This document shows positions 1 to 64,000 of a stretch of DNA of 64,000 bases, in pieces (position 1 is the stretch's first letter; each line of letters begins with the position of its first letter). The stretch is taken from assembly GCA_025201805.1 (NCBI GenBank), contig MU619383.1, positions 3,861 through 67,860 of the forward strand. Direction: 5' to 3'. This DNA is from Parasitella parasitica NRRL 2501. Its lineage: Eukaryota > Fungi > Mucoromycota. The notes below the pieces were generated by a model. It searched no databases and was not told where the DNA came from. It worked only from the letters and a program-made list of their open reading frames with translations. Both the position numbers and the translations under genes were made by a program.

Positions 1-321
1 TATGTTTTTTAAGTTAAAATACCAGTTCATAAAGTTGTAAAGGGATAGATAAAACAAAAGAAAAAGGCCAAGGAGAGCTAACAAAGAAGCTAAAATAGTA
101 TGCATTCGGTCATCACAATATGCAATGTTTTGGGCTAAGCATGCAGAAAGAAGCCAACGGAAAAACACAGCTACAAGAGATCATCTCAAAATTTGAAAGC
201 AAACATGTACAAACAAAATATATACTTTATTCAAGTATATTGCTACTGGCGCTAGCATTATTACCACCAGCGTCCTCTTCAACATTTTGAACAACATTTT
301 GGTTTTAGAAATAAGTGATTT

Positions 322-1102
322 NNNNNNNNNNNNNNNNNNNNNNNNNNNNNNNNNNNNNNNNNNNNNNNNNNNNNNNNNNNNNNNNNNNNNNNNNNNNNNN
401 NNNNNNNNNNNNNNNNNNNNNNNNNNNNNNNNNNNNNNNNNNNNNNNNNNNNNNNNNNNNNNNNNNNNNNNNNNNNNNNNNNNNNNNNNNNNNNNNNNNN
501 NNNNNNNNNNNNNNNNNNNNNNNNNNNNNNNNNNNNNNNNNNNNNNNNNNNNNNNNNNNNNNNNNNNNNNNNNNNNNNNNNNNNNNNNNNNNNNNNNNNN
601 NNNNNNNNNNNNNNNNNNNNNNNNNNNNNNNNNNNNNNNNNNNNNNNNNNNNNNNNNNNNNNNNNNNNNNNNNNNNNNNNNNNNNNNNNNNNNNNNNNNN
701 NNNNNNNNNNNNNNNNNNNNNNNNNNNNNNNNNNNNNNNNNNNNNNNNNNNNNNNNNNNNNNNNNNNNNNNNNNNNNNNNNNNNNNNNNNNNNNNNNNNN
801 NNNNNNNNNNNNNNNNNNNNNNNNNNNNNNNNNNNNNNNNNNNNNNNNNNNNNNNNNNNNNNNNNNNNNNNNNNNNNNNNNNNNNNNNNNNNNNNNNNNN
901 NNNNNNNNNNNNNNNNNNNNNNNNNNNNNNNNNNNNNNNNNNNNNNNNNNNNNNNNNNNNNNNNNNNNNNNNNNNNNNNNNNNNNNNNNNNNNNNNNNNN
1001 NNNNNNNNNNNNNNNNNNNNNNNNNNNNNNNNNNNNNNNNNNNNNNNNNNNNNNNNNNNNNNNNNNNNNNNNNNNNNNNNNNNNNNNNNNNNNNNNNNNN
1101 NN
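322..1102. other. Assembly gap (781 N)
   Basis: Run of N. The ORF-track entries spanning it are artefacts. Confidence 1.
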
Positions 1103-1154
1103 GTCCTGGAAATGCTGTGATTTAATAAGGTTTGACACTTCTTGTCAAACATCA

Positions 1155-1340
1155 GATGTTATGTGGATAAACATTGATTGGGATATATGTTAGTATAAAT
1201 AGAGATCATATCTTGTGTCAATAAAAGTCTTCAGTTTTGTATCTGGTTTTATTCAGAAAGTCTTTATTACTTTATACAAATCTTATTTACATAACATTAC
1301 GCTGCGCCCTTTGACACTGGCACAACAAATACCTCAACAA
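1155..1340 (+). repeat. LTR-like fragment, diverged copy at ~27585-27750
   Basis: Shares blocks with 27585-27750 (GTTATGTrGATAAAyATTGAT, GTTTTGTATCTGGTTTTA). Has TATAAATAG followed ~20 nt later by AATAAA, an LTR-type promoter/polyA arrangement. Confidence 0.5.
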
Positions 1341-1579
1341 ATATTTGGTAGCAAATGTTACTACCAGCACAAAAAAAACCGAAATGTCTCAGAAATAGTA
1401 TTATGTCATTAAAAATGAGCTATCTCAACTTTTTATTTATAAACGCACATTCTGTGGCAAAATTATTTAAGTTCTCACAAGCACATAAATACTCCCATGA
1501 CCCTAATAATGTTCCCATTTGAGCACATTTATGTTTACCGAGAACATCCAGGAGGCCATAGTGCGAAATCAAACCACAA

Positions 1580-1820
1580 ATCACATTTGGAACGTATAGA
1601 GCAATGTAAGGACTGGTACATGCATGTCATCATTTACAAATGTGTCAGAAACAGAGAAACTTGGCTGACAGTTACGGCGTATGTAACTGACAGACAGACC
1701 GTTTACAACAACGAATATACAGTAAATAGAGTAGAAATGTCTAACCTTTGCACGTTATCCTATTTCAAAATAAAGAAGGAATGAAATTGTATCTATTGCT
1801 GTTTTTACTTTTTTACTACA
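1580..1820 (+). repeat. ~250-bp dispersed non-coding repeat, copy 1 of 3
   Basis: Reverse-complement matches to ~23960-24240 and ~63580-63850 (e.g. CTGACAGTTACGGC, AAATAAAGAAGGAAT..AATTGTATCTATTG). Confidence 0.85.
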
Positions 1821-3545
1821 GTGGAGTTCAAGAGAGTAGTGCGTATGAGAGTCGTCCAGAGCGCCGCGGTCAGCACGGGTCGTTCAGAGGGGTATTTTCA
1901 AGCGGCAGACGCAACCAAGGTGCTATCAAGCGTGCGGATAGCGGTGGCGTTGGCAAACGCTACCATTGCGACCAGCATGGAGCTAATGATTCTCATAACT
2001 CGAAAGACTGTTAGTTCCTGAAGTTCAAGCGGGCACGAGCAGAAGGCAAGTGTGTCAAGTGTGGAAAGCCTTACGAAAGAGGACATGCTGAGATTTGTGG
2101 GCAACGCCGTCCTCCGGGTGTAGGTCTCTCGCCGACGGTATTGAACCAAGAGGTGTTTTCCACAAGTGTAGCACCGGCGGCAGCAAAGGAGTCGTCCGAG
2201 TCCAGCAAACTGGAAGATGCTGAGAGCATGGCGGTCGATCAAGACCATTTGCTTAGTGAGTTGGCATTTCAATGTAAGTTGCCTAATGTGAAAGCGGTAA
2301 AGACTGAAACTAATTTCTTTGCGTTGTTGACCCCGTTGTTGATTTGTGTAGAATCCACCAAGTGTATCAAAGTCATTTGCAAAGTGGATACCGGGTTGCA
2401 GATTAGTTGTATCAGTTTGAGTTTTTTAATAGATGTGCTTAAAATTAAAAAAGTGAAGAAAGTGGAATGTTACCTAAAGTTTTTATCTAAGTCTATGAAG
2501 CGAGTGGCAATGACATTTCTGTTGAAATTCAAATATGCGAATGGAATTGTATTTGAGCATGCGTTAGAAGTTGTACAGTTTGAACAAGGTCTAGACTTTG
2601 AAGTTTTGTTGGGAGTAGATGTGTTGCCCAAAATGAATATCGTCGGTTTGACGGGTGTGGCGTTTCGCATTGACAGTGAGCATCAGCACTCGGATGCCAC
2701 GGAGCATGATGAGAGAAGAATGTTTGAGAATATCAATTTTGATTTTGAAGGCAAACATCTAGAAGCTGATAACTCACCTGCCGGAACTTTGGCAGAGCGT
2801 AAAGAGTTTGAGGAGTATATTTGAGAGTCTTTGAAGCGCAATAAGGCCATTCATATTGAGTCGTGTTGTCCATTGCCAGAAGCGGTTGTGAGATTACCTA
2901 CCAATGAAGGAGCGACTGCGCATCGTCATCCTTATCCTATAGCAGAAGCATTGAAGCCTGTGGTGGCAAAGTAAATTCAAAAGTGGTTGGTGTTTTAATA
3001 TACGAAATATAGATATACAATTAAAACTGGATATATTTATTTATATATAAAAAATAAGATGATTCTTCTCTACACAACATTTGCCTAGACTATTTATACT
3101 TTTCGAGTGCTGACATCGGTTGCATGCTTGTGGAATCGAGGCCTAATAAACTTGCACCAGATAGAACCAATTACTAGCCATGTGCTGCTAGTACAAGTAA
3201 TCGTAAACCAGTTATTACCAGAAGGAGACAGGAAGGATAGTGGTCTTGAGAAAGAGTATAATCGCCTTGTGGTATAAAGGATTTCTAATGAGTGTAACCA
3301 TGGTATAATACTTTTGCATAATTGTGAGAATACCCAAGTTGGATCTCAGGCACAACATCAACTCAACAACCCACCTCGCTTAGCCTTTACATCCTAAACA
3401 GTTGGATACCAAGACTATTGGGAGATCGAGAATCAACTCGTCCTTTAATAGTCCATTGTTGGTAGTACCAAAGCGTGACAAACTGGGTAACGTGGTCGAT
3501 CATTGCGTGTGTTTGGATGTGCGTTTGCTGAACAGTATCTTGCCA
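1821..3545 (+). mobile_element. Degenerate Ty3/Gypsy retrotransposon gag-pol relic
   Basis: One frame with in-frame stops carries Gag zinc knuckles (CDQHGANDSHNSKDC, CVKCGKPYERGHAEIC), an aspartic protease (VDTGLQISCIS...LLGVDVL) and the RT N-terminus (PYPIAEALKPVVAK*IQKWL). After an insertion it resumes with the RT motif SFNSPLLVVPKRD...VCLDVRLLN at ~3430-3545. Confidence 0.88.
2991..3420 (-). mobile_element. LTR-like insertion interrupting the Gypsy RT
   Basis: Non-coding block between two RT fragments. Minus strand contains TATAAATAG and ends ...TAAAACA. Right boundary approximate. Confidence 0.5.
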
Positions 3546-3747
3546 CCCCCTTATAACTTTCCTACCTACAGTACATGGTCCGATACAGAATTCCGAGGCT
3601 GCTTGACAAAGACACTTAGCAAACATATCCTCCATACCTATTATAATGTTTCGGGATATTAATCCATAAAAATTTGGGATGTATGCAAAATTTGCAATGG
3701 TAACATATTTCTGAGCTTGAATTTACCACTGCGAATATAGGTCTTAA

Positions 3748-5230
3748 TAAGCAGTGAGGCAGTTATTTTAATTGACGAGCGAAGCATCAACTCCATAAAC
3801 AATCTGGTTATGTCTTGATATGAATTAATAGCCAAGACACTGTAAAATATGACTTCAAAAGCTATTATTTTTATATAGCTTTATTTTTTGGTTAAAATAA
3901 ATGCCATTTAATCATAAATATCATCTTTCCCCCGCTTAAAGATCTATAATGCAATCTCTGATATCTTTACGAACTATTAAGTGATAGAGACACAAACTTC
4001 AGCCAGAATCTTTTTTTTTGCACCATTCTACAACGTACCCAAGTTTCATACAGCTCCAACCGTTTTTCGGATTTTGCTATGTCTGGACCCAAAACCTCGT
4101 ATTTGATTTTCAGTTTTCAACTTTGGATCAACCTTCAGGGTCATTTTTTGGTAGAAATTTGCGGTCTAAACTAAGAATACAGGCTAGTACTAGTATAATA
4201 ACTGTACATCACTACGTCTCCCGATTCTCGATATCTATCTTTGCTGTCGAGATATTTCCAAAACCAGATTGTGCAAATTTTCAAGATTTTACAGCGTATG
4301 CTCCTATAACAAGTACAAAATCTTGCAATTAAGTCATGTCCAAGTTTTTAAGTAAAGTAATAAAGCATGTTTTGGTACACCTACTGGTAATAAACATGCT
4401 GCATTTAAGCTCGAATTCGACAAGCTTAGGCAAATTTTGTCTTTTTACATTAAACTTTGTTCCCCTTTTTCTCAAAATACTACTATAACACTTTGGATTG
4501 AGTGATTATTAAAATCTTTTTGAAACTTGATTCTCTACTAGATGTATTAGTTTTTAGATAGATATGTTGAAAAAAATATTTTTTGATAAGTTTTTAGCAG
4601 AGGCTTAATTTATTTTCGTAACTTTCAGAGTAATGTATGGAAAATAACAATACATTATATAGCAATACAAAAATAGTGCTACAACATAGCTACCTAATGG
4701 TTTTTGTTTGTTCAAAAAATACCAATTTTTGAGTGAGAAAATCTCGAAAAACGGAATTGATTTTTAACCTTTTGAATGGCTTCATTTTGGCCCTCTAAGG
4801 ATAGGGCTGGAAAATTGTAGATTCATTTTGGTCGAGACAAGATTTTGATTTTTGGCAGAAAAAATAATGCCACAGTTGTAAACAAAATATTGATGTGTAG
4901 GTATTGACATGGTGGTTTGTTTGGTCAACTTTATAGAGCTGAATAAGCTCAAAATACTCTTGATTTTACTCAAAAACCATCAAAAAGGGCGTTTTTTGAA
5001 TATTTGAAAATTGGTAGTAAGGAAAAGTGTTTCTATAGCCTTGTAATCTATATGGTTGGATGCAGATTTTATTTTTTGTCTTAAAACACTTAGTACGCAT
5101 ATCCGATATACTTATTTCATTTATGAGATATCTAGCAATGAACCATGCAAAAAAAAGCTCGAAACTGGTTTAGGTCAAATGGTAACGCAGTGCTGAGTTT
5201 CAATCTACAGCCGTTTTTTTTTTCGCTATA
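3748..5230 (+). repeat. ~1.48-kb dispersed non-coding repeat, copy 1
   Basis: Colinear high-identity match to ~25246-26725. Confidence 0.92.
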
Positions 5231-5237
5231 TCTATTT

Positions 5238-6260
5238 TGTTGGATCAAAAATTTAATAAAAAAACCAAAAGTTAACGAGATACGAAGACTAAAGATACTT
5301 TATTTAAGATCGAAATTGCATCTGCTATTTATACTTTTTACAACTACATAAATTTATGGTGACATATTTAGATTACTAATTGACAAGACTAATTCACAGT
5401 GACAATCTACTTGACAGGGTACGATATGAGGTTATACAGCAAGGGCTACACGTCTTTGATCTGACAGAGCCTTAACCTTTATCCTGGTGCTCAGATCTGT
5501 GTTACTTACAGGAATAACCTTCTTGATTTGAAACAGTGACTTTATTCTCCAATTTACATAAGCGTACCACATTACATCATTGGACAATCTTCAATCTTCA
5601 ATTGAAGTATATTGCCATGATCTCCTGCCTATAATTATGGCAAATCAATTAGCATTTGCCAGAGTTGTAGGAGATTGTAGTTTGATCAGGAGTGCAAGCT
5701 TCTACAAACACTTGTTATTGTTTACTTGTGCTTTTCATGTATTTGGCTCCTGGATGGATCAGCCATGATCCATCTGGATTTTATTTCAATGTAATTTTGG
5801 TGCCTTATAATAGGTGCCATTTCATTACAGTATTCATCTTAACATATATCGGTATATGTAGCATGTCTATAGCGTCATGAGCCTGTCTAAAGCATTGCAC
5901 ATATTGTACAAATCTGTAGTACATAATGTATCTGTAGCTAGTATCATGGATACAAGTATATGTCTTGTAGTGGGTATCTAGAAACTGGGAATACGCATCT
6001 GAAGCATAGATCTTATATAGCATAAGCTCGTAACATATACTAAATCTAGTAAATGTCTAAGGCTCGTGTCGAGATATAAGTATCAGTCTATAGCGTCATC
6101 CATCCTAATGGTGCCATCTCTAAACTATGTCTTATATAGTAGTATAAATCTGTATTGTACATCTTATTATCATCTGTGGGCATATGTAGTCTATGTCAAT
6201 TTAAGGTAGCTGGATGAATCTAGAAGTAAAATGCAGATCATCGTAGTCAATGTATTTCAC
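5238..6260 (-). mobile_element. LTR-like element fragment (internally deleted copy)
   Basis: 5238-5651 matches 62532-62952. 5649-5829 matches the reverse complement of 27766-27946. 6085-6260 matches the reverse complement of 24687-24856. Minus strand has TATAAATAG, then AATAAA, then the terminus ...GATCCAACA. Confidence 0.7.
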
Positions 6261-8183
6261 AAATACTACCGCCATTATTTAGTGCATGATATATTTGTTT
6301 TATTATTGAGGTTGGTCCAGGAATATAGAGTGATAGACATTAATTTGTGAGGTTATTTAAATGTAGCATTTGTTTCTAACTATTCCATAAAAGGAGCCAG
6401 CTGTCTATTTAAATGTTAGTTCTAAGATCAAATTGATATTAAGTAACGTTTTTAGTTTCTTAATTGTGTGAAGGGAGAAATTGTAGTAATGAAGTTCCTA
6501 TGAGTGATAGGAACTGTCAAGGTGAAACCAATTATCCTCAACTTGGAGCAACTTTAAACAAACATTTCGAATAGTTGGTCCGTGTGTTTGACTGTTGATT
6601 AAGCTCGCCTTATCTTGGTGTTGTCCGTGGGAGTGGCAGCCAAGATTGTATTACGCTATTCTGCGACAGTTGATATATTATAATGGTTTATATTTGATAC
6701 AATCATATAATGTATTCGCAGTAAACCAGAACACATATTAACTTGTGGACATTAATAATGCAGATGCGACAGCTTGTATAAATCAGAGAATAATATCAAA
6801 AAACTTCTTCAGATGGTTTAATCTCGCAACAGTGGGTCACCTAATATCAAGTGCGAATACTTAACTACAGTTTTTATATGAGACTTTAAAACACAAGACA
6901 ATGTGCTTGTGAAAAATATGATTCTCTATTTTTAATGTGCAAAAATCAGATCTAAAGGAAATCCCGTTTTTTGAAACAATACATGAAACATACTATTTAT
7001 GCATCTAGATCATACCAACTGCTTATAGCTTTACGCCTTGCCCTCACATTGATACATAATTGAACGTCAATTTATATGGATCTAATTATATAGAAAAAAA
7101 TATCGAATAACTTAACTCTAATAAATAAATATGCGAGAGCCATAAAGCTGCAAATTTTGAAAAACTCGTAGGGTTCCAAAACCACAAGCGTAAAAAAATG
7201 TAACATTACATCCATTCATTTAATAACTACCGTGTCGGCGCATATGTAGTGTTTTATATTATATTGTTGTGAGGGCTCGGTTGTGGGATGTGATTTACCT
7301 GCACTTTCCAATACAATACGCCTATTCAACTATCCAATTACTCCGATACGCAAGCACCTATTACTAAAACACTACTTCTAGATGTATGGAAAAAAATGTA
7401 ATAGAAAAAATTAACTTCAAGGGGATAAAGAACTGATAATGAATAATTGGAATATTTATACGTAATAACTGTTTGTTTGTTGGCGCTATACGCCTTACTC
7501 GCATGACCCTTTTGTGGACATGCCCACTCACAACAATATATAATATTGCTAGAGATTAGGGGTTTAGGTATTTTTTCGATATATGGCACATCGAGTCATT
7601 TTATAACTCCACAATACATACCAAAAATCCCAATATGTTTATGTTGAATTACATGATATCTATACGACTTAAATGCTTCATTATAACATGCCATTCTGAA
7701 ATAAAAACTCGATAAATTGTAAGTATACGAATAACAAGATAACATCCAATTGAATAGATTATTGACAGCTGAGACTTGACTGTCATTGGACACATGTGAT
7801 TTTTATCAGCGCATTTCTCAAAGATTGCGCCCAAACTTGAGGGCGGTAGAACTAGCATGTTTATTGATAAATCGTCATTAACTTATCATGTCGAATTCAC
7901 GTAGAACAAAATTAATACCAGAGCTCATGTTATGTGAACCAATTGATGTTGTACGAGTAACGCTTTACTCTATTTTCTTTTTGGTTACATTTGAAAAGAA
8001 TGAAATCATTTTTCGTACAACCCAACACAGAGAAATAGGCCTTGGGTGGTCAGCTCGTTTATGATGGCATTTGAGCATTATTCATTCATTTGAAAAGAGG
8101 TTCAGAAGAGTTTTTATTATTAAAATATTACAAAATTATATGTAAATAGAAAATACATAATATATACAATTGAAAAAAGAGTT

Positions 8184-8651
8184 CTATAGTAGCGTTAATT
8201 TGACAGAGCCTTTGATTTTTGCTTTCAGTTTGATATCAGCGTCTAAATTCAAATCAAGTCTCAGCCGCAAAGCAGAATTGCCACCAGCATTAGGGTTTGA
8301 AGCAAGCTCTGGCTTTTTCATAGATGCTGCTGCTTTTTTTAATGTTTCTGCCTGTTGTTTTGCTAAATCCTGTTGCGCACTTGATGCTATGGCAGCTTTC
8401 TTCTTTTTTATCGTTTTTGTTTTATCTTTGTCATCAACTGTATCCAACTTTTTACTCTTTTTCTTGCTTTTTTTTACTGAAGAATCAGAGTTGTTGCTTT
8501 CAGCGATTACTTTTTTCTTCTTCTTTTTCTGCTTTTCTTCTTTGCCTGCTGTTTCGGTTGTCTCTGTTTTATTTACAGCTGAGCTCTTCTTTTTTGGTAA
8601 TAGTGTGGATTTTGATAAGGGAAGCGTGCCTTTATTTTTTAATGTCTCCAT
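8184..8651 (-). CDS. Cluster gene A: 155-aa Lys-rich disordered protein with C-terminal LRLDLNL motif
   Basis: Intronless ORF from the ATG at 8651 (METLKNKG). Ends ALRLRLDLNLDADIKLKAKIKGSVKLTLL*, a motif shared with three neighbours. Confidence 0.88.
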   Translation of the reverse strand: METLKNKGTLPLSKSTLLPKKKSSAVNKTETTETAGKEEKQKKKKKKVIAESNNSDSSVKKSKKKSKKLDTVDDKDKTKTIKKKKAAIASSAQQDLAKQQAETLKKAAASMKKPELASNPNAGGNSALRLRLDLNLDADIKLKAKIKGSVKLTLL

Positions 8652-9049
8652 GATCAACAATGTAAAGAACAAAGAAAAGACTTAATCGTTTGTATTGTTC
8701 AGTCAGAAGCTAAGCAGAAATAAAGAAAAGTGATGACATTTTTGTCGTCATGTCAACCTGAAACCAGGCACCTGCATTCATGCGGCGATCATCAGCCTCG
8801 CACGATTGGTCCAATTAAACTTACGAGATAATCCAAGAAGAAGCAATGATGGCATCGTTCCCAACTTGGTGCTCTGAAATTAGTATAGTAACTCATTTTT
8901 CCATGATCCTATATCATCATTACGTCTGTTTACTCTCAGTCTTTTCTTTTTTTCAATTCAAGTGATATAATTTTAAAGCGATTACACGAAAGAAAACTGG
9001 CCCTTCTTCTTTCTCTTGGAAACATTAATTATCGAAATAATAAATCAAC

Positions 9050-9604
9050 ATGTCACCTACAACTACTCCCACAAAGCCTAAAACAGAAAACAAAACAAAG
9101 ACAGATGCTGCCAAGAATAAGACTCCTGAAGAAACGAAGACACAAAATGATAAAAAAGACACTAAAACTTCACAAAACCAGGCTCCTTCTAAAGCTGTAG
9201 AATCCAGTGATGAAGATGATTCTGATGAAGACAATGACTCTGCTGATGATGCCTCTAGTGATGAAGAGACTGATTCTGACGAAGAGACTGATTCTGACGA
9301 AGAGACTGATTCTGATGAAGAGTCCGATTCTGAGGAAGATACTGCTTCTGAGGAGGAGGAATCCTCTGATGAAGAGGAATTGACACCAAAGCAACTGGCC
9401 AGACTCAAAAAGAAAAATGGTTTGGTGAAAGGTGTTACTGATACTGCTGGTCAAGTAGGCGGGGCAGTTGGTGGAGCAGTGAACAACGGCCGAAACAGTG
9501 GTAGTGATCATCCTCTTAGTCTTCGTCTTGATCTCAATTTAGATGTTGAAATCGAACTCAAAGCTCGGGTTCACGGTGATGTTACTTTGGCCCTGCTACG
9601 TTAA
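9050..9604 (+). CDS. Cluster gene B: 184-aa acidic disordered protein with C-terminal LRLDLNL motif
   Basis: Intronless ORF with SDEETD repeats. Ends PLSLRLDLNLDVEIELKARVHGDVTLALLR*. Confidence 0.92.
   Translation: MSPTTTPTKPKTENKTKTDAAKNKTPEETKTQNDKKDTKTSQNQAPSKAVESSDEDDSDEDNDSADDASSDEETDSDEETDSDEETDSDEESDSEEDTASEEEESSDEEELTPKQLARLKKKNGLVKGVTDTAGQVGGAVGGAVNNGRNSGSDHPLSLRLDLNLDVEIELKARVHGDVTLALLR
9257..9379 (+). repeat. 18-bp coding tandem repeat (SDEETD x6-7)
   Basis: TCTGAyGAAGAGACTGAT units in frame in gene B, degenerating towards the 3' end. Confidence 0.9.
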
Positions 9605-9841
9605 TCTGTTACTTGTTTGTCAATCTCTATATATTTATAAAACATCTACATTTTATTATTATTTACTATTTTTTCCTTAAATAAATTGAATTTTATAACT
9701 CTACACATCAGATTCTTTTTAGAAATTAGGGGTAAATTTTTTAGATCTAAGATAATTCATAAAAATGAAACAGGACAAATCATTCAGATTATTACAATTC
9801 AAAGATATTTATTATATAATATTAAAGATAACTGACGGCAT

Positions 9842-10250
9842 TTATGCCAAAAGGGCAAGAGTAACATCACCTACACAAAAAGAGTTTTAGAAAATAACTA
9901 ACAATACGCATAAAATATTTCTTACCATGGACTCTTGCCTTGAGAGTAATTTCAACTTCCAAGTTGAGATCAAGACGCAGACTCAGGGGCTGTTGTCCAC
10001 CACCACTACCTTGTTGGCCTTGTTGCCCACCGCCACCAATAGCGCCTTCGCCCAGGCCTGATAATGTATCTAACGGATCATTCTTGATTAAACCAAGACC
10101 TTTGGATTTGGATGATTTTTTCTTCTTGGGCTTCCTTGTCTTTTCCTTCTTTTGCGATGATTTTTTTGATTTCACAGGAGCCTCATCCTCAGACCCGTTA
10201 GTTTCTTTGATCTTTCCCTCTTGCTTGTCCACTTCTTTAACTGAGGCCAT
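9842..10250 (-). CDS. Cluster gene C: 117-aa Lys/Gly/Gln-rich protein with C-terminal LRLDLNL motif (2 exons: 10250-9926, 9870-9842)
   Basis: Removing a 55-nt GTAAG...TAG intron (9925-9871) gives ...PLSLRLDLNLEVEITLKARVHGDVTLALLA*, nearly identical to gene B's tail. Confidence 0.9.
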
Positions 10251-10551
10251 TTTATTTTTTGATATATCGTTTTATTGGTAAAAAGAAGAAAAGAATACAT
10301 ATTAATTTTTATTTAGTGGGTTTATAAGATTCTTTATGATTGACATGACAACAGAATGACCAAATTAAATGACTCCATTCGATATTTTTACCCGTGAATT
10401 AAGGTCAATTTGGACACTAACTCTTTTTATAAAAAGTTTCCATATTACATCACCAAGTGATATGTAACTGTAACCTTTGTATTTATTACGAATTTTCTTT
10501 TCGTTTTTTCTATTTTCTTTTTTCTTTATATTAATTGCCTACATTTATAAC

Positions 10552-10821
10552 ATGTCTGAACAAGAGCAACAGCAGCAAAACCAAGTAGCCATCAAAGATA
10601 AAAAACGTAAGAAATCTTTACCGAAAAACAAGACCCGTCAAGAATCCATGCTGCAGCAAAGAAAAGCATTGGCAGCACAGCAACAGCAGCAACAGCAAGC
10701 AGCACAAAGCAGCGGTAGAAATAGCAGCATGCCCAAGGTGCGTCTTGATCTCAACCTGGAGGCAGAGCTCTATTTGAAAGCAAAAGCCAAAGGCGATGTC
10801 ACCTTGACATTGCTCTCCTAA
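10552..10821 (+). CDS. Cluster gene D: 89-aa Gln/Lys-rich protein with C-terminal LRLDLNL-type motif
   Basis: ATG at 10552 (MSEQEQQQQ). Ends PKVRLDLNLEAELYLKAKAKGDVTLTLLS*. Confidence 0.88.
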   Translation: MSEQEQQQQNQVAIKDKKRKKSLPKNKTRQESMLQQRKALAAQQQQQQQAAQSSGRNSSMPKVRLDLNLEAELYLKAKAKGDVTLTLLS

Positions 10822-11057
10822 GCCATTGCCTCTCAAACGTACATCCTCTTTGAACTAATCAATATGTTGTATACACATGTACATAAATAAATAATTATCC
10901 AAATCTATCCTTACCCAAACAAAAATCCTCTGTTCCTTTCTTAGCCATTTCAGGCGATAAATGATGCAGGATTATCTCTTTTTTTTTACACAGCTTTTTA
11001 AGTTATTACGGTTTATTATTCATTTAAAAAAGTTTCATGCACATAAAAATACATATT

Positions 11058-11771
11058 TTAGTTTCGAGGAATATGGATACTGAAGGTGATTCCGGTCTTC
11101 GTTGCTTCAACTTTGACGACTATATCATCCTTGTCTCCGCTTCCAATACTGATTTTTCCCGCATCATCGCCATTATGAGCAGTAGAATCTTCATTTTTAC
11201 AACCAGTGGAGGGCTTCTCTTCTTGGCCTTGCTCGTCATCTTCTAATGGAGTAGAGTCAAAGTTACCGTAACTATGCAGCATGTCACCAAGAGGAAGCTC
11301 GAAAGAATGGTGGGTTCCCTTATCATCATCCTTCCTGTCATATTTAGTCTTGACATCATTGTACGTATCTTGGACAGTGTCTCGGATAGTTTGTTTACTG
11401 ACTTGCTCTCCTTGCTCCTTGGCCTCATCTTCTAACATAGACAATCTTTTCATCAGCATGCGATTATATTCTGAAATAGCATTCATCAAAGTCATAGCAT
11501 CTGTATTGCCTGCAAATAGGCCCGTATCATCATCGCTGTCATCATCCAATTCAGTTTGAGCTTCTTGCGCAATGTCTTTTACAGAGTTGGAAACGTCTGG
11601 CTGGACGGCGTCATTGTTTTTTTCCTCAGCAGCATCATCCTTAGAGATCTTGGTCTTCTTTGATTTTGCGGCAGGTATAACAGACTCTCCTAAACCTCGA
11701 GGGTGTGCCTTTTTCGATTTTTTGTTGGCAGATGAGGATTTTTTATTCTTTTTTTCAACGGTGGAAGGCAT
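11058..11771 (-). CDS. Cluster gene E: 237-aa charged protein with short central helix and C-terminal beta-rich motif
   Basis: Intronless ORF with a basic N-terminus and acidic body. Ends DDIVVKVEATKTGITFSIHIPRN*. Confidence 0.85.
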   Translation of the reverse strand: MPSTVEKKNKKSSSANKKSKKAHPRGLGESVIPAAKSKKTKISKDDAAEEKNNDAVQPDVSNSVKDIAQEAQTELDDDSDDDTGLFAGNTDAMTLMNAISEYNRMLMKRLSMLEDEAKEQGEQVSKQTIRDTVQDTYNDVKTKYDRKDDDKGTHHSFELPLGDMLHSYGNFDSTPLEDDEQGQEEKPSTGCKNEDSTAHNGDDAGKISIGSGDKDDIVVKVEATKTGITFSIHIPRN

Positions 11772-12060
11772 AATTTATAACTGGATATAACAAAAAGAAG
11801 AAGGGAATATGCGTTTTGTCTCTTTTTTATGTCAAAGAACTATTGCTGACTCGAGATTTACGTTAATATATCGTCATGGAAACTTAGTGTTCTTTTTTCC
11901 GGGAAAAAGTTTGCGATGATTTATGCATGAGATCATACTAATTTAAATGTTGTATATAAAAGAACCCGTCTTTCAGGATTTCTTTTTTCTCTTTCTTCCA
12001 TAACAAATTTAAAAAATTCTCGAATTATTCTTTATTATACCGTATCTAACTAGTAGAGCA

Positions 12061-15052
12061 ATGAAAAACCAGCAAGCGAAACAACAAGAAGCAGCAGCAG
12101 CTGCTGCCCGAGCAGCTGAGGATCAAAAGCAAACTACTCAAGAGCAATCTAACCAAGGCCAAGAAGCACAAAAAGCTCAAAAGTCTCAAAATAACAATCA
12201 AGAACAAACACAGGGTCAACAAGAACAAGGTGATGATCAAACTGATAATAGCAAAGATCAAGATTCTGAGCAAGAACAACAAGAGCAAGCTGTCTCTGAT
12301 GAAGAAGAATCTGATGAAGAAGACGAGTCCGATGAAGATGAAGAAGAAGGTGATGATGATGACCTCGAAGAATTGTATCGCCTCATGGTCGGAAAGAGAG
12401 TCAATAAAAGTGGTCTAGTCGTCGACAAGAAATCAGGCACTGTTCTAGGCAAAATTGTTGAAGGCAAGGTTAAAAGAATGTCAGGCAAGAAGGTCCGTGA
12501 CAATGGTGAAGTCTACAATGACAAGGGAAAGCTCATTGGCCGTGTAGAGCCAATTCAAGAAGACAGCGATGATAGCGATGAAAGTGATGGCTCGGACAAC
12601 GATCAAGAAGAAGTTTTTGCTAACGAAGAGCAAGAAGGTACTGTATTGCAGAGCTGTTTCCCTAATTTAGTAATCTTGCCTAATTCATTCCCAATCTGTA
12701 GATGTCGCTGACACCATCAAGGATAATAAGGTTGCCCCTGAAAATGATGTCAAAGCTGCAGATGACGAAAATGACAGTAACTCCAATGATAAGGCTGAAA
12801 CTGCACAGGATACTGTTAAAGACTTGGAGAGCGGCGCTGAAGACAAAGCTAATGATATGCAAGATCCCAATGTTACGGAAAGTGATATTGAAGACGAGGT
12901 GAATGATGCCAATGACGTTAGCAAAAACATAGCAAGCGATGCCAAAGATACTTCTGATGATACACAAGAACGAGGAAGCAACCAATATGATGAAAGCAGT
13001 GTTGAAGATATTCAAAGTGGAGATAATAAAGATGATGGAGAAGAAGATAATGATGAAGAAGTAGAAGAAGAAAAACCTTTCAATCCTTATGACCTAGTTG
13101 ATGAAAACTCTCCTGAGGTTCGTAAATCTGGCAAGGTCGTTGACATGGAAGACAATGTCATTGGCACTGTTAATAAGAGCATGGCACCTAAGTTAGATGG
13201 CTTCAAGGTCGACAAAGACGGCAATGTTATCAACCATGAAGGCCATATTGTCGCCAAGGCTGACCTATACCAACCTCCTGCTGAACAAGAAGAGGAAAAG
13301 CCGTTCAATCCCAACGAAAATGTTAATGAAGACTCGCCGGAAGTTCGTAAGTCTGGCAAGATTGTAGACATGGAAGATAACATCGTTGGTGCTATTGATA
13401 AAGAGCAAGCTCCTAAATTTGTTGGTTTCAAAGTTGATCCTCAAGGAAATGTTATCGATAATGAAGGCCATATTGTTTCCAAAGCTGATCTCTACACAAT
13501 TGAAGAAGAAGAGGATAAAGAAGAAAAGCCCTTTAACCCCAACGAAATGGTCAACGCTGATTCTCCCGAGGTTCGCAAGTCTGGAAAGGTTCTTGACATG
13601 GATGATAATCTCGTCGGGTATGTTGACAAGCGCGTCGCTGCTAAACTTGCAGGCATGAAGGTCGACGAAGACGGTAATGTGGTCAATAGCGATGGCCATA
13701 TTGTTGGAAAAGCTGATATGATCAAACCTGAAGCTGAGGAAGAAGAGCCCAAGGAAGAAGAAAAGAAGCCTTTTAATCCCAATGAAAATGTTAATGAGGA
13801 CTCTCCCGAAGTGAAAAAGTCTGGCAAGATCCTTGACATGGATGATGAAGTTGTTGGCCATATTGACAAAAAACTTGCTGCTAAATTTATTGGCTTCAAG
13901 GTGGATCCTCAGGGCAATGTTATTGATAACGATGGCCATATCGTTGCTACTGCCGAAATGATTCAAGTGGAAGAGGAGCAGAAGCCATTCAATCCAAATG
14001 AGGCCGTTGATGAAAATTCTCCCGAGGTCAAGCGATCTGGCAAGGTAGTTGACATGGATGATAACATTGTTGGCTCTGTTGACAAGCATCTTGCCCCCAA
14101 GCTGGCTGGCTTCAAGGTTGATGACAATGGCAATGTTATTGACAATGAGGGCCACATTGTTGCCAGAGCTGAAATGATTCCTCACGAAGAAGAACTAGAC
14201 CCCAACAAGCCATTCAATCCTAATACCATGGTCGATGAACATTCTCCTCGTGTGAGAAAGTCTGGCAAGGTGGTTGACGAAGATGACAATATCGTCGGTG
14301 AAGTTGATAAAAGTTCTGCACACAAATTGGCTGGCTTCCCGGTGGATGACGATGGTAACATCATTGACAATGAAGGTCATACAGTTGGTAAAGCCAAGAT
14401 GTACGACAAGAAGACTGAAGAGCAGCTCAAAGAAGAAGCTGAAGAAGAAGAATACCGCAAAATTGCTGATCAAATGTCGCAATCCATTCAAATCTCCTTG
14501 GACAAGATCAAACCTGTTTTGAAGAACATTACCGACTTGATCGACGAAGAAGAAGCCAAGCCTCAAGAGGAACGTGATGAACAAAAGTTGGTTGATACAG
14601 TCAAGCCATTGATTGAGCAAGGTTCTGCTATTCTGGAGGAATGTAATGGTGCCATTCGTGGTCTTGATCCCTCTGGAAGGATTGCTAAACAGGCTCAGGC
14701 CAAGACCTCAGCAAGAAAGGCTTCTCCTGAAGAATATCATTTGGCTGACCTTTTGGCTCAGCTGTCTGGCGATGTTAGCACCGCTATTGACAGGGCAAAG
14801 AAGAAGATACGAAGCATGCCTCATGCCAAGAAGGAATTGAGTCCCTTGTGGAATATCTTGCAAAGCCCTCTGCTTCAAATCCTCTCAGCTGTTGGTCTTT
14901 TGTTGACTGGTGTATTGGGTCTTGTTGGCAATATCTTGAACGGCCTCGGTCTTGGTTCCATCATCAATAGCTTGTTGGGCGGTATTGGCCTCAACAAGAT
15001 TCTCGAAGGTTTCGGCTTAGGTGATGCTCTAAAGTTGGGCAGAAAGAAATAA
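12061..15052 (+). CDS. Cluster gene F: 975-aa repeat protein, DUF3659-like repeats plus DUF6987-like helical C-terminus (2 exons: 12061-12637, 12702-15052)
   Basis: A 64-nt GT...TAG intron with a CTAAT branch point joins two ORF-track ORFs in frame. One divergent and six tandem G-x-V-x-D-x-x-G repeats, then a helical domain (DEQKLVDTVKPLIEQG...IRGLDPSGRIA...PEEYHLADLL...MPHAKKELSPLW) and a Gly/Leu hydrophobic tail. Family names are from recall. Confidence 0.9.
13075..14400 (+). repeat. Six tandem ~72-80-aa coding repeats in gene F
   Basis: KPFNP...SPEVRKSGKVVDMxDNxVGxVDK..AxKLxGFKVD..GNVIDNEGHIVxKA units start near 13075, 13298, 13526, 13766, 13982 and 14207. Confidence 0.95.
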
Positions 15053-15388
15053 TCATTTTGTAAATAATACTGTAGTATACTCTATTCAAAAGCTTGTTGC
15101 AACCACATTTGCCCAAAATCATTTGAAACTCTGTAACGCAACATTGCCTTGATTTTGATTAAAAATCGCAATGATATCTTACTACATACTGCGCATTTAT
15201 CATAAAGCAAATATCTTATTTACGTGATAATCTTCCTTTATATTCTATGGATGGCTGTTGCATGAAGCTGTGCAGTAACGTACACATTTGACAACGTTTC
15301 GGAAGGACTGCTTTGCATTTGACTAAATTGACAAGCGAAAAGCGAAAAGGCATCCTTCGTTATTTTTTCTTTCCTTCTTTTATCCATA

Positions 15389-18300
15389 ATGCTTCGATCA
15401 AAATCATTTGTAAAACGTACTCGCAAGGGTAATGTTGTCAAGGTTGTCAAAGAGCATTATTTGAGAGACGACATTCCATGTTCATCAGAAATCTGCAAAG
15501 TTTGCAGCAAGACTTCCGTACCAATCCTCTCGAACACACCTAAAGGAACTAGCAAATTCAAGCCTCATTACCTTATCCCTGATACCAACGTCTTTATCAG
15601 TCAGGTATGTAAAACAAGTCCATGCTTCAAATAACACAATGAAAAAGACGACTCACCCACTCGTAAATTAGCTCGACATCATGGAGCATCCTGCAATCAA
15701 AGATGTTATCGTTTTGCAGACTGTTAGAGAGGAAATCCGTCACTTGAGCCTGCCCGTGTACAACAGATTGAACACTATCTTGGCTGACAAAACCAAGCGT
15801 TTTTACATGTTTGCCAACGAGCATCAGCGGTAAAGTACCAGACTGAAAATTGCTGTATTGCGATCTTTGTCTTCTAATTTTTAAATAGAGATACATTTAT
15901 CGAGAAACTAAAGGGAGAGACACCTAACGATAGAAACGATCGAGGTAGGTATCCAGATTCCACTAATTTCTAGGAATGTTGCATTGACTTGTTTTCAATT
16001 ATTAGCTATTCGAGTAGCCACAAAGTGGTTTATGGATCACTTGAAAGCCAATTCTTCGGGCGAGGATGTCGATGTGATCATGTTGAGTGATGATCGTGGA
16101 AACAGAGACAAAGCTAAGGCTACTGGAATCAAAACTTGTGGAGGTAAAAAAAAATCGATCATCAATTTTTTGATGGATTCTGATTTAAAATTTGACTCTC
16201 ATATAGTTACCGAGTATGTTGACAGTATCAAGGATACGCCTGAATTATTGGATATGGTTTCTGCACCAAAGGCAGCTGCTGGCGAGAAAGTTGTATACGA
16301 AGAGGTATGGCTACATTTTACTGCATAGTCTCAAACTAACCGATTTACTCTGTATACATAGCACCTGTCACCAGCACAGATCCAGAATGGCATCAAAAAG
16401 GGATCACTCATCCAAGCACCCTTTAATGTCAGTGTTCACAATGTCCAAGAGGTTAATATTCACTTTATATGTTTCTAAAAAGGAAGTCAACGGTGTTAAT
16501 AAATGTAAATAGGCCACTGTCGTTGGAGAAGTTGAGGGCGAGGTCAAGACCATCTTTATTTTAGGTCGCAAACACTTCAACCGCTGTATCCAGGGCGATA
16601 TTGTTGCTGTAGAGCTTTTACCAAAGAGTGAATGGAAGCGGGGAGCTTCCGTTGCCATTGAAGAAGAGGATGACGATGAGGAAAAGATGTTTGGTGAAGA
16701 GGAAGTAATTGTTGATAAAATGACAGAAAATGACACCCCTGTTGAACCTACTGGCAAGGTAGTTGGTATCATTCGTAAAAAATGGAGACCGTAAGTTTAG
16801 ATTTTGCAAGAAGGTATAAATGGGATAGTCAAAAATTGACGTTTTTTACATAGCTACTGCGGCTTCATCGTGAAAAAGACTGTACCCAAGAATACCGCAA
16901 GTGGGCCCGTAAATGTCATTTTTCGTGCTATGGATAGACGCATTCCTCCCATCAAGATCAAGACATCACAAGCACATACTTTGGTAGGCAATCGTATTGT
17001 GGTATCAATTGATAGCTGGCCTACCACTTCAAGGTACTGCGGGATATCAGACAATACATGTAATTTTTCTTAACGTCTGGCTCCATTATTCACATAGTTT
17101 CCCTATGGGCCATTTTGTCAAAACATTGGGTTCTTCTGGCGATAGAGAAACTGAGACTGAAGTTTTACTGCTAGAGCATGATGTTCCCTATCAAGAATTC
17201 TCTCAGCGTGTGCTTGAGGATCTTCCTGTGGAAGGAGACCAATGGGTTGTGCTCGACAAGCATTTGACACAAGAAAATAGACGAGATTTTAGAGATTTGG
17301 ATATTTGTAGCATTGATCCACCTGGATGTACTGATATTGACGATGCTCTTCATGCTCGTGTTCTTCCCAACGGTAATTGGGAAGTGGGTGTCCGTAAGTT
17401 GACTACATCGAATACTGATGTCTTTTAGTTGAATACTGAGCTTTATTTTGTAGATATTGCAGATGTTACCTATTTTGTTAAACACGGTATGCCAATGGAT
17501 GTAGAGGCTGCTTCGCGTGGCACATCTGTCTATTTAGTCGATAAACGTCTCGACATGTTGCCCTCACTTCTGGGTACCAGTAAGTATACGAATTATTTGG
17601 CTAGAAATCATCAATTTTTGATTGTTTTCCTTTTTTTTTTTTTTTTTTTTTTCAATGTAGATTTGTGCTCGTTGAGATCCAACGTCGAACGTTTAGCCTT
17701 CTCCTGTGTTTGGGAAATGAACGAAAATGCCGAGATTGTCAGCGTCGACTTTACAAAGAGCGTTATTCGATCCAAACACTCCTTCACTTATGAGGAAGCA
17801 CAAACTCGTATTGACGATGAGCGTATGCAGGACTCCATTACCAAGGGCATTCGTGTATTGAACAAATTTGCCAAGATTCTTCGACAAAAACGTATGGAAA
17901 ATGGTGCCTTGACGTTATCATCGCCTGAAGTTCGTTTCAATTTGGAGAATGATTCACAAGATCCTGTAGATGTTGAAATGAAGGAGCTGAAAGAGACCAA
18001 CGCACTGGTGGAAGAGTTCATGTTGCTGGCAAATATCTCTGTAGCCAAAAAGATATATTCCAAATTCCCTAGCTCTGCTATGCTTCGAAAGCATCCTGCC
18101 CCTCCTACTAACAATTTTGATTCTTTACGTCAAATCCTCATGGAAAAGGGGTTTATTTTAGAAACGGAAACTTCAAAAGCTTTAGCTGATTCATTAGATA
18201 AGGCTGTTGTAAGTTCATTGTCACTGTTATCTGAATGAATGAATAGCTTGATTTTACTCATTTCATTTACATTCTAGATTCCTAAGGACCCTTATTTCAA

Positions 18301-19036
18301 CAAACTGGTCCGTATCATGACAACCCGTTGTATGATGCAGGCTCAATATTTTTGCTCAGGCACGGAGATCGAGTCAGAATTCCAGCATTATGGTTTGGCT
18401 AGCCCCATTTACACACATTTCACATCCCCTATCCGTCGTTATGCAGGTACGTCAAACTGTCATGTCTTTAAGCGCCTGTATTCAATCTAGTTTTTAGACG
18501 TTATTGTCCACCGTCTCTTACAAGCCTGCATCAAACCCGACCTTGAATACGGTGCAGAGTTGATCGATACACTTAGGATGAAGGAATTATGCGATAATCT
18601 CAATTTCCGCAACAGAATGGCTCAGCAGGCAAGCCGCAGTTCCGTCGAACTGTTTACCAGTCTTTACTTTAGAAACAAGACTGAGGTAGAAGAAGGCCGT
18701 ATCCTTCGCGTTCTGAAGAATGGTATTATTGTGCTTGTACCTAAATATGGCATCGAAACAATTGTATATACATCCTTATCAGCCGATGGGCCATCACCGT
18801 TCACCTATGACGAGGAGGCTAAATCGCTTGTTGCTGAAGACATTGTACTAAAGACATTTGATTCTGTTAAGGTTGAGATTACTGTAGAAGGCGACGCAGA
18901 TGGCATGCGTCAAAAGATGAATATGAGATTGGTAGAGCCATTTGTTGAGGGCGTTAGTGTTGTACCCTCATCAACAACAAAAAGACCCAACACGGGTGAT
19001 AATACAGAAAATACTGCTAAAAAGTCGAAAAAATAA
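15389..19036 (+). CDS. DIS3: Exosome catalytic subunit Dis3/Rrp44 (about 13 exons)
   Basis: [14 protein letters not shown]...[10 protein letters not shown] start, PIN domain DTNV, RNB motifs [15 protein letters not shown] and HYGLA...[11 protein letters not shown]. About 12 GT-AG introns. Confidence 0.97.
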
Positions 19037-19345
19037 CTATATTTATAATAATAAATGATTCCTTTATTTCAATAAAAAAAAAAAGTTATATATAAAGAAG
19101 TTGAGATTGAGATTGAAGCATAACTAGATAAAACGATGCAGAGAAGGAATGTTGAATGATTATATTTATAATGAACTATGAGAGGGGGGTGGATTGTGGT
19201 TTGTGAAGGGGGAGGGGGGGAGGGGAGAGGATCAAAAAAGAGCAAAACAAAAAGAAGGGTGATATATTTGAAATGTGATTGTTGTTGGCATATAGATAAA
19301 AATGGCATAAGTAGGCATATGAAAGTGTATACGTATAAATAAAAC

Positions 19346-20329
19346 TTAAATGAACTGAGGCATATAATCCGCAATAAAAGTTGCTGCTAATGGTGAAGAC
19401 ACAGGTTGATTGTAATACTGGCCTGAAAGAACAACAGGGTCATTCATATATAAACTGTCTAGCGAAATAGGTGACCCAGCTACTGTAGAAGCAGAGCAAG
19501 ATGCTGTTAATGGTGGTGTTTGCTGTAAATATGGGTTCATCATTTCCAAGCTAGTGGCATCATAAGAGAAATTCCTCTTGAATGGCTGCTGCATAGGTGA
19601 CACATTACTGCTACTGTTATCCTTTGATAGTAAAGAGGGCGACCAAGATGGCGATAAATAACTTGCTTGTGGTTGATTAAGTGCTGCCATGGTGTTAATG
19701 TGTTGATAGTGATGCATGATGGGACATGATTTGCGTCTCATTTCGTAGGAAGAGGATGCAGCAGCAACAGCAGCAGCCGTGGTTGCAACAGTACGAACAT
19801 TTTCATTCAATTGCCATGCTGACCAGTCTGGCTCTTCTTGAACAAAATTGTTTGTAAAGAATTGCGAGAATAGAATGGAAGATTGATTTAAATCACTGCT
19901 GTTCAAAGGCGTGTCGATTGCATCCATGTCTTTGTAATGTTCTTTTTGCTCTGCTAGCAACAGAGTTGGCTCTTGCTCCACTTCAATTTTTGAGCTGGGT
20001 TTTCTTTTAGATTGCTTTGCTTTTGCTCTTCGGTTTTGGAACCAAATCTGTACACCACGAGGTGTCATTTCAAGTTTTTGGGCCAAAATGCGGCGGATAG
20101 CAGCACTTGGCTTTGGGTTCTCAGTGTATGACTTCTCAAGCACTTTCAGTTGCGCGCGGGATGTTCTGCGTCGATGTTTTATTTCGAAAGGATTATAAAA
20201 TGTTGGGCGAAAATCACCGTGTGGATATTGATGAAATGTTTCCAAGAGATAGTTGTCATCGGATTTAGGAGTTTGTGTAGGCGATACTGCAAACGATTGT
20301 TCAAAAGGCTGCAATGAATCCAATGTCAT
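19346..20329 (-). CDS. Homeodomain transcription factor (327 aa)
   Basis: HRRRTSRAQLKVLEKSYTENPKPSAAIRRILAQKLEMTPRGVQIWFQNRRAK homeodomain. ATG at 20329. Confidence 0.93.
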   Translation of the reverse strand: MTLDSLQPFEQSFAVSPTQTPKSDDNYLLETFHQYPHGDFRPTFYNPFEIKHRRRTSRAQLKVLEKSYTENPKPSAAIRRILAQKLEMTPRGVQIWFQNRRAKAKQSKRKPSSKIEVEQEPTLLLAEQKEHYKDMDAIDTPLNSSDLNQSSILFSQFFTNNFVQEEPDWSAWQLNENVRTVATTAAAVAAASSSYEMRRKSCPIMHHYQHINTMAALNQPQASYLSPSWSPSLLSKDNSSSNVSPMQQPFKRNFSYDATSLEMMNPYLQQTPPLTASCSASTVAGSPISLDSLYMNDPVVLSGQYYNQPVSSPLAATFIADYMPQFI

Positions 20330-21036
20330 ATTTATATGTGTATTTATATGAAGAAATAAAAAAAAAAAAAGAAGAAGAAAAGAAATCAATGATCCTAGGG
20401 AAGAGGGGATCTCTTTTTTATATATAAACAGAGAAATTCCAACGATAAACTACATGGATAAATGTCAAGTTACTATATAGACAATATGTATAGGTTTTTA
20501 TCCGAATTCAGGATAGCGTCTTTTGTCCCCTTGAAGGAGTTGCTGATGATTCCTTGACTTCACTTGTACCTGGATGCAAAATGTCATTTAACTTTCCAAA
20601 AAATAAAAAACTAGCATGGCCCTAAATGTAAAGTTATATTAGAAAATGATGGTATAACATGTATACATGTTTATCTCTTTTTTCTCTCTCTTCCCCTCTA
20701 TCTCATTCTTCCGTTTCTGTATCTCTGTCTCGCTCTAATTCTATCGCCCTTTCACTGTTGGTCTAGTTAACATCATTGGTATGCAATGCGTCCTAGTTTT
20801 TTTGTCTGATGATATGCGCGCCAGTTGACGATCGAACGGGCAATCCTTCTCATAAGCTAAATATACAAATTTGCTCATTGAATGCCATAATTTAAATCAA
20901 AAAGGAAAATTTGAAAAAAGGAGTGATTCATACTGCTGTCGCAAAATGTGCACAGTTGATGTGTATTTCAATACAGACTAGTACAGTAGCATCTTGCTCA
21001 AAGGAGGGTTTTTATTTATTTATTGACATGTACATT

Positions 21037-23075
21037 TTAATTCTGTTCGTTGACATATCTACTAGCAATGCCAGATAGGCCTTCCTGAACATCGGTTGCT
21101 TCATCTTGACCAATATTAGCTTCTAGTCCTTTATAAGTTCTATTCTGGAAATACTCTCCTACCAATCAAATATTAACAAAAGGGGAGACAACCATTGACA
21201 CTGCAATTATTACCTGCAGTGCTATTTAGAAGCCGAGCTATGCTATCATCCTTGCTTCTTAAAGTCAAACCTGTCAACGTACTTGTCAATAATTCGCTTG
21301 AATCTAAATCAGACAGTGAGAAAATGAGCATTCTAGCGATGCAAACTTGCAAAAATGTACCTGAATTGCATTGGCCAGTAATTAAGGAGGAATGAGGTTC
21401 CCCATCACTGGAGGCATCTTGATCTTGTTCCTACGAATTTGCGTTAATTTGGTAGCTCAGCATAATTTTTTAATCAGGTCAAACCTCATCGTAGCTAAAT
21501 CCATCAGTGCGTAATTGAGGAAGCAGCATTGAGAAATCAGTAATATAGTCCCCAACCCATTCCATATCCCTGTCGCACTGATAAGTTCGATTGATGCATA
21601 CTAATTTTTTTTTTTTTAATAATACCTGATAAGTGCGATTTCAAGTTCAAATGGGGTTACCATTGGGCGGCAAAACTCCTAGTCATTTTCTTCAGTTGTG
21701 AGTGTCTTCCCCTGCTTTTTGTGAAATTATAACATACCTTGGAATCAATCAAACTATTTTCAGGACAAGACACTAATACAAAACAATCTATTTCCATAAA
21801 ATTTGCCATTTTATATGCATTCAATTTGCCCATCACGAAGAAGTACGATTTTCTGCCTGATGCTTTGATAATTTTCTTTATGTGATCAATAATGTTCATG
21901 TAAGAAGCTGTTGAAAACATAGTGTGTATAAGTCACATGCTGCTGTCAATTTGCCAATGCAACTTACCCACACCCAAAGTTCCAACCACAATACCAATAG
22001 TTTCAGCATCTTTGACCGCTTGTAACAGGGCATACCTTTTCATCAACAACCTATTCACCTGCACAGATTCTTTCCTTGCTTCTTTTGTCTTGGGATTGTA
22101 AGTAAAGACAGGGCATTTGTTGTGGACCATCATGATATTGGTCAATGTCAAGCTTTCTTTTCCAATAAAGAAAATGGAGCATGATTCCATAGGAATTCCT
22201 TCAGGAAGCTCAAAATAACGGCCCCCCTTCTTTTTCTCTGTCATTAGATTCTCAACATCAGCATGAGTTGCTGGTGCGAGAATGGAGGATGCATTGTCCT
22301 CTTCATTGAAGGCATCTTCGAAATCACGATCGCATTTTCCACAGCAAGCTTCTCCGTTTTTCTTTCTTTCTTCATGCCCTGTAAAGCCACCATGTGATAA
22401 CGACGATGAAGGCGATGTTGATGAAGGTGGTGTTGATGAAGGTTTGTTGAGCATGTGCTGCAAGTTTGATTCTGTTTGGATAACCGTGGGGATAATATGC
22501 TGATAGGCTTTAGCTAATTCAGCTGTCAAACTCTCCGTGCAATGAGCATATTCAACGTCGCTCATGATGATAACAGGCTGTGATAAATCGGGAAATAGCA
22601 TCTGAAATTCCTTTTTGCACTGCTCCAAGTCAATGGATTGCCGACCAAATACATACAGTACAGGAGAACGAGATGTTCTATTCAAGAGTTAAATGTCTAG
22701 GCTACAAAACAAAGCAAAGCGTACTTACGGGCTCAAACATGATCGGCCGTAATGAACGATTAAATCGGCATTGACATGCTCAGCAGCCACTTCATCCACA
22801 CAACAGCTGCCATAAGACGTATCTGCCAGCACAAAGATTTCTTGCCCTGTCTTTTCCACAAGCTCCTTGGCTACATGGGCAGCGTCCGCTAAATATTCGT
22901 CTGGAAATTGAAGTGCAATGCGCTTGTAATTGCCTTCCTTGATACGAGCAACTGTGCGATTAATTTCGTACAGCTCTTGAATATGTTCATGCTTTTTGCT
23001 CTTGGTTTCAATTTGTCTCTGGATTACTTTTTTATCATCGCTAGCAAGATCGGTTGGCTCACTTGCAGTTGACAT
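21037..23075 (-). CDS. DPH2: Diphthamide biosynthesis protein 2 (multi-exon)
   Basis: [53 protein letters not shown]-terminus [14 protein letters not shown]. Confidence 0.93.
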
Positions 23076-23299
23076 GATTTGCAGATTGTTTTGTTAATGT
23101 AAGCGATGAAGAAAAAATTTCAAAAAAAGCTCTTTTGGGGCCTGCAGGTGACTCCTTTCTGAAGGTTGTTGCAATGATTGAAACATTCGAATTAATATAA
23201 AAGAGCACAAATTTTAGCACAATATATATACATTGGAGCTTTACCAAAATATTTATCATATCTTGTCTATCGGGATACATACAATTTATCATATCTCTT

Positions 23300-23860
23300 G
23301 GATCTCATTATTATTAAAAACCATTATGTAACAAACGATTACTTTTATTATCTGTGCAAATAAATTGGGTAATTTTAATTGATGCCTTTGCTTGAGCGGA
23401 ATAGCCACTGGGACGACCAAGGTCCAGCTATCAAACTTGGTGTGTTCTTTACTTTTGCTTCTACCCATGTCGTCAGCAAACAGATTAAGAGGGACATCAT
23501 TCACAGGCATATACTTTTCCCCAGGGAAATTGCCATTGGAAGGCTTTTTGAATCTCCAGAAATAACAGATCTGCCGAAAAAAGAAGCCTGATAACCTAAC
23601 AAACGATGTTGCTAATTCGCAATTGATGGCCAATCAATGAATTGATATGATTCCCGTTGATCAGAAATTACTTCTTGAATAGACGCAATCGTAATGGCAA
23701 CTGGTCGAACATGTGCATGAATACAAAAACTGTTCTCACCTTGGCTCATTTACTTCGAAAGCTTCTGCCATAAGATCTTCTCTTGATTGGCCATAAAGAC
23801 ACACACGAACAGCATACTTTTTGGGCTTGCCCCGAGTTTCAAAGGAAAACCTCATACAAA
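23300..23860 (-). pseudogene. Degenerate DNA-transposase fragment
   Basis: VPLNLFADDMGRSKSKEHTKFDSWTL resembles the P-x-x-x-x-x-D-D-x-S-G-N-x-S-K transposase motif as I recall it from fungal repeats. Flanking frames are broken. Confidence 0.45.
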
Positions 23861-23959
23861 AGGATCATATTTACTCTTGAACAATATCTCTAACAATAAA
23901 TTGAACTATATAGAGCAGACTCATTTGCAGTTGAAAGGAGAGATAGAGAAGATGGCGTC

Positions 23960-24240
23960 GTAAAAAAGTGTAAAAACAACAATAGATACAATTCAATTCC
24001 TTCTTTATTTCGGAAATAGGATAACGTGCAAACGTTAGACATTTCTGCTCTATTTATATTCGTTTTTGTAAACGGTCTGTCAGTCCGTTATGCCGTAACT
24101 GTCAGTCGGACCAAGTTAAAGTTTGTCTGTATTTGATTTCACATAACCAGGTACGGTATTCTAATACTGGTGTTCCTCACACATTTGTAAATAATATGCG
24201 TACACCAGCCCCTACATTGGTCTATGTGTCCCAAGTGCGG
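23960..24240 (-). repeat. ~250-bp dispersed repeat, copy 2
   Basis: Direct match to 63580-63850 and inverted match to 1580-1820. Confidence 0.85.
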
Positions 24241-24686
24241 TTTGCGATTCGATTTCTTTTTGCTGGTTCTTTAATTGGTTATAAATGCTTTGTGGTTTCA
24301 CGGCTAGATATTTAGGTTATCTGTTTGTTAGCTTGATTTTGGAAACTCTAATTTGGTTCCGTAAGAGATGACATTCGATCACTTCAGCACAGACAGCGAG
24401 AAAGACGTTAGGATCTCCAGAAGTGCAGAACGATTAAAGGCTCACGTTACCCTACCGCAGGCAAAAAAGACGTACAGAAATTGATAAAGAATCGCCTTAA
24501 AAGCGTGCAAGTATGACTGACATACGGTAAATTATAGATCAAAGTAAATACTGTGTTGGTTGCCGACTAGCTATACGCTATAAATTAAAGTACAGACATG
24601 CTAATTGCCCATGTAAAGTAGAAGACTCTATTTGTTGTGTTTTCTCACTGTGTTTATTTTTTTTATTTTTAAATCTATTACAACTG

Positions 24687-24856
24687 CGAAATACATTCAC
24701 TACGATGATCTGCATCCCACTTCTAAATTCATCCAGTTACCTTAAATTGATGTAGACTACATCTGTGCGCAGTTAATAAGATGTACAATACAGATTTATA
24801 CTATATAAGATATAGGCTAGAGATGGCATCATTAGGATGAATGACGCTATAGACTG
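24687..24856 (+). repeat. Fragment of the LTR-like family seen at 5238-6260
   Basis: Reverse-complement match to 6085-6260. Confidence 0.8.
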
Positions 24857-25245
24857 GATAAGACTATACAAGAAATGATATACGCTTATGGATCTATATT
24901 AATAATCTTCGTATAGAAGATGGATCAGGGTACCTCGGGTAAAGTCTATTTTCTCACTCACATAGATTTAAGCTATCTTTAGTCTGCTGATATGTCGGTT
25001 AGCACGAAGTTAAGATGCTAGTAACGCAGTAATATCGTACATGTTAAATTACGAGAGTAGAACATTTGCCCATAGCTTACATATATAAAGGTTCATCTAC
25101 CTGGCCAGTAGATGAACGGGAGCTTTATACACCTGTCGACTTGATAATAAAAACCTATACCTTTATCAAGTTGACATTATTGTTTTTTTTATAATTTTTT
25201 TCCGTGAATCCATATCACAACTTATACCGATTCCACGTAGGCCTT

Positions 25246-26725
25246 AAGCAGTGAGGCACTTATTTCAATTGATGAGCAAAGCATGAACTCCATAAACAAC
25301 CTGCTTATGTCTTGATATGAATTAATAGCCAAGATACCGTAAAATATGACTTCAAAAGCTATTTTTATGTAGCTTTATGTTTTGGTTAAAATAAATGCCA
25401 TTTAATCATAAATATCATTTCCCCCCCCCGCTTAAAGATCTATAATGCAATCTCTGACATCTTTACAAACTATTAAGTGATAGAGACACAAACTTCAGCC
25501 AGAATCTTCTTTTTTTGCACCATTCTACAACGTACCCAAGTTTCATACAGCTCCAACCATTTTTCGGATTTTGCTATGTTTGGACCCAAAACCTCGTATT
25601 TGATTTTCAGTTTTCAACTTTGGATCAACCTTCAGGGTCATTTTTTGGTAGAAATTTGCGGTTCAAACTAAGAATACAGGCTAGTACTAGTATAATAACT
25701 GTACATCACTACGTCTCCCGATTCTCGATATCTATCTTTACTGTTGAGATATTTCCAAAACCAGATTGTGCAAATTTTCAAGATTTTACAGCGTATGCTT
25801 CTATAACAAGTACAAAATCTTGCAATTAAGTCATGTACCAGCTTTTAAGTAAAGTAATAAAACATGTTTTATTAAACCTACTGGTAATAAACATGTTGCA
25901 TTCAAGCTCGAATTCGACAAGCTTGGGCAAATTTTGTCTTCTTACGTTAAACTTTGTTCCCCTTTTTCTCAAAAAACCACTATGACACTTTGGCTTGAGT
26001 GATTATTAAAATCTTTTTGAAACTTGATTTTCTACTAGATGTATTACTTTTTAGATATTTATGTCGAAAAAAATATTTTTTCGTATGTTTCTGGCAGAGG
26101 CTTGATTTATTTTTATAACTTTCAAGCAATCAATAGTTTTTAAATATACATGATATAGTAATGCAAACATAGAGCTGCAAAATAGCTACCGAATGGTTTT
26201 TGTTTGGTTAAAAAATATCAATTTTTAAGCGAGATAATTGCTGAAAACAGTATTGTTTTTTAACCTTTTGAATGGCTGCATTTTCGCCTTATAAGTCTAG
26301 GGCCGGAAAATTGTAGATTCATTTTGGTCGAGACAAGATTTTGATTTTTGGCAGAAAAAATAAAGCCACAGTTGTAAACAAAATATTGATGTGTAGGTAT
26401 TGACATGATGGTTTGTTTGGTCAACTTTATAGAGCTGAATATGCTCAAAATACTCTTGATTTTACTCAAAAACTATCAAAAAGGGCGTTTTTTGAATATT
26501 CGAGAATTGGTAATAAGGAAAAGTGTTTTTATAGCCCTGTAATCTATATGGTAGGATGCAGAATTTATTTTTTGTCTTAAAACACTTAGAACGCATATCC
26601 GATATACCTATTGCATTTATGAGATATCTAGCAATGAACCGTGCAAAAAAAAGCTCAAAACTGGTTGAGGTCAAATGGTAACGCAGTGCTGAGATTTAAC
26701 CTACAGCCTTTTTTTTTTCACTATA
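25246..26725 (+). repeat. ~1.48-kb dispersed non-coding repeat, copy 2
   Basis: Colinear match to 3748-5230. Confidence 0.92.
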
Positions 26726-27580
26726 AATGAGTGCCACGCCTATTTGAATTGAAGAGCAAAGCTTAATTCTAATAAGTACCTTGCGTATGTCTCCATATGA
26801 ATCGATATCTGAGATACTGTATAATACAGACTTAAAAACCATTTTTGTATAGCTTCATTTTTGGATGAAATAAATACCACGAAATCTGAAATATAACCTA
26901 CAGTATTTCCCGCTTAAAGGCTTAATTTACAGTCTCTAATAACTTTAAAAGCTGCCAAGTGATTTATCAGAATGAGAAATTATTCAAAAAAAAACGGTTG
27001 TGAATTAATCAGGTAAAGATCTTCTCGTTTATTACATAGAAAAAATGATGGTTTATATACTAGTGAATCTAAGTGGACTGATGGGAGGATAAGATATAAG
27101 TGTGAGAGACATGGTGTGATTTAGAGAATGGAACGATAGATTGTATCTATTGTTCATGAACATGTCACGTTGAGTTATAAATAAGGAACATGATCCATTG
27201 GGATATGTTCCTGAATTTTATCAGGATTGAGTTTACTTGAGTTTGACTTTCAGTTGGGAAATTGACACATCACTAAACGTTTAGAGATATTTTTTTTTTG
27301 CACCATTCTATAACATATCTGAGTCTCATGTATCTCTGATCATTTTTCAGATTTTGCTATGCTTGGACCCTAAATCTCATATTCGATTTTCCGTTTTCAA
27401 CTTTGGGTCAACCTTTAGGATTATTTCTAAGTAGGTTATGGGTTCAAGTTCAGACTATATCCTAATATTAGTAAACTAACTGTATGTCACACGATGTTTT
27501 TGGATTCTCGACATCTATCCTTGCTATCGCGATACTGTCAAAACAAGATTTTGCTTATTTAATATAGCATATGGGTCTAT
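26726..27580 (+). repeat. Third, more diverged partial copy of the 1.48-kb repeat, interrupted by a ~300-bp insertion
   Basis: 26726-26960 resembles the repeat's first ~240 bp. Similarity resumes at ~27285 (TTTTGCACCATTCTA...GATTTTGCTATG...TTTTCAACTTTGG). Confidence 0.7.
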
Positions 27581-27765
27581 TGTAAGTTATGTAGATAAAT
27601 ATTGATCAAGATATAGTTTTAGTATGAATAGAAGAGGTTATATCATTTATCCCAAGAAAAGCCTCCGGTTTTGTATCTGGTTTTAAGTTAGAAAAATAAC
27701 ACATTTGTTATATAAAACATTTTGCTGGCGCCGCCCTTTATGTTGGGAAAACAAAGATGATGTTT

Positions 27766-28760
27766 GTAATAAAATGGCACCTATTATATGGTACCAAAGT
27801 TACATTGGAAAAAAATCCAGATGGGTCATGGCTGATCCATCCAAGAAAGAAATACATGAAAAGCATAGGTAAACATTAACAAGTGTTGGTAGAAGCTTGC
27901 ACTCCTGATCAAAAAAGTACAATCCTACAACTCTGGCACATGCTAATGTTGAACATCGCTGCTCACAATCACAAATAAACAAATTCCAAACATGTATATA
28001 CAATGCAATTGTTAAAACAAATGCAATAATTCTAGATGCCAGAAATGGCTTGTTTATTACATAATAAGGAAAGCTCAGTCGCATTAGAAATAATCAGGGT
28101 CCTTAAACAGTACAATCCTTCCCATAAACTTTGTATCAATTTCAATACCAACATGTCGAAATCTCAATTACAATATAAGTGAGAGAATGTCAACAAAAAG
28201 CATTCTTCAAGTAAGCTGTCAAATAAGCATCTTCACTGTAGTGAAACTATTTTACAAGTAGTATAAATATAAGTTCTCTTAAAGAGCATGTTGTTGTATC
28301 CATATAATACCATGGTTACCACCGTTTCAAATCAGTTGTCATGGCAACCGTTCCTAAGCGGATCTAAAGTTGAATGGCATCAATTATTCTATTTAGTAAA
28401 TAGAAGTATTCAATAGAATGTCTTGTATAAGAAACCATCTATTTGGGTTCTACTTATTCTAAATTGTGAAGCTCAACCTATCGATGAATGATTCACATTC
28501 ATAACGTTTAGCTGATTAAATATAGAAATAGGTCTTGCTCTGACTACTACTGTGTTATAATCTTGTTTGACAATTAACTGTCAAACATGTCCTGATTGTA
28601 TTTTATAGATTTATTCTAATATAAATAGACAGTTTCTTGTCAATCAGTAAATCAATAGTTTTGTATCTGGTAAATTAAGTCTCTATTATTTTCTTATATT
28701 CTTTATATCATAAACAATCACCTGTTGTGCTCAATTTCAAGACCTGCTGGCACAACAATA
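27766..28760 (+). repeat. Fragment of the LTR-like family
   Basis: 27766-27946 is the reverse complement of 5649-5829. 28295-28760 is the reverse complement of 62975-63458. Confidence 0.8.
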
Positions 28761-31283
28761 TTTAATTTTACACTGCCATTTTGTAATTGAACAAGTTCCC
28801 TGATTTTACAGCATATTCAGTAAGATATAGCTTCCACATAATACTTTCTGCAGCGAAACGCAGTAATAAAGTATAGAAAAAGCGAGATACGATTAAAATC
28901 CCTCTTTATTTTGAATGTGGGTTAAATGTGCAATAGGTTGTTAATTTTACATATATCTATTCGTATTATTTGGGTGTCACCTTACTAGCAGACATTTGCA
29001 TCGTTATTTCTTAACGGTTCCATTATTTTTTATATGTTGTGTTTTAAATTCTAATTAGCCGTTCTGGCTTAGTAGTATACTATCATACTACGTTGATTAG
29101 AGATGGTCATTCATCAGAACAATAGAATAATTCTATTGTAGCTATCCTAATCTTACGTGAGTGCGAATCTTGTTGAATTGTTTATTGACGTTGTTGATCT
29201 AATGATGGATCAAGGACGGCATTCAAACGTGATTTTATACATGCGAGTAGGAAGCTTTCTCTGTTTGACGAATTGTTCCTTTTCAGGCTTTAGTTTGTGG
29301 CACAACATGCTATTTTGACATATGTCAATTTCTATCCCTGCTATTTGCTATCTTTGTAGTCAAGGCTATTATTATTGAGAAGATGAAAATTTTTTATGAT
29401 GGGAATCAAGTCTAGTTCATTTTACTTTCTAAAGATGTGAAACTAATACATCGGCATGGCTCTTTTTCCATTGACGGTTGGTGCTTTATTTTTCATTAAA
29501 TTACACTATATATTTGTAGTTGCAATTTCAGGTTGCTGCAAATAGTAATTTCTTAACTGCAATTATAGACACTACAGTATTACTTTTCTGTACACAATTT
29601 CAAAACTACGGTATGCACTACCACTAGGGCCTTGACATTCGTGATGAGGCTGACAGTTCAACAGGCGAATTCCTCAAAAAGAATATTTAACGCCCTTTTT
29701 TTTTATTATTATTAGTATTTAAGCTCTTGGTTTTTTTTCTTTCTTTCTTAAGTTTATCTCAACACGCTACTTTTAGGTTCTTTTTTTGTATAGGTGAAAA
29801 CCAACATTTGTGTTTTCAGCTTGACTTGTCCTACGAAGCCAAACGATGGCAGGACTGTAATCGAGCTAAATGAGATTTCACGGCTATTTTTATGTAGTAT
29901 ATTCCCAGAAAGGTGGTTACAAAGAAGATAGGCTAAGCAGCCTATGGCATCAAATCAATAGATAGTACAACATATCTAATTGCAACGTAGAAAGAATAGC
30001 ACCTGCTGTCGTGTTACAAAGTTGCCATATTATGGCTATTTTGATTTGGTATGATACCGTAATGCAAACGATATTATAGGCTCTTGATGGGCATAATGAA
30101 ACTGTCGTATGATTGTAATTGAGCGAAGCAAGATTAAACGGTTAGTGATGTTTGAATTTTATCGGAAATGGTTGATTTATGGTTTCCGTGATCTCCGGCT
30201 GGTCTGTAGTTCATACTTGTCCTACATAGTACCAGGCGCTGGCTATACCTCAGCATAACGATACTGTAGCTGCAGTGACCCAAAGCTTGCAACTGAAAAC
30301 CAGGTTGTTTAATAAACATACCGAATGCAAGTACAATGAATATAAAGCAGCTTGCTATTATGAAGGACATGTCCAATAAGAAGAAATAGCATTGATATCT
30401 TTTGTTTAATTGTTTGTAAGACAAGGCCTCACGTTACTTTTTGGAAAAAAAAAGATTTGCGTAGTAACTGCTATGGATTTTGAAGAGATTTGTAATAGTG
30501 GATGACTAGGAAATGAGCTAGCAGCTTTTCGAGTAGGATGGATGTAGAGTACAAAAAAGTCTTTTTCTTTACATATACAGTAGTCGATATGAAAATTGCA
30601 AGTATTGCCTTTGATTTTATCCTTTCTGTCATTTTGAAGTGATCTTGAATTATGGCTTTGCTAATGTGCCGAACTAAGTTAAATTAAAAAAAGATCAAGG
30701 AATCCAAATATTCTCTCTTAAAATAATGCATGTAATAAATTTATGTAATTTGTCGACCTCTGCATGACCGCAGCAAAGGGTCAATAGTTCGACTTGAACC
30801 TACCCTGGATGTGTTTGTTTAGTGTCTTTCAAAGCACTGCCTTAGCAAAGACACTTTTTACATGGCAATGACCAGTCGAGCGAACCTAATTTAATTTTGT
30901 GGTAGGTATCTTTTTGATGTCTCAAATTAGAAGTGGCAAAGACATCGTTTCATCTATTCAGATTCTTGGTGTCTAGTTCCTTATATCATTAATGCGTTGT
31001 TATTGATGTCCATAATATGTAGAATGCACTTGACATAAAAATACCTTGTTAATGTGGCTGTTTGATGTAACATTGGTGTTTGTTTCCTGATATCAAGTAT
31101 AGTCAGGGACGGCATGATGCATGTACTTTTTAGTAAAATGTGAGGCATTGTTACGCCATGCCCATACCAAAAAAAGGATATCTGATGCTTTTAAAATTGA
31201 CCATCTGCTCGACCCCCTCGAATAGGCTTTTCTCTCTTTTGTACTTTTTGGTTTTTTTTTATTTATTTTTTTTCTTTTTCTGT

Positions 31284-33033
31284 ATGGCTCACATGGCTGA
31301 AAGGATAAATCTAACAGATTCATGGCAAAATGAGCTTGAACGCTTGAATCTACATGATACGTTGACTCGACAAGTATGTTTGTATATATTCAATTGTCGG
31401 TTCGTTTGCCCTTACTAACAGAAAACGATAAAATTTTAGTCATCTCACAACGACGCACATAAATTTCAACATCGATTAGATGAGCGCGAAGATCAAAAAG
31501 ACAATTTGTACGCAAATTACGATTCACCAGTGTCACTTCGCTACAGAGATTCTGTCAGTTCAAATGCTTCATCTTTACTATCTAGGAATTCTACCATCTC
31601 TTCGACAGAGGCTCGTAACGTTAGTACGATGGCATCCTCACCTAAAACAGATGCACATTCACCGCCTTTAAGACTCTCTACCGCATGGGGTAGCGAGCAT
31701 CCTCCAAGACATGATTCTCCAAATAGCCTTTCTCCCATTCATTCGCAATGCTCATCTCCTCCTATTGAGCCGCTTTCCTATGGGAGTTGCAATTTAACAA
31801 GATACTCGTCAGTGGTAAGCCCAAACGGCTGCTTTGTCCCCAGTAAACCATTACCGTTTATACAAAAGACTGATATTACAAAGCACCATTACGTTATACC
31901 TACATTTGCAATGGTAAATACGTTGATCTATATTGATTCATTGTAAAAATATTTACTCACTTCTGCTCGTTTACAGGCAGGCCAAAGCCAGGCAGAGATC
32001 ATGAAACTGTTGTTTAATCACACTGACAGTCAACCGTTTGCAGTAAATATTTCTTGCACAGACATGATTTGTATTTTATTGATGCTGACCCTGCTCCTTT
32101 ATTGATAGCCCAAAGAAGAATACGAAAGAACAATACCATGGCATATTGATCACAACCACTCTTTGCTCACATTATCTCAATACACCAGTTTGGGCCAAGA
32201 TAACCCTGTTTCACGAAATTACTTGATAGGATTAGGCCAAAGACTAGGCATTACAACCATCCTCGTCATTGTTTCTATTGAAGTCATGTGCGTAAATACA
32301 AGATAGGCCAATATGAAGCACATTGAATTAACATTTAATTAGTGGCACTGTGTACCCTTTACTAAATAATCTTGTAAAAGCCATGGAGACGAATGCAAGT
32401 GCTAATGATCATGTTCAAGAGGAGCAGGCTTCCTGGTGGAGCCGTGTTGTGCTTGTCATCAACCAACAACACGGTGTCAGCGATCAGGCAGCATACGCCC
32501 AGCGTAAAGCTATATTGGTGGATGAAATGCCTCGAATTCAAGAACGATATCGGCTCTCGAGACCGTTATCTACGCTCTTTATCAGCACGCTAGTGTATGA
32601 CCAAATAAAAAACACAGAAGAAGGATTCAATTACAAACTCTGTTGTCAACGAATCTTATGGCAAATGATGGAAAAACACATGCTGACTGGCCGATGGTGC
32701 AGTGAATTGCTGAGTTTCCAAAACAGATTGAACACGAACGGTAGCAATGGCAACAGCAGTCAACTCAATATCTTGAATGAGGACGAAGAAAGCAGTTCCA
32801 GCAGTGACGAAGCTATATTTCAAACTGTCATTGAGTATGATGAAAATGGAAAAGTCAAAAAGCCAGAGAAAAAAAAGAAGCAGAGAAAGAGAACAATGTT
32901 AGTGCACCAACAAACAAAAATGACATCCTCATTACAGAGACGATCGACACGACGCCAAATTCAAAAATTGCATTGCCATGATGGTGATGATGGTTCAACT
33001 CTGCCATTACCCATTAGAAACCATACTTCTTGA
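31284..33033 (+). CDS. Hypothetical protein (multi-exon, Ser/Pro-rich N-terminal half)
   Basis: Successive open exons separated by short GT-AG introns. No recognisable family. Confidence 0.7.
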
Positions 33034-33376
33034 GCTTTTTTTTTTTTTCTTTTTTCTTTCCCTTTTCTGACAGGACTCTCTGTAGTTTGCCGCTTACATT
33101 CTATCATTATGTTTTTAATCATCTTGTATCCTTTATTTATACCTCCTATTTATTACCATCAACTGTTTACAATGTATATTTTAGACCCTTTCATCTCAAT
33201 AAATCATTCATTTATCTGGCTCGTCGATGTGTCCGGGGACGTTTAAGTTTACAAATCATGTGCAGAATACATTATACTGAACTGAAAATTTTACTTGGTC
33301 ATTACATTTTAACAACCAACTATTGTAGAATAAATTACCATTGAGTTTTTCTTGTACTAACATTTAAATCCTCCAT

Positions 33377-35694
33377 TTATTTTTGAACAAGATATCTTTC
33401 AGCAATGTCTCCAAATTCATCCAAGACACTATGAATTGTCTTTCTAAAGGCAACAGAGTCTGTTTCTTTGTAATGCTTCCATGAGGTAACACTCATGCGA
33501 ACACGCTCTTTACCAATAGCATAATTGATGCCATAGCCTTCAGGAACGACAGCACCAAATCCTCCCCAAGCCAAGTCACCGGGAGATGTGTTTGAGGTAG
33601 ACAATTTCCAGTATTGGGAGCCCCAATATGATGGATCTTGGAATATGGCAGCATCATCAGAAGCAGCCTCTTCAGGTGTCATTTGACAACGCAAGCCCAA
33701 AAGATGGCGGTCGACACCGTGGCCGTTACTAGCTGCCTTCATATATTCTAAATGACTAGTAATGGCTTTTTTGAGCAAGTCCAATTTCTCAGGCATCTAT
33801 ATGTTCAAGCTTAGTGCATTGAACCGTTTCGCTGACACGCTCAATTATTTACCTTGATATTCTTGTCTTGCCATCCCTCGGTAAACGCAACTGTCTCTGT
33901 GGAGCATGTGCGCACAGTTTCAGTACGACCGGCAATAAACTTGCGAGTGGATGCAGATTCGTAGGTAGGACAGTGGGTCCCATAGTGTTTGAAATAAGCA
34001 AGCTGGTAGACCATTTGAAGCCAGCCATCAGGGCTGACCTTGGCTTGTTTCATGAAATTAGATCCGTATTCAGGATAATGGAGCAAGACACTGTCTAGAT
34101 CGTCAATGAGGGTGGATGCATTTTTTTCTGCAGTTCGAATTGCGAGCCCCAGCTTGCTTGAAACTTGCCATTTGAGGAGAGTGGGTTTTTCCAAGTTGGA
34201 AATGGCGGCATCAGACATGGTGTCCTCAATGGGTTCCCTAGAAACACATGCGTCAAAAATACAACGTACGGCTTATCACTCATATTGATTGTAAAACTGA
34301 CTTGGCTAATACATCATCTACAATTTTGGAAGGAATGACAGCATCTGCAGGAGAATGCTATAAATGTTGCTTAGCAACCGACATGTACACATATATACTG
34401 CTCTAAAACATGTATTTTACCTCGCCATTAATACCAGCACGACCATTATTCTCTACAATAAACTGTAATCCTTTATCAAACCATCTATTTCTACCGTTGC
34501 GACCATGGAAAATGTTGCGATGAGACAAATCAAGGTCTAATGGAGAGCTGTAATCATCGAGACAAAAGACAAAGACGGAATCGTCAATGTTTTGAAGAGA
34601 TTTGGCATTTAAAGGTTGTGTCTCCATTTCTTCGCGAATCTACCACTTTTGTTAATACCGAGTACACGAGCCTGCAATGGAAAACATACCGAACCCCAAG
34701 TATCACGATGCTCGGTAGTCAATACGCCAACAGGAGCCTGACGCTGTTCGACAGGCGTGTTTTCAACTTGGTCTACCACATCGCGAAGTTGACTATGCAC
34801 TAACAAGGTTAGAAATATGATTTTAAATGTATACACACATAACAGTAGAAACTTACTCTTCTAATTTCTTTACAGATACAGTTTCTCCATTGGGGCCAAT
34901 GACTTGTACAGAAAAGATCTGATCCTTATAGATGACGTTGATATGTTTGTTCAAACAGGGCCATTGAGTGATAACCCTATCAGTTCCTGAAGCAGCAATA
35001 CGGCTCGTCCCAAACATATTCTTAAGTTGATGCATGCAAAAAGGACCTGATCGGGAAACATCGGGAGGGATCTGCTCACTACAGAACCATGAATAACAGT
35101 AATATAAGGGTTTGCAAAAGTGCTACCTACTTGTTGACACGGTTAGAATAGTCGATCAATCCAGCAATTATGCCAGCCGACCGCTTCAATTGAAAATCAG
35201 TTACTTTTCCATCCTGAGCTCCTTGGCCTAACCCAGTAACAGGATCACGGAACTGATTCCACCAATTGACGTTGATCAAAGTAGGAATGCGATACTCGAG
35301 ATACCCCTTTTGCAGCCAAAGCTGATCCAGCCAATTAAGCCCTTTTGCAGTTTCCTGGTCATCGAGTCTGTGCAAACGAGACTGTAGTTTTTGCGCTAAA
35401 CCATCCGGTTGGAAAAACTGATCTACCTTCTTGCTTACATCGACATGTTCAGACGCGGAAAGCAGGGGAAGTAAACTGCGTTTGTAACGCGCTGCCGTCA
35501 AATGGAGCTCGGGGATGGGCAAACGAGGTAGTTTGGATTGATTTGAAAAGGTGGGCGGTGCTGCAGTTGTATAACAACGACGGCCAGCAATACTACTACT
35601 ATGATGTTAGATGATGTCGGCTTTGGTTTGATTGTCTTCTGTGCAAATACCCGGATGAACGCAGAAAATGCAATCGACTAGACATGCTGTTCAT
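33377..35694 (-). CDS. Carnitine/choline O-acyltransferase family protein, probably mitochondrial
   Basis: TFSNQSKLPRLPIP, NRWFDK, GEHSPADA (catalytic His), TYESASTRKFIAGRTETVR, GHGVDRHLLGL, LSTS, GFGAVVPEGYGINY. Arg/Ser-rich presequence. Confidence 0.93.
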
Positions 35695-35865
35695 GTGCTC
35701 AAAGACGAGAAGAAAAGCAAAGGAAAGAAAAAAGGGGTGAGAAAATTGCTTATACATGTGTAAATTTATGTTTGAAGTTTTTCATGTGATTGTTATAAAC
35801 AACATTGCCCTTACCGGGCCGTCACTGCATATCAATGAAAGAGTACTAGTATTAATTTACTGTAA

Positions 35866-37194
35866 TCATTGATAAGGATAGCTCATCGTGTTATTGGGTC
35901 TAGGAGGATATCCCATATTAGAAGGTGGGGGTGGAGGCGGTCTATTGTTTTGCTGTGGAGGGTAAAATCCTGCCTGAGGTGGGGGCGGTGGTGGGTAGGG
36001 CTGCTGCTGCTGCTGCTGTGCAGGATCATGAAATCCACCTGGAGGACGTGGATAGGGTGCTGGCGTGTGGTAAGACTGCCGTTGTTGGTTGTGATAGTTC
36101 GCTATGGAAACAAAGTTAGTATTATCAGATAACTGCTCCAAGAAAAAACTAACCAGGGGCGGGCCTCATTGCTGGAGACGGGGCTGGTTGATACGATGCT
36201 GATAGTAATGGTGGGTTAGCATGAGGCTGTGGAGAAGGTCGGTACGACTGGATTGGTGGTTGCGGCAAAGGCCTTTGATTATGCTGCATTATAGGTGTTG
36301 GAATATGCATGGGAGATCCATTGTTATAATGAGGCTGTTGCGAAGTGCTTGAATACGGCTGCTGTGGTGGTGGGGGCCTGAACGGTTGCTGTGGCGGCGG
36401 GGGCCTGAAAGGTTGCTGTTGCGGCGGTGGTGGTGGAGGCCTATGCAGTTGTGGCGGAGGAGGTCTATGTTGCTGCTGAGAAGGATGAGGGCGGAAATTG
36501 CCGCCAGGAACATGTCCTGGAGGATATTGGTATCTCACTTGCTGTTGAGGTCTCGCAGAATTTTGCTAGGATTGTCAATGGTTAGTCGCAATTCCACTGT
36601 TTGAATCGTAGCACACTTACTGCAGAATAAAAAGTCAATTCCAAATAAATGAGCCCTGTGGTCGGCCTGCCACACATCTGCAGTGGAAAATAGCCATCGT
36701 GTTCTTTATCCCGTAACACTTTTGCCAAGTCAACCACGCCATCACCCATTAGATTGTTCGGTTTCGTATCTTTATCAAAGACTTGAACATGCAATTGACG
36801 TTGCCCGGCTGCCACTGGGATGTTGACCTGTTTTTTTTTCCCTTATATTTAGCTTTGTGTTTTACATGCACTATTATTCAGATGTACCTGATCATCCCAG
36901 ATTGGGTAAAGGCCTCCGCCGTAATCCGTCTTTGTTCTTTTCACTACGTCTCCAACTCTAAACAAGCAGAAAGGATCTTGTTTACCTGGCGCCTATTCCA
37001 TATGTCAAATAGACTTAGCCATTCCACATTTTTCATTACCTTGGTTATAATTCATTAATTTACCTGATGCTGTAATTTTTCCTGAGAAAAAGAGCAATTC
37101 AATACCATTGGCAACACAAGAAATATCTCTGACAACTTACAGCTTTAAGTGCAACCACAACAAGTTCGCCTGCTATAGGAGGAGGATGAGCCAT
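35866..37194 (-). CDS. C2-domain protein with Pro/Gln-rich tail (Inn1/Fic1-like architecture)
   Basis: GELVVVALKA...KQDPFCLFRVG...TKTDYGGGLYPIWDDQ...VQVFDKD...GLIYLELTFY, followed by PPPPQQ repeats. Confidence 0.8.
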
Positions 37195-38002
37195 TATTAT
37201 TCAACTACTGGAAAATCTCTTGATAGCAAAAAATAAAAATAAAAATAAAAATAAAACAAAGAAAAGCTTAGGCTTACAAGACCATGAAATATTATATTTT
37301 CGGACGTTGGAAATCATTACAAACAAGCTCATGACTGTCTCAAATGCGCTGACAAAACCACTACCGAAAGATCGTCTGAAGCAGCAGAGTAGGGTGTGTG
37401 TGTGTTTTTGACAGAAATGCAAAATTAGAATAGCTTTTCATATGAAAACCCAGCTTAAAATTTGGTCCTCTCGACTTTGAGAAAGGAATAGCATATACAA
37501 TCTTGCGAGATACACGTGGGCTTTACAAACATGTATGTATTTCGGTAGAAGAGCTTACTTAGATATAGTGTTTACAGATGCCATCTCCACCGTTGCAGTA
37601 ATAGTATCACTTTTTTTATTTTCACTTGTGCATAATCTCAATATACTAGATTTGATGATTTCCGATCTCTCGTCATTTATCTGCGCCAATCTAGTGTGAT
37701 TATATCGACTCTTGCCCGCACGTATTCGCCTAGTTGGACCAGCAGTTTAAAAGAGGAATGGAAAACAAATTAGTGTCCATTGAAGCATTATTTGAGTGTA
37801 TATCTCATCTATTTTGAACCGGGCTATAACCTTGTTTACCCTCGTTTAATAAAGATAATGTGCTGTAAAGACATTGACTTTGCGTTATAACAAGTTGTTA
37901 ATTAAAGAATTATATCTCAAAATGCACATAATGATTTCTTTTTAAGCTTTATATCGTTCGATAGAAAGACAAGTGTGCAATTTTTATCCAGGATACAAGC
38001 AT

Positions 38003-38942
38003 TTATTCTGCATGTAAAAAAACATATTCTCTTGCGCTATTGCCGAATTTCAGTACATCTTTAGCTTTTAACTCGATAAAACGGGTTGCTGGAATCTGCT
38101 CATTGTTCAGATACGTTCCATTTGTAGCGTCCAAATCAATAATAAAGGGCCTGTATTAATTATATAAGAATCTAGCGTAGTATGGATGTAACTATCTCAA
38201 CTTACTTGACAGCCTTGGTGGGTTTACCATTTGAGCCTTCCTCGGTGACCATTCTATATTGTATTACAGCATGCTGCTTTGAGCATGAAGGGTGATCAAC
38301 AGGAATGTCCACCACCTAGATACATACAGTAGTTAGTAAATATTATATTGGTATCGTAGCTATTCAGTAGGCTTGCTTTACCACACGATCACGACCAATT
38401 AAATAGGAACTTTGTCTATGAATGTGTAGCAAATCTAAAGGGAGACACTTGCATCAAATTATCGAGTGGATTACAGACAAAAACAGACGATAATTACCAA
38501 TTTGTTCGTCACCTTTGAATACATATAGTCGCCATTTAAGTGAAGGCTTTGCAGCTTCAGGTGGTTCATTATACTTTAATTCCACACCTTTGACAGTATT
38601 TGTTTCTGCTGCTAGTTTGCCGGACAATCCAAAGTTAGGTTCCATTTTCTCTACAGGCTCTTCTTCTAATTCCTCGTTATCTTCGGGTCTGCCCCATTCA
38701 AATTTCTTATTTCGTCTTTCTGAGTTGTTTCGACCATCTCTATTATTGTAACGTCTACGAGGTGGAGAGCGAGAACGTTCACCTTTTCTACCATGTGGTG
38801 GCGAACGAGAGCGGGAACGAGAATAACTACGGCGTCTTCTAGGTGGTGAGCGCGAGTGAGAATAACGTCTGCTTCTTTTGTGTCTTTCAAATGGTGATAT
38901 AGATCTTCTTGATGAACGACTATGGCGTGAAGGAGAGCTCAT
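38003..38942 (-). CDS. PML1: FHA-domain RES complex subunit Pml1/SNIP1
   Basis: RS-rich N-terminus, PNFGLSGKLAAETN, KYNEPPEAAKP...WRLYVFKG, HPSCSKQHAVIQY, DLDATNGTYLN. Confidence 0.93.
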
Positions 38943-40303
38943 GGATGGTTTTTACTCTACTAAAAGATGATGAACGAATATTTGATGCTGGTAAAAGTAA
39001 AATGCCACTCCTCCTGTCTAATAAGTCACATCTCGATTTCATCAAATCCATGGATTTTGTTACAAAACGTTGAAGCATTGTCTGAGCGCGCATTTCAGAT
39101 CCTTTAAGCCCATAATTTGTGTTCTATTTCTGATATATCGCAAGTGCACTTGAAAGAAATCGCTTTCTATAATCTCATTAACCTTTCCATGCAAAACTTT
39201 TGCTTACTGTAAAATTTTATGAATTAGGATCTGTAGCGACTCAACTGGAGTGTTCTAGAGATTAAACTACTAATAGTCAGTAGGATCAAGATATAAGTTA
39301 TTAAAATCCTGCCGAATGCTTAAAGTCAAAAAGCGCTTTTAGAATATCGACTTTTTAGGCTATAAGCAAAGCTTTGATTAAGAAATTTGGTTTTGATTTG
39401 CATATTACCAACGGTATCTGATGCAAAAAAGAAACAGCTAAAATTTTGCTAGCAAAAGCTAACATGTTTTTTTTTACTTTAATAACGCAGTTTCGGTTCG
39501 AGCCCTACATTGAACTAGCTCGATTGATCTTTTTTCTAAAGTTTTGAAAACATAATATAGTACATAAAATGTGCATCAGAATCCACAACTCTTTTTAATA
39601 AAGCAACAAAAGTTTTAGGGACATTGGTTATGGTTACATTTTTAATGCTGTAAATTTGCGCAGTATTAGCGTTCTGTAGAAAGATGTGTGAGTGAAGTAT
39701 GCATCATGAAATTGACATGATTATATATAACGCTTATACGAGGATGTGGTTTATTTGTAATTAGCGCAAGCACACGCATAACGTACACATTAGAATGTAA
39801 ACAAATCAACATCATTCGTAAATTCAGTAAAATCCAACAGCGGAATGAAAGCAAACTCAAAGAGATGCAGACATTTATTTCATAGACAAGCTGTGTAACT
39901 AAGAGGGTACGTTTATTGTAGATGTCAATTTGCTTCAGCACTGTATCCATAATAAAAGAAAATATTAACTATATTTGACTCTGTATCATGTATGGACAAG
40001 CTTTCTTTGTGATCCTACCTTGTATGAGTAGACTTTTTGTTGTTGTTGCTGTAACATTTGGTGAGGCTCCTTCTTTGTTTTTTGTGATACCCAACAACCT
40101 TCTTTTTTAAATCATCTGCTCCCCTCCCCCCCTTTTTTCTTCCCTCTTTTTCCTTTCCGTCTCTCACCCATTCTATTTCTGCTATCGGCTGCTTGCTATA
40201 ATTTATATATAATTTCTATTTACTGTAAATTTTCATAATAGATATATCTTTTCTGGTTTTTTGTGCAAAAAAAAAAAAAAAAAAAAAATCAAATACTGTA
40301 ACC

Positions 40304-41719
40304 ATGACAACCACTTCCATTCTTTCGGAACGTCAAAAAGATGAACTGTGAGTAACAAAAATTCATATAAAGCGAAAGAAACTAATGAATATTACAGACA
40401 TAAAGCTATACTGGATTATCTGAATACATGTGGATTCAACCAGGCATTTCTTGCTTTAAAAAATGAGACCGAAAATGATGATTTTGTACCAGATTCCAAG
40501 CAAAAATATGCTGGATTATTGGAAAAAAAGTGGACATCTGTGATTCGATTACAAAAAAAGGTACCAAAAAAAAAGGGAACACGCACAACCCTATACTCAT
40601 ATACATATACAATAGATCATGGAACTGGAGACAAAAACGACACAAATGCAGGAGGAATTAAACAATGCTCCTACACGTAAGCTAACTAGCTCAGTTGATT
40701 GGATACCTAGAGCACCTGAAAGACACTCATTAATGGGTCATCGTAATCCTATCACACGCGTTGCGTTTCATCCTACTTATCAAGTACTTGGATCTGCATC
40801 GGAAGACACAACCATCAAAATTTGGGATTCTGACTCTGGAGAATATGAAAGAACGCTGAAAGGTCATACAAAAGCAGTACAAGATATTGCATTTGATTCA
40901 AAAGGCAATCATCTTATATCATGTTCTGCTGATTTGACTATTAAAGTATGGGATACAAACAACGACTATAAATGTATTCGCACTCTACACGGTCATGACC
41001 ATAGCGTGTCTTCGGTTGCTGTTATTCCAGAAAAAGATATTATTGTGTCTGCTTCTCGCGACAAAACTATAAAATTGTGGGAGATGGCATCTGGATATTG
41101 CGTCAAGACATTAATAGGCCATCTTGACTGGGTGAGAAGTGTGTCTCCCAGTGAAGATGGATTATTGCTGGTCAGTTGCTCTAACGATCAGGTAAATCTA
41201 CATTGGTAATATTTCAAACTGATAATCTAAATGTCAAAAAATTAGACTGCCCGTGTTTGGGATATCCAAAAGGGAGAAACCAAAATGGAATTTAGAGGTC
41301 ATGAACATGTTGTCGAATGTGCTATATTTTTGCCAGTGATATCGTACCCATTTGTATGGGAATGGTTGGAGCTAAATGTGAAATTAAGTAAAGATCAAGC
41401 TATGCCTGGACAATACATCATTACTGGATCTAGAGATAAAACGATCAAATTGTGGGATGCTGCGTCAGGACAGCTGCTAAGCACTTTGGTGGGTCACGAC
41501 AACTGGGTGAGAGAAATTGTTGTACATCCTAGTGGTAAATATCTCGTTAGTGCATCTGATGACAAGACGATGAAGATATGGGATTTAAAGAGTGGAAGGT
41601 GTATAAAGACGATTGAGGCACACTCGCATTTTGTTACATGTCTCTCCTACTGCACAACCACACCGCTGGTTGCCACTGGCAGTGTTGATCAATCAATTAA
41701 AATTTGGGGATGTCGATAA
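40304..41719 (+). CDS. PAC1: Dynein regulator LIS1/NudF/Pac1
   Basis: LisH ([18 protein letters not shown]), [16 protein letters not shown] coiled coil, WD40 repeats. Three introns. Confidence 0.96.
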
Positions 41720-41758
41720 ATACACATATATTTAAATAAAATAAGTGATGGTAATAAT

Positions 41759-43362
41759 TTATATTTTGACCGCAGCCCAGAATGCACAATCATATACATA
41801 TTTTAGCATGCCATCTGGATTTGATGTATAAGTTGTAGATACCATAGATTCCTTTTTAATGTCAAATCCAGTCTTTTTGGCTACGGCTTTGACCTGCTCG
41901 AGACTCAATTCAATAGAGGCATCGCCAGAAGAAGAGTCTTCAAAATGATACAAAAGAGGCCCTGATAAGCGAATATGTGTAAATGTTAAAAATAATGTCG
42001 TAAGTTTAATGCCTATATAAATATATATACCAATATTGATCCATGTGCCGTTTTGTTTCAATGTCTTATGAATAACTTCCATGTATTCCAGTATGTTTTT
42101 GGCGGTGTCTATGAAAAAACATGTAACCACCACATCCCATGCCTGCTTGTTATTCTCTTGAGAGTACACTTCGATAAAATCACCAGCGACCATGGAAAAG
42201 TCTACAGTATCCAAGAGATTAGCAGGCAGCATATCAGGGATCAGGACTGGATCCAATTGCTTTTCATCCGACTTGATATTTGAATTTGAATGAATAAACG
42301 GATAAATTTTATATTCGTTTTCCATTTTGATTCTATTCAGGACGAAATGAGATGCAAACAGCTGTTTTGTCGGATTAGTTATGCAGAATGGTAATAATAA
42401 GTCTCCCTACATACCATGAAATATGAAAATTCATTTCCTGATAATTTCGTTTAGTTGTTATACTAGTAGTGTGGACCTGCATATAAAAAATCATATAATT
42501 ACCTTGACAACTAAACCCTACGACAGCATAATCAGATTTGCATGATAATTAAAAAAAAAAATGATACTGATATACACATACCTGCTTTGGCAATATCAAA
42601 CGCCAATCTACCTAATCCTGCGCCAGGTACCAGCACACGGATAGCGCCTCTTTTTTTAGTTATATGTTTGTTAATTCACCATGTAGGTCATTCAGCGTTT
42701 CAAATCTAATTTAGGGTGATTACCTCTCATGAATTGGCAAATCCTTATAGATCGCATTCAACTCTTGTATGATGGGATCATAAGTTGCCCTCCGCTCACA
42801 CTCTCCCTATCAAAAAAGACAACTCTTTAAAGTTAGATGATATCATGTCCTGTTTTCCCAAATCAAATCATACCTCTTTGGACCAGTCTCGAACAAACTG
42901 CTTTAATGTGCTTCTCACTTTATCCATGTCCATAGGAGAAACAGGAGGATTTTGTTGGTTCTAAAGTCACATCATGTTTGTTGGTTATTTCGGCAAACAT
43001 GCGTAATTAAAAAAAGGCTATGTTACGTTGGAACCCTGCTCTTGCTCATCTGCATCTTCTGTGAACATGCTGGCGCTTTTCACAATGGCACGAATTAGCT
43101 TCATGTTCTCTTCAATTCGACCGTCTACTTGATTGACTTTTTCCAGGTAGTCTGGAATTAGCTTTTTGTGATGCTCTGGAAGCGACAGGTAATCGCGTCT
43201 TCTTCTATGATTATGGTTGAGCGAATGACGTCTGTAGTAGGCAAATGCAGTAATCACTTTGATAAGATGTAGTTGTTCTGCCTGGATAGGATCATGACTA
43301 TCGGCTTGGTCATGACTGTGGTTGTGGTGATGATTCTCATTATGCTGATGTTGGTGTCCCAT
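41759..43362 (-). CDS. CARNMT1: Carnosine N-methyltransferase / N2227-like SAM-dependent methyltransferase
   Basis: DMDKVRSTLKQFVRDWSKEG, VLVPGAGLGRLAFDIA, GNEFSYFM, FSMVAGDFIEVY, TCFFIDTAKN, GPLLYHF. Includes 15-nt and 23-nt micro-exons. Confidence 0.92.
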
Positions 43363-44050
43363 CTCTTTTTTTTTTTTTTTTGGCAGCAGGGAAAAACAAA
43401 AAGAGAGAGGGGGTGGGCTCGAGTCAGGGAGGGACAGAGGAGATAAAATTATTTCACAGGCCAAAGATAATACAGTATTTTACTGACATGATCTTTAGAT
43501 GTTTCGAATCGCTTCGTCACCAAGCCACAGTGTATTCAATAGCATTTTAAAACAAAAAAAGAGGGGTTAAGGAATCCGTTGTTATTATTTTACCTTGATT
43601 CAGGAGCGAGGAAAACATCAAAAAAGATAAAAAAGATTAGAGAGAATGCAGATATCATGCAAATCGGTTGCATTCATACTTTTTTCCTCTTAATTTCACT
43701 TGTGTCGTTTATTCATAATTCACATGTCAAGATGTAATCGATGCTGTGTTATGTGTATCATACTTTTTTTTTTTTATGTATGTGTAATGTTACAATAAAA
43801 CGAAACATTAAAAGTATACAAAATAGATAGATACCGTATGTGATTAACAGGCATTACAAGGCACTCCGCGCAACTTTCATATCAACAATTGGCGCGTGAT
43901 ATTCTTGTATAAACGGGCCCATAATAATCATAATAAAAACAAGTAAGCAAGTGTATATAAATAGTAAGAAAGTACTTTTTTTTTCTTTCTCTCTCTCTCA
44001 CTTACCCTCTCACTGCTTTACCTGCTAGCTGTATTCCTTTGCCACCCAAC

Positions 44051-44691
44051 ATGTCTGTTTTAAACGTCTGTACAACGGAGATGGATCGATATAGACACCA
44101 TCAGCATCAGAGAATTTCTTCTATATATCATCGATTCTACCCAATGTCGAATGACGATATGAGTTCATACACATCTTCATCCAAAAATTCCTCATTTGAA
44201 GTCATATTTTCAAGGCTATTAGATGCTCTTATTTTCACATCAGCCATTGCAATTACAGCATACAGCTATCTCACAGGTACATTGCTTGATCAGCCGGCTT
44301 CCTATGTTGAGGCTCCTCCAAAACCCATCATGAAAAAAATTACTACAAAAAATATAGAAGACTCGAAGAGAAGAAGAACCCATATGTGGGCGGAACAGCA
44401 GATCTTGAATCAGCCCATTGTATTAGCTGGTGTTGCAAAAGCTAAAAAGAAGAGATCAACCTCCAGCTCGCACATCAAGGTAATAACTTTGCAGTGTGAT
44501 ACACATGGCCGCACACAGGCTAATCCTTTTCATTTTAGGTTCAACCACTTGATCTGGACATGAAACGCGAAAAGAAGAGAACACAATCTCTGCCCTCAAA
44601 ACCAGTAGAAAGAGAAGATGAAATCATTTCTCAAATACAATCCCTCATTCAACTTGGTCAAGATGCCTTATCGAGTCCTGTAAATTATTAA
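44051..44691 (+). CDS. Hypothetical protein with one hydrophobic segment (2 exons; intron 44480-44538)
   Basis: LLDALIFTSAIAITAYSYL hydrophobic stretch. Spliced C-terminus QIQSLIQLGQDALSSPVNY*. Confidence 0.75.
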
Positions 44692-46216
44692 CCTCTCTTT
44701 TTGTGCATGTAAATTTTTCAAATTATTGTAATATCCCCCTTTCTTTTTTATGCTACTCTTCTCTCCTCTTTTCAATATCAAACAACATAACTACATGTCA
44801 ACAAATCAACAAATCACATTAAAAACAAAGCTACTTTTATATACGCATATAAGTCTATTATCACCACACACAACATATTGTATAAGCACCTCGTAGTTTG
44901 TTTAGGGCTCAATAGTAATTTGTAAAAAATACATTGTCGTTTTCCTTATTATTTTTATTATTATCATCATTCATAAAACCATCAAGTTTAAATAAAGTAT
45001 GCATACATTTGGTTAGAGTAACGCACAACGAGCTATTCCGGTAAATTTTTGGATACTCAACATGGCTTGAATTAAAGTTTACATGCTAGATTCCAATGCT
45101 ATTCTCAAATGATCTGGCAATTCTTTTTTGCTCAGCTTCATACTCACGGAAATCTCGTCTTTTGAAGGATTTGCCAAGATTTTTAGATTAAAACAATCTT
45201 GTAAAAAAAATCATATACAATTTTGGAAAAACGTATTCTTATTCATTAGATAAGTAATAAAAAGTCATCATATAAAGAGGATGACAATAAAAATATACAA
45301 TAAAAAAAAATTGCTAGTGATTAGACTATTTGTATGTACAGCAATTAAAAGCTGTAGGAAATTGTAGGTCAAGTAAATAGCATAAAGCTGTTGTAGGTAG
45401 ATTTTATTAAGCTCTTTAGTTTCCGTGATAACTATCCCCTCATTTCTTGTGTAACTTATCTGAAGAACGATTTATTCGACTTTTTGAATAAGAAATCGGT
45501 CCATTTATAGAGCTTATATAAATAGGTGGCCTTTTCCGTACGATCAAGACGTTTGTTTGGCTTGGCAAGCAAGTAAGGTTTCCGGATTTTCCCCGGATTC
45601 ACCAAAACATATTCTGGTACTGTTGAAACCTTGATTATATAAAATGTCGTATACTACCTATTAACTTGAAAATCTCCAACAGAGATGCTAACCAAAAGCC
45701 ATTTAAAGCCCCCCTTTTTTTTTACAATCCGGAAATGTTTTGTCTGCTTTTTTGGTAATTGTCTCTGCTTGCCTTACTGTTACTTTGCTTTTTTGTCTCT
45801 GAAGCTTTTTGAATTACTCCCTTGGCTCTTGCATCCATTGTATTCTCTTTTACTATTTTACTCTTCTCTTTTCTTCTTTATGAAAAGTCGTTCTACTTTC
45901 AAAACAGGAGCTGGTGCTCACTACTTTTATTCAACCCACATTTATATATTTCATACTATAAACCTCACAATTCTAACATTAATATGAGCATTCAGGACAG
46001 AAATACTGGCCATTTTAGAAAATGTTAATAAAGTTTGTATAGATAGTTAAACTTTATACACTATACCCTTTTTTTTTTCGAGTGTCCACTGTGTTGATCG
46101 TAATGCACTTTGAGATTTTGTATTGAGCCTAATTTTTCAAATTCAACATAATACACCACTGAATGTTGTAAGTTCATCCCTTCTTTTTCTTTCCTGAATT
46201 TACTCCTCACACATAT

Positions 46217-47504
46217 ATGAAGCGTAAACATAAAGACGATCCACCAGATAGGAAAGGAAAGAGAGCTATAAGAAGTAAATATCTAACACATACGTTGTGA
46301 AAACAATATATGTCTTACTGTGTTTTATGTGCAGATTTGAATCACCAAAAAGAGGAGGCTGATTTGACAACACCAGGCATTCCCACCACCAACGATGCTT
46401 CGAGTTCAACAGCAAAGGCTTCTAGCTCAACAGAAAAGACTGCTAGCTCATTTAATGATATAGGTTCTTCTTCTAGCAAAACTCCTACTTTATCTAAGAA
46501 AGTCCAACAGAAAGAAAACAAAAAAGTTGCTTTAAAGGAGTTCAAGAAACAAAACAAATCCAACAACCAATGCTGTGTCCTTCATGTAAGCAGACAGATC
46601 ATGCAAAGTCTACCAGTTAACTCTGTCCACATCGAAAAGAAAAGAAGGTGGTTCAACACATGATGACGAAAAGGCAGAAGCTTTCACCATCAAGTCTTCA
46701 CTTAAAAACCACATGCACAAATACAACATTCATGAAATCAATTGACAACTTGGTGGAGTACGCTACCAAAATTACCAATATAGGCTGATTGTTTGCAAAC
46801 TTTATCATTCTGAAATGTGCAGATGCCAATGAAGATACGACAATCATTAGTCAAGGTTTTGTTTATGTTATGTTTTCTACCTTAGCAGGTAATGGGAGTA
46901 GGGCTCCTGAGTTCATCCGTCAATATTTTGAAGAGTTCAAAAATGCGTGCGAAGATTGACAAGCAAATTTTAAAATCATTGAAGTCTATTGGTTATGCGA
47001 CTATTCTTTCCATTTCTGTCAAGTAGTATAAAACCCTTATCCGAAATCATGTTTGTGAAGACAACAACGAAAAACAACAATCCTTACTCCCGCCCTCCAC
47101 CACTTGATGGATCAGTTAAGGCAAATAAAATCATCATTGCCTATGGAGATGGAAGATTTTCACCTACCATGAGAGGCAAAAGATCTGGACCTACAAAGAC
47201 TATCATAAAAGCTCTTCAAAAATGTAAGGAAAACCGTGGTGTTACAGTCCAAATGGTAGACGAATACCTCAACAGTCAAGTCTGCAACAACTGCAAAAAA
47301 AGAAATGTTGAAAACGTTGTGCAACGATCAGCAAAGCGAAAAGTACATTCTGTATTACAGTGTCAAGAAACCGCTTGTAGCTTGTAATATTACTGGAATC
47401 GCGATATAATGGCTGCAAAAAACATCCTCGACATATTTTTACATGCAGCAAGAAACAATGACGCTCGTCTTTCACCATTCCAGCGTTCTGAATCAAAAGA
47501 ATAA
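46217..47504 (+). pseudogene. Fanzor (eukaryotic TnpB-like nuclease) relic, internally deleted
   Basis: N-terminal knuckle CPSCKQTDHAKSTS*LCP and FTIKSSLKN. C-terminal IIIAYGDGRF...VDEYLNSQVCNNC...HSVLQCQETAC...WNRDIMAAKNI (RuvC-II, Zn finger, RuvC-III). Contains stops and frameshifts. Confidence 0.85.
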
Positions 47505-47679
47505 TTGCAAGCATTGTGTGTCATTGATATTACTCTTTGATACGCCATGGGTATTCGGTTTATCCTATACACCATTGCAGGTGAGTAAAATTGTCCAAAA
47601 AAAAAAAAGAAAGTATCATCCTCTCACCAATTTTCTTTTGGAAATTTTGTAAAATTAGCACCTCCGTTGGAGATGCTCT

Positions 47680-48296
47680 ACAACACAGACCCAATAATGA
47701 GCTTACAAATATTGGCTATGATTGTACTGTAGTAGCTTGGGAGTGGGATGGCTCATTTGGCTACATCACTACAGAATTTGCTGTTGAATAATCTACGACC
47801 AAAAACATTATGGATCGGTACCTTGAAACTGGATCGTTTTCCTTGCGAGCAGCTCCATAGTTTACCAAGTCTCAAAATATCAATATATCAAGGGAATGGG
47901 CTTCCAACAATAAAAAATAACCAAAGCTCTGATTAAACGAGAAATAAGTGTAGAAAAGGCTTGCGTGATGCAAAGACAAGGAAGCAATAAACAGATGAGT
48001 ATTGGACCTCGATGATTTGGTGGGACGAGTCCATGTTCAGGCTGGAACAGAAGAATTACTATACGGTTATGGTTGCTATGTCGTAAAGTTTGATTCCTGA
48101 ATATTTTAGAACTAAGCCCTTTTAGGATGTTGTATATCTGTTGCCTGATATATTGATCTAACAGTTTTCTATGTGAGGCCATCATTAGAGAAGCATCAGA
48201 AAGCTTTAGTCTTGTTCATCTGGAGACAATTCTTTCTTTACTGCTAACAAGATGTACTACTATAATTGCAGCTAAGGGAGGCAATACCTGATATTG
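47680..48296 (+). pseudogene. Tc1/mariner transposase relic
   Basis: N-terminal HTH-like STTKNIMDRYLETGS, first catalytic motif YWTSMIWWDESMF, C-terminal SLLTRCTTIIAAKGGNT*Y. Multiple stops and deletions. Confidence 0.75.
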
Positions 48297-48575
48297 ACCT
48301 TTTTTTGACAGTAAATCAATATGAGCTAAGATGCATTCATTTGAAGTTACAAAACGAGACCATCAGGTCTCAACTTTCAGTCATAATACGAGTGATAAGT
48401 CAAACTTAAATAATCTGTTGATGTCTTCACTAATCAAATAAGAAAAAGTATATAGCTTGTTGTCCAGTTCATCCATAACATCGTTTCAATATGTCCGAGA
48501 TATCCAGAGGTGGGGAAGAGTTCTTTTTGTGGTAAGCCGACCGATAAAAATTATTATGCTCCAGCATTAGAGATA

Positions 48576-49055
48576 CAGTAGCCGCTCGATTTAAGGCTGT
48601 TCGATATAAGGCTATTCACGATATAAGGCTAAAATTTTTGTGAATTTTTTTTTTAAGCAGGGAGTTAGCCTTATTAGCCTTATTCGATATAAGGCTGAAA
48701 AATTTCGAAATTTTAGCCTTATTTTACAGTAAATTGACGGTATTTAAATTTGTGTTGTGTTGGAAACTGAGCATTATGCTACAGATTTCGTACTTTTGCT
48801 CGATAGTGAGACGCTCTCTTGATTGTTGATTAATGCTCATAGTATAATTGTTTGTCAAAATATGCTTTTTTAAGAATAAAGAAGTAAATGGATTTGACTG
48901 GACATGTGTCAAATTAATCTAATAGCTGTAGTACCGTATCAACTATGCCGGTGACTGTTTTAAGAGTAATAGTCACATGCACGATATAAGGCTATGTTCG
49001 ATATAAGGCTAAAAAAAGCTTGCAAAAAAAGTAGCCTTAAATCGAGCGGCTACTG
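48576..49055 (-). mobile_element. 480-bp pogo/Tigger-type non-autonomous element (MITE), copy 1
   Basis: 23-bp TIR CAGTAGCCGCTCGATTTAAGGCT, TA on both flanks, internal CGATATAAGGCT repeats, and a remnant transposase N-terminus (RERLTIEQKYEIC). Confidence 0.95.
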
Positions 49056-49079
49056 TACTGATTCTATATATAATTGATA

Positions 49080-49545
49080 GGTTGATCAAGACAGCTTTAA
49101 AATCCTAGAACAAACATCGATATGCCGGCTGCGCTGTTATTCTTGAAAGAAGGATTAATAACTATTCTGGGCTTGTTGAGGTTAAGGCCGAGTACAAGAA
49201 GAAAGATGCAGTAGGCCTATATGAAGATTTATTGCGCTTATCACTATTTGGAGCAATTGGTCTCGAAGACAATGATACAAAGTGTATGTTGCTCATTCAA
49301 ACAATAGGTAAAGTAAATCTTAAAATACTATCTATTATCCTTTTCATATTATGCTTACAAACATATAACATGATACAGGATCTTCTTTAACTGTATACGG
49401 TTGCGCTGAACATGCTAAAAGCCCAAAAATCATACTTGAGATCATGAACTTTAAACCCCCCCTATCTTTCCAAGAGTTACCAGGATTCACTGTGAAGCTG
49501 TATGAACTGAAAAGGCTCGGTTACTTCTATCATGAAGCTGTATGA
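49080..49545 (+). pseudogene. Relic of a PD-(D/E)xK-like family gene
   Basis: Spliced (intron 49308-49378) reading GLVEVKAEYKKKDAVGLYEDLLRLSLFG...LIQTIGSSLTVY...PLSFQEL. In-frame stop upstream near 49106. Confidence 0.55.
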
Positions 49546-49959
49546 AAGAGATTAGAGACAATGAAACGCAAGAATTTGTTTTCTAATAGCATCGATTCGG
49601 ATGAATTCATAAACAACGACACACCTAAAAGCTTTAAGTCACCCTTCCTCTCTCTAATAGGAATGAACCGCATGAATCAAACTTTGTTTTATAATATACA
49701 AATGTATCGAGTTGCTATCATTATCATATAGATATCAGATTTTAGCTGGTAGCAGTATAAAAATGCCAAATAAATTGGGCAGAGTAAAAGATTAAAAATT
49801 GATCTGATACGAGGGGTGTGTACCCAAGAACTAAAAATTTAAAGGGCCCATCGAAGGAAAGCAAGGAGATAGGCTGCCAAAAAAACATAGCCATCTCTTT
49901 TTTTTTATTATATATTTTTTTTCCCACTGTGTAATTTGTATAAATATTAATTTTTATAC

Positions 49960-51834
49960 ATGAGTCGCATTCTTTTAAAACAATTCAACATTGTAGAAAG
50001 ACGTTCAGTTTCTACATTGATCTTTACTAACAAAAGAGTTTTGCAACAACCTATTCGTTCCTTGAGCAACATGTCAGCAAACAGACGCTTAGCTATTACA
50101 AAGAACTGGCTCTCGTCACCACATCAATTGAAAAGTGTAACGGATCTCACCAACATTATGCACGCAATAGGTTGCTCTTACTAACCGCATCTACTTTACT
50201 TGCTTAGATGTCAACTGTATCTTCTAGCGCAATTTCTGGAGTCGAAGCCACTCAAGTAATGATAGTAACAAGGAAATTCTGCAAACTGACATGATGATTG
50301 ACGCTTTCTACTGTCGTTTAGGCTGAAGTCCTTTCCAAAAGCAACTTGGCAGTGCGTGAGCTTGTCTTGAATCGCCCCAAAAAATTGAATGCTTTAAATT
50401 TGAACATGGTGCGTGCCATGACACCCGAACTTCAGGTAAGTCTTTTCACTGAGCCGTTGGAGCCGTTGGAGCCGTTGGAGCCGTTGGAGCCGTTTAACTC
50501 ATCATAGCGTATGTAGGCGTGGGAAAAATCTGATTTAGCTAAAATCATCTTACTGAAGAGCTGTGGTGGCAAAGGTTTTTGTGCAGGGGGTGATGTTAAA
50601 AGTATAGTGTCCTAGGCTGAAATTTTTTAACCCACACGTCAACTAATGCACTGATATTCATTTAGCTGTTGTCGACTTGGCTGAAGCTGGCGATCCAAAT
50701 GCCACAAAGTTCTTTGAAGATGAATACCAGTTGGATCATTTAATCGCTACCTTGGAGACACCTTTTGTCGCCATCATGGACGGCATTACCAGTAAGTGTT
50801 GGATGTGAGATAGGGTCTGCAAAGAGTTTGGTTTTGACAGGCTCTGAAAAATAGTGGGTGGTGGCGTTGGTTTGTCTGTTCACGCCCCCTTCCGTATTGC
50901 TACTGAAAAAACCTTGTTCGCTATGCCCGAAACTGCAATCGGGTTCTTGCCTGAAGTGGGTGGCTCCTTCTTCTTGTCTCGCTTGGATGGCCAATTGGGT
51001 GTTTATCTTGGTTTGACAGGTAAACGTCTCAAGGCCACCGATGTCTTGTATTCTGGAGTTGCCACTCATTTTGTGCCCTCATCTCGCATTCCTGCTCTCG
51101 AAGCTCGTTTATCCGAGCTTGACAATGCCACACACGATATTGTCAATCAGGCTATTGAGGAATTCTCGGCCGAATTAGATAACGAGCCTGCATTTTCCTT
51201 GTCTGGCGAGACCCGCAAAGTGATTGACCGCTGCTTCAAGTACGATACAGTTGGAGAAATCGTCGCCGCATTAGAAAAGGAGCCCGAGACCGAATTCACA
51301 AAGGAAACCCTTGGTATGTTAAAGAGCATGTCACCCACGTCTCTCAAGGTTACATTGCAGCAAATCCGTAACGGCGCTTCTTTGAGCTTTGCTCAATGTT
51401 TCAAGATGGAATATCATCTTGTGCAAAAGTTTTTGCAGGGTCATGATTTCAAGGAGGGCGTCAATGCTACTTTGGTTACTCGTAGCAAACCAAACTGGGT
51501 GCCTAATCAATTGAGCGATATTGATGATACAAAGATCAAACAAACTTATTTTGATGCTCCTTCTCCTTTGCGTTTGGAGATGTTGAACAGCCGTGATTTT
51601 AAGAAATATCCTCACCGTAAATACATGCTGCCTTCTGAAGAAGACATCAAGCGTGTTGTCACTGGAGAAGCTGCTGACGTCGGTAACTACGCATTAAACC
51701 GTAGACAAGTCCTTGATCATTTGCTTAGAGAACGCCAAGGCAAGCAAGGCCTCAAGCAAAAGGTCTTGGAAGTCCTGGACCGTAAAACAGTGGAAAACAA
51801 AAAGGATGGCGAAACTTTGAAATGGGTTTATTAA
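49960..51834 (+). CDS. EHD3: 3-hydroxyisobutyryl-CoA hydrolase, mitochondrial (multi-exon)
   Basis: [74 protein letters not shown]. Confidence 0.95.
50451..50494 (+). repeat. 9-bp intronic tandem repeat (GAGCCGTTG)x~5
   Basis: Directly visible inside an EHD3 intron. Confidence 0.95.
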
Positions 51835-51858
51835 AATAAAACTCTGCTTTTAATGTTT

Positions 51859-53245
51859 CTACGAACGATTTACAATCTCTTGTACCATTTCTAAAATGTC
51901 TTTTCCCTCATAGCCTAAAAGGCGTGCTGCGCCGATAAGCGCACTCAGGCTCTTCATAAATAACCCTCGTCCTGCTTCCTTGGTGGCTTCGTGTGTTGTA
52001 TTGGATAATTTACGTGCGGGTGATTGAGTACCTGACTCGGGATACGCACCAGGAAATTTGTTTTTGTTGGTATCATAGTCGTCGTTGCCCTGTTCCTCCT
52101 GTTCACCGATATTCACATCTTCTATACCTGATCTTAATCGAGATACTGCTTTAGGGAGAGGGTTGATTTGAGTCATTGGTTGTACAAAAGGACGGTTCGC
52201 ATTATTATTATTACTGCTATTTCGGTGTTGAGGGAGAGAAGTTTGAAGCATCTGTGTTAATTCGGACAAGGCGGCAGTATGAGCATCCATCAAATTGGGC
52301 ACGCTGGGCACAGTGAATAACGGATTATAAGATTGATCATACTCCTCATCCAATTCCTCCTGGTTACGCTCATCCGTCAGTGCACTTAAGGGCTGTAAAA
52401 TACGTCCACTTGCTCTAGTTTGGGCTGCTTCTTCTTTCTCATCACCAGGGCCGGGTGTTAGGGTTCCAGGATCTTTACTCCACCTTGTATAATATTCGTC
52501 TTCTGAATCATCCGAGTCTTTCAAATCAGCATTAAGGGGATGAGGTCTGCGAGAACTTGCTAGTTTTTGACTGCGACAAGAACCTTCATCAGAAGACCAA
52601 TCTCCCCAATAGTCTTCAGGAGCTTCCTTATTCTCTTTGGTGCTCTACGATTTTCAATTACATGTCAATTCAAAAAGAATGAGGATAGGCGCAAAACCAA
52701 TAACTTACACCAGGAGTTCCCGTACTAAACACTTTTTTGCTTCTTGTCACCTTTGTCAAAAAGATTCTCTCGGCGTCCTCAATAGTTCTCGACCAATTTG
52801 TGAATATATCCAGCCACTCTTCCTCGGTCAATTCCTTTGTATTGTAATACTTAATATCAGAAATATCTCCACCGCCTTCTTCTAGCGATAGAATCACCAC
52901 AAAATGATGCGAATCCTTCTCGGCAAACTCGATGAGAGCATGAAGCGTATTCGCATCCATTCGCTTGTAGTAGACTGGCTTTTGATACAATTCGTCGGCC
53001 ACAGATCCTTTGTTTGACCAAAGAGATTCAATCATACTGGGGCAATTGTCTTCTTGCCATTGAACTACCTTGTCCCATTCTTGGGGGTTGTTGTCGCTTG
53101 GTCCCAAAAGACGAACGCGTTGACGCAAGAGCTGTGAGGAGAGAGGCAGTAACCCTAAATAATGATGCTGTTGTCGGTGATCGAGCACTGTGTATGCAAC
53201 AGAACGAACAATATTTTCGTTGGCATAATCATCAATGGCTTCCAT
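51859..53245 (-). CDS. Hypothetical protein (2 exons; intron ~52645-52708)
   Basis: Two long ORFs joined by a GTAAG...TAG intron. Contains DYWGDW and DEYYTRW acidic-aromatic motifs. Confidence 0.78.
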
Positions 53246-53430
53246 TTTTTTTTTTTGCTTTCTTTTAATGGGAAAAAAAGAGAGCAAAAACAAAGCATTG
53301 GGTCGTGTGAGTGCTAAATAAGCAAGTCGGCTTTGAAATCATCCTTAAAAACATCCTGGGAGCACAGCATTTATCTTTCCTTGGAAAACACACAGACAAT
53401 TATCATGCCATGATTTTCAACCTAAAAAAA

Positions 53431-53440
53431 NNNNNNNNNN
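53431..53440. other. 10-N assembly gap inside a poly-A run
   Basis: Run of N. Confidence 1.
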
Positions 53441-53475
<35 letters not shown>

Positions 53476-53899
53476 ATTGATGTAGTTTTTCATTTGTATT
53501 CATAACAAAAAAGCTTCTTGGATATTCCATCAAGGCCTAAAGCTTTGTTGTACTTTATAATCTATAGGGCAGTTCTATGATTGCGCAAATAGTCATTTAG
53601 TGCAATGTGAAATTTGTTACAGACGATGATCGAACAGAGAAAGTTGGCTCTACCCACCGATAGTAGTAATATTTCACCTCAATACTTGGTACATTTCTCC
53701 GCAGTCGTCAAATTGTCTAAGGTTGGGCGTGCTTTAGAATAGCGAAAACACTGTTAAAGGCAGAGCAATCATTTGAGACTCACTGAGCAACTACGAAAAA
53801 TGACATTTACATGTACTATGGATTCAATTTTATTAAATAGATATTAAATTTAGGCTTTTATATATAGTATATATCATTTTTAATTACAATGGATCATTT

Positions 53900-54574
53900 T
53901 TAGATCTTTCCTATAAGCAATTCGCCGACAATAGCCTTTGCGGAAAGACGAATAGTGTGGAAAACGGAAACGACATCAAGAGTAGAAAAGATGGCATCAA
54001 AGAAACCAAAAGGCAACATGAGAGGAATCCAACCCTGGGCGTATTCAAGAGCCCAAGCATGTTCAGGGATCTTGTAATGTTGAGCCTCACCTCTAGCCAA
54101 ATGATGCATTTCTCCAGGCTTAAAGACGGTCCGTTTAAGATCACCAGCATAAGCAGCCCACTGTTCACCCTCAAGGATAATAAAGTAATCGTCGGCAAAG
54201 TAGCGTCCTGTGTGGCCTTCAGTGCCAATGGGAGTGCCAAAGATAATGACATATTCGGTGATGGACGCGTGTAAAATATACATGGCTCCCATGGCACCAC
54301 CAGCATTGTTGAACACCCATTCCTCTTTCAACTGGATGTGGCCAGGATACTCCTTGTCCAAGTCCTGTGCAATGTTGGTGATCATAGTGCGAGTATCGTT
54401 GCCGTACAGTGCCATGTTCTTTTGGGCAACTTGTTGAAGTACATTTTGATCAAAAATATACCAGCGTTCCTTGATTTGGTCTAGGCCCATAAAGACAGCA
54501 ATGCACAAAGTCATCACAAAAAGCAATCTTGTCCAGCAGCTCTTGCAGTTGGATCCTGATTCTGTTTTGCCCAT
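53900..54574 (-). CDS. ERG2: C-8 sterol isomerase
   Basis: EEWVFNNAGGAMGAMYILHASITEYVIIFGTPIGTEGHTGRYFADDYF, ALEYAQGWIPLMLPFG. Confidence 0.97.
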   Translation of the reverse strand: MGKTESGSNCKSCWTRLLFVMTLCIAVFMGLDQIKERWYIFDQNVLQQVAQKNMALYGNDTRTMITNIAQDLDKEYPGHIQLKEEWVFNNAGGAMGAMYILHASITEYVIIFGTPIGTEGHTGRYFADDYFIILEGEQWAAYAGDLKRTVFKPGEMHHLARGEAQHYKIPEHAWALEYAQGWIPLMLPFGFFDAIFSTLDVVSVFHTIRLSAKAIVGELLIGKI

Positions 54575-54765
54575 GCTGAATACCAGATGTAAGAAAAATT
54601 AGTGGTTGAAAATTTCAAAAAAAAAAAAAAAAACAATTTTTATACAGAAAGATTATACGCGGAGTTGTGGTTTCTGGTCTGCAAGTGCATCCGTTGCAAT
54701 GTCAGAAAAAAAGGGGCAAAATAATAATAAACGTTTATTTTGAAAATATATATGTATATGCTAGA

Positions 54766-57700
54766 TTATTTCTTTTTTGAGTTCATGATGGGCCCTCCTT
54801 GGACATTGGATTTCTTTGCCTTTGTCTTCTTTCGTGGAGCATTGGACCCTTTCTTCTCCTTTTCAGCCTTCAGGGCAGCTTCTTCTGCAGCCTTTTTCCT
54901 ATTCATGGCACCTTCATAGACATCTTTGGCCCATTTGGCAGCCTCTTCTGGAGTCATTGCTGTTGTAGGAATCACACGGTGATAACGAAGCGTGTTTGTC
55001 GCTATTTGGGACTCTTTCAAATAGGCTTGCTGCTTTAAAATAGCAATATGATTATCTGCCTCTGCTTCCTGACCTTGGTTATATCGGAAAGGTTGTTGTG
55101 TGTTACCTGCCACTTCGACATAGATGGTCAGCAATGTGGAATTCTGGGTTTGGCCACTGTTTTGGACCATTTCGGCTAATTCTGTCTCATGGGGTGGGAA
55201 ACGGATACAATCGATGTCGAGATCGGACTTTGTACAATCAGCGCGATACCATTTCTCTCCGCCATACGATAAATGAGACAATTGCGAGAATTTGACAATC
55301 GAAATCAACAGTAAGCCATACAACACGGTGCGTCTAGTAGTAGGCGATAAGCGAGTGGTACATGCTTCCAAAAACGCAGCGGCAAGTCCAATGCCATAGT
55401 AAATAGCTCCTAAAATGTCAGGCATTGCCGTAACATGATAGGGCAAAAATCGAAGACACAGAACTTGAATGACAGAAGCAGAATAAAAAAATGCAATAGA
55501 TCTTGTATAAAAGTCATTTATCAGCGTATCCATGCCTAAGCATAAAGCTCACGTTAGTGTCTTGTTCAATATATGTAGCTATACTACTTTACCTATAGAA
55601 TGGAGCCACATCAAATAGGAGGGCAGCTTGATTTGTCGCTGAACCAGAAAGGCATTGAGACCCAAGAAACCGAAATATGCCACCATGGTTGACAAAATCA
55701 GACGCTGTACAATTGGGTTGAGTACAAGATGAGCAGAGTAGCCGGCCAATTCACTCCAAATTCGAAGGCTTGCGCGTTGAAAGAACCATTTATTTGCATT
55801 TTCTTCTCTATAAAACTTGGGACTTGCAGTACCATCATTATGAGAACCAGTTTGTAAGCGATCATAGACAACAGATGAGTATTTTGCCATCAGTCTATGA
55901 ACCTCTTCAAACTTTTGCTTGGTTGAGATGTCACCATGAGAAATAGTTTGCATACCTTCCACTGTGAATAGCGTTAGTACATGTTGCACTTTATCTCAAG
56001 TTTTTTTCAAGTTTACATTGTTCATGGTAGGACGACTCTACAATCCAAGAAGAGACGTGCGACGCAGCACCAGCCATGCATGTTACTTCTTGATGATTTT
56101 CGCCGTTGGGAGGAGCAAAGTAGGTATTGTGGCTGATCAAAGCACAACCACGGACATGTATGAGGCGGAATCGTTGGTTGAGTGGTTTCCAAGTAATGTC
56201 CTTGTTTTTATCACCGAAATTATTATCATCTAATACTTTTAAAGTCCAGTAATCATGCGAATCCTGAATCAAGCGATCGCCATAGGCACTAGTTAATTCA
56301 TACATTTCGTCAGTCTTTGCCTACATGTCAAGTTCCAACTGTACTTACGTTACTTCGTTGTGCTCCTTTTTATTTGTCATTTGGGGTCGATGGTCATGAG
56401 AGTGCAGCTTGCGCGTAGATGCAAAATGTTCAAGGCGAATCTGATCCTGATTACGGACAAACTCAATAGGCTGAGATGAGTTCCATATTTGGTTGTTCTT
56501 GTGTACTGTCCAGATATTGTTGATATCGACATGAGGATACAACGTTACTTCCTGCTGGGTGCTTCCACCCGTGAATCTCTTTTTATGTGAGTGAAGGTAT
56601 CCACCAACAGTGCCTTCATGTCGAATGACTATCTGTGAGCCATAAGCAATGTCTACTTTGGTGTTAATTTATGTTTGTTGTTATTTTTACATCATTGTTT
56701 ATAGTTACGTACTCGGCTGGCTAGGTTCAAGTGTGTTGCCTTGTAAAGAATATTTGAGCCGTGAGCTAACAAGCAAATCGTGATCGCCAGCATTAGGGAC
56801 CATGTTGAAGTGAAATTGAAAGATGGCCAAATAAATGCACAGTGGCATTAGCACGGTAGACAATATGTTTACAGACATGTTTCTGAGAATCGCTTTGATG
56901 CTGTTGCGTTTCTCACCCAATCTGGTCCAAACTTCGTTCAAGATGGACATCCATATGACTGGAACCGTCATTATGCCTGTCCATTTGGAACTGACAGCAC
57001 AACCAATTGAGATACCAGAGATTAACTGCCAGAGTCCTGCCTGGATTGTGAGCCTTCCATGACTAGGATTAATGTGTGAGTAATAGATGAGATTTTTACA
57101 GCTCTTACACACCTTTCCTCAGTGTATTTGTTCACTAATGTCCATGAGTATGTTGCTAATGCACTAAAAAACAATACAAAAACCTCAGGCGTCGCATATC
57201 TTGATTGTGTCACAATGCCATTCTCTACACGCAACCGCCATTCCAACGAATACATTAATTAAACTTTCAAGCACTCACTCGCTGATTAAGAAAATTTACC
57301 AAATATTATCAATGCTGACGCCAGTGTTGCTGCTGCACGAGAATGGCCCATATTACGCATAGTCATATAAGACAACGGTACAAGAGACGCTCCCAAAAGC
57401 GCAGAAAATCTCCTCAGTGCTACAACGGGAAACTCTACAAATGGCCTATATTGGGTTGAGTAAAAAAAATCATTGACTGGTCCTTCAAAAATACACACTG
57501 TCCTGGATAACCTAATTCTTCAGAGCCGTAATAACCAGCAAGGCGCGCTAAGCCAGTCGACACCAGACCTGCCAAAGGAGGGAATTTGCCTATAAAGAAC
57601 TTGCCAGCCATATACCAATTAACTTGTTTTGTAGTTTCCAGCTCTATCTCCGTGATGTACGCAGGGAATCCCAATTTCATGATGCGCAAATAGAGGCCCA

Positions 57701-57860
57701 TCGATGAAATTACAACTAGACGCATTCGATCATGAATAGTATCCGTCAAACTTGCCTCTTTGTAAGCCACACCTTTCTTTTCATACTTTTCTTCATTGTC
57801 ATTGACAACAAATGGATCATCTGTTTTCTCTGCAGGTTTTCTGGATCGAACAGAAAACAT
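54766..57860 (-). CDS. Divergent protein O-mannosyltransferase (PMT/GT39)-like protein with MIR domains
   Basis: Multi-TM N-terminal region (PPLAGL, LRRFSALLG, ENGIVTQSR, SSKWTG), MIR repeats (GGYLHSH, QQEVTLYPH, RLEHFASTRKLHSHD, QEVTC). Catalytic loop is non-canonical. Confidence 0.88.
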
Positions 57861-58379
57861 TTTAAAACTAAAGAGAAAGAGAAAAGAGATTAATTCCAGT
57901 TGAAGGGTCTTGACCATACTTTTATGGGATATACATTTCTAAATAAAGTCTAATTTTATGCATTATTGTTTGCCATCAAAAATTTTAGAAAGTGTAGCTG
58001 GGCACTTGTTTTGCATTCTTCATTGCGTGTGATCTTTTTTTTTTTTTAATATAAACGATCGATTTGATCTGTGCATTTCTTTTTCAGCCTTAATCATACG
58101 TGTTATCTCCAGACAATTAATCATCAATACTAAAAGCAGCAGTGAAAACGACTTGATGTCAAAAGAGCGAATAAAAAAATACCGAATTACAATGCTGTGA
58201 TATATACCTGTAACTAATTACACCAACAATTAAAGAGTTATTTTCGTACATGAACATAAAGCTCTTTTACTACCAGCAGGTAGAAAGTAAAATGACTTTA
58301 TGTATAGGTATAAACCGTTGATTCAGTTAGAATAGTTTAATACTCTGTGTGTTTTTATTCGACAAGTACAAGATTTGTT

Positions 58380-58860
58380 CCTTGACATCCCAAGCAAACT
58401 TTCATTCCACAGCTTCATGCAATTCTAAATATCTCATCTATAAACAACTTTTACAAACTAACTCCGCAGTTGTGTCTTTAAGCTTAACAGACCTGCAGGT
58501 AGTATTTAGGACAATCAGAGAAAAAGATCTTTTCATACAAATTCATTCAAATTAAAATTGCTGTTTGCGGCCAGTTCTTTCAAGAACATGTATTTTGAAA
58601 AAGCAAATGTGTGAGTGATGACTGTATGAGTAGTATTCACTAGATTATACAATGGCTGCAAAATTCTGGTTTCCATATGTTTTTGATAGTTTTTTTTCAT
58701 TATCATCACCTTTTTTCTTGATTTTTCATCGAAGCTTTTCATTTTAGAACCAGGTTTGATAGCAGTAAAGTCAGAGTTGGAAGCAGTAACATTGGGTACA
58801 TTCATGAAACTATCAGATTGTTTAGTCTTGCTTGATTCACCTATCATTGGACCTTGAGCA
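58380..58860 (-). pseudogene. Probable second Fanzor relic (N-terminal part only)
   Basis: LYNLVNTTHTVITHTFAFSKYMFLKELAANSNFNLNEFV*KDLF resembles the N-terminus of Mucorales Fanzor-like repeat proteins as I recall it. No RuvC motifs visible. Confidence 0.5.
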
Positions 58861-59780
58861 TTGGTGTTATGAAAACCGATCTTGCTTGTGCCACCAATTT
58901 CGTCTTTGGCCCACTTTCCTGCTTTTTTTTACCTATGTAATGGGTGTTTAAAATGCTTTGACTCTTCAGCACTTATGAATATAATGTGATAACACATACT
59001 TCTTTTCTAAAGGTTACAGATGCTGAAAATCGTCGTCTGAATTGTCGGTTATAATTTTTCATATGTGTCTACCATCATATTTTCAATTTATGGTAAATAA
59101 CGTTTTGATCAGAAATTAAATATGTATCTTTACCGTTTCTGTTCTTAAAATACTCTTCTTCAAAGCAAGAAGTAGAAGTATCCTTCCGACTTCTCGTTAT
59201 CTGTATTTTCATAAGGGAATAGTCATTAATATTTTGTGTCCTTAGAAAACAAGCTAAAAACAAGACAAAAAATATTTATGGAGGATATGCAATGTAGATT
59301 CTAATAACGATAATATGTACTTTTGAATATGACCGACATCGACATTTAATTTTGAGGAAACATCATTTATTTCTTTTCCAATGGATGTTTATATTCCATT
59401 TGTTTTTTCAAAATGGACAAAATTAACAGCACTGTATAGCAAGCTGGGATCTCATCATGACCAATTGAAACTCGTCATACATCAAGCATTAGGTTCACCT
59501 TAGGACCATCCATGAATATCACCACCTGAATCATATACATTATACGTGCATCCTTTCTGATATAGCCAAAATATCGCGTAATGTAAGAATCGCCTTATGA
59601 ACAAGATATTTGATAAAGAAGTATAGCCTATTGAGTGTCTCGGCTTAGTTTGCTGGGCTTTCTGATCCCGCACACACATTTTTCTGTGTGCTTTCATGAA
59701 CCTCTCGCCTTTTGGATTCTTTATTAGTTTCTTTTTCTCTTGCTATTTCCCTATTTCTTTCTTTTATCCTTTCATATAAA

Positions 59781-60905
59781 ATGTCTACAGTTACAAGAAG
59801 AAGAGTTGGAGGACAAAGTAACAACTCGGACGATGACGCCCCGAGCGACTCTTCACAACAGCAACAACAACATAATAACAATAGCCCCATAGCTGATAAA
59901 AAAGTAGCTTACGATCCACGTGATATAGATGAAAGTAAATCTACACCTAAACTAACTCTTATGGAAGAAGTATTGCTATTAGGCTTGAAGGATAAACAGG
60001 TAAGATTGATTTTGGTATGCGAAACACGTGTTTCATATAACGTAAAAATAGGGCTATCTTTCATTTTGGAATGACAGTATAAGTTATGCCCTCCGTGGTT
60101 GTATTGTCATTGAACTGGCTCTGAGAGGTAGAATTGCCATGGTCAAAGATTCTAACCGTCGAAAGTACCCTTTGTGCGACAGATACATCGAGGTTATCAA
60201 CAACAATTTGACAGGTGAAGTTTTGCTGGATGAAGCTCTGAAAATGATGAAAATGAGTGAAAAAATGAGTGTATCCAGTTGGATTGATTTGATGAGTGGT
60301 GAGTATATATTTGTAACGGGCACAGGGACACACAGACACACACTAAAAGTGACGGATAGGCGAAACTTGGAATGTGATGAAAATCGGATATCAATTAAAG
60401 CAAGTTCGTGAACGATTGGCCAAGGGTTTAGTCGATAAAGGTGTATTGAGAACAGAAAAACGCAACTTTTTATTATTCGATATGGCTACTCATCCTGTAG
60501 CTGACCCTGCAGTTAAAGAAGAAATCATTAAGCGAGTTTGTACCATGTTAGTCACTAGAGTTTCGCCCGCTGCCGTAGATGCTCAATCGGATGTACCCCA
60601 CGCCTACGTTCGAACCGTTAGTATGATCTGTGCAGCCTATGCAGCCAATGTTCTGGAAAATGCTTTGCTCTATCTTCAGCCTGATTTAAGAGAACAAGCA
60701 TTCAACAAGGTGGATGAATTGATGAATGATTATTCTTCCTGGCCGTTCACTGGCAGTAATGGTAAAGTTGAAATACCCTCTGGAACTGATCTCTCATTGG
60801 AAGTTGTTGCAAGTGTTTTAAATGTGCTTGCAAAGATGGATGCTATTGTAGGTATTTGAGTGTTACCAATGATTCCTTGTACTAACATTTTTAATGTAGC
60901 TGTAA
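59781..60905 (+). CDS. VPS74: Golgi phosphoprotein 3 / Vps74
   Basis: TRRRV N-terminus, [76 protein letters not shown]. Probable final intron 60848-60899. Confidence 0.96.
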
Positions 60906-61989
60906 ATTTTTATCATCATCATATTCACTAAATTATCGTCATATACTACATTCCTAAAATCTTAATTGTCTTGTTTGTTTTCCTTTTTCTTCGACTGCTC
61001 TCTTCACTTCTGCTTTCGTCCTTCCACTCTCTCTTCTACCTTTTGCAGGCATTGATATGTGGAAAAAAAAGCAATAAAGATAAAAACGCATGCTATATAA
61101 ACAATTGTCAATTACCGTGTAATATCCATGCAGTGTCATATATGCTGGTCAAGAGTGCTGTCAGTGATTCATACCCCTCAACTATACGTTCTCTTTTTTT
61201 CTTTGGTCAATTTTAAAGTACGGATATAGGGTTCACAAAATACGGTATGCCATTACTGATGCTTTATTACGTTACACATCTAATTTAACATTATCTCTCT
61301 GTGCCATTTACCTGCAAGGGCAAAGTCTGTATCCAAAGTGATAATAACCAAAAATCAATATATAACGATTGTAATTGGTAAAATTATTAGATGATTTTCA
61401 TTGATAACACCTGATATCATTTTTGTCATAAATTACTCATCACTTGGATTATCATTTCGAAGTCGCTTTCATTTTTTCACTTCGTCGTAAACATTCCCTA
61501 TTTGACTACAATTGTATTAGAGAGCAAGTCAGGGCATTTTGTATACTTCTTTGATGCTACTATCATTGTCTTTTTTTTTTTTTCTTTTTGTAACTGGTAA
61601 TTACCGCATGCATGTGTAGGTTTTCGCCTATTAATTGAAGGTTGAATCTCATCTCAATTCCAATATTGACACTGACATTCAAATGGACCTTTAGAAACCA
61701 GGACCAAAGCAATCCTGGCTTCCTTTTCAATTTTTAATAAAGACCCTACGTTCTCCGTGATATAATCGCTTGTAGTCTCTTTATTTAATTGTCTTTGGAA
61801 ATAATCGTTATTCATATAACTCTCAGCATATGCCAAAATTATGTGCAAAAACGGTTATTTTACGAATATTTCCACAGAAATAACACTCGCACTTACATTT
61901 GCTCAATGAACGGCGTTAAATCGGATATTCATACAAACTTTTTAATTATTTAATTTTCGATTTAATGCAGTTATAGATATAAATTATTA

Positions 61990-62469
61990 CAGTAGCCGCT
62001 CGATTTAAGGCTACTTTTTTTGCAAGCTTTTTTTAGCCTTATATCGAACATAGCCTTATATCGTGCATGTGACTATTACTCTTAAAACAGTCACCGGCAT
62101 AGTTGATACGGTACTACAGCTATTAGATTAATTTGACACATGTCCAGTCAAATCCATTTACTTCTTTATTCTTAAAAAAGCATATTTTGACAAACAATTA
62201 TACTATGAGCATTAATCAACAATCAAGAGAGCGTCTCACTATCGAGCAAAAGTACGAAATCTGTAGCATAATGCTCAGTTTCCAACACAACACAAATTTA
62301 AATACCGTCAATTTACTGTAAAATAAGGCTAAAATTTCGAAATTTTTCAGCTTTATATCGAATAAGGCTAATAAGGCTAACTCCCTGCTTAAAAAAAAAA
62401 TTCACAAAAATTTTAGCCTTATATCGTGAATAGCCTTATATCGAACAGCCTTAAATCGAGCGGCTACTG
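61990..62469 (+). mobile_element. 480-bp pogo/Tigger-type MITE, copy 2 (inverted relative to copy 1)
   Basis: Same TIRs, TA flanks and length. Near-identical to the reverse complement of 48576-49055. Confidence 0.95.
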
Positions 62470-62531
62470 TATTGGCTTCTATTCGACACAAAGAATTGCT
62501 GGAAATGTAAATCATTCATTAGCATTATTAT

Positions 62532-63458
62532 TGTTGGATCAAAAAAAAAAAAAAAGATAATAAAACCAAGTGTAACGAGATACGAAAACTGAAAGATACT
62601 TTATTAAAGATCGAAATTGCATCTGCTATTTATACTTTTTACAACCACATAAACTTATGACGACTTATTTAGATTACTAATTGACAAGACTAATTCACAG
62701 TGACAATCTACTTGACAGGGTACGGTATGAGGCTATACAGCAAGGGCTACATGTCTTTGATCTGACAGTGCCTTAACCTTTATCCTGGTGCTCAGATCTG
62801 TGTTACTTACAGGAATAACCTTTTTGATTTGAAACAGAGACTTTATTCTCCAATTTACACAAGCGTATCACATCACATCATTGGACAATCTTCAATCTCC
62901 AATTAAAGTACATTGCCATGATCTCCTGTCTATAATTATGGCAGATCAGTTATGTCAAAATTAGACAGTAAAAAACAATCTGCCTGTTGTGCCAAGTCTT
63001 GGAAATGAGCACAGCAGGTGATTGTATGTGATATAAAAATATAAGAATGTAATAAAGACTTAGTTTACCAGATACAAAACTATTGATTTATTGATTGACA
63101 AGAAGCTGTCTATTTATATTAGAATAAATCTATCAAAATTAATCTATAAAATACAATATCAGGTCGTGTTTGACATTTAACTGTCAAACAAGATTATAAC
63201 ACAGTAGTAGTCAGAGAAAGACCTATTTCTATATCTAATCAGCTAATCGTTATGAATGGGAATCATTCATCGATAAGTTGAGCTTCGCAATTTAGAATAA
63301 GTAGAACCCAAATAGATGGTTTCTTATACAAGACATTCTATTGAATACTTCTATTTACTAGATAAAATAATCGATGCCATTTAACCTTAAATCCGATTAG
63401 GAACGGTTGCCATGACAACTGAGTTGAAATAGTGGTAACCATGGTATTCTATGGATAC
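62532..63458 (-). mobile_element. LTR-like element fragment
   Basis: Starts TGTTGGATC exactly as at 5238. Matches 5238-5651, then the reverse complement of 28295-28760. Confidence 0.75.
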
Positions 63459-63579
63459 ACCACTGCCAAAGAATTATTTTTTTATTAGAAATACATCTTT
63501 TGGAAGTATTTTCTAAACATCTTAATAGCTTTTTAACATCATAATCCACAACTGTAACTAAAATTGACTATTTAGACTT

Positions 63580-63850
63580 TAATAAAAAGTGTAAAACAAC
63601 AATAGATACAATTTAATTCCTTCTTTATTTTTTGGAATAAGATAAAGTGCAAAAGTTAGACATTTCTACTCTATTTATATTCGTTGTTGTAAACGGTCTG
63701 TCTGTCAGTTATGCCGTAACTGTCAGTCAGGTTTTTCTGTATTTGATTTTACATAATCAAGTACGGTATTCTAATATCGATGTTTCTGACACATTTGTAA
63801 ATGACATGCATGGACCAGTCCTTACATTGGTCTATGCGTTCAAAATGTGT
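63580..63850 (-). repeat. ~250-bp dispersed repeat, copy 3
   Basis: Matches 23960-24240 directly and 1580-1820 inverted. Confidence 0.85.
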
Positions 63851-64000
63851 GTTGTATCCATATAAAGGCTACATATGTCATATCTAACTTAGTCATAATG
63901 CACGGATCATGATATTAATTGTTGGTAATTCTTTTACAAATAAGGAATAAGCTACAAGTTGTAATTGGACCTCTTGCAAGGTTCCAAGCTTATTCAAAGA

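Follow-up and report, generated by a model that had tools for sequence, protein, structure and literature searches.

In this work, we describe a cluster of six genes, A to F, and propose, with a probability of about 0.4, that it is an ancient set of co-transcribed genes supplying the parts of a protein coat for a hydrophobic surface inside the cell, most likely that of lipid droplets. The genes wholly occupy positions 8184-15052 of the window (the whole 64,000-nucleotide stretch of Parasitella parasitica DNA that was analysed) and form three head-to-head pairs, A(-)/B(+), C(-)/D(+) and E(-)/F(+); the gene calls bear out the initial annotation, which had seen six adjoining genes with no foreign gene interspersed. 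The genes and the upstream regions common to each pair are as follows:

8184-8648, minus strand: gene A, 154 aa, basic (pI 10.2), disordered, with a divergent motif copy at its end
8649-9049, no strand assigned: upstream region common to A and B, with TCGTCATG at 8745-8752 and TTACGT at 8920
9050-9604, plus strand: gene B, 184 aa, acidic (pI 4.2), disordered, with Asp/Glu/Ser repeats and a canonical terminal motif
9842-10250, minus strand: gene C, 117 aa, basic, disordered, with the terminal motif
10251-10551, element on the minus strand: upstream region common to C and D, with TTGTCATG at 10344-10351
10552-10821, plus strand: gene D, 89 aa, basic, Gln-rich, with a divergent motif copy at its end
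11058-11771, minus strand: gene E, 237 aa, acidic, disordered; a helix in its centre is conserved, and an amphipathic beta-hairpin lies at its end
11772-12060, no strand assigned: upstream region common to E and F, with TCGTCATG at 11871-11878 and TTACGT at 11858
12061-15052, plus strand: gene F, 975 aa, with a disordered Gln/acidic head, seven DUF3659 repeats, DUF6987 and a Gly/Leu tail with a basic end

The six genes are judged real from their gene models and RNA coverage. Gene E is identical to the database protein P0147, and the spliced genes C and F, compared exon by exon with database proteins, are identical in their exons to P0008 (117 aa) and P0028 (975 aa), respectively. The intron of C (55 nt, GT..AG, 9871-9925) interrupts the motif, and that of F (64 nt, GT..AG, 12638-12701) is skipped in the RNA. 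All six genes are represented in one RNA run (Logan contigs), which reveals their joint presence, not co-regulation, and in which the depth is zero in the bins 8768-8934, 10271-10437 and 11941-12107. Pfam found no enzyme family in A-F, and their N-termini, judged by eye, are not hydrophobic and bear no signal peptide, in agreement with what had been noticed at first; the view of a non-enzymatic cluster is upheld, and its members co-localise in distant fungi and are transcribed in one sample. In the 32.8 Mb genome the motif has four matches, DUF3659 seven, and DUF6987 and the E tail one each, all at this locus.

The four small low-complexity proteins A-D do share only a terminal motif, as first described: it is 28 residues long, 17-26 of these are common to A-D, and BLAST found no similarity among the proteins outside it. 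Cys is absent from A-D, and aromatic residues number at most one. The motif is a strand in which hydrophobic and polar residues strictly alternate (hydropathy moment 3.04 at 180 degrees versus 0.15 at 100 degrees, 123 distinct motifs); it lies mostly at or adjoining the C-terminus, is near-invariant across two phyla and was found in 872 sequence clusters. Gene A has an orthologue in Mucor lusitanicus (L002), and a D-type gene was found in Umbelopsis (L005) too. No Pfam family covers the motif, its profile had no match among PDB sequences, the one pattern searched in bacterial and archaeal GTDB genomes was not confirmed there, Atlas searches returned either unnamed ascomycete clusters below a reliable score or no match, and we found no description of it in open-access text. 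A charge-complementary antiparallel register of the motif strands, attractive by eye, was abandoned because it was no better than shuffles (p 0.9).

Gene E ends in a different beta-hairpin-like motif, as the initial annotation had it: hhalign gave a probability of 0.3% for homology between the hairpin and the A-D motif, which was therefore rejected, and the motif profile matches neither E nor F. A fold search with the hairpin gave matches at Z<3 only, and a likeness to Hsp20 or HATPase tails was without Pfam support. In Umbelopsis and in ascomycetes the counterparts of E have one DUF3659 repeat ahead of the same hairpin, and in most lineages the E-type genes carry this repeat of F, which suggests that E-type genes and F may have a common interaction surface.

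In F, the Pfam matches exceed the curated cut-offs: exon 1 matches DUF3659 (PF12396) with 70.9 bits, and exon 2 matches DUF3659 in six stretches (244.9 bits) and DUF6987 (PF22485, 288.9 bits). The N-terminus is a polar Gln/Ala-rich segment in which no signal peptide was seen by eye. Homologues of F bear the automatic annotation 'LEA domain protein'. F had been described as a 975-aa repeat protein with a hydrophobic tail; its length and repeats stand, but in the model the first half of the tail folds back into a helical bundle. This DUF6987 model (pLDDT about 85-98) has as its best structural match 8paq_B (Z 13.3, rmsd 2.9, 145 aligned), other matches being AfMp4p (Z 11.0-11.1) and Mp1p domains (Z 9.9-10.3); the top VIA matches, at Z 9.7-13.3, are near the level common among helical bundles, and with Foldseek no match reached E<=0.001. 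Mp1p domains consist of five helices and bind fatty acids (PMC13537970), and the modelled bundle may resemble the HsbA/Mp1p fatty-acid-binding domains, a likeness that at Z 10-13 is borderline for helical bundles. PF12296 (HsbA) was found neither in F nor among the 25 families listed for 63 homologues, and among PDB sequences no Mp1p match was found.

The statement of the initial annotation that no assigned function is known for the DUF3659 family has to be corrected. According to a preprint, the A. oryzae DUF3659 protein LdrD, identified in a tagged-protein screen, is located on lipid droplets and is needed for normal droplet size, its loss disturbing droplet number and size, and one LdrD paralogue is not on droplets (bioRxiv 10.1101/2022.11.24.517872). 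F fits the description given there, DUF3659 plus a conserved C-terminal amphipathic region, and is a putative LdrD orthologue. We hypothesize that F would bind the droplet via the DUF6987 bundle and the Gly/Leu tail, like exchangeable lipid-coat proteins. The strands of A-D and the hairpin of E, presumably unable to fold by themselves, would pair side by side, probably antiparallel and mixed, into a sheet whose aliphatic face would meet lipid or another sheet. The acidic, basic and Gln-rich disordered arms would face the cytosol as a brush that would set droplet spacing, growth and stability, and the DUF3659 repeats would space or dock the A-E subunits; such a coat would matter most in resting or stressed cells. 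In broader terms, we tentatively suggest, at somewhat less than even odds, a heteromeric beta-sheet assembly in which several disordered subunits may each supply one long amphipathic strand to a sheet, shell or tube, with a lipid-binding repeat scaffold organising the whole. That such a hitherto undescribed assembly is encoded by an operon-like cluster of filamentous fungi, from Mucoromycota to Pezizomycotina, we hold to be possible to a similar degree.

The cluster parts are linked again in Mucor, in Umbelopsis and in four or five classes of Pezizomycotina, so the co-localisation that had been put forward as a check was found. The parts are linked in Metarhizium, Glarea, Myotisia and Aspergillus mulundensis and on Pezizales-like and Dothideomycete-like contigs, and 12 of the 15 distinct long metagenome loci recovered by the motif alone, several of them related hypocrealean-type loci, have at least one other cluster part. 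In Pezizomycotina a beta-trefoil gene often joins the cluster; it was not found in this genome with a weak four-sequence profile. Co-occurrence across fungi is common but not obligatory, and motif genes without F within 10 kb were seen in the Agaricales Pleurotus and Mycena, in Zychaea, on two black-yeast-like contigs and in one Aspergillus udagawae copy. DUF6987 is slow-evolving and single-copy in the genome, with about 65% identity between Mucorales and Pezizomycotina; the DUF6987 tree (unrooted, and lacking basidiomycetes) separates the phyla with full support and so gives no indication that Mucorales acquired it by recent horizontal transfer. In open-access text we found no description of the cluster or of a resulting structure.

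Self-assembling beta peptides are built of alternating strands of this type, and the motif proteins use the same design, a 28-residue alternating strand on a disordered, aromatic-poor arm. These proteins might instead self-polymerise, as beta-sheet fibrils, as tubes or as a gel, and so stiffen or protect the cytoplasm when cells are stressed or dormant; F would then do no more than tether or nucleate the polymer at a membrane or droplet. We regard this as unlikely, at roughly one chance in four. The persistence of motif genes solo or as tandem triplets without F favours it, as do two reports on A. fumigatus AFUA_8G04920 ('LEA domain protein'), which rose 13-fold when conidiation temperatures were compared in one instance (PMC5423626) and which appears beside dehydrins among down-regulated stress genes (PMC11619415); however, its standing as an F homologue rests on the name and on the same-named Atlas cluster being 100% DUF3659. 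These indirect expression data are also all that hints at the part in spores or desiccation suggested by the initial annotation. Parallel in-register stacking of the motif would moreover be charge-unfavourable, and no antiparallel register stands out.

Could the genes simply be regulated together? A TYGTCATG element is common to each of the three head-to-head pairs and is kept in M. lusitanicus, where both TCGTCATG and TTACGT of the A/B upstream region are kept. As regulatory sites these elements are suggestive only; the window holds 7 copies of the promoter 8-mer against 5.6 expected, which is no enrichment, and 20% of random AT-rich triples have some such word in common. A regulon whose hydrophilin-like proteins are co-regulated in stress or dormancy but act separately, with the motif serving for small dimers or targeting only, would agree with these elements, with the solo copies and with the gene content and order, which differ among lineages. 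We find it slightly less probable than the polymer: the same few parts are linked in two phyla despite wholly different flanking genes, the motif is near-invariant over that span, and the DUF3659 repeat in the E-type genes of most lineages suggests that they and F have an interaction surface in common.

Several paralogous small subunits with an aliphatic strand face, together with a repeat-rich scaffold, recall the gas-vesicle layout of GvpA/J/M plus GvpC, in which case the subunits would close into a beta-sheet shell or tube around a hydrophobic lumen and F would be an external scaffold. This is improbable, as neither Pfam nor the PDB links the sequences to Gvp families and the motif has no flanking helices; we know of no such organelle in these fungi. 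Least probable of all is an amyloid-type signalling or cell-death module, the programmed membrane-acting assembly of the initial annotation, which no result supported and in which a fold nucleated by the motif proteins would set off membrane damage by the bundle and hydrophobic tail of F: in fungal amyloid signalling, too, the genes lie in clusters and a helical membrane effector goes with a terminal beta motif, and bacterial RHS-repeat proteins carry DUF3659-like repeats, but no NLR or other sensor was found among the called genes of any fetched locus, F has no motif copy, which templating would need, HeLo, MLKL, gasdermin and colicin are absent from the top fold matches, and DUF6987, single-copy and slow-evolving, is unlike conflict genes.

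To our knowledge, most gene clusters with deep conservation in fungi serve metabolism. This one, which encodes structural proteins, is linked in two phyla and is built on a near-invariant motif missing from Pfam, points to an overlooked cell structure, whose function is made directly testable in Mucor lusitanicus, Aspergillus or Trichoderma by a short deletion target and defined subunits. The heteromeric beta-sheet assembly, if true, would amount to a new type of organelle coat in eukaryotes; a lipid-droplet coat would bear on droplet sizing in oleaginous Mucoromycota and on the protection of spore lipid reserves; and the motif itself could be a natural self-assembling peptide.

How does this system compare with known ones? 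HET-S/NWD2-type NLR-amyloid-effector clusters are similar in their clustering, their short terminal beta motif and their helical protein with a hydrophobic segment, but they have an NLR and a motif common to the helical protein, neither of which is found in A-F, and their motifs are Asn/Gln/Gly-rich whereas the A-D motif is far more conserved, charged and aliphatic. LEA proteins and the fungal dehydrin-like DprA/B/C are, as A-F, hydrophilic, low-complexity and aromatic-poor; however, A-F are defined by a conserved terminal beta strand or a folded domain, and no LEA or dehydrin Pfam match was found in them.

Perilipins, oleosins and apolipoproteins are lipid-surface coats with a hydrophobic anchor and hydrophilic arms that control droplet size, and apolipoprotein B lays amphipathic beta-sheets on lipid. 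The proposed A-F coat would be alike in its design of anchor and arms. No sequence match of these proteins to A-F was found, and they are single gene families, whereas here one anchor and several beta-tailed subunits lie in a cluster. The best matches of the DUF6987 model, the HsbA (PF12296), Mp1p and AfMp4p domains and the Pleurotus laccase small subunit (8paq_B), extend over about 140 residues at 6-14% identity. Unlike the secreted HsbA proteins (PMC13537970), F lacks a signal peptide, and its long acidic repeat region and Gly/Leu tail set it apart as well. LdrD has, like F, the DUF3659 domain and a conserved C-terminal region for which amphipathic helices are predicted, and it has N-terminally truncated orthologues, such as also occur among the F-type proteins on Pezizales-like contigs; the passages covered describe a single-gene study, with no cluster, partners or mechanism reported. 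As a whole system, the cluster appears to be new by the open-access literature, while F's domains are already catalogued and the proposed role resembles that of known lipid coats.

We propose, with a probability of about 0.4, that genes A to F encode a coat of lipid droplets. As the initial annotation had it, the six genes are contiguous with no unrelated gene between them; they form three head-to-head pairs that fill positions 8184-15052, followed by:

15389-19036, forward strand: Dis3/Rrp44 exosome nuclease gene, directly downstream of F
19346-20389, reverse strand: homeobox-like transcription factor frame, just past Dis3

Exon-by-exon comparison with Parasitella parasitica database proteins showed that C is exactly P0008 (117 aa) and F exactly P0028 (975 aa); their GT..AG introns measure 55 and 64 nt, respectively, and E is identical to the database protein P0147. 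In one RNA run (a single sample, condition not recorded, kept as contigs), which shows transcription and not co-regulation, all six genes were covered, the F intron was skipped, and depth was zero in three bins between genes. The terminal motif of A to D, the E tail, DUF3659 and DUF6987 were each detected at this locus only in the 32.8 Mb genome. Before the cluster lie a run of ~800 N (about 320-1120) and fragments like decayed LTR-retroelement protease and reverse transcriptase (2141-3662), and no long intact gene was seen between these fragments and gene A.

Genes A to D encode polar proteins with zero Cys and almost no aromatic residues (A, C and D basic, B acidic), for which no Pfam family was matched. 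Their description as low-complexity proteins sharing only a terminal motif was borne out, since 17-26 of the 28 terminal residues are alike and the rest is unrelated. The motif profile matches 872 clusters at 50% identity, with named proteins from Mucoromycota, Pezizomycotina, Agaricales and one chytrid; the pattern was unconfirmed in the bacterial and archaeal genomes searched, and no relative was found in the PDB. Among the best matches, every second position of the 28 is aliphatic in ~99% of sequences, one Gly excepted, the opposite face is charged or polar, and ~70% of the proteins end at the motif or within one residue of it. This periodicity is of the beta-strand type, and an assembly is expected mainly because a lone amphipathic strand like this should require partners. 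Parallel in-register stacks would bring like charges together, and none of the antiparallel registers did better than chance. The Myotisia cluster also encodes a 114-aa protein rich in Gln and Gly (L007 6877-7221, reverse strand), whose repeated segments look amphipathic; segments like these stand ahead of the motif in many of the motif proteins.

E combines a conserved helix in its centre with a terminal hairpin (predicted pLDDT 83-93) that bears no relation to the A-D motif, in agreement with the earlier description of a different hairpin-like ending. Adjoining or near F in Umbelopsis, Metarhizium and Glarea, and in several metagenome contigs, this hairpin forms the end of a protein with one DUF3659 repeat; E is therefore a second gene of the DUF3659 type in its Mucorales form.

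F, initially described as a repeat protein with a hydrophobic tail, carries seven DUF3659 repeats and DUF6987, but the first half of the tail packs into a confidently predicted helical bundle (AlphaFold2, 63 homologues; folded part of P0028 within exon 2), the last ~30 Gly/Leu residues being of low confidence. In structure, the bundle comes closest to the Pleurotus laccase small subunit (Z 13.3), followed by AfMp4p (11.0-11.1), the Mp1p ligand-binding domains (9.9-10.3) and g7941 (9.7). Mp1p domains, which are related to HsbA, have five helices and bind fatty acids (PMC13537970). We treat the predicted HsbA/Mp1p likeness of DUF6987 as a lead, because Z scores at this level are borderline among helical bundles and the sequence searches gave no support. 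According to a preprint (bioRxiv 10.1101/2022.11.24.517872), LdrD, a DUF3659 protein of Aspergillus oryzae, localises to lipid droplets and has a conserved amphipathic C-terminus and N-truncated orthologues, one paralogue being off droplets; ldrD is one of the genes whose loss disturbs the number and size of droplets, most of which gave more, smaller droplets. This description fits F, and LdrD is a candidate orthologue. In the proposed coat, DUF6987 and the tail of F would anchor it on the droplet, the A-D strands would join the E hairpin in an amphipathic sheet at the droplet surface, and the charged disordered arms would form a brush governing droplet growth and stability.

DUF6987 is partly duplicated in tandem in F of Umbelopsis sp. 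PMI_123 (L005 10001-11902), and F of U. nana scores as if it had more than one copy; the database proteins concerned are P0027 and P0075. The DUF3659 repeat may predate the fungal cluster, because similar repeats are also present in bacterial proteins that have RHS repeats or RcpC domains (Atlas clusters). F-type genes probably reach basidiomycete yeasts, because the proteome table of a fungal biofilm, apparently that of Cryptococcus neoformans, includes the DUF6987 protein J9VK61 (PMC12345193).

The nearest competitor, less probable than the coat, is a free beta polymer guarding the stressed or dormant cytoplasm. The A. fumigatus 'LEA domain protein' AFUA_8G04920, a candidate F homologue by annotation name, responds to conidiation temperature and is listed beside dehydrins among down-regulated stress genes (PMC5423626, PMC11619415). 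Somewhat less likely again is a co-regulated set of hydrophilins, each acting separately. TYGTCATG occurs in all three shared upstream regions, in Mucor lusitanicus as well, and a conserved TTACGT in two of the three. Both resemble bZIP ATF/CREB sites. Since one-fifth of random AT-rich triples have some such word in common, TYGTCATG draws its weight only from cross-species conservation.

M. lusitanicus has all six genes in identical order next to Dis3, which adjoins F there too and not in the other lineages examined; gene A is absent from the called genes of that record (L002), where, a few kb past it, there is a reverse transcriptase frame resembling that of a non-LTR retrotransposon (16541-18655, reverse strand). 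Close locus tags concur in Rhizopus, Blakeslea, Gilbertella, Benjaminiella, Thamnidium and Helicostylum. In Umbelopsis the types B, E, D and F are present with different neighbours, and Metarhizium combines F and E with a beta-trefoil gene (PF28325) and one motif gene. Myotisia has two motif genes, trefoil and F, Aspergillus mulundensis F and two motif genes, and Glarea E and F head to head. The ascomycete trefoil genes lie at:

L072 13586-14278: beta-trefoil gene (PF28325)
L003 8610-9327: beta-trefoil gene (PF28325)
L007 5928-6689: beta-trefoil gene (PF28325)

The L072 trefoil has a hydrophobic N-terminal segment that might serve as another anchor to lipid or membrane; a weak four-sequence profile found no such gene in the Parasitella genome. 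DUF6987, the E hairpin or the trefoil lies nearby in 12 of the 15 distinct long metagenome loci found by the motif alone, several of which are related hypocrealean-type loci and not independent events. In Pezizales-like contigs, which carry two motif genes and the trefoil, F is short and has no domain but DUF6987; this suggests that DUF6987 and the motif make up the core. The expected co-localisation thus holds in Mucor, Umbelopsis and ascomycetes, but no F lies within 10 kb of motif genes in Pleurotus, Mycena, Zychaea (three tandem motif genes), two black-yeast-like contigs and one A. udagawae copy. Genes found once among the loci were a CdiI_5 immunity-like gene after F in Umbelopsis (L005 12180-12654) and a TNT-domain gene near F in Myotisia (L007 14159-14976).

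In an unrooted DUF6987 tree without basidiomycetes, the split between Mucoromycota and Pezizomycotina is fully supported, and the domain shares ~65% identity across the two, consistent with ancient vertical descent. Myotisia (Eurotiomycetes) falls with Leotiomycetes in this tree (96/98); paralogy, sparse sampling or transfer between ascomycetes may explain this.

A hollow shell is improbable, and an amyloid death switch slightly more so, no NLR being present at the fetched loci and F lacking the motif; the initially suggested programmed membrane-acting assembly found no support.

The system failed the membership tests made for the LEA, NLR-amyloid and gas-vesicle families, and those on sequence match and signal peptide for HsbA. 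Neither Pfam, the PDB nor the open-access literature searched yielded the motif family, the E hairpin or the cluster. The domains of F are catalogued with function unassigned, and one member is tied to lipid droplets.

Follow-up and report, generated by a model that had tools for sequence, protein, structure and literature searches.

A conserved C-terminal beta-strand tail on four disordered proteins of Parasitella parasitica and its recurrent linkage to a DUF3659-DUF6987 gene

Among the systems closest to the protein tail considered here are the NLR-associated amyloid motifs of fungi (HET-s/HRAM, PP and sigma). Like the tail, these are conserved beta-forming motifs of about 21-28 residues at the extreme C-terminus, with conserved Asn, Gly and charged residues, and they belong to small conserved gene clusters with functional partners. 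They are carried both by a HeLo-type effector and by the N-terminus of the adjacent NLR (PMC5485727). A different likeness, drawn in a preliminary description of this DNA, is with alternating, charge-complementary peptides. The ionic self-complementary peptides EAK16 and RADA16 are of this type: in them, too, apolar residues strictly alternate with charged ones, and like charges come in blocks. Amphipathic beta-strands are also an accepted lipid-associating motif of apolipoprotein B, where they bind lipoprotein cores, and the tail resembles them in its apolar/polar alternation and in a possible neutral-lipid interface. Hydrophilins and LEA-like proteins, for their part, recall the proteins that bear the tail in being small, very hydrophilic, low in complexity and probably disordered. 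The DUF3659/DUF6987 family shares with the tail family its occurrence in Mucoromycota, Ascomycota and Basidiomycota, and each of the two shows high conservation while being all but uncharacterised.

The window analysed here is a stretch of 64,000 nucleotides from P. parasitica NRRL 2501 (contig MU619383.1). Four genes with a common tail had been recognised in it in the preliminary description, and a six-frame scan of the window confirmed exactly four copies, in genes A-D between 8184 and 10821; a six-frame search of the whole 32.8-Mb genome returned only these four. The genes and their neighbours, in window positions, are as follows.

8187-8651, reverse strand: gene A, 155 aa from the first ATG; stop codon at 8184-8186
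8187-8270, reverse strand: tail of gene A, a basic variant with Ser at position 22
8652-9049, no strand: common upstream region of the head-to-head pair A/B
9050-9601, forward strand: gene B, 184 aa; stop codon at 9602-9604
9515-9598, forward strand: tail of gene B, followed by one Arg codon
9845-10250, reverse strand: gene C; stop codon at 9842-9844
9926-10250, reverse strand: exon 1 of gene C
9926-9986, reverse strand: exon 1 part of the gene C tail, which begins at 9986 and continues past the intron
9871-9925, reverse strand: intron of gene C, 55 nt, GTAAG...TAG
9845-9870, reverse strand: exon 2 of gene C, coding for the last tail residues
10251-10551, no strand: common upstream region of the head-to-head pair C/D
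10552-10818, forward strand: gene D, 89 aa; stop codon at 10819-10821
10732-10815, forward strand: tail of gene D, followed by one Ser codon
11061-11771, reverse strand: gene E, 237 aa, acidic, hydrophilic, single copy
12061-15049, forward strand: DUF3659-DUF6987 gene, 975 aa, with seven DUF3659 repeats and a C-terminal DUF6987
12061-12636 and 12701-15049, forward strand: exons of the DUF3659-DUF6987 gene (intron 12637-12700)

The open reading frames of A and D open upstream at non-ATG codons, and the true starts are likely to be the ATGs at 8651 and 10552, respectively. The 55-nt intron cuts the gene C tail just past a His codon and is backed by the spliced annotation of the orthologue in another Parasitella assembly (P0005); gene C was accordingly searched and aligned per exon. 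Both head-to-head pairs, together with the charges of the arms that precede the tails, are maintained in three Mucorales genera, including Gilbertella and Rhizopus, in each of which gene A has an orthologue (L005 and L014). A search of three head-to-head intergenic regions for common promoter elements yielded only A/G-rich low-complexity k-mers and no STRE. Gene E, whose membership of the cluster is conserved in Mucoromycota, has a conserved C-terminal alternating segment of its own; this was considered as a divergent copy of the 28-residue motif and rejected, being unrelated to the motif profile.

The conserved unit of the tail comprises 28 residues, somewhat longer than the strand of about 25 first proposed, and the strict alternation claimed for that strand is borne out. 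All odd positions are Leu, Val, Ile, Ala or Gly, giving a wholly aliphatic face to which Leu contributes nine or ten residues, and the periodicity of two far exceeds chance: the hydrophobic moment is maximal at 180 degrees, where it reaches 2.7-3.1 while the highest values among 2000 shuffles were 2.0-2.3; at 100 degrees it amounts to only about 0.2. The polar face is basic at positions 2 and 4, acidic or amide at 6, 8, 10 and 12, variable at 14 and basic again at 16, 18 and 20, ending with Asp22 and Thr24. It is not simply an acidic half followed by a basic half, as earlier pictured. Among 140 unique tails from three phyla, Arg4, Asp6, Asn8, Ala17, Gly21 and Asp22 occur at 99-100% and Thr24 at 91%, with the qualification that the extraction pattern itself partly fixed positions 4-9 and 21-22. 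Both faces are near-invariant, the polar as well conserved as the apolar, which argues for a specific protein interface and would be unneeded in a generic alternating self-assembling peptide. Orthologous tails compared over 20 codons differ synonymously at 8-15 and non-synonymously at 0-3, indicating strong selection at the protein level. About two thirds of matches terminate 0-2 residues past the tail, and most apparent extensions beyond it look like intron or UTR read-through.

The four arms are different and disordered, as had been described. In orthologue and cross-phylum comparisons their identity is 18-57%, versus 79-100% for the tail, and they are hydrophilic (GRAVY -1.2 to -1.75), low in complexity and fast-evolving. 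The arm of A is basic and Lys-rich (net +20), that of B strongly acidic and rich in Ser, Asp and Glu (net -28), that of C basic, Lys-rich and Gly/Gln-rich, and that of D basic and Gln-rich; signal peptides were sought in A-D and none was found. For the four proteins, tails included, GRAVY values are -0.96 to -1.38. Despite this strong hydrophilicity, assignment to the hydrophilins was rejected, glycine exceeding the 6% required of that group in C alone (14.8% in exon 1, compared with 3.2% in A, 5.4% in B and 2.2% in D). The LEA families differ in turn in that A-D are defined by a beta tail and have no LEA match in Pfam, although in some arms Gly/Ala/Thr/Val/Gln-rich repeats directly precede the tail, as a further likeness to such proteins.

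The tail defines a large, unnamed family that has no Pfam model, solved structure or located paper. A profile search of 1.8 billion proteins, with best matches of E=4.5e-22, drew 1049 representatives of clusters (E<=1e-3) out of Mucoromycota, Ascomycota and Basidiomycota. When A-D, E and ten long homologues were scanned against Pfam, no family emerged for the tail proteins, the matches of A-D at E<=1 being weak, sub-threshold and to unrelated families. Precomputed Pfam domains were likewise absent from tail homologues, save for one tail protein joined to a DUF676-NACHT protein (P0138), which looks like a fused gene model. A profile search of PDB sequences with the tail returned nothing at E<=10; in the ESM Atlas the whole protein matched only fungal clusters without a name and the tail by itself matched nothing, and a full-text literature search for motif strings found no paper. 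A-D also have no match at E<=1 to HeLo, HELL, SesA, PNP_UDP or the HET-s prion-domain model in Pfam, and no NACHT or NB-ARC neighbour was seen across the 13 fungal loci inspected. Unlike the NLR amyloid motifs, the tail sits on proteins without a folded domain, none of its four genomic copies is on an NLR, and its recurrent neighbour is a DUF3659/DUF6987 gene. Membership of the NLR amyloid-signalling systems was therefore rejected, since all four copies are C-terminal on small proteins with no NLR or effector domain.

The recurrent linkage of tail genes to a DUF3659/DUF6987 gene is a new observation, overlooked in the preliminary description. The four tail genes and every DUF3659 and DUF6987 match of the 32.8-Mb genome lie within about 7 kb, the matches belonging to the single DUF3659-DUF6987 gene detected (DUF6987 at 2.4e-86, DUF3659 at 2.7e-74). 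Ten of the 13 loci, representing three phyla (Mucorales, Umbelopsis, Penicillium, Aspergillus, Metarhizium, Coniochaeta, Orbilia and Armillaria), have such a gene no more than 10 kb from a tail gene; the Agaricomycete loci of Mycena, Plicaturopsis and Hohenbuehelia have none within that distance. At least two linked tail paralogues are likewise present in 10 of 13 loci. In Dikarya loci a small beta-trefoil protein (PF28325) is encoded nearby, and a search with one Armillaria query found no counterpart in the present genome. The tail proteins are neighbours of the DUF3659/DUF6987 family, not members: there is no sequence similarity, and A-D give no match to PF12396 or PF22485 above gathering score. 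In Aspergillus oryzae, the DUF3659 protein LdrD, whose C-terminal region is conserved, is found on lipid droplets and belongs to a set of proteins without which droplet biogenesis became aberrant; its paralogues are reported not to be on droplets (bioRxiv 10.1101/2022.11.24.517872). This connection to lipid droplets runs through membership of the DUF3659 family, which LdrD and the window gene share, and gene linkage can also mirror co-regulation without physical contact. An AlphaFold2 model of DUF6987 shows a bundle of four helices and, after it, a hydrophobic tail rich in Gly and Leu; Foldseek against the PDB gave only weak, generic helical-bundle matches, headed by the lipid-binding Afmp4p of Aspergillus fumigatus (E=0.04).

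For the lone tail, AlphaFold2 predicts an extended chain of moderate confidence (pLDDT 74-81, on a shallow, nearly invariant alignment) with no intramolecular pairing, which fits an element that requires an intermolecular partner. We favour, tentatively and as somewhat short of probable, the reading that the tail serves docking or assembly by pairing as a beta-strand between molecules and so tethers charged disordered arms, likely together with the DUF3659-DUF6987 product at lipid droplets. By itself the tail would be an extended strand, gaining structure once it pairs with further tails of its family, with a conserved partner or with both. Paired tails would then tether interchangeable charged arms, polycationic in A, C and D and polyanionic in B, to one supramolecular assembly, which would most likely include the neighbouring DUF3659-DUF6987 product of the LdrD family and which gene E (in Mucoromycota) or the small beta-trefoil protein (in Dikarya) may join. 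Because the neighbouring gene belongs to a family with a lipid-droplet-associated member, LdrD, the probable site is the lipid-droplet surface or the ER next to it, and the arms would there make up a brush that is hydrophilic and charged. Since linked paralogues are usual, hetero-assembly is possible. It speaks against this reading that arms rich in Lys/Arg, or acidic and rich in Ser, are also reminiscent of nuclear or nucleolar proteins.

The tail might instead be a homo- or hetero-polymerisation module, as the preliminary description inferred, free-standing and forming an antiparallel beta-sheet fibre, gel or oligomer with no other partner. Its paralogues would co-assemble and present a mixture of charged arms, which in spores, for instance, could serve as a protective matrix or condensate scaffold. 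The perfect two-residue periodicity, the extended and partnerless monomer model, the presence of linked paralogues in most genomes and the opposite charges kept by the A and B arms all agree with such a module, as do the invariant Asn and conserved charges, which are of the type that stabilises ordered cross-beta structures such as HET-s (PMC5485727). In antiparallel registers of near-full overlap, B:B pairs and pairs of the Dikarya consensus make six opposite-charge contacts and no like-charge contact, and A:A and A:B pairs retain one or two like-charge contacts. Shuffled polar faces, however, equal or better this complementarity in 35-57% of trials (P 0.35-0.57), and the argument from complementary charge blocks made in the preliminary description was rejected as evidence on that ground. 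The order of charges is no more self-complementary than random orderings, and the tail differs from EAK16 and RADA16 also in being natural, in its Gly-Asp turn and in specific polar residues that hardly vary. Parallel stacking in register, as is usual in amyloids, is electrostatically poor, placing 8-10 like charges together per pair of tails. A defined interface in place of a generic sheet is suggested by Ala17, small and invariant, and by the conservation of the polar face, and the conserved linkage to DUF3659/DUF6987, which a free-standing polymer leaves unexplained, indicates a defined partner system. Polymerisation on its own is plausible but rather unlikely, and the interpretation first offered for the locus is partly supported.

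Direct contact with lipid would dispense with a protein partner, the tail lying flat as an amphipathic beta-strand on a membrane or on the surface where neutral lipid and phospholipid meet in lipid droplets, and anchoring the arms there. Its all-aliphatic face and extreme beta amphipathicity would suit this role, as would a genomic neighbour whose family includes a lipid-droplet member, and apolipoprotein B provides a precedent; the tail, at 28 residues with one apolar face, falls within the alternating strands of at least about 11 residues that are of the apolipoprotein B type. The strands of apolipoprotein B, however, are many, degenerate and luminal and have no sequence relation to the tail, which is single, highly conserved and cytosolic on a disordered protein. 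We know of no cytosolic lipid-droplet protein that uses such a strand, and near-invariant polar residues and a small Ala on the apolar face are unexpected at a fluid interface, making purely lipid-borne anchoring quite unlikely. A role as a sorting, turnover or pore-type signal is very improbable, be it as a degron at the C-terminus, for import into an organelle or as a hairpin that inserts into membranes. It would account for the strictly C-terminal position, and the transmembrane hairpins of pore-forming proteins are built of alternating stretches (about 2 x 10-12 residues), but the tail proteins have neither a signal peptide nor a folded soluble domain, and the only turn-like element, Gly21-Asp22, lies so near the end that about 19 residues fall on one side of it and about 6 on the other, which does not suit a symmetric hairpin in a membrane. 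Furthermore, the end of the tail is not a PTS1-type tripeptide, a manual comparison placed it out of register with the mitochondrial beta-signal, and strict conservation across 28 residues is unusual for a degron.

A wider version of the docking reading, doubtful at present, is that the tail proteins, together with the DUF3659-DUF6987 protein and with a third, small component (E in Mucoromycota, the beta-trefoil protein in Dikarya), constitute an ancient, undescribed fungal surface coat, probably of lipid droplets. In such a coat the tail would make an ordered sheet or dock by strand addition, and the brush of polycationic and polyanionic arms would control droplet stability, contacts or dormancy, a mode of droplet attachment unlike amphipathic helices and hydrophobic hairpins. 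A 28-residue tail kept near-unchanged across three phyla on fast-evolving disordered proteins represents a strong, specific and unexplained constraint, and the linkage to DUF3659/DUF6987, a family of which the one member studied so far is lipid-droplet-associated, supplies a concrete partner and place to test. Docking by the tail, if correct, would provide a beta-strand-based principle of attachment or assembly for fungal lipid-droplet or stress biology, including that of oleaginous and pathogenic Mucorales, and a small tag of natural origin with which disordered chains could be tethered.

Four small neighboring genes (A–D, window 8184–10821) encode proteins that all end in the same 28-residue segment, here called the tail; the shared C-terminal motif of the preliminary description is confirmed. 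When the complete assembly (32.8 Mb) was searched in six frames, only these four copies were found. The window is of fungal origin, its introns are short and of the GT...AG type, and GC content is ~35–40%; gene C was analyzed as separate exons throughout. The genes considered are as follows.

8187–8651, minus strand: gene A, ending in the 28-residue tail
9050–9601, plus strand: gene B, ending in the 28-residue tail
9926–10250 (exon 1) and 9845–9870 (exon 2), minus strand: gene C, with a 55-nt intron (9871–9925), ending in the 28-residue tail
10552–10818, plus strand: gene D, ending in the 28-residue tail
11061–11771, minus strand: gene E, a conserved cluster member in Mucoromycota (fetched loci L005, Gilbertella, 8414–9274; L014, Rhizopus, 8714–9355; L010, 7957–9231)
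12061–12636 and 12701–15049, plus strand: DUF3659/DUF6987 gene, 975 aa, with seven DUF3659 repeats and a C-terminal DUF6987

The main new result is the linkage of the tail genes to the DUF3659/DUF6987 gene. Downstream of A–D lie gene E and then this gene, in which ORFs 12061–12711 and 12824–15052 are joined across a 64-nt intron (12637–12700). All DUF6987 and DUF3659 matches from whole-genome searches lie in this single gene and, as there are only four tail copies, all of these elements therefore fall within ~7 kb; the chance of two unique loci lying ≤10 kb apart in 32.8 Mb is estimated to be of the order of 6e-4. Fungal genomes were sampled locus by locus, and 13 loci (the window and 12 fetched) were inspected using recorded Pfam hits and six-frame phmmer/hmmsearch scans. 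A DUF3659/DUF6987 gene was located ≤10 kb from a tail gene in 10 of them (the window, Gilbertella, Rhizopus, Umbelopsis, Penicillium, Aspergillus, Metarhizium, Coniochaeta, Orbilia, and Armillaria), and none was seen within that distance in the Mycena, Plicaturopsis, and Hohenbuehelia loci. Linked tail paralogs, in at least two copies, were likewise present in 10/13 loci. A/B and C/D are arranged head to head in all three Mucorales genera, with the order of the pairs differing, suggesting that each pair has a bidirectional promoter and is matched in expression; no promoter motif shared between the head-to-head pairs was found.

In four Dikarya loci the group also includes a small gene annotated Beta_trefoil_fun (PF28325), which lies either between the tail gene and the DUF3659/DUF6987 gene or next to them (L006 8627–9334; L009 8610–9327; L011 8559–9402; L015 6597–7206), with a hydrophobic N-terminus that was read in two of the proteins (L006, L009). 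One Armillaria query with this protein gave no match in the present genome, and in Mucoromycota its place is occupied by gene E. The product of gene E is acidic, hydrophilic, and single-copy, and its C-terminal ~30 residues, which contain a short alternating segment resembling a beta-hairpin, hardly differ in Gilbertella; this end was rejected as a tail relative, being unrelated to the tail profile.

Relatives of the tail proteins, every one annotated as hypothetical, were recovered by word-based search from Mucoromycota, Basidiomycota, and Ascomycota, and named members include Glomeromycotina, Orbiliomycetes, Sordariomycetes, and Agaricales. A tail-region profile scored against 1.84 billion representatives reached E<=1e-3 with 1049 proteins and E<=1e-10 with 501; the majority are short proteins in which the tail comes last. 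Searches of Pfam, PDB, and the Atlas found no homology to characterized families (no Pfam model, PDB sequence relative, or named Atlas cluster), and the motif strings searched turned up in no paper. The family and its conserved gene neighborhood appear undescribed and merit experimental follow-up.

The consensus of 140 unique tails from database homologs is L-[KR]-L-R-L-D-L-N-L-[DE]-[VI]-[ED]-[IV]-x-[LI]-K-A-[KR]-[IV]-H-G-D-[VL]-T-L-x-L-L. All odd positions are aliphatic or small, and conservation is strong at the even positions too; Arg4, Asp6, Asn8, Ala17, Gly21, and Asp22 stand at 99–100% and Thr24 at 91% (positions 4–9 and 21–22 being partly constrained by the extraction pattern). The proposed alternation of an amphipathic beta-strand was upheld: the hydrophobic moment is greatest at exactly 180 degrees (2.7–3.1 vs a shuffled maximum of 2.0–2.3) and is ~0.2 at the helical angle. 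Across the first 20 tail codons, Parasitella, Gilbertella, and Rhizopus orthologs show 8–15 synonymous and only 0–3 non-synonymous differences; conservation acts on the protein, and this pattern rules out an element acting at the DNA or RNA level as well as recent gene conversion. In about two thirds of matches the protein ends 0–2 residues past the tail, and most apparent extensions resemble non-coding sequence. Many Pezizomycotina entries (e.g., P0039, P0045, P0060, P0077; also L007 10592) run on into 'Y-V...' and junk-like sequence from a 5' splice-site-like sequence within the last Leu codon, which fits read-through of an intron starting inside that codon (TT/GTACGT), so that the recorded C-termini of these entries would be wrong.

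The remainder of each protein, the arm, is very hydrophilic (GRAVY -1.2 to -1.75) and 74–85% disorder-promoting, and carries neither a Pfam domain nor a signal peptide. The arms are fast-evolving, and their identity is 36–57% between Mucorales genera and 18–19% across phyla, vs 79–100% for the tail, yet charge class is kept in the three Mucorales genera (A ~+20, B ~-30, C and D mildly basic), in agreement with the four differing disordered arms described previously. The criteria for hydrophilins are partly matched by A–D. Conceptually, the tails come nearest to the amyloid signaling motifs associated with fungal NLRs, which are likewise short beta motifs at the C-terminus of proteins from gene clusters. 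Those motifs are defined by their recurrence on an adjacent NLR and by an effector domain on the protein that bears them (PMC5485727); a genome search and Pfam scan found neither for the tail genes. One 1550-aa Triangularia verruculosa entry (P0138) combines a tail protein with a DUF676-NACHT NLR-like protein; it is probably a fused model of neighboring genes, but given this analogy is worth a look.

DUF6987 is unusually conserved across fungal phyla, with 57–65% identity between Mucorales and most Ascomycota matches (e.g., Xylariales). Its AlphaFold2 model (pTM 0.75) comprises a bundle of four long helices and, after it, a hydrophobic segment rich in Gly and Leu that is modeled with low confidence, and Foldseek returned only weak helical-bundle matches, the best of which, an Aspergillus fumigatus fatty-acid-binding protein (E=0.04), was not relied on. 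The only functional report found on this family concerns Aspergillus oryzae LdrD, a DUF3659 protein compared here at family level rather than as an established ortholog, which localizes to lipid droplets, has a conserved C-terminal region with predicted amphipathic helices, and is among the proteins whose loss leads to aberrant droplet biogenesis; its paralogs are not on droplets (preprint 10.1101/2022.11.24.517872).

AlphaFold2 (45-residue tail region, 26-row alignment) returned an extended chain without secondary-structure pairing (pLDDT 74–81 over the motif), and as modeled the tail therefore behaves as a strand needing a partner in trans. Both faces are conserved, with an invariant small Ala on the apolar one and Asn and Gly-Asp likewise invariant, and this speaks for a specific protein interface. 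Our best, though tentative, reading is that the tail pairs in trans as an intermolecular beta-strand, docking or assembling, and would thereby link the disordered arms, with their different charges, to the neighboring DUF3659-DUF6987 system in one assembly, probably located at lipid droplets or the ER. Polymerization of the tail with no other partner, as first suggested, seems unlikely, since a generic sheet would not impose conservation of both faces. For B:B and the Dikarya consensus, antiparallel pairing with near-full overlap does give six opposite-charge and zero like-charge contacts, with one or two like-charge contacts remaining in A:A and A:B, and parallel in-register stacking of homotypic pairs gives 8–10 like-charge contacts; however, shuffled polar faces pair as well or better in 35–57% of trials, and the charge blocks are thus no evidence for self-complementarity. 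The interpretation in the preliminary description is supported in part, in its periodicity and disordered arms but not in its charge-block argument. That the tail binds a lipid interface directly, in the manner of apoB, is slightly less likely still, as a fluid lipid surface would not impose such two-faced conservation either, and a sorting, degron, or pore signal is highly improbable.

The neighboring gene is 100% identical to the 975-aa Parasitella parasitica protein P0214. Proteins P0005 and P0215, from a second assembly under that name, share only 67–84% identity with the window genes (9924–10250, 12118–15049), and judged by these proteins the two assemblies are quite divergent. Window positions 1–2000 are very AT-rich (22% GC), with long ORFs at 181–1193 that occupy several frames of both strands; this stretch is probably low-complexity or repeat sequence.
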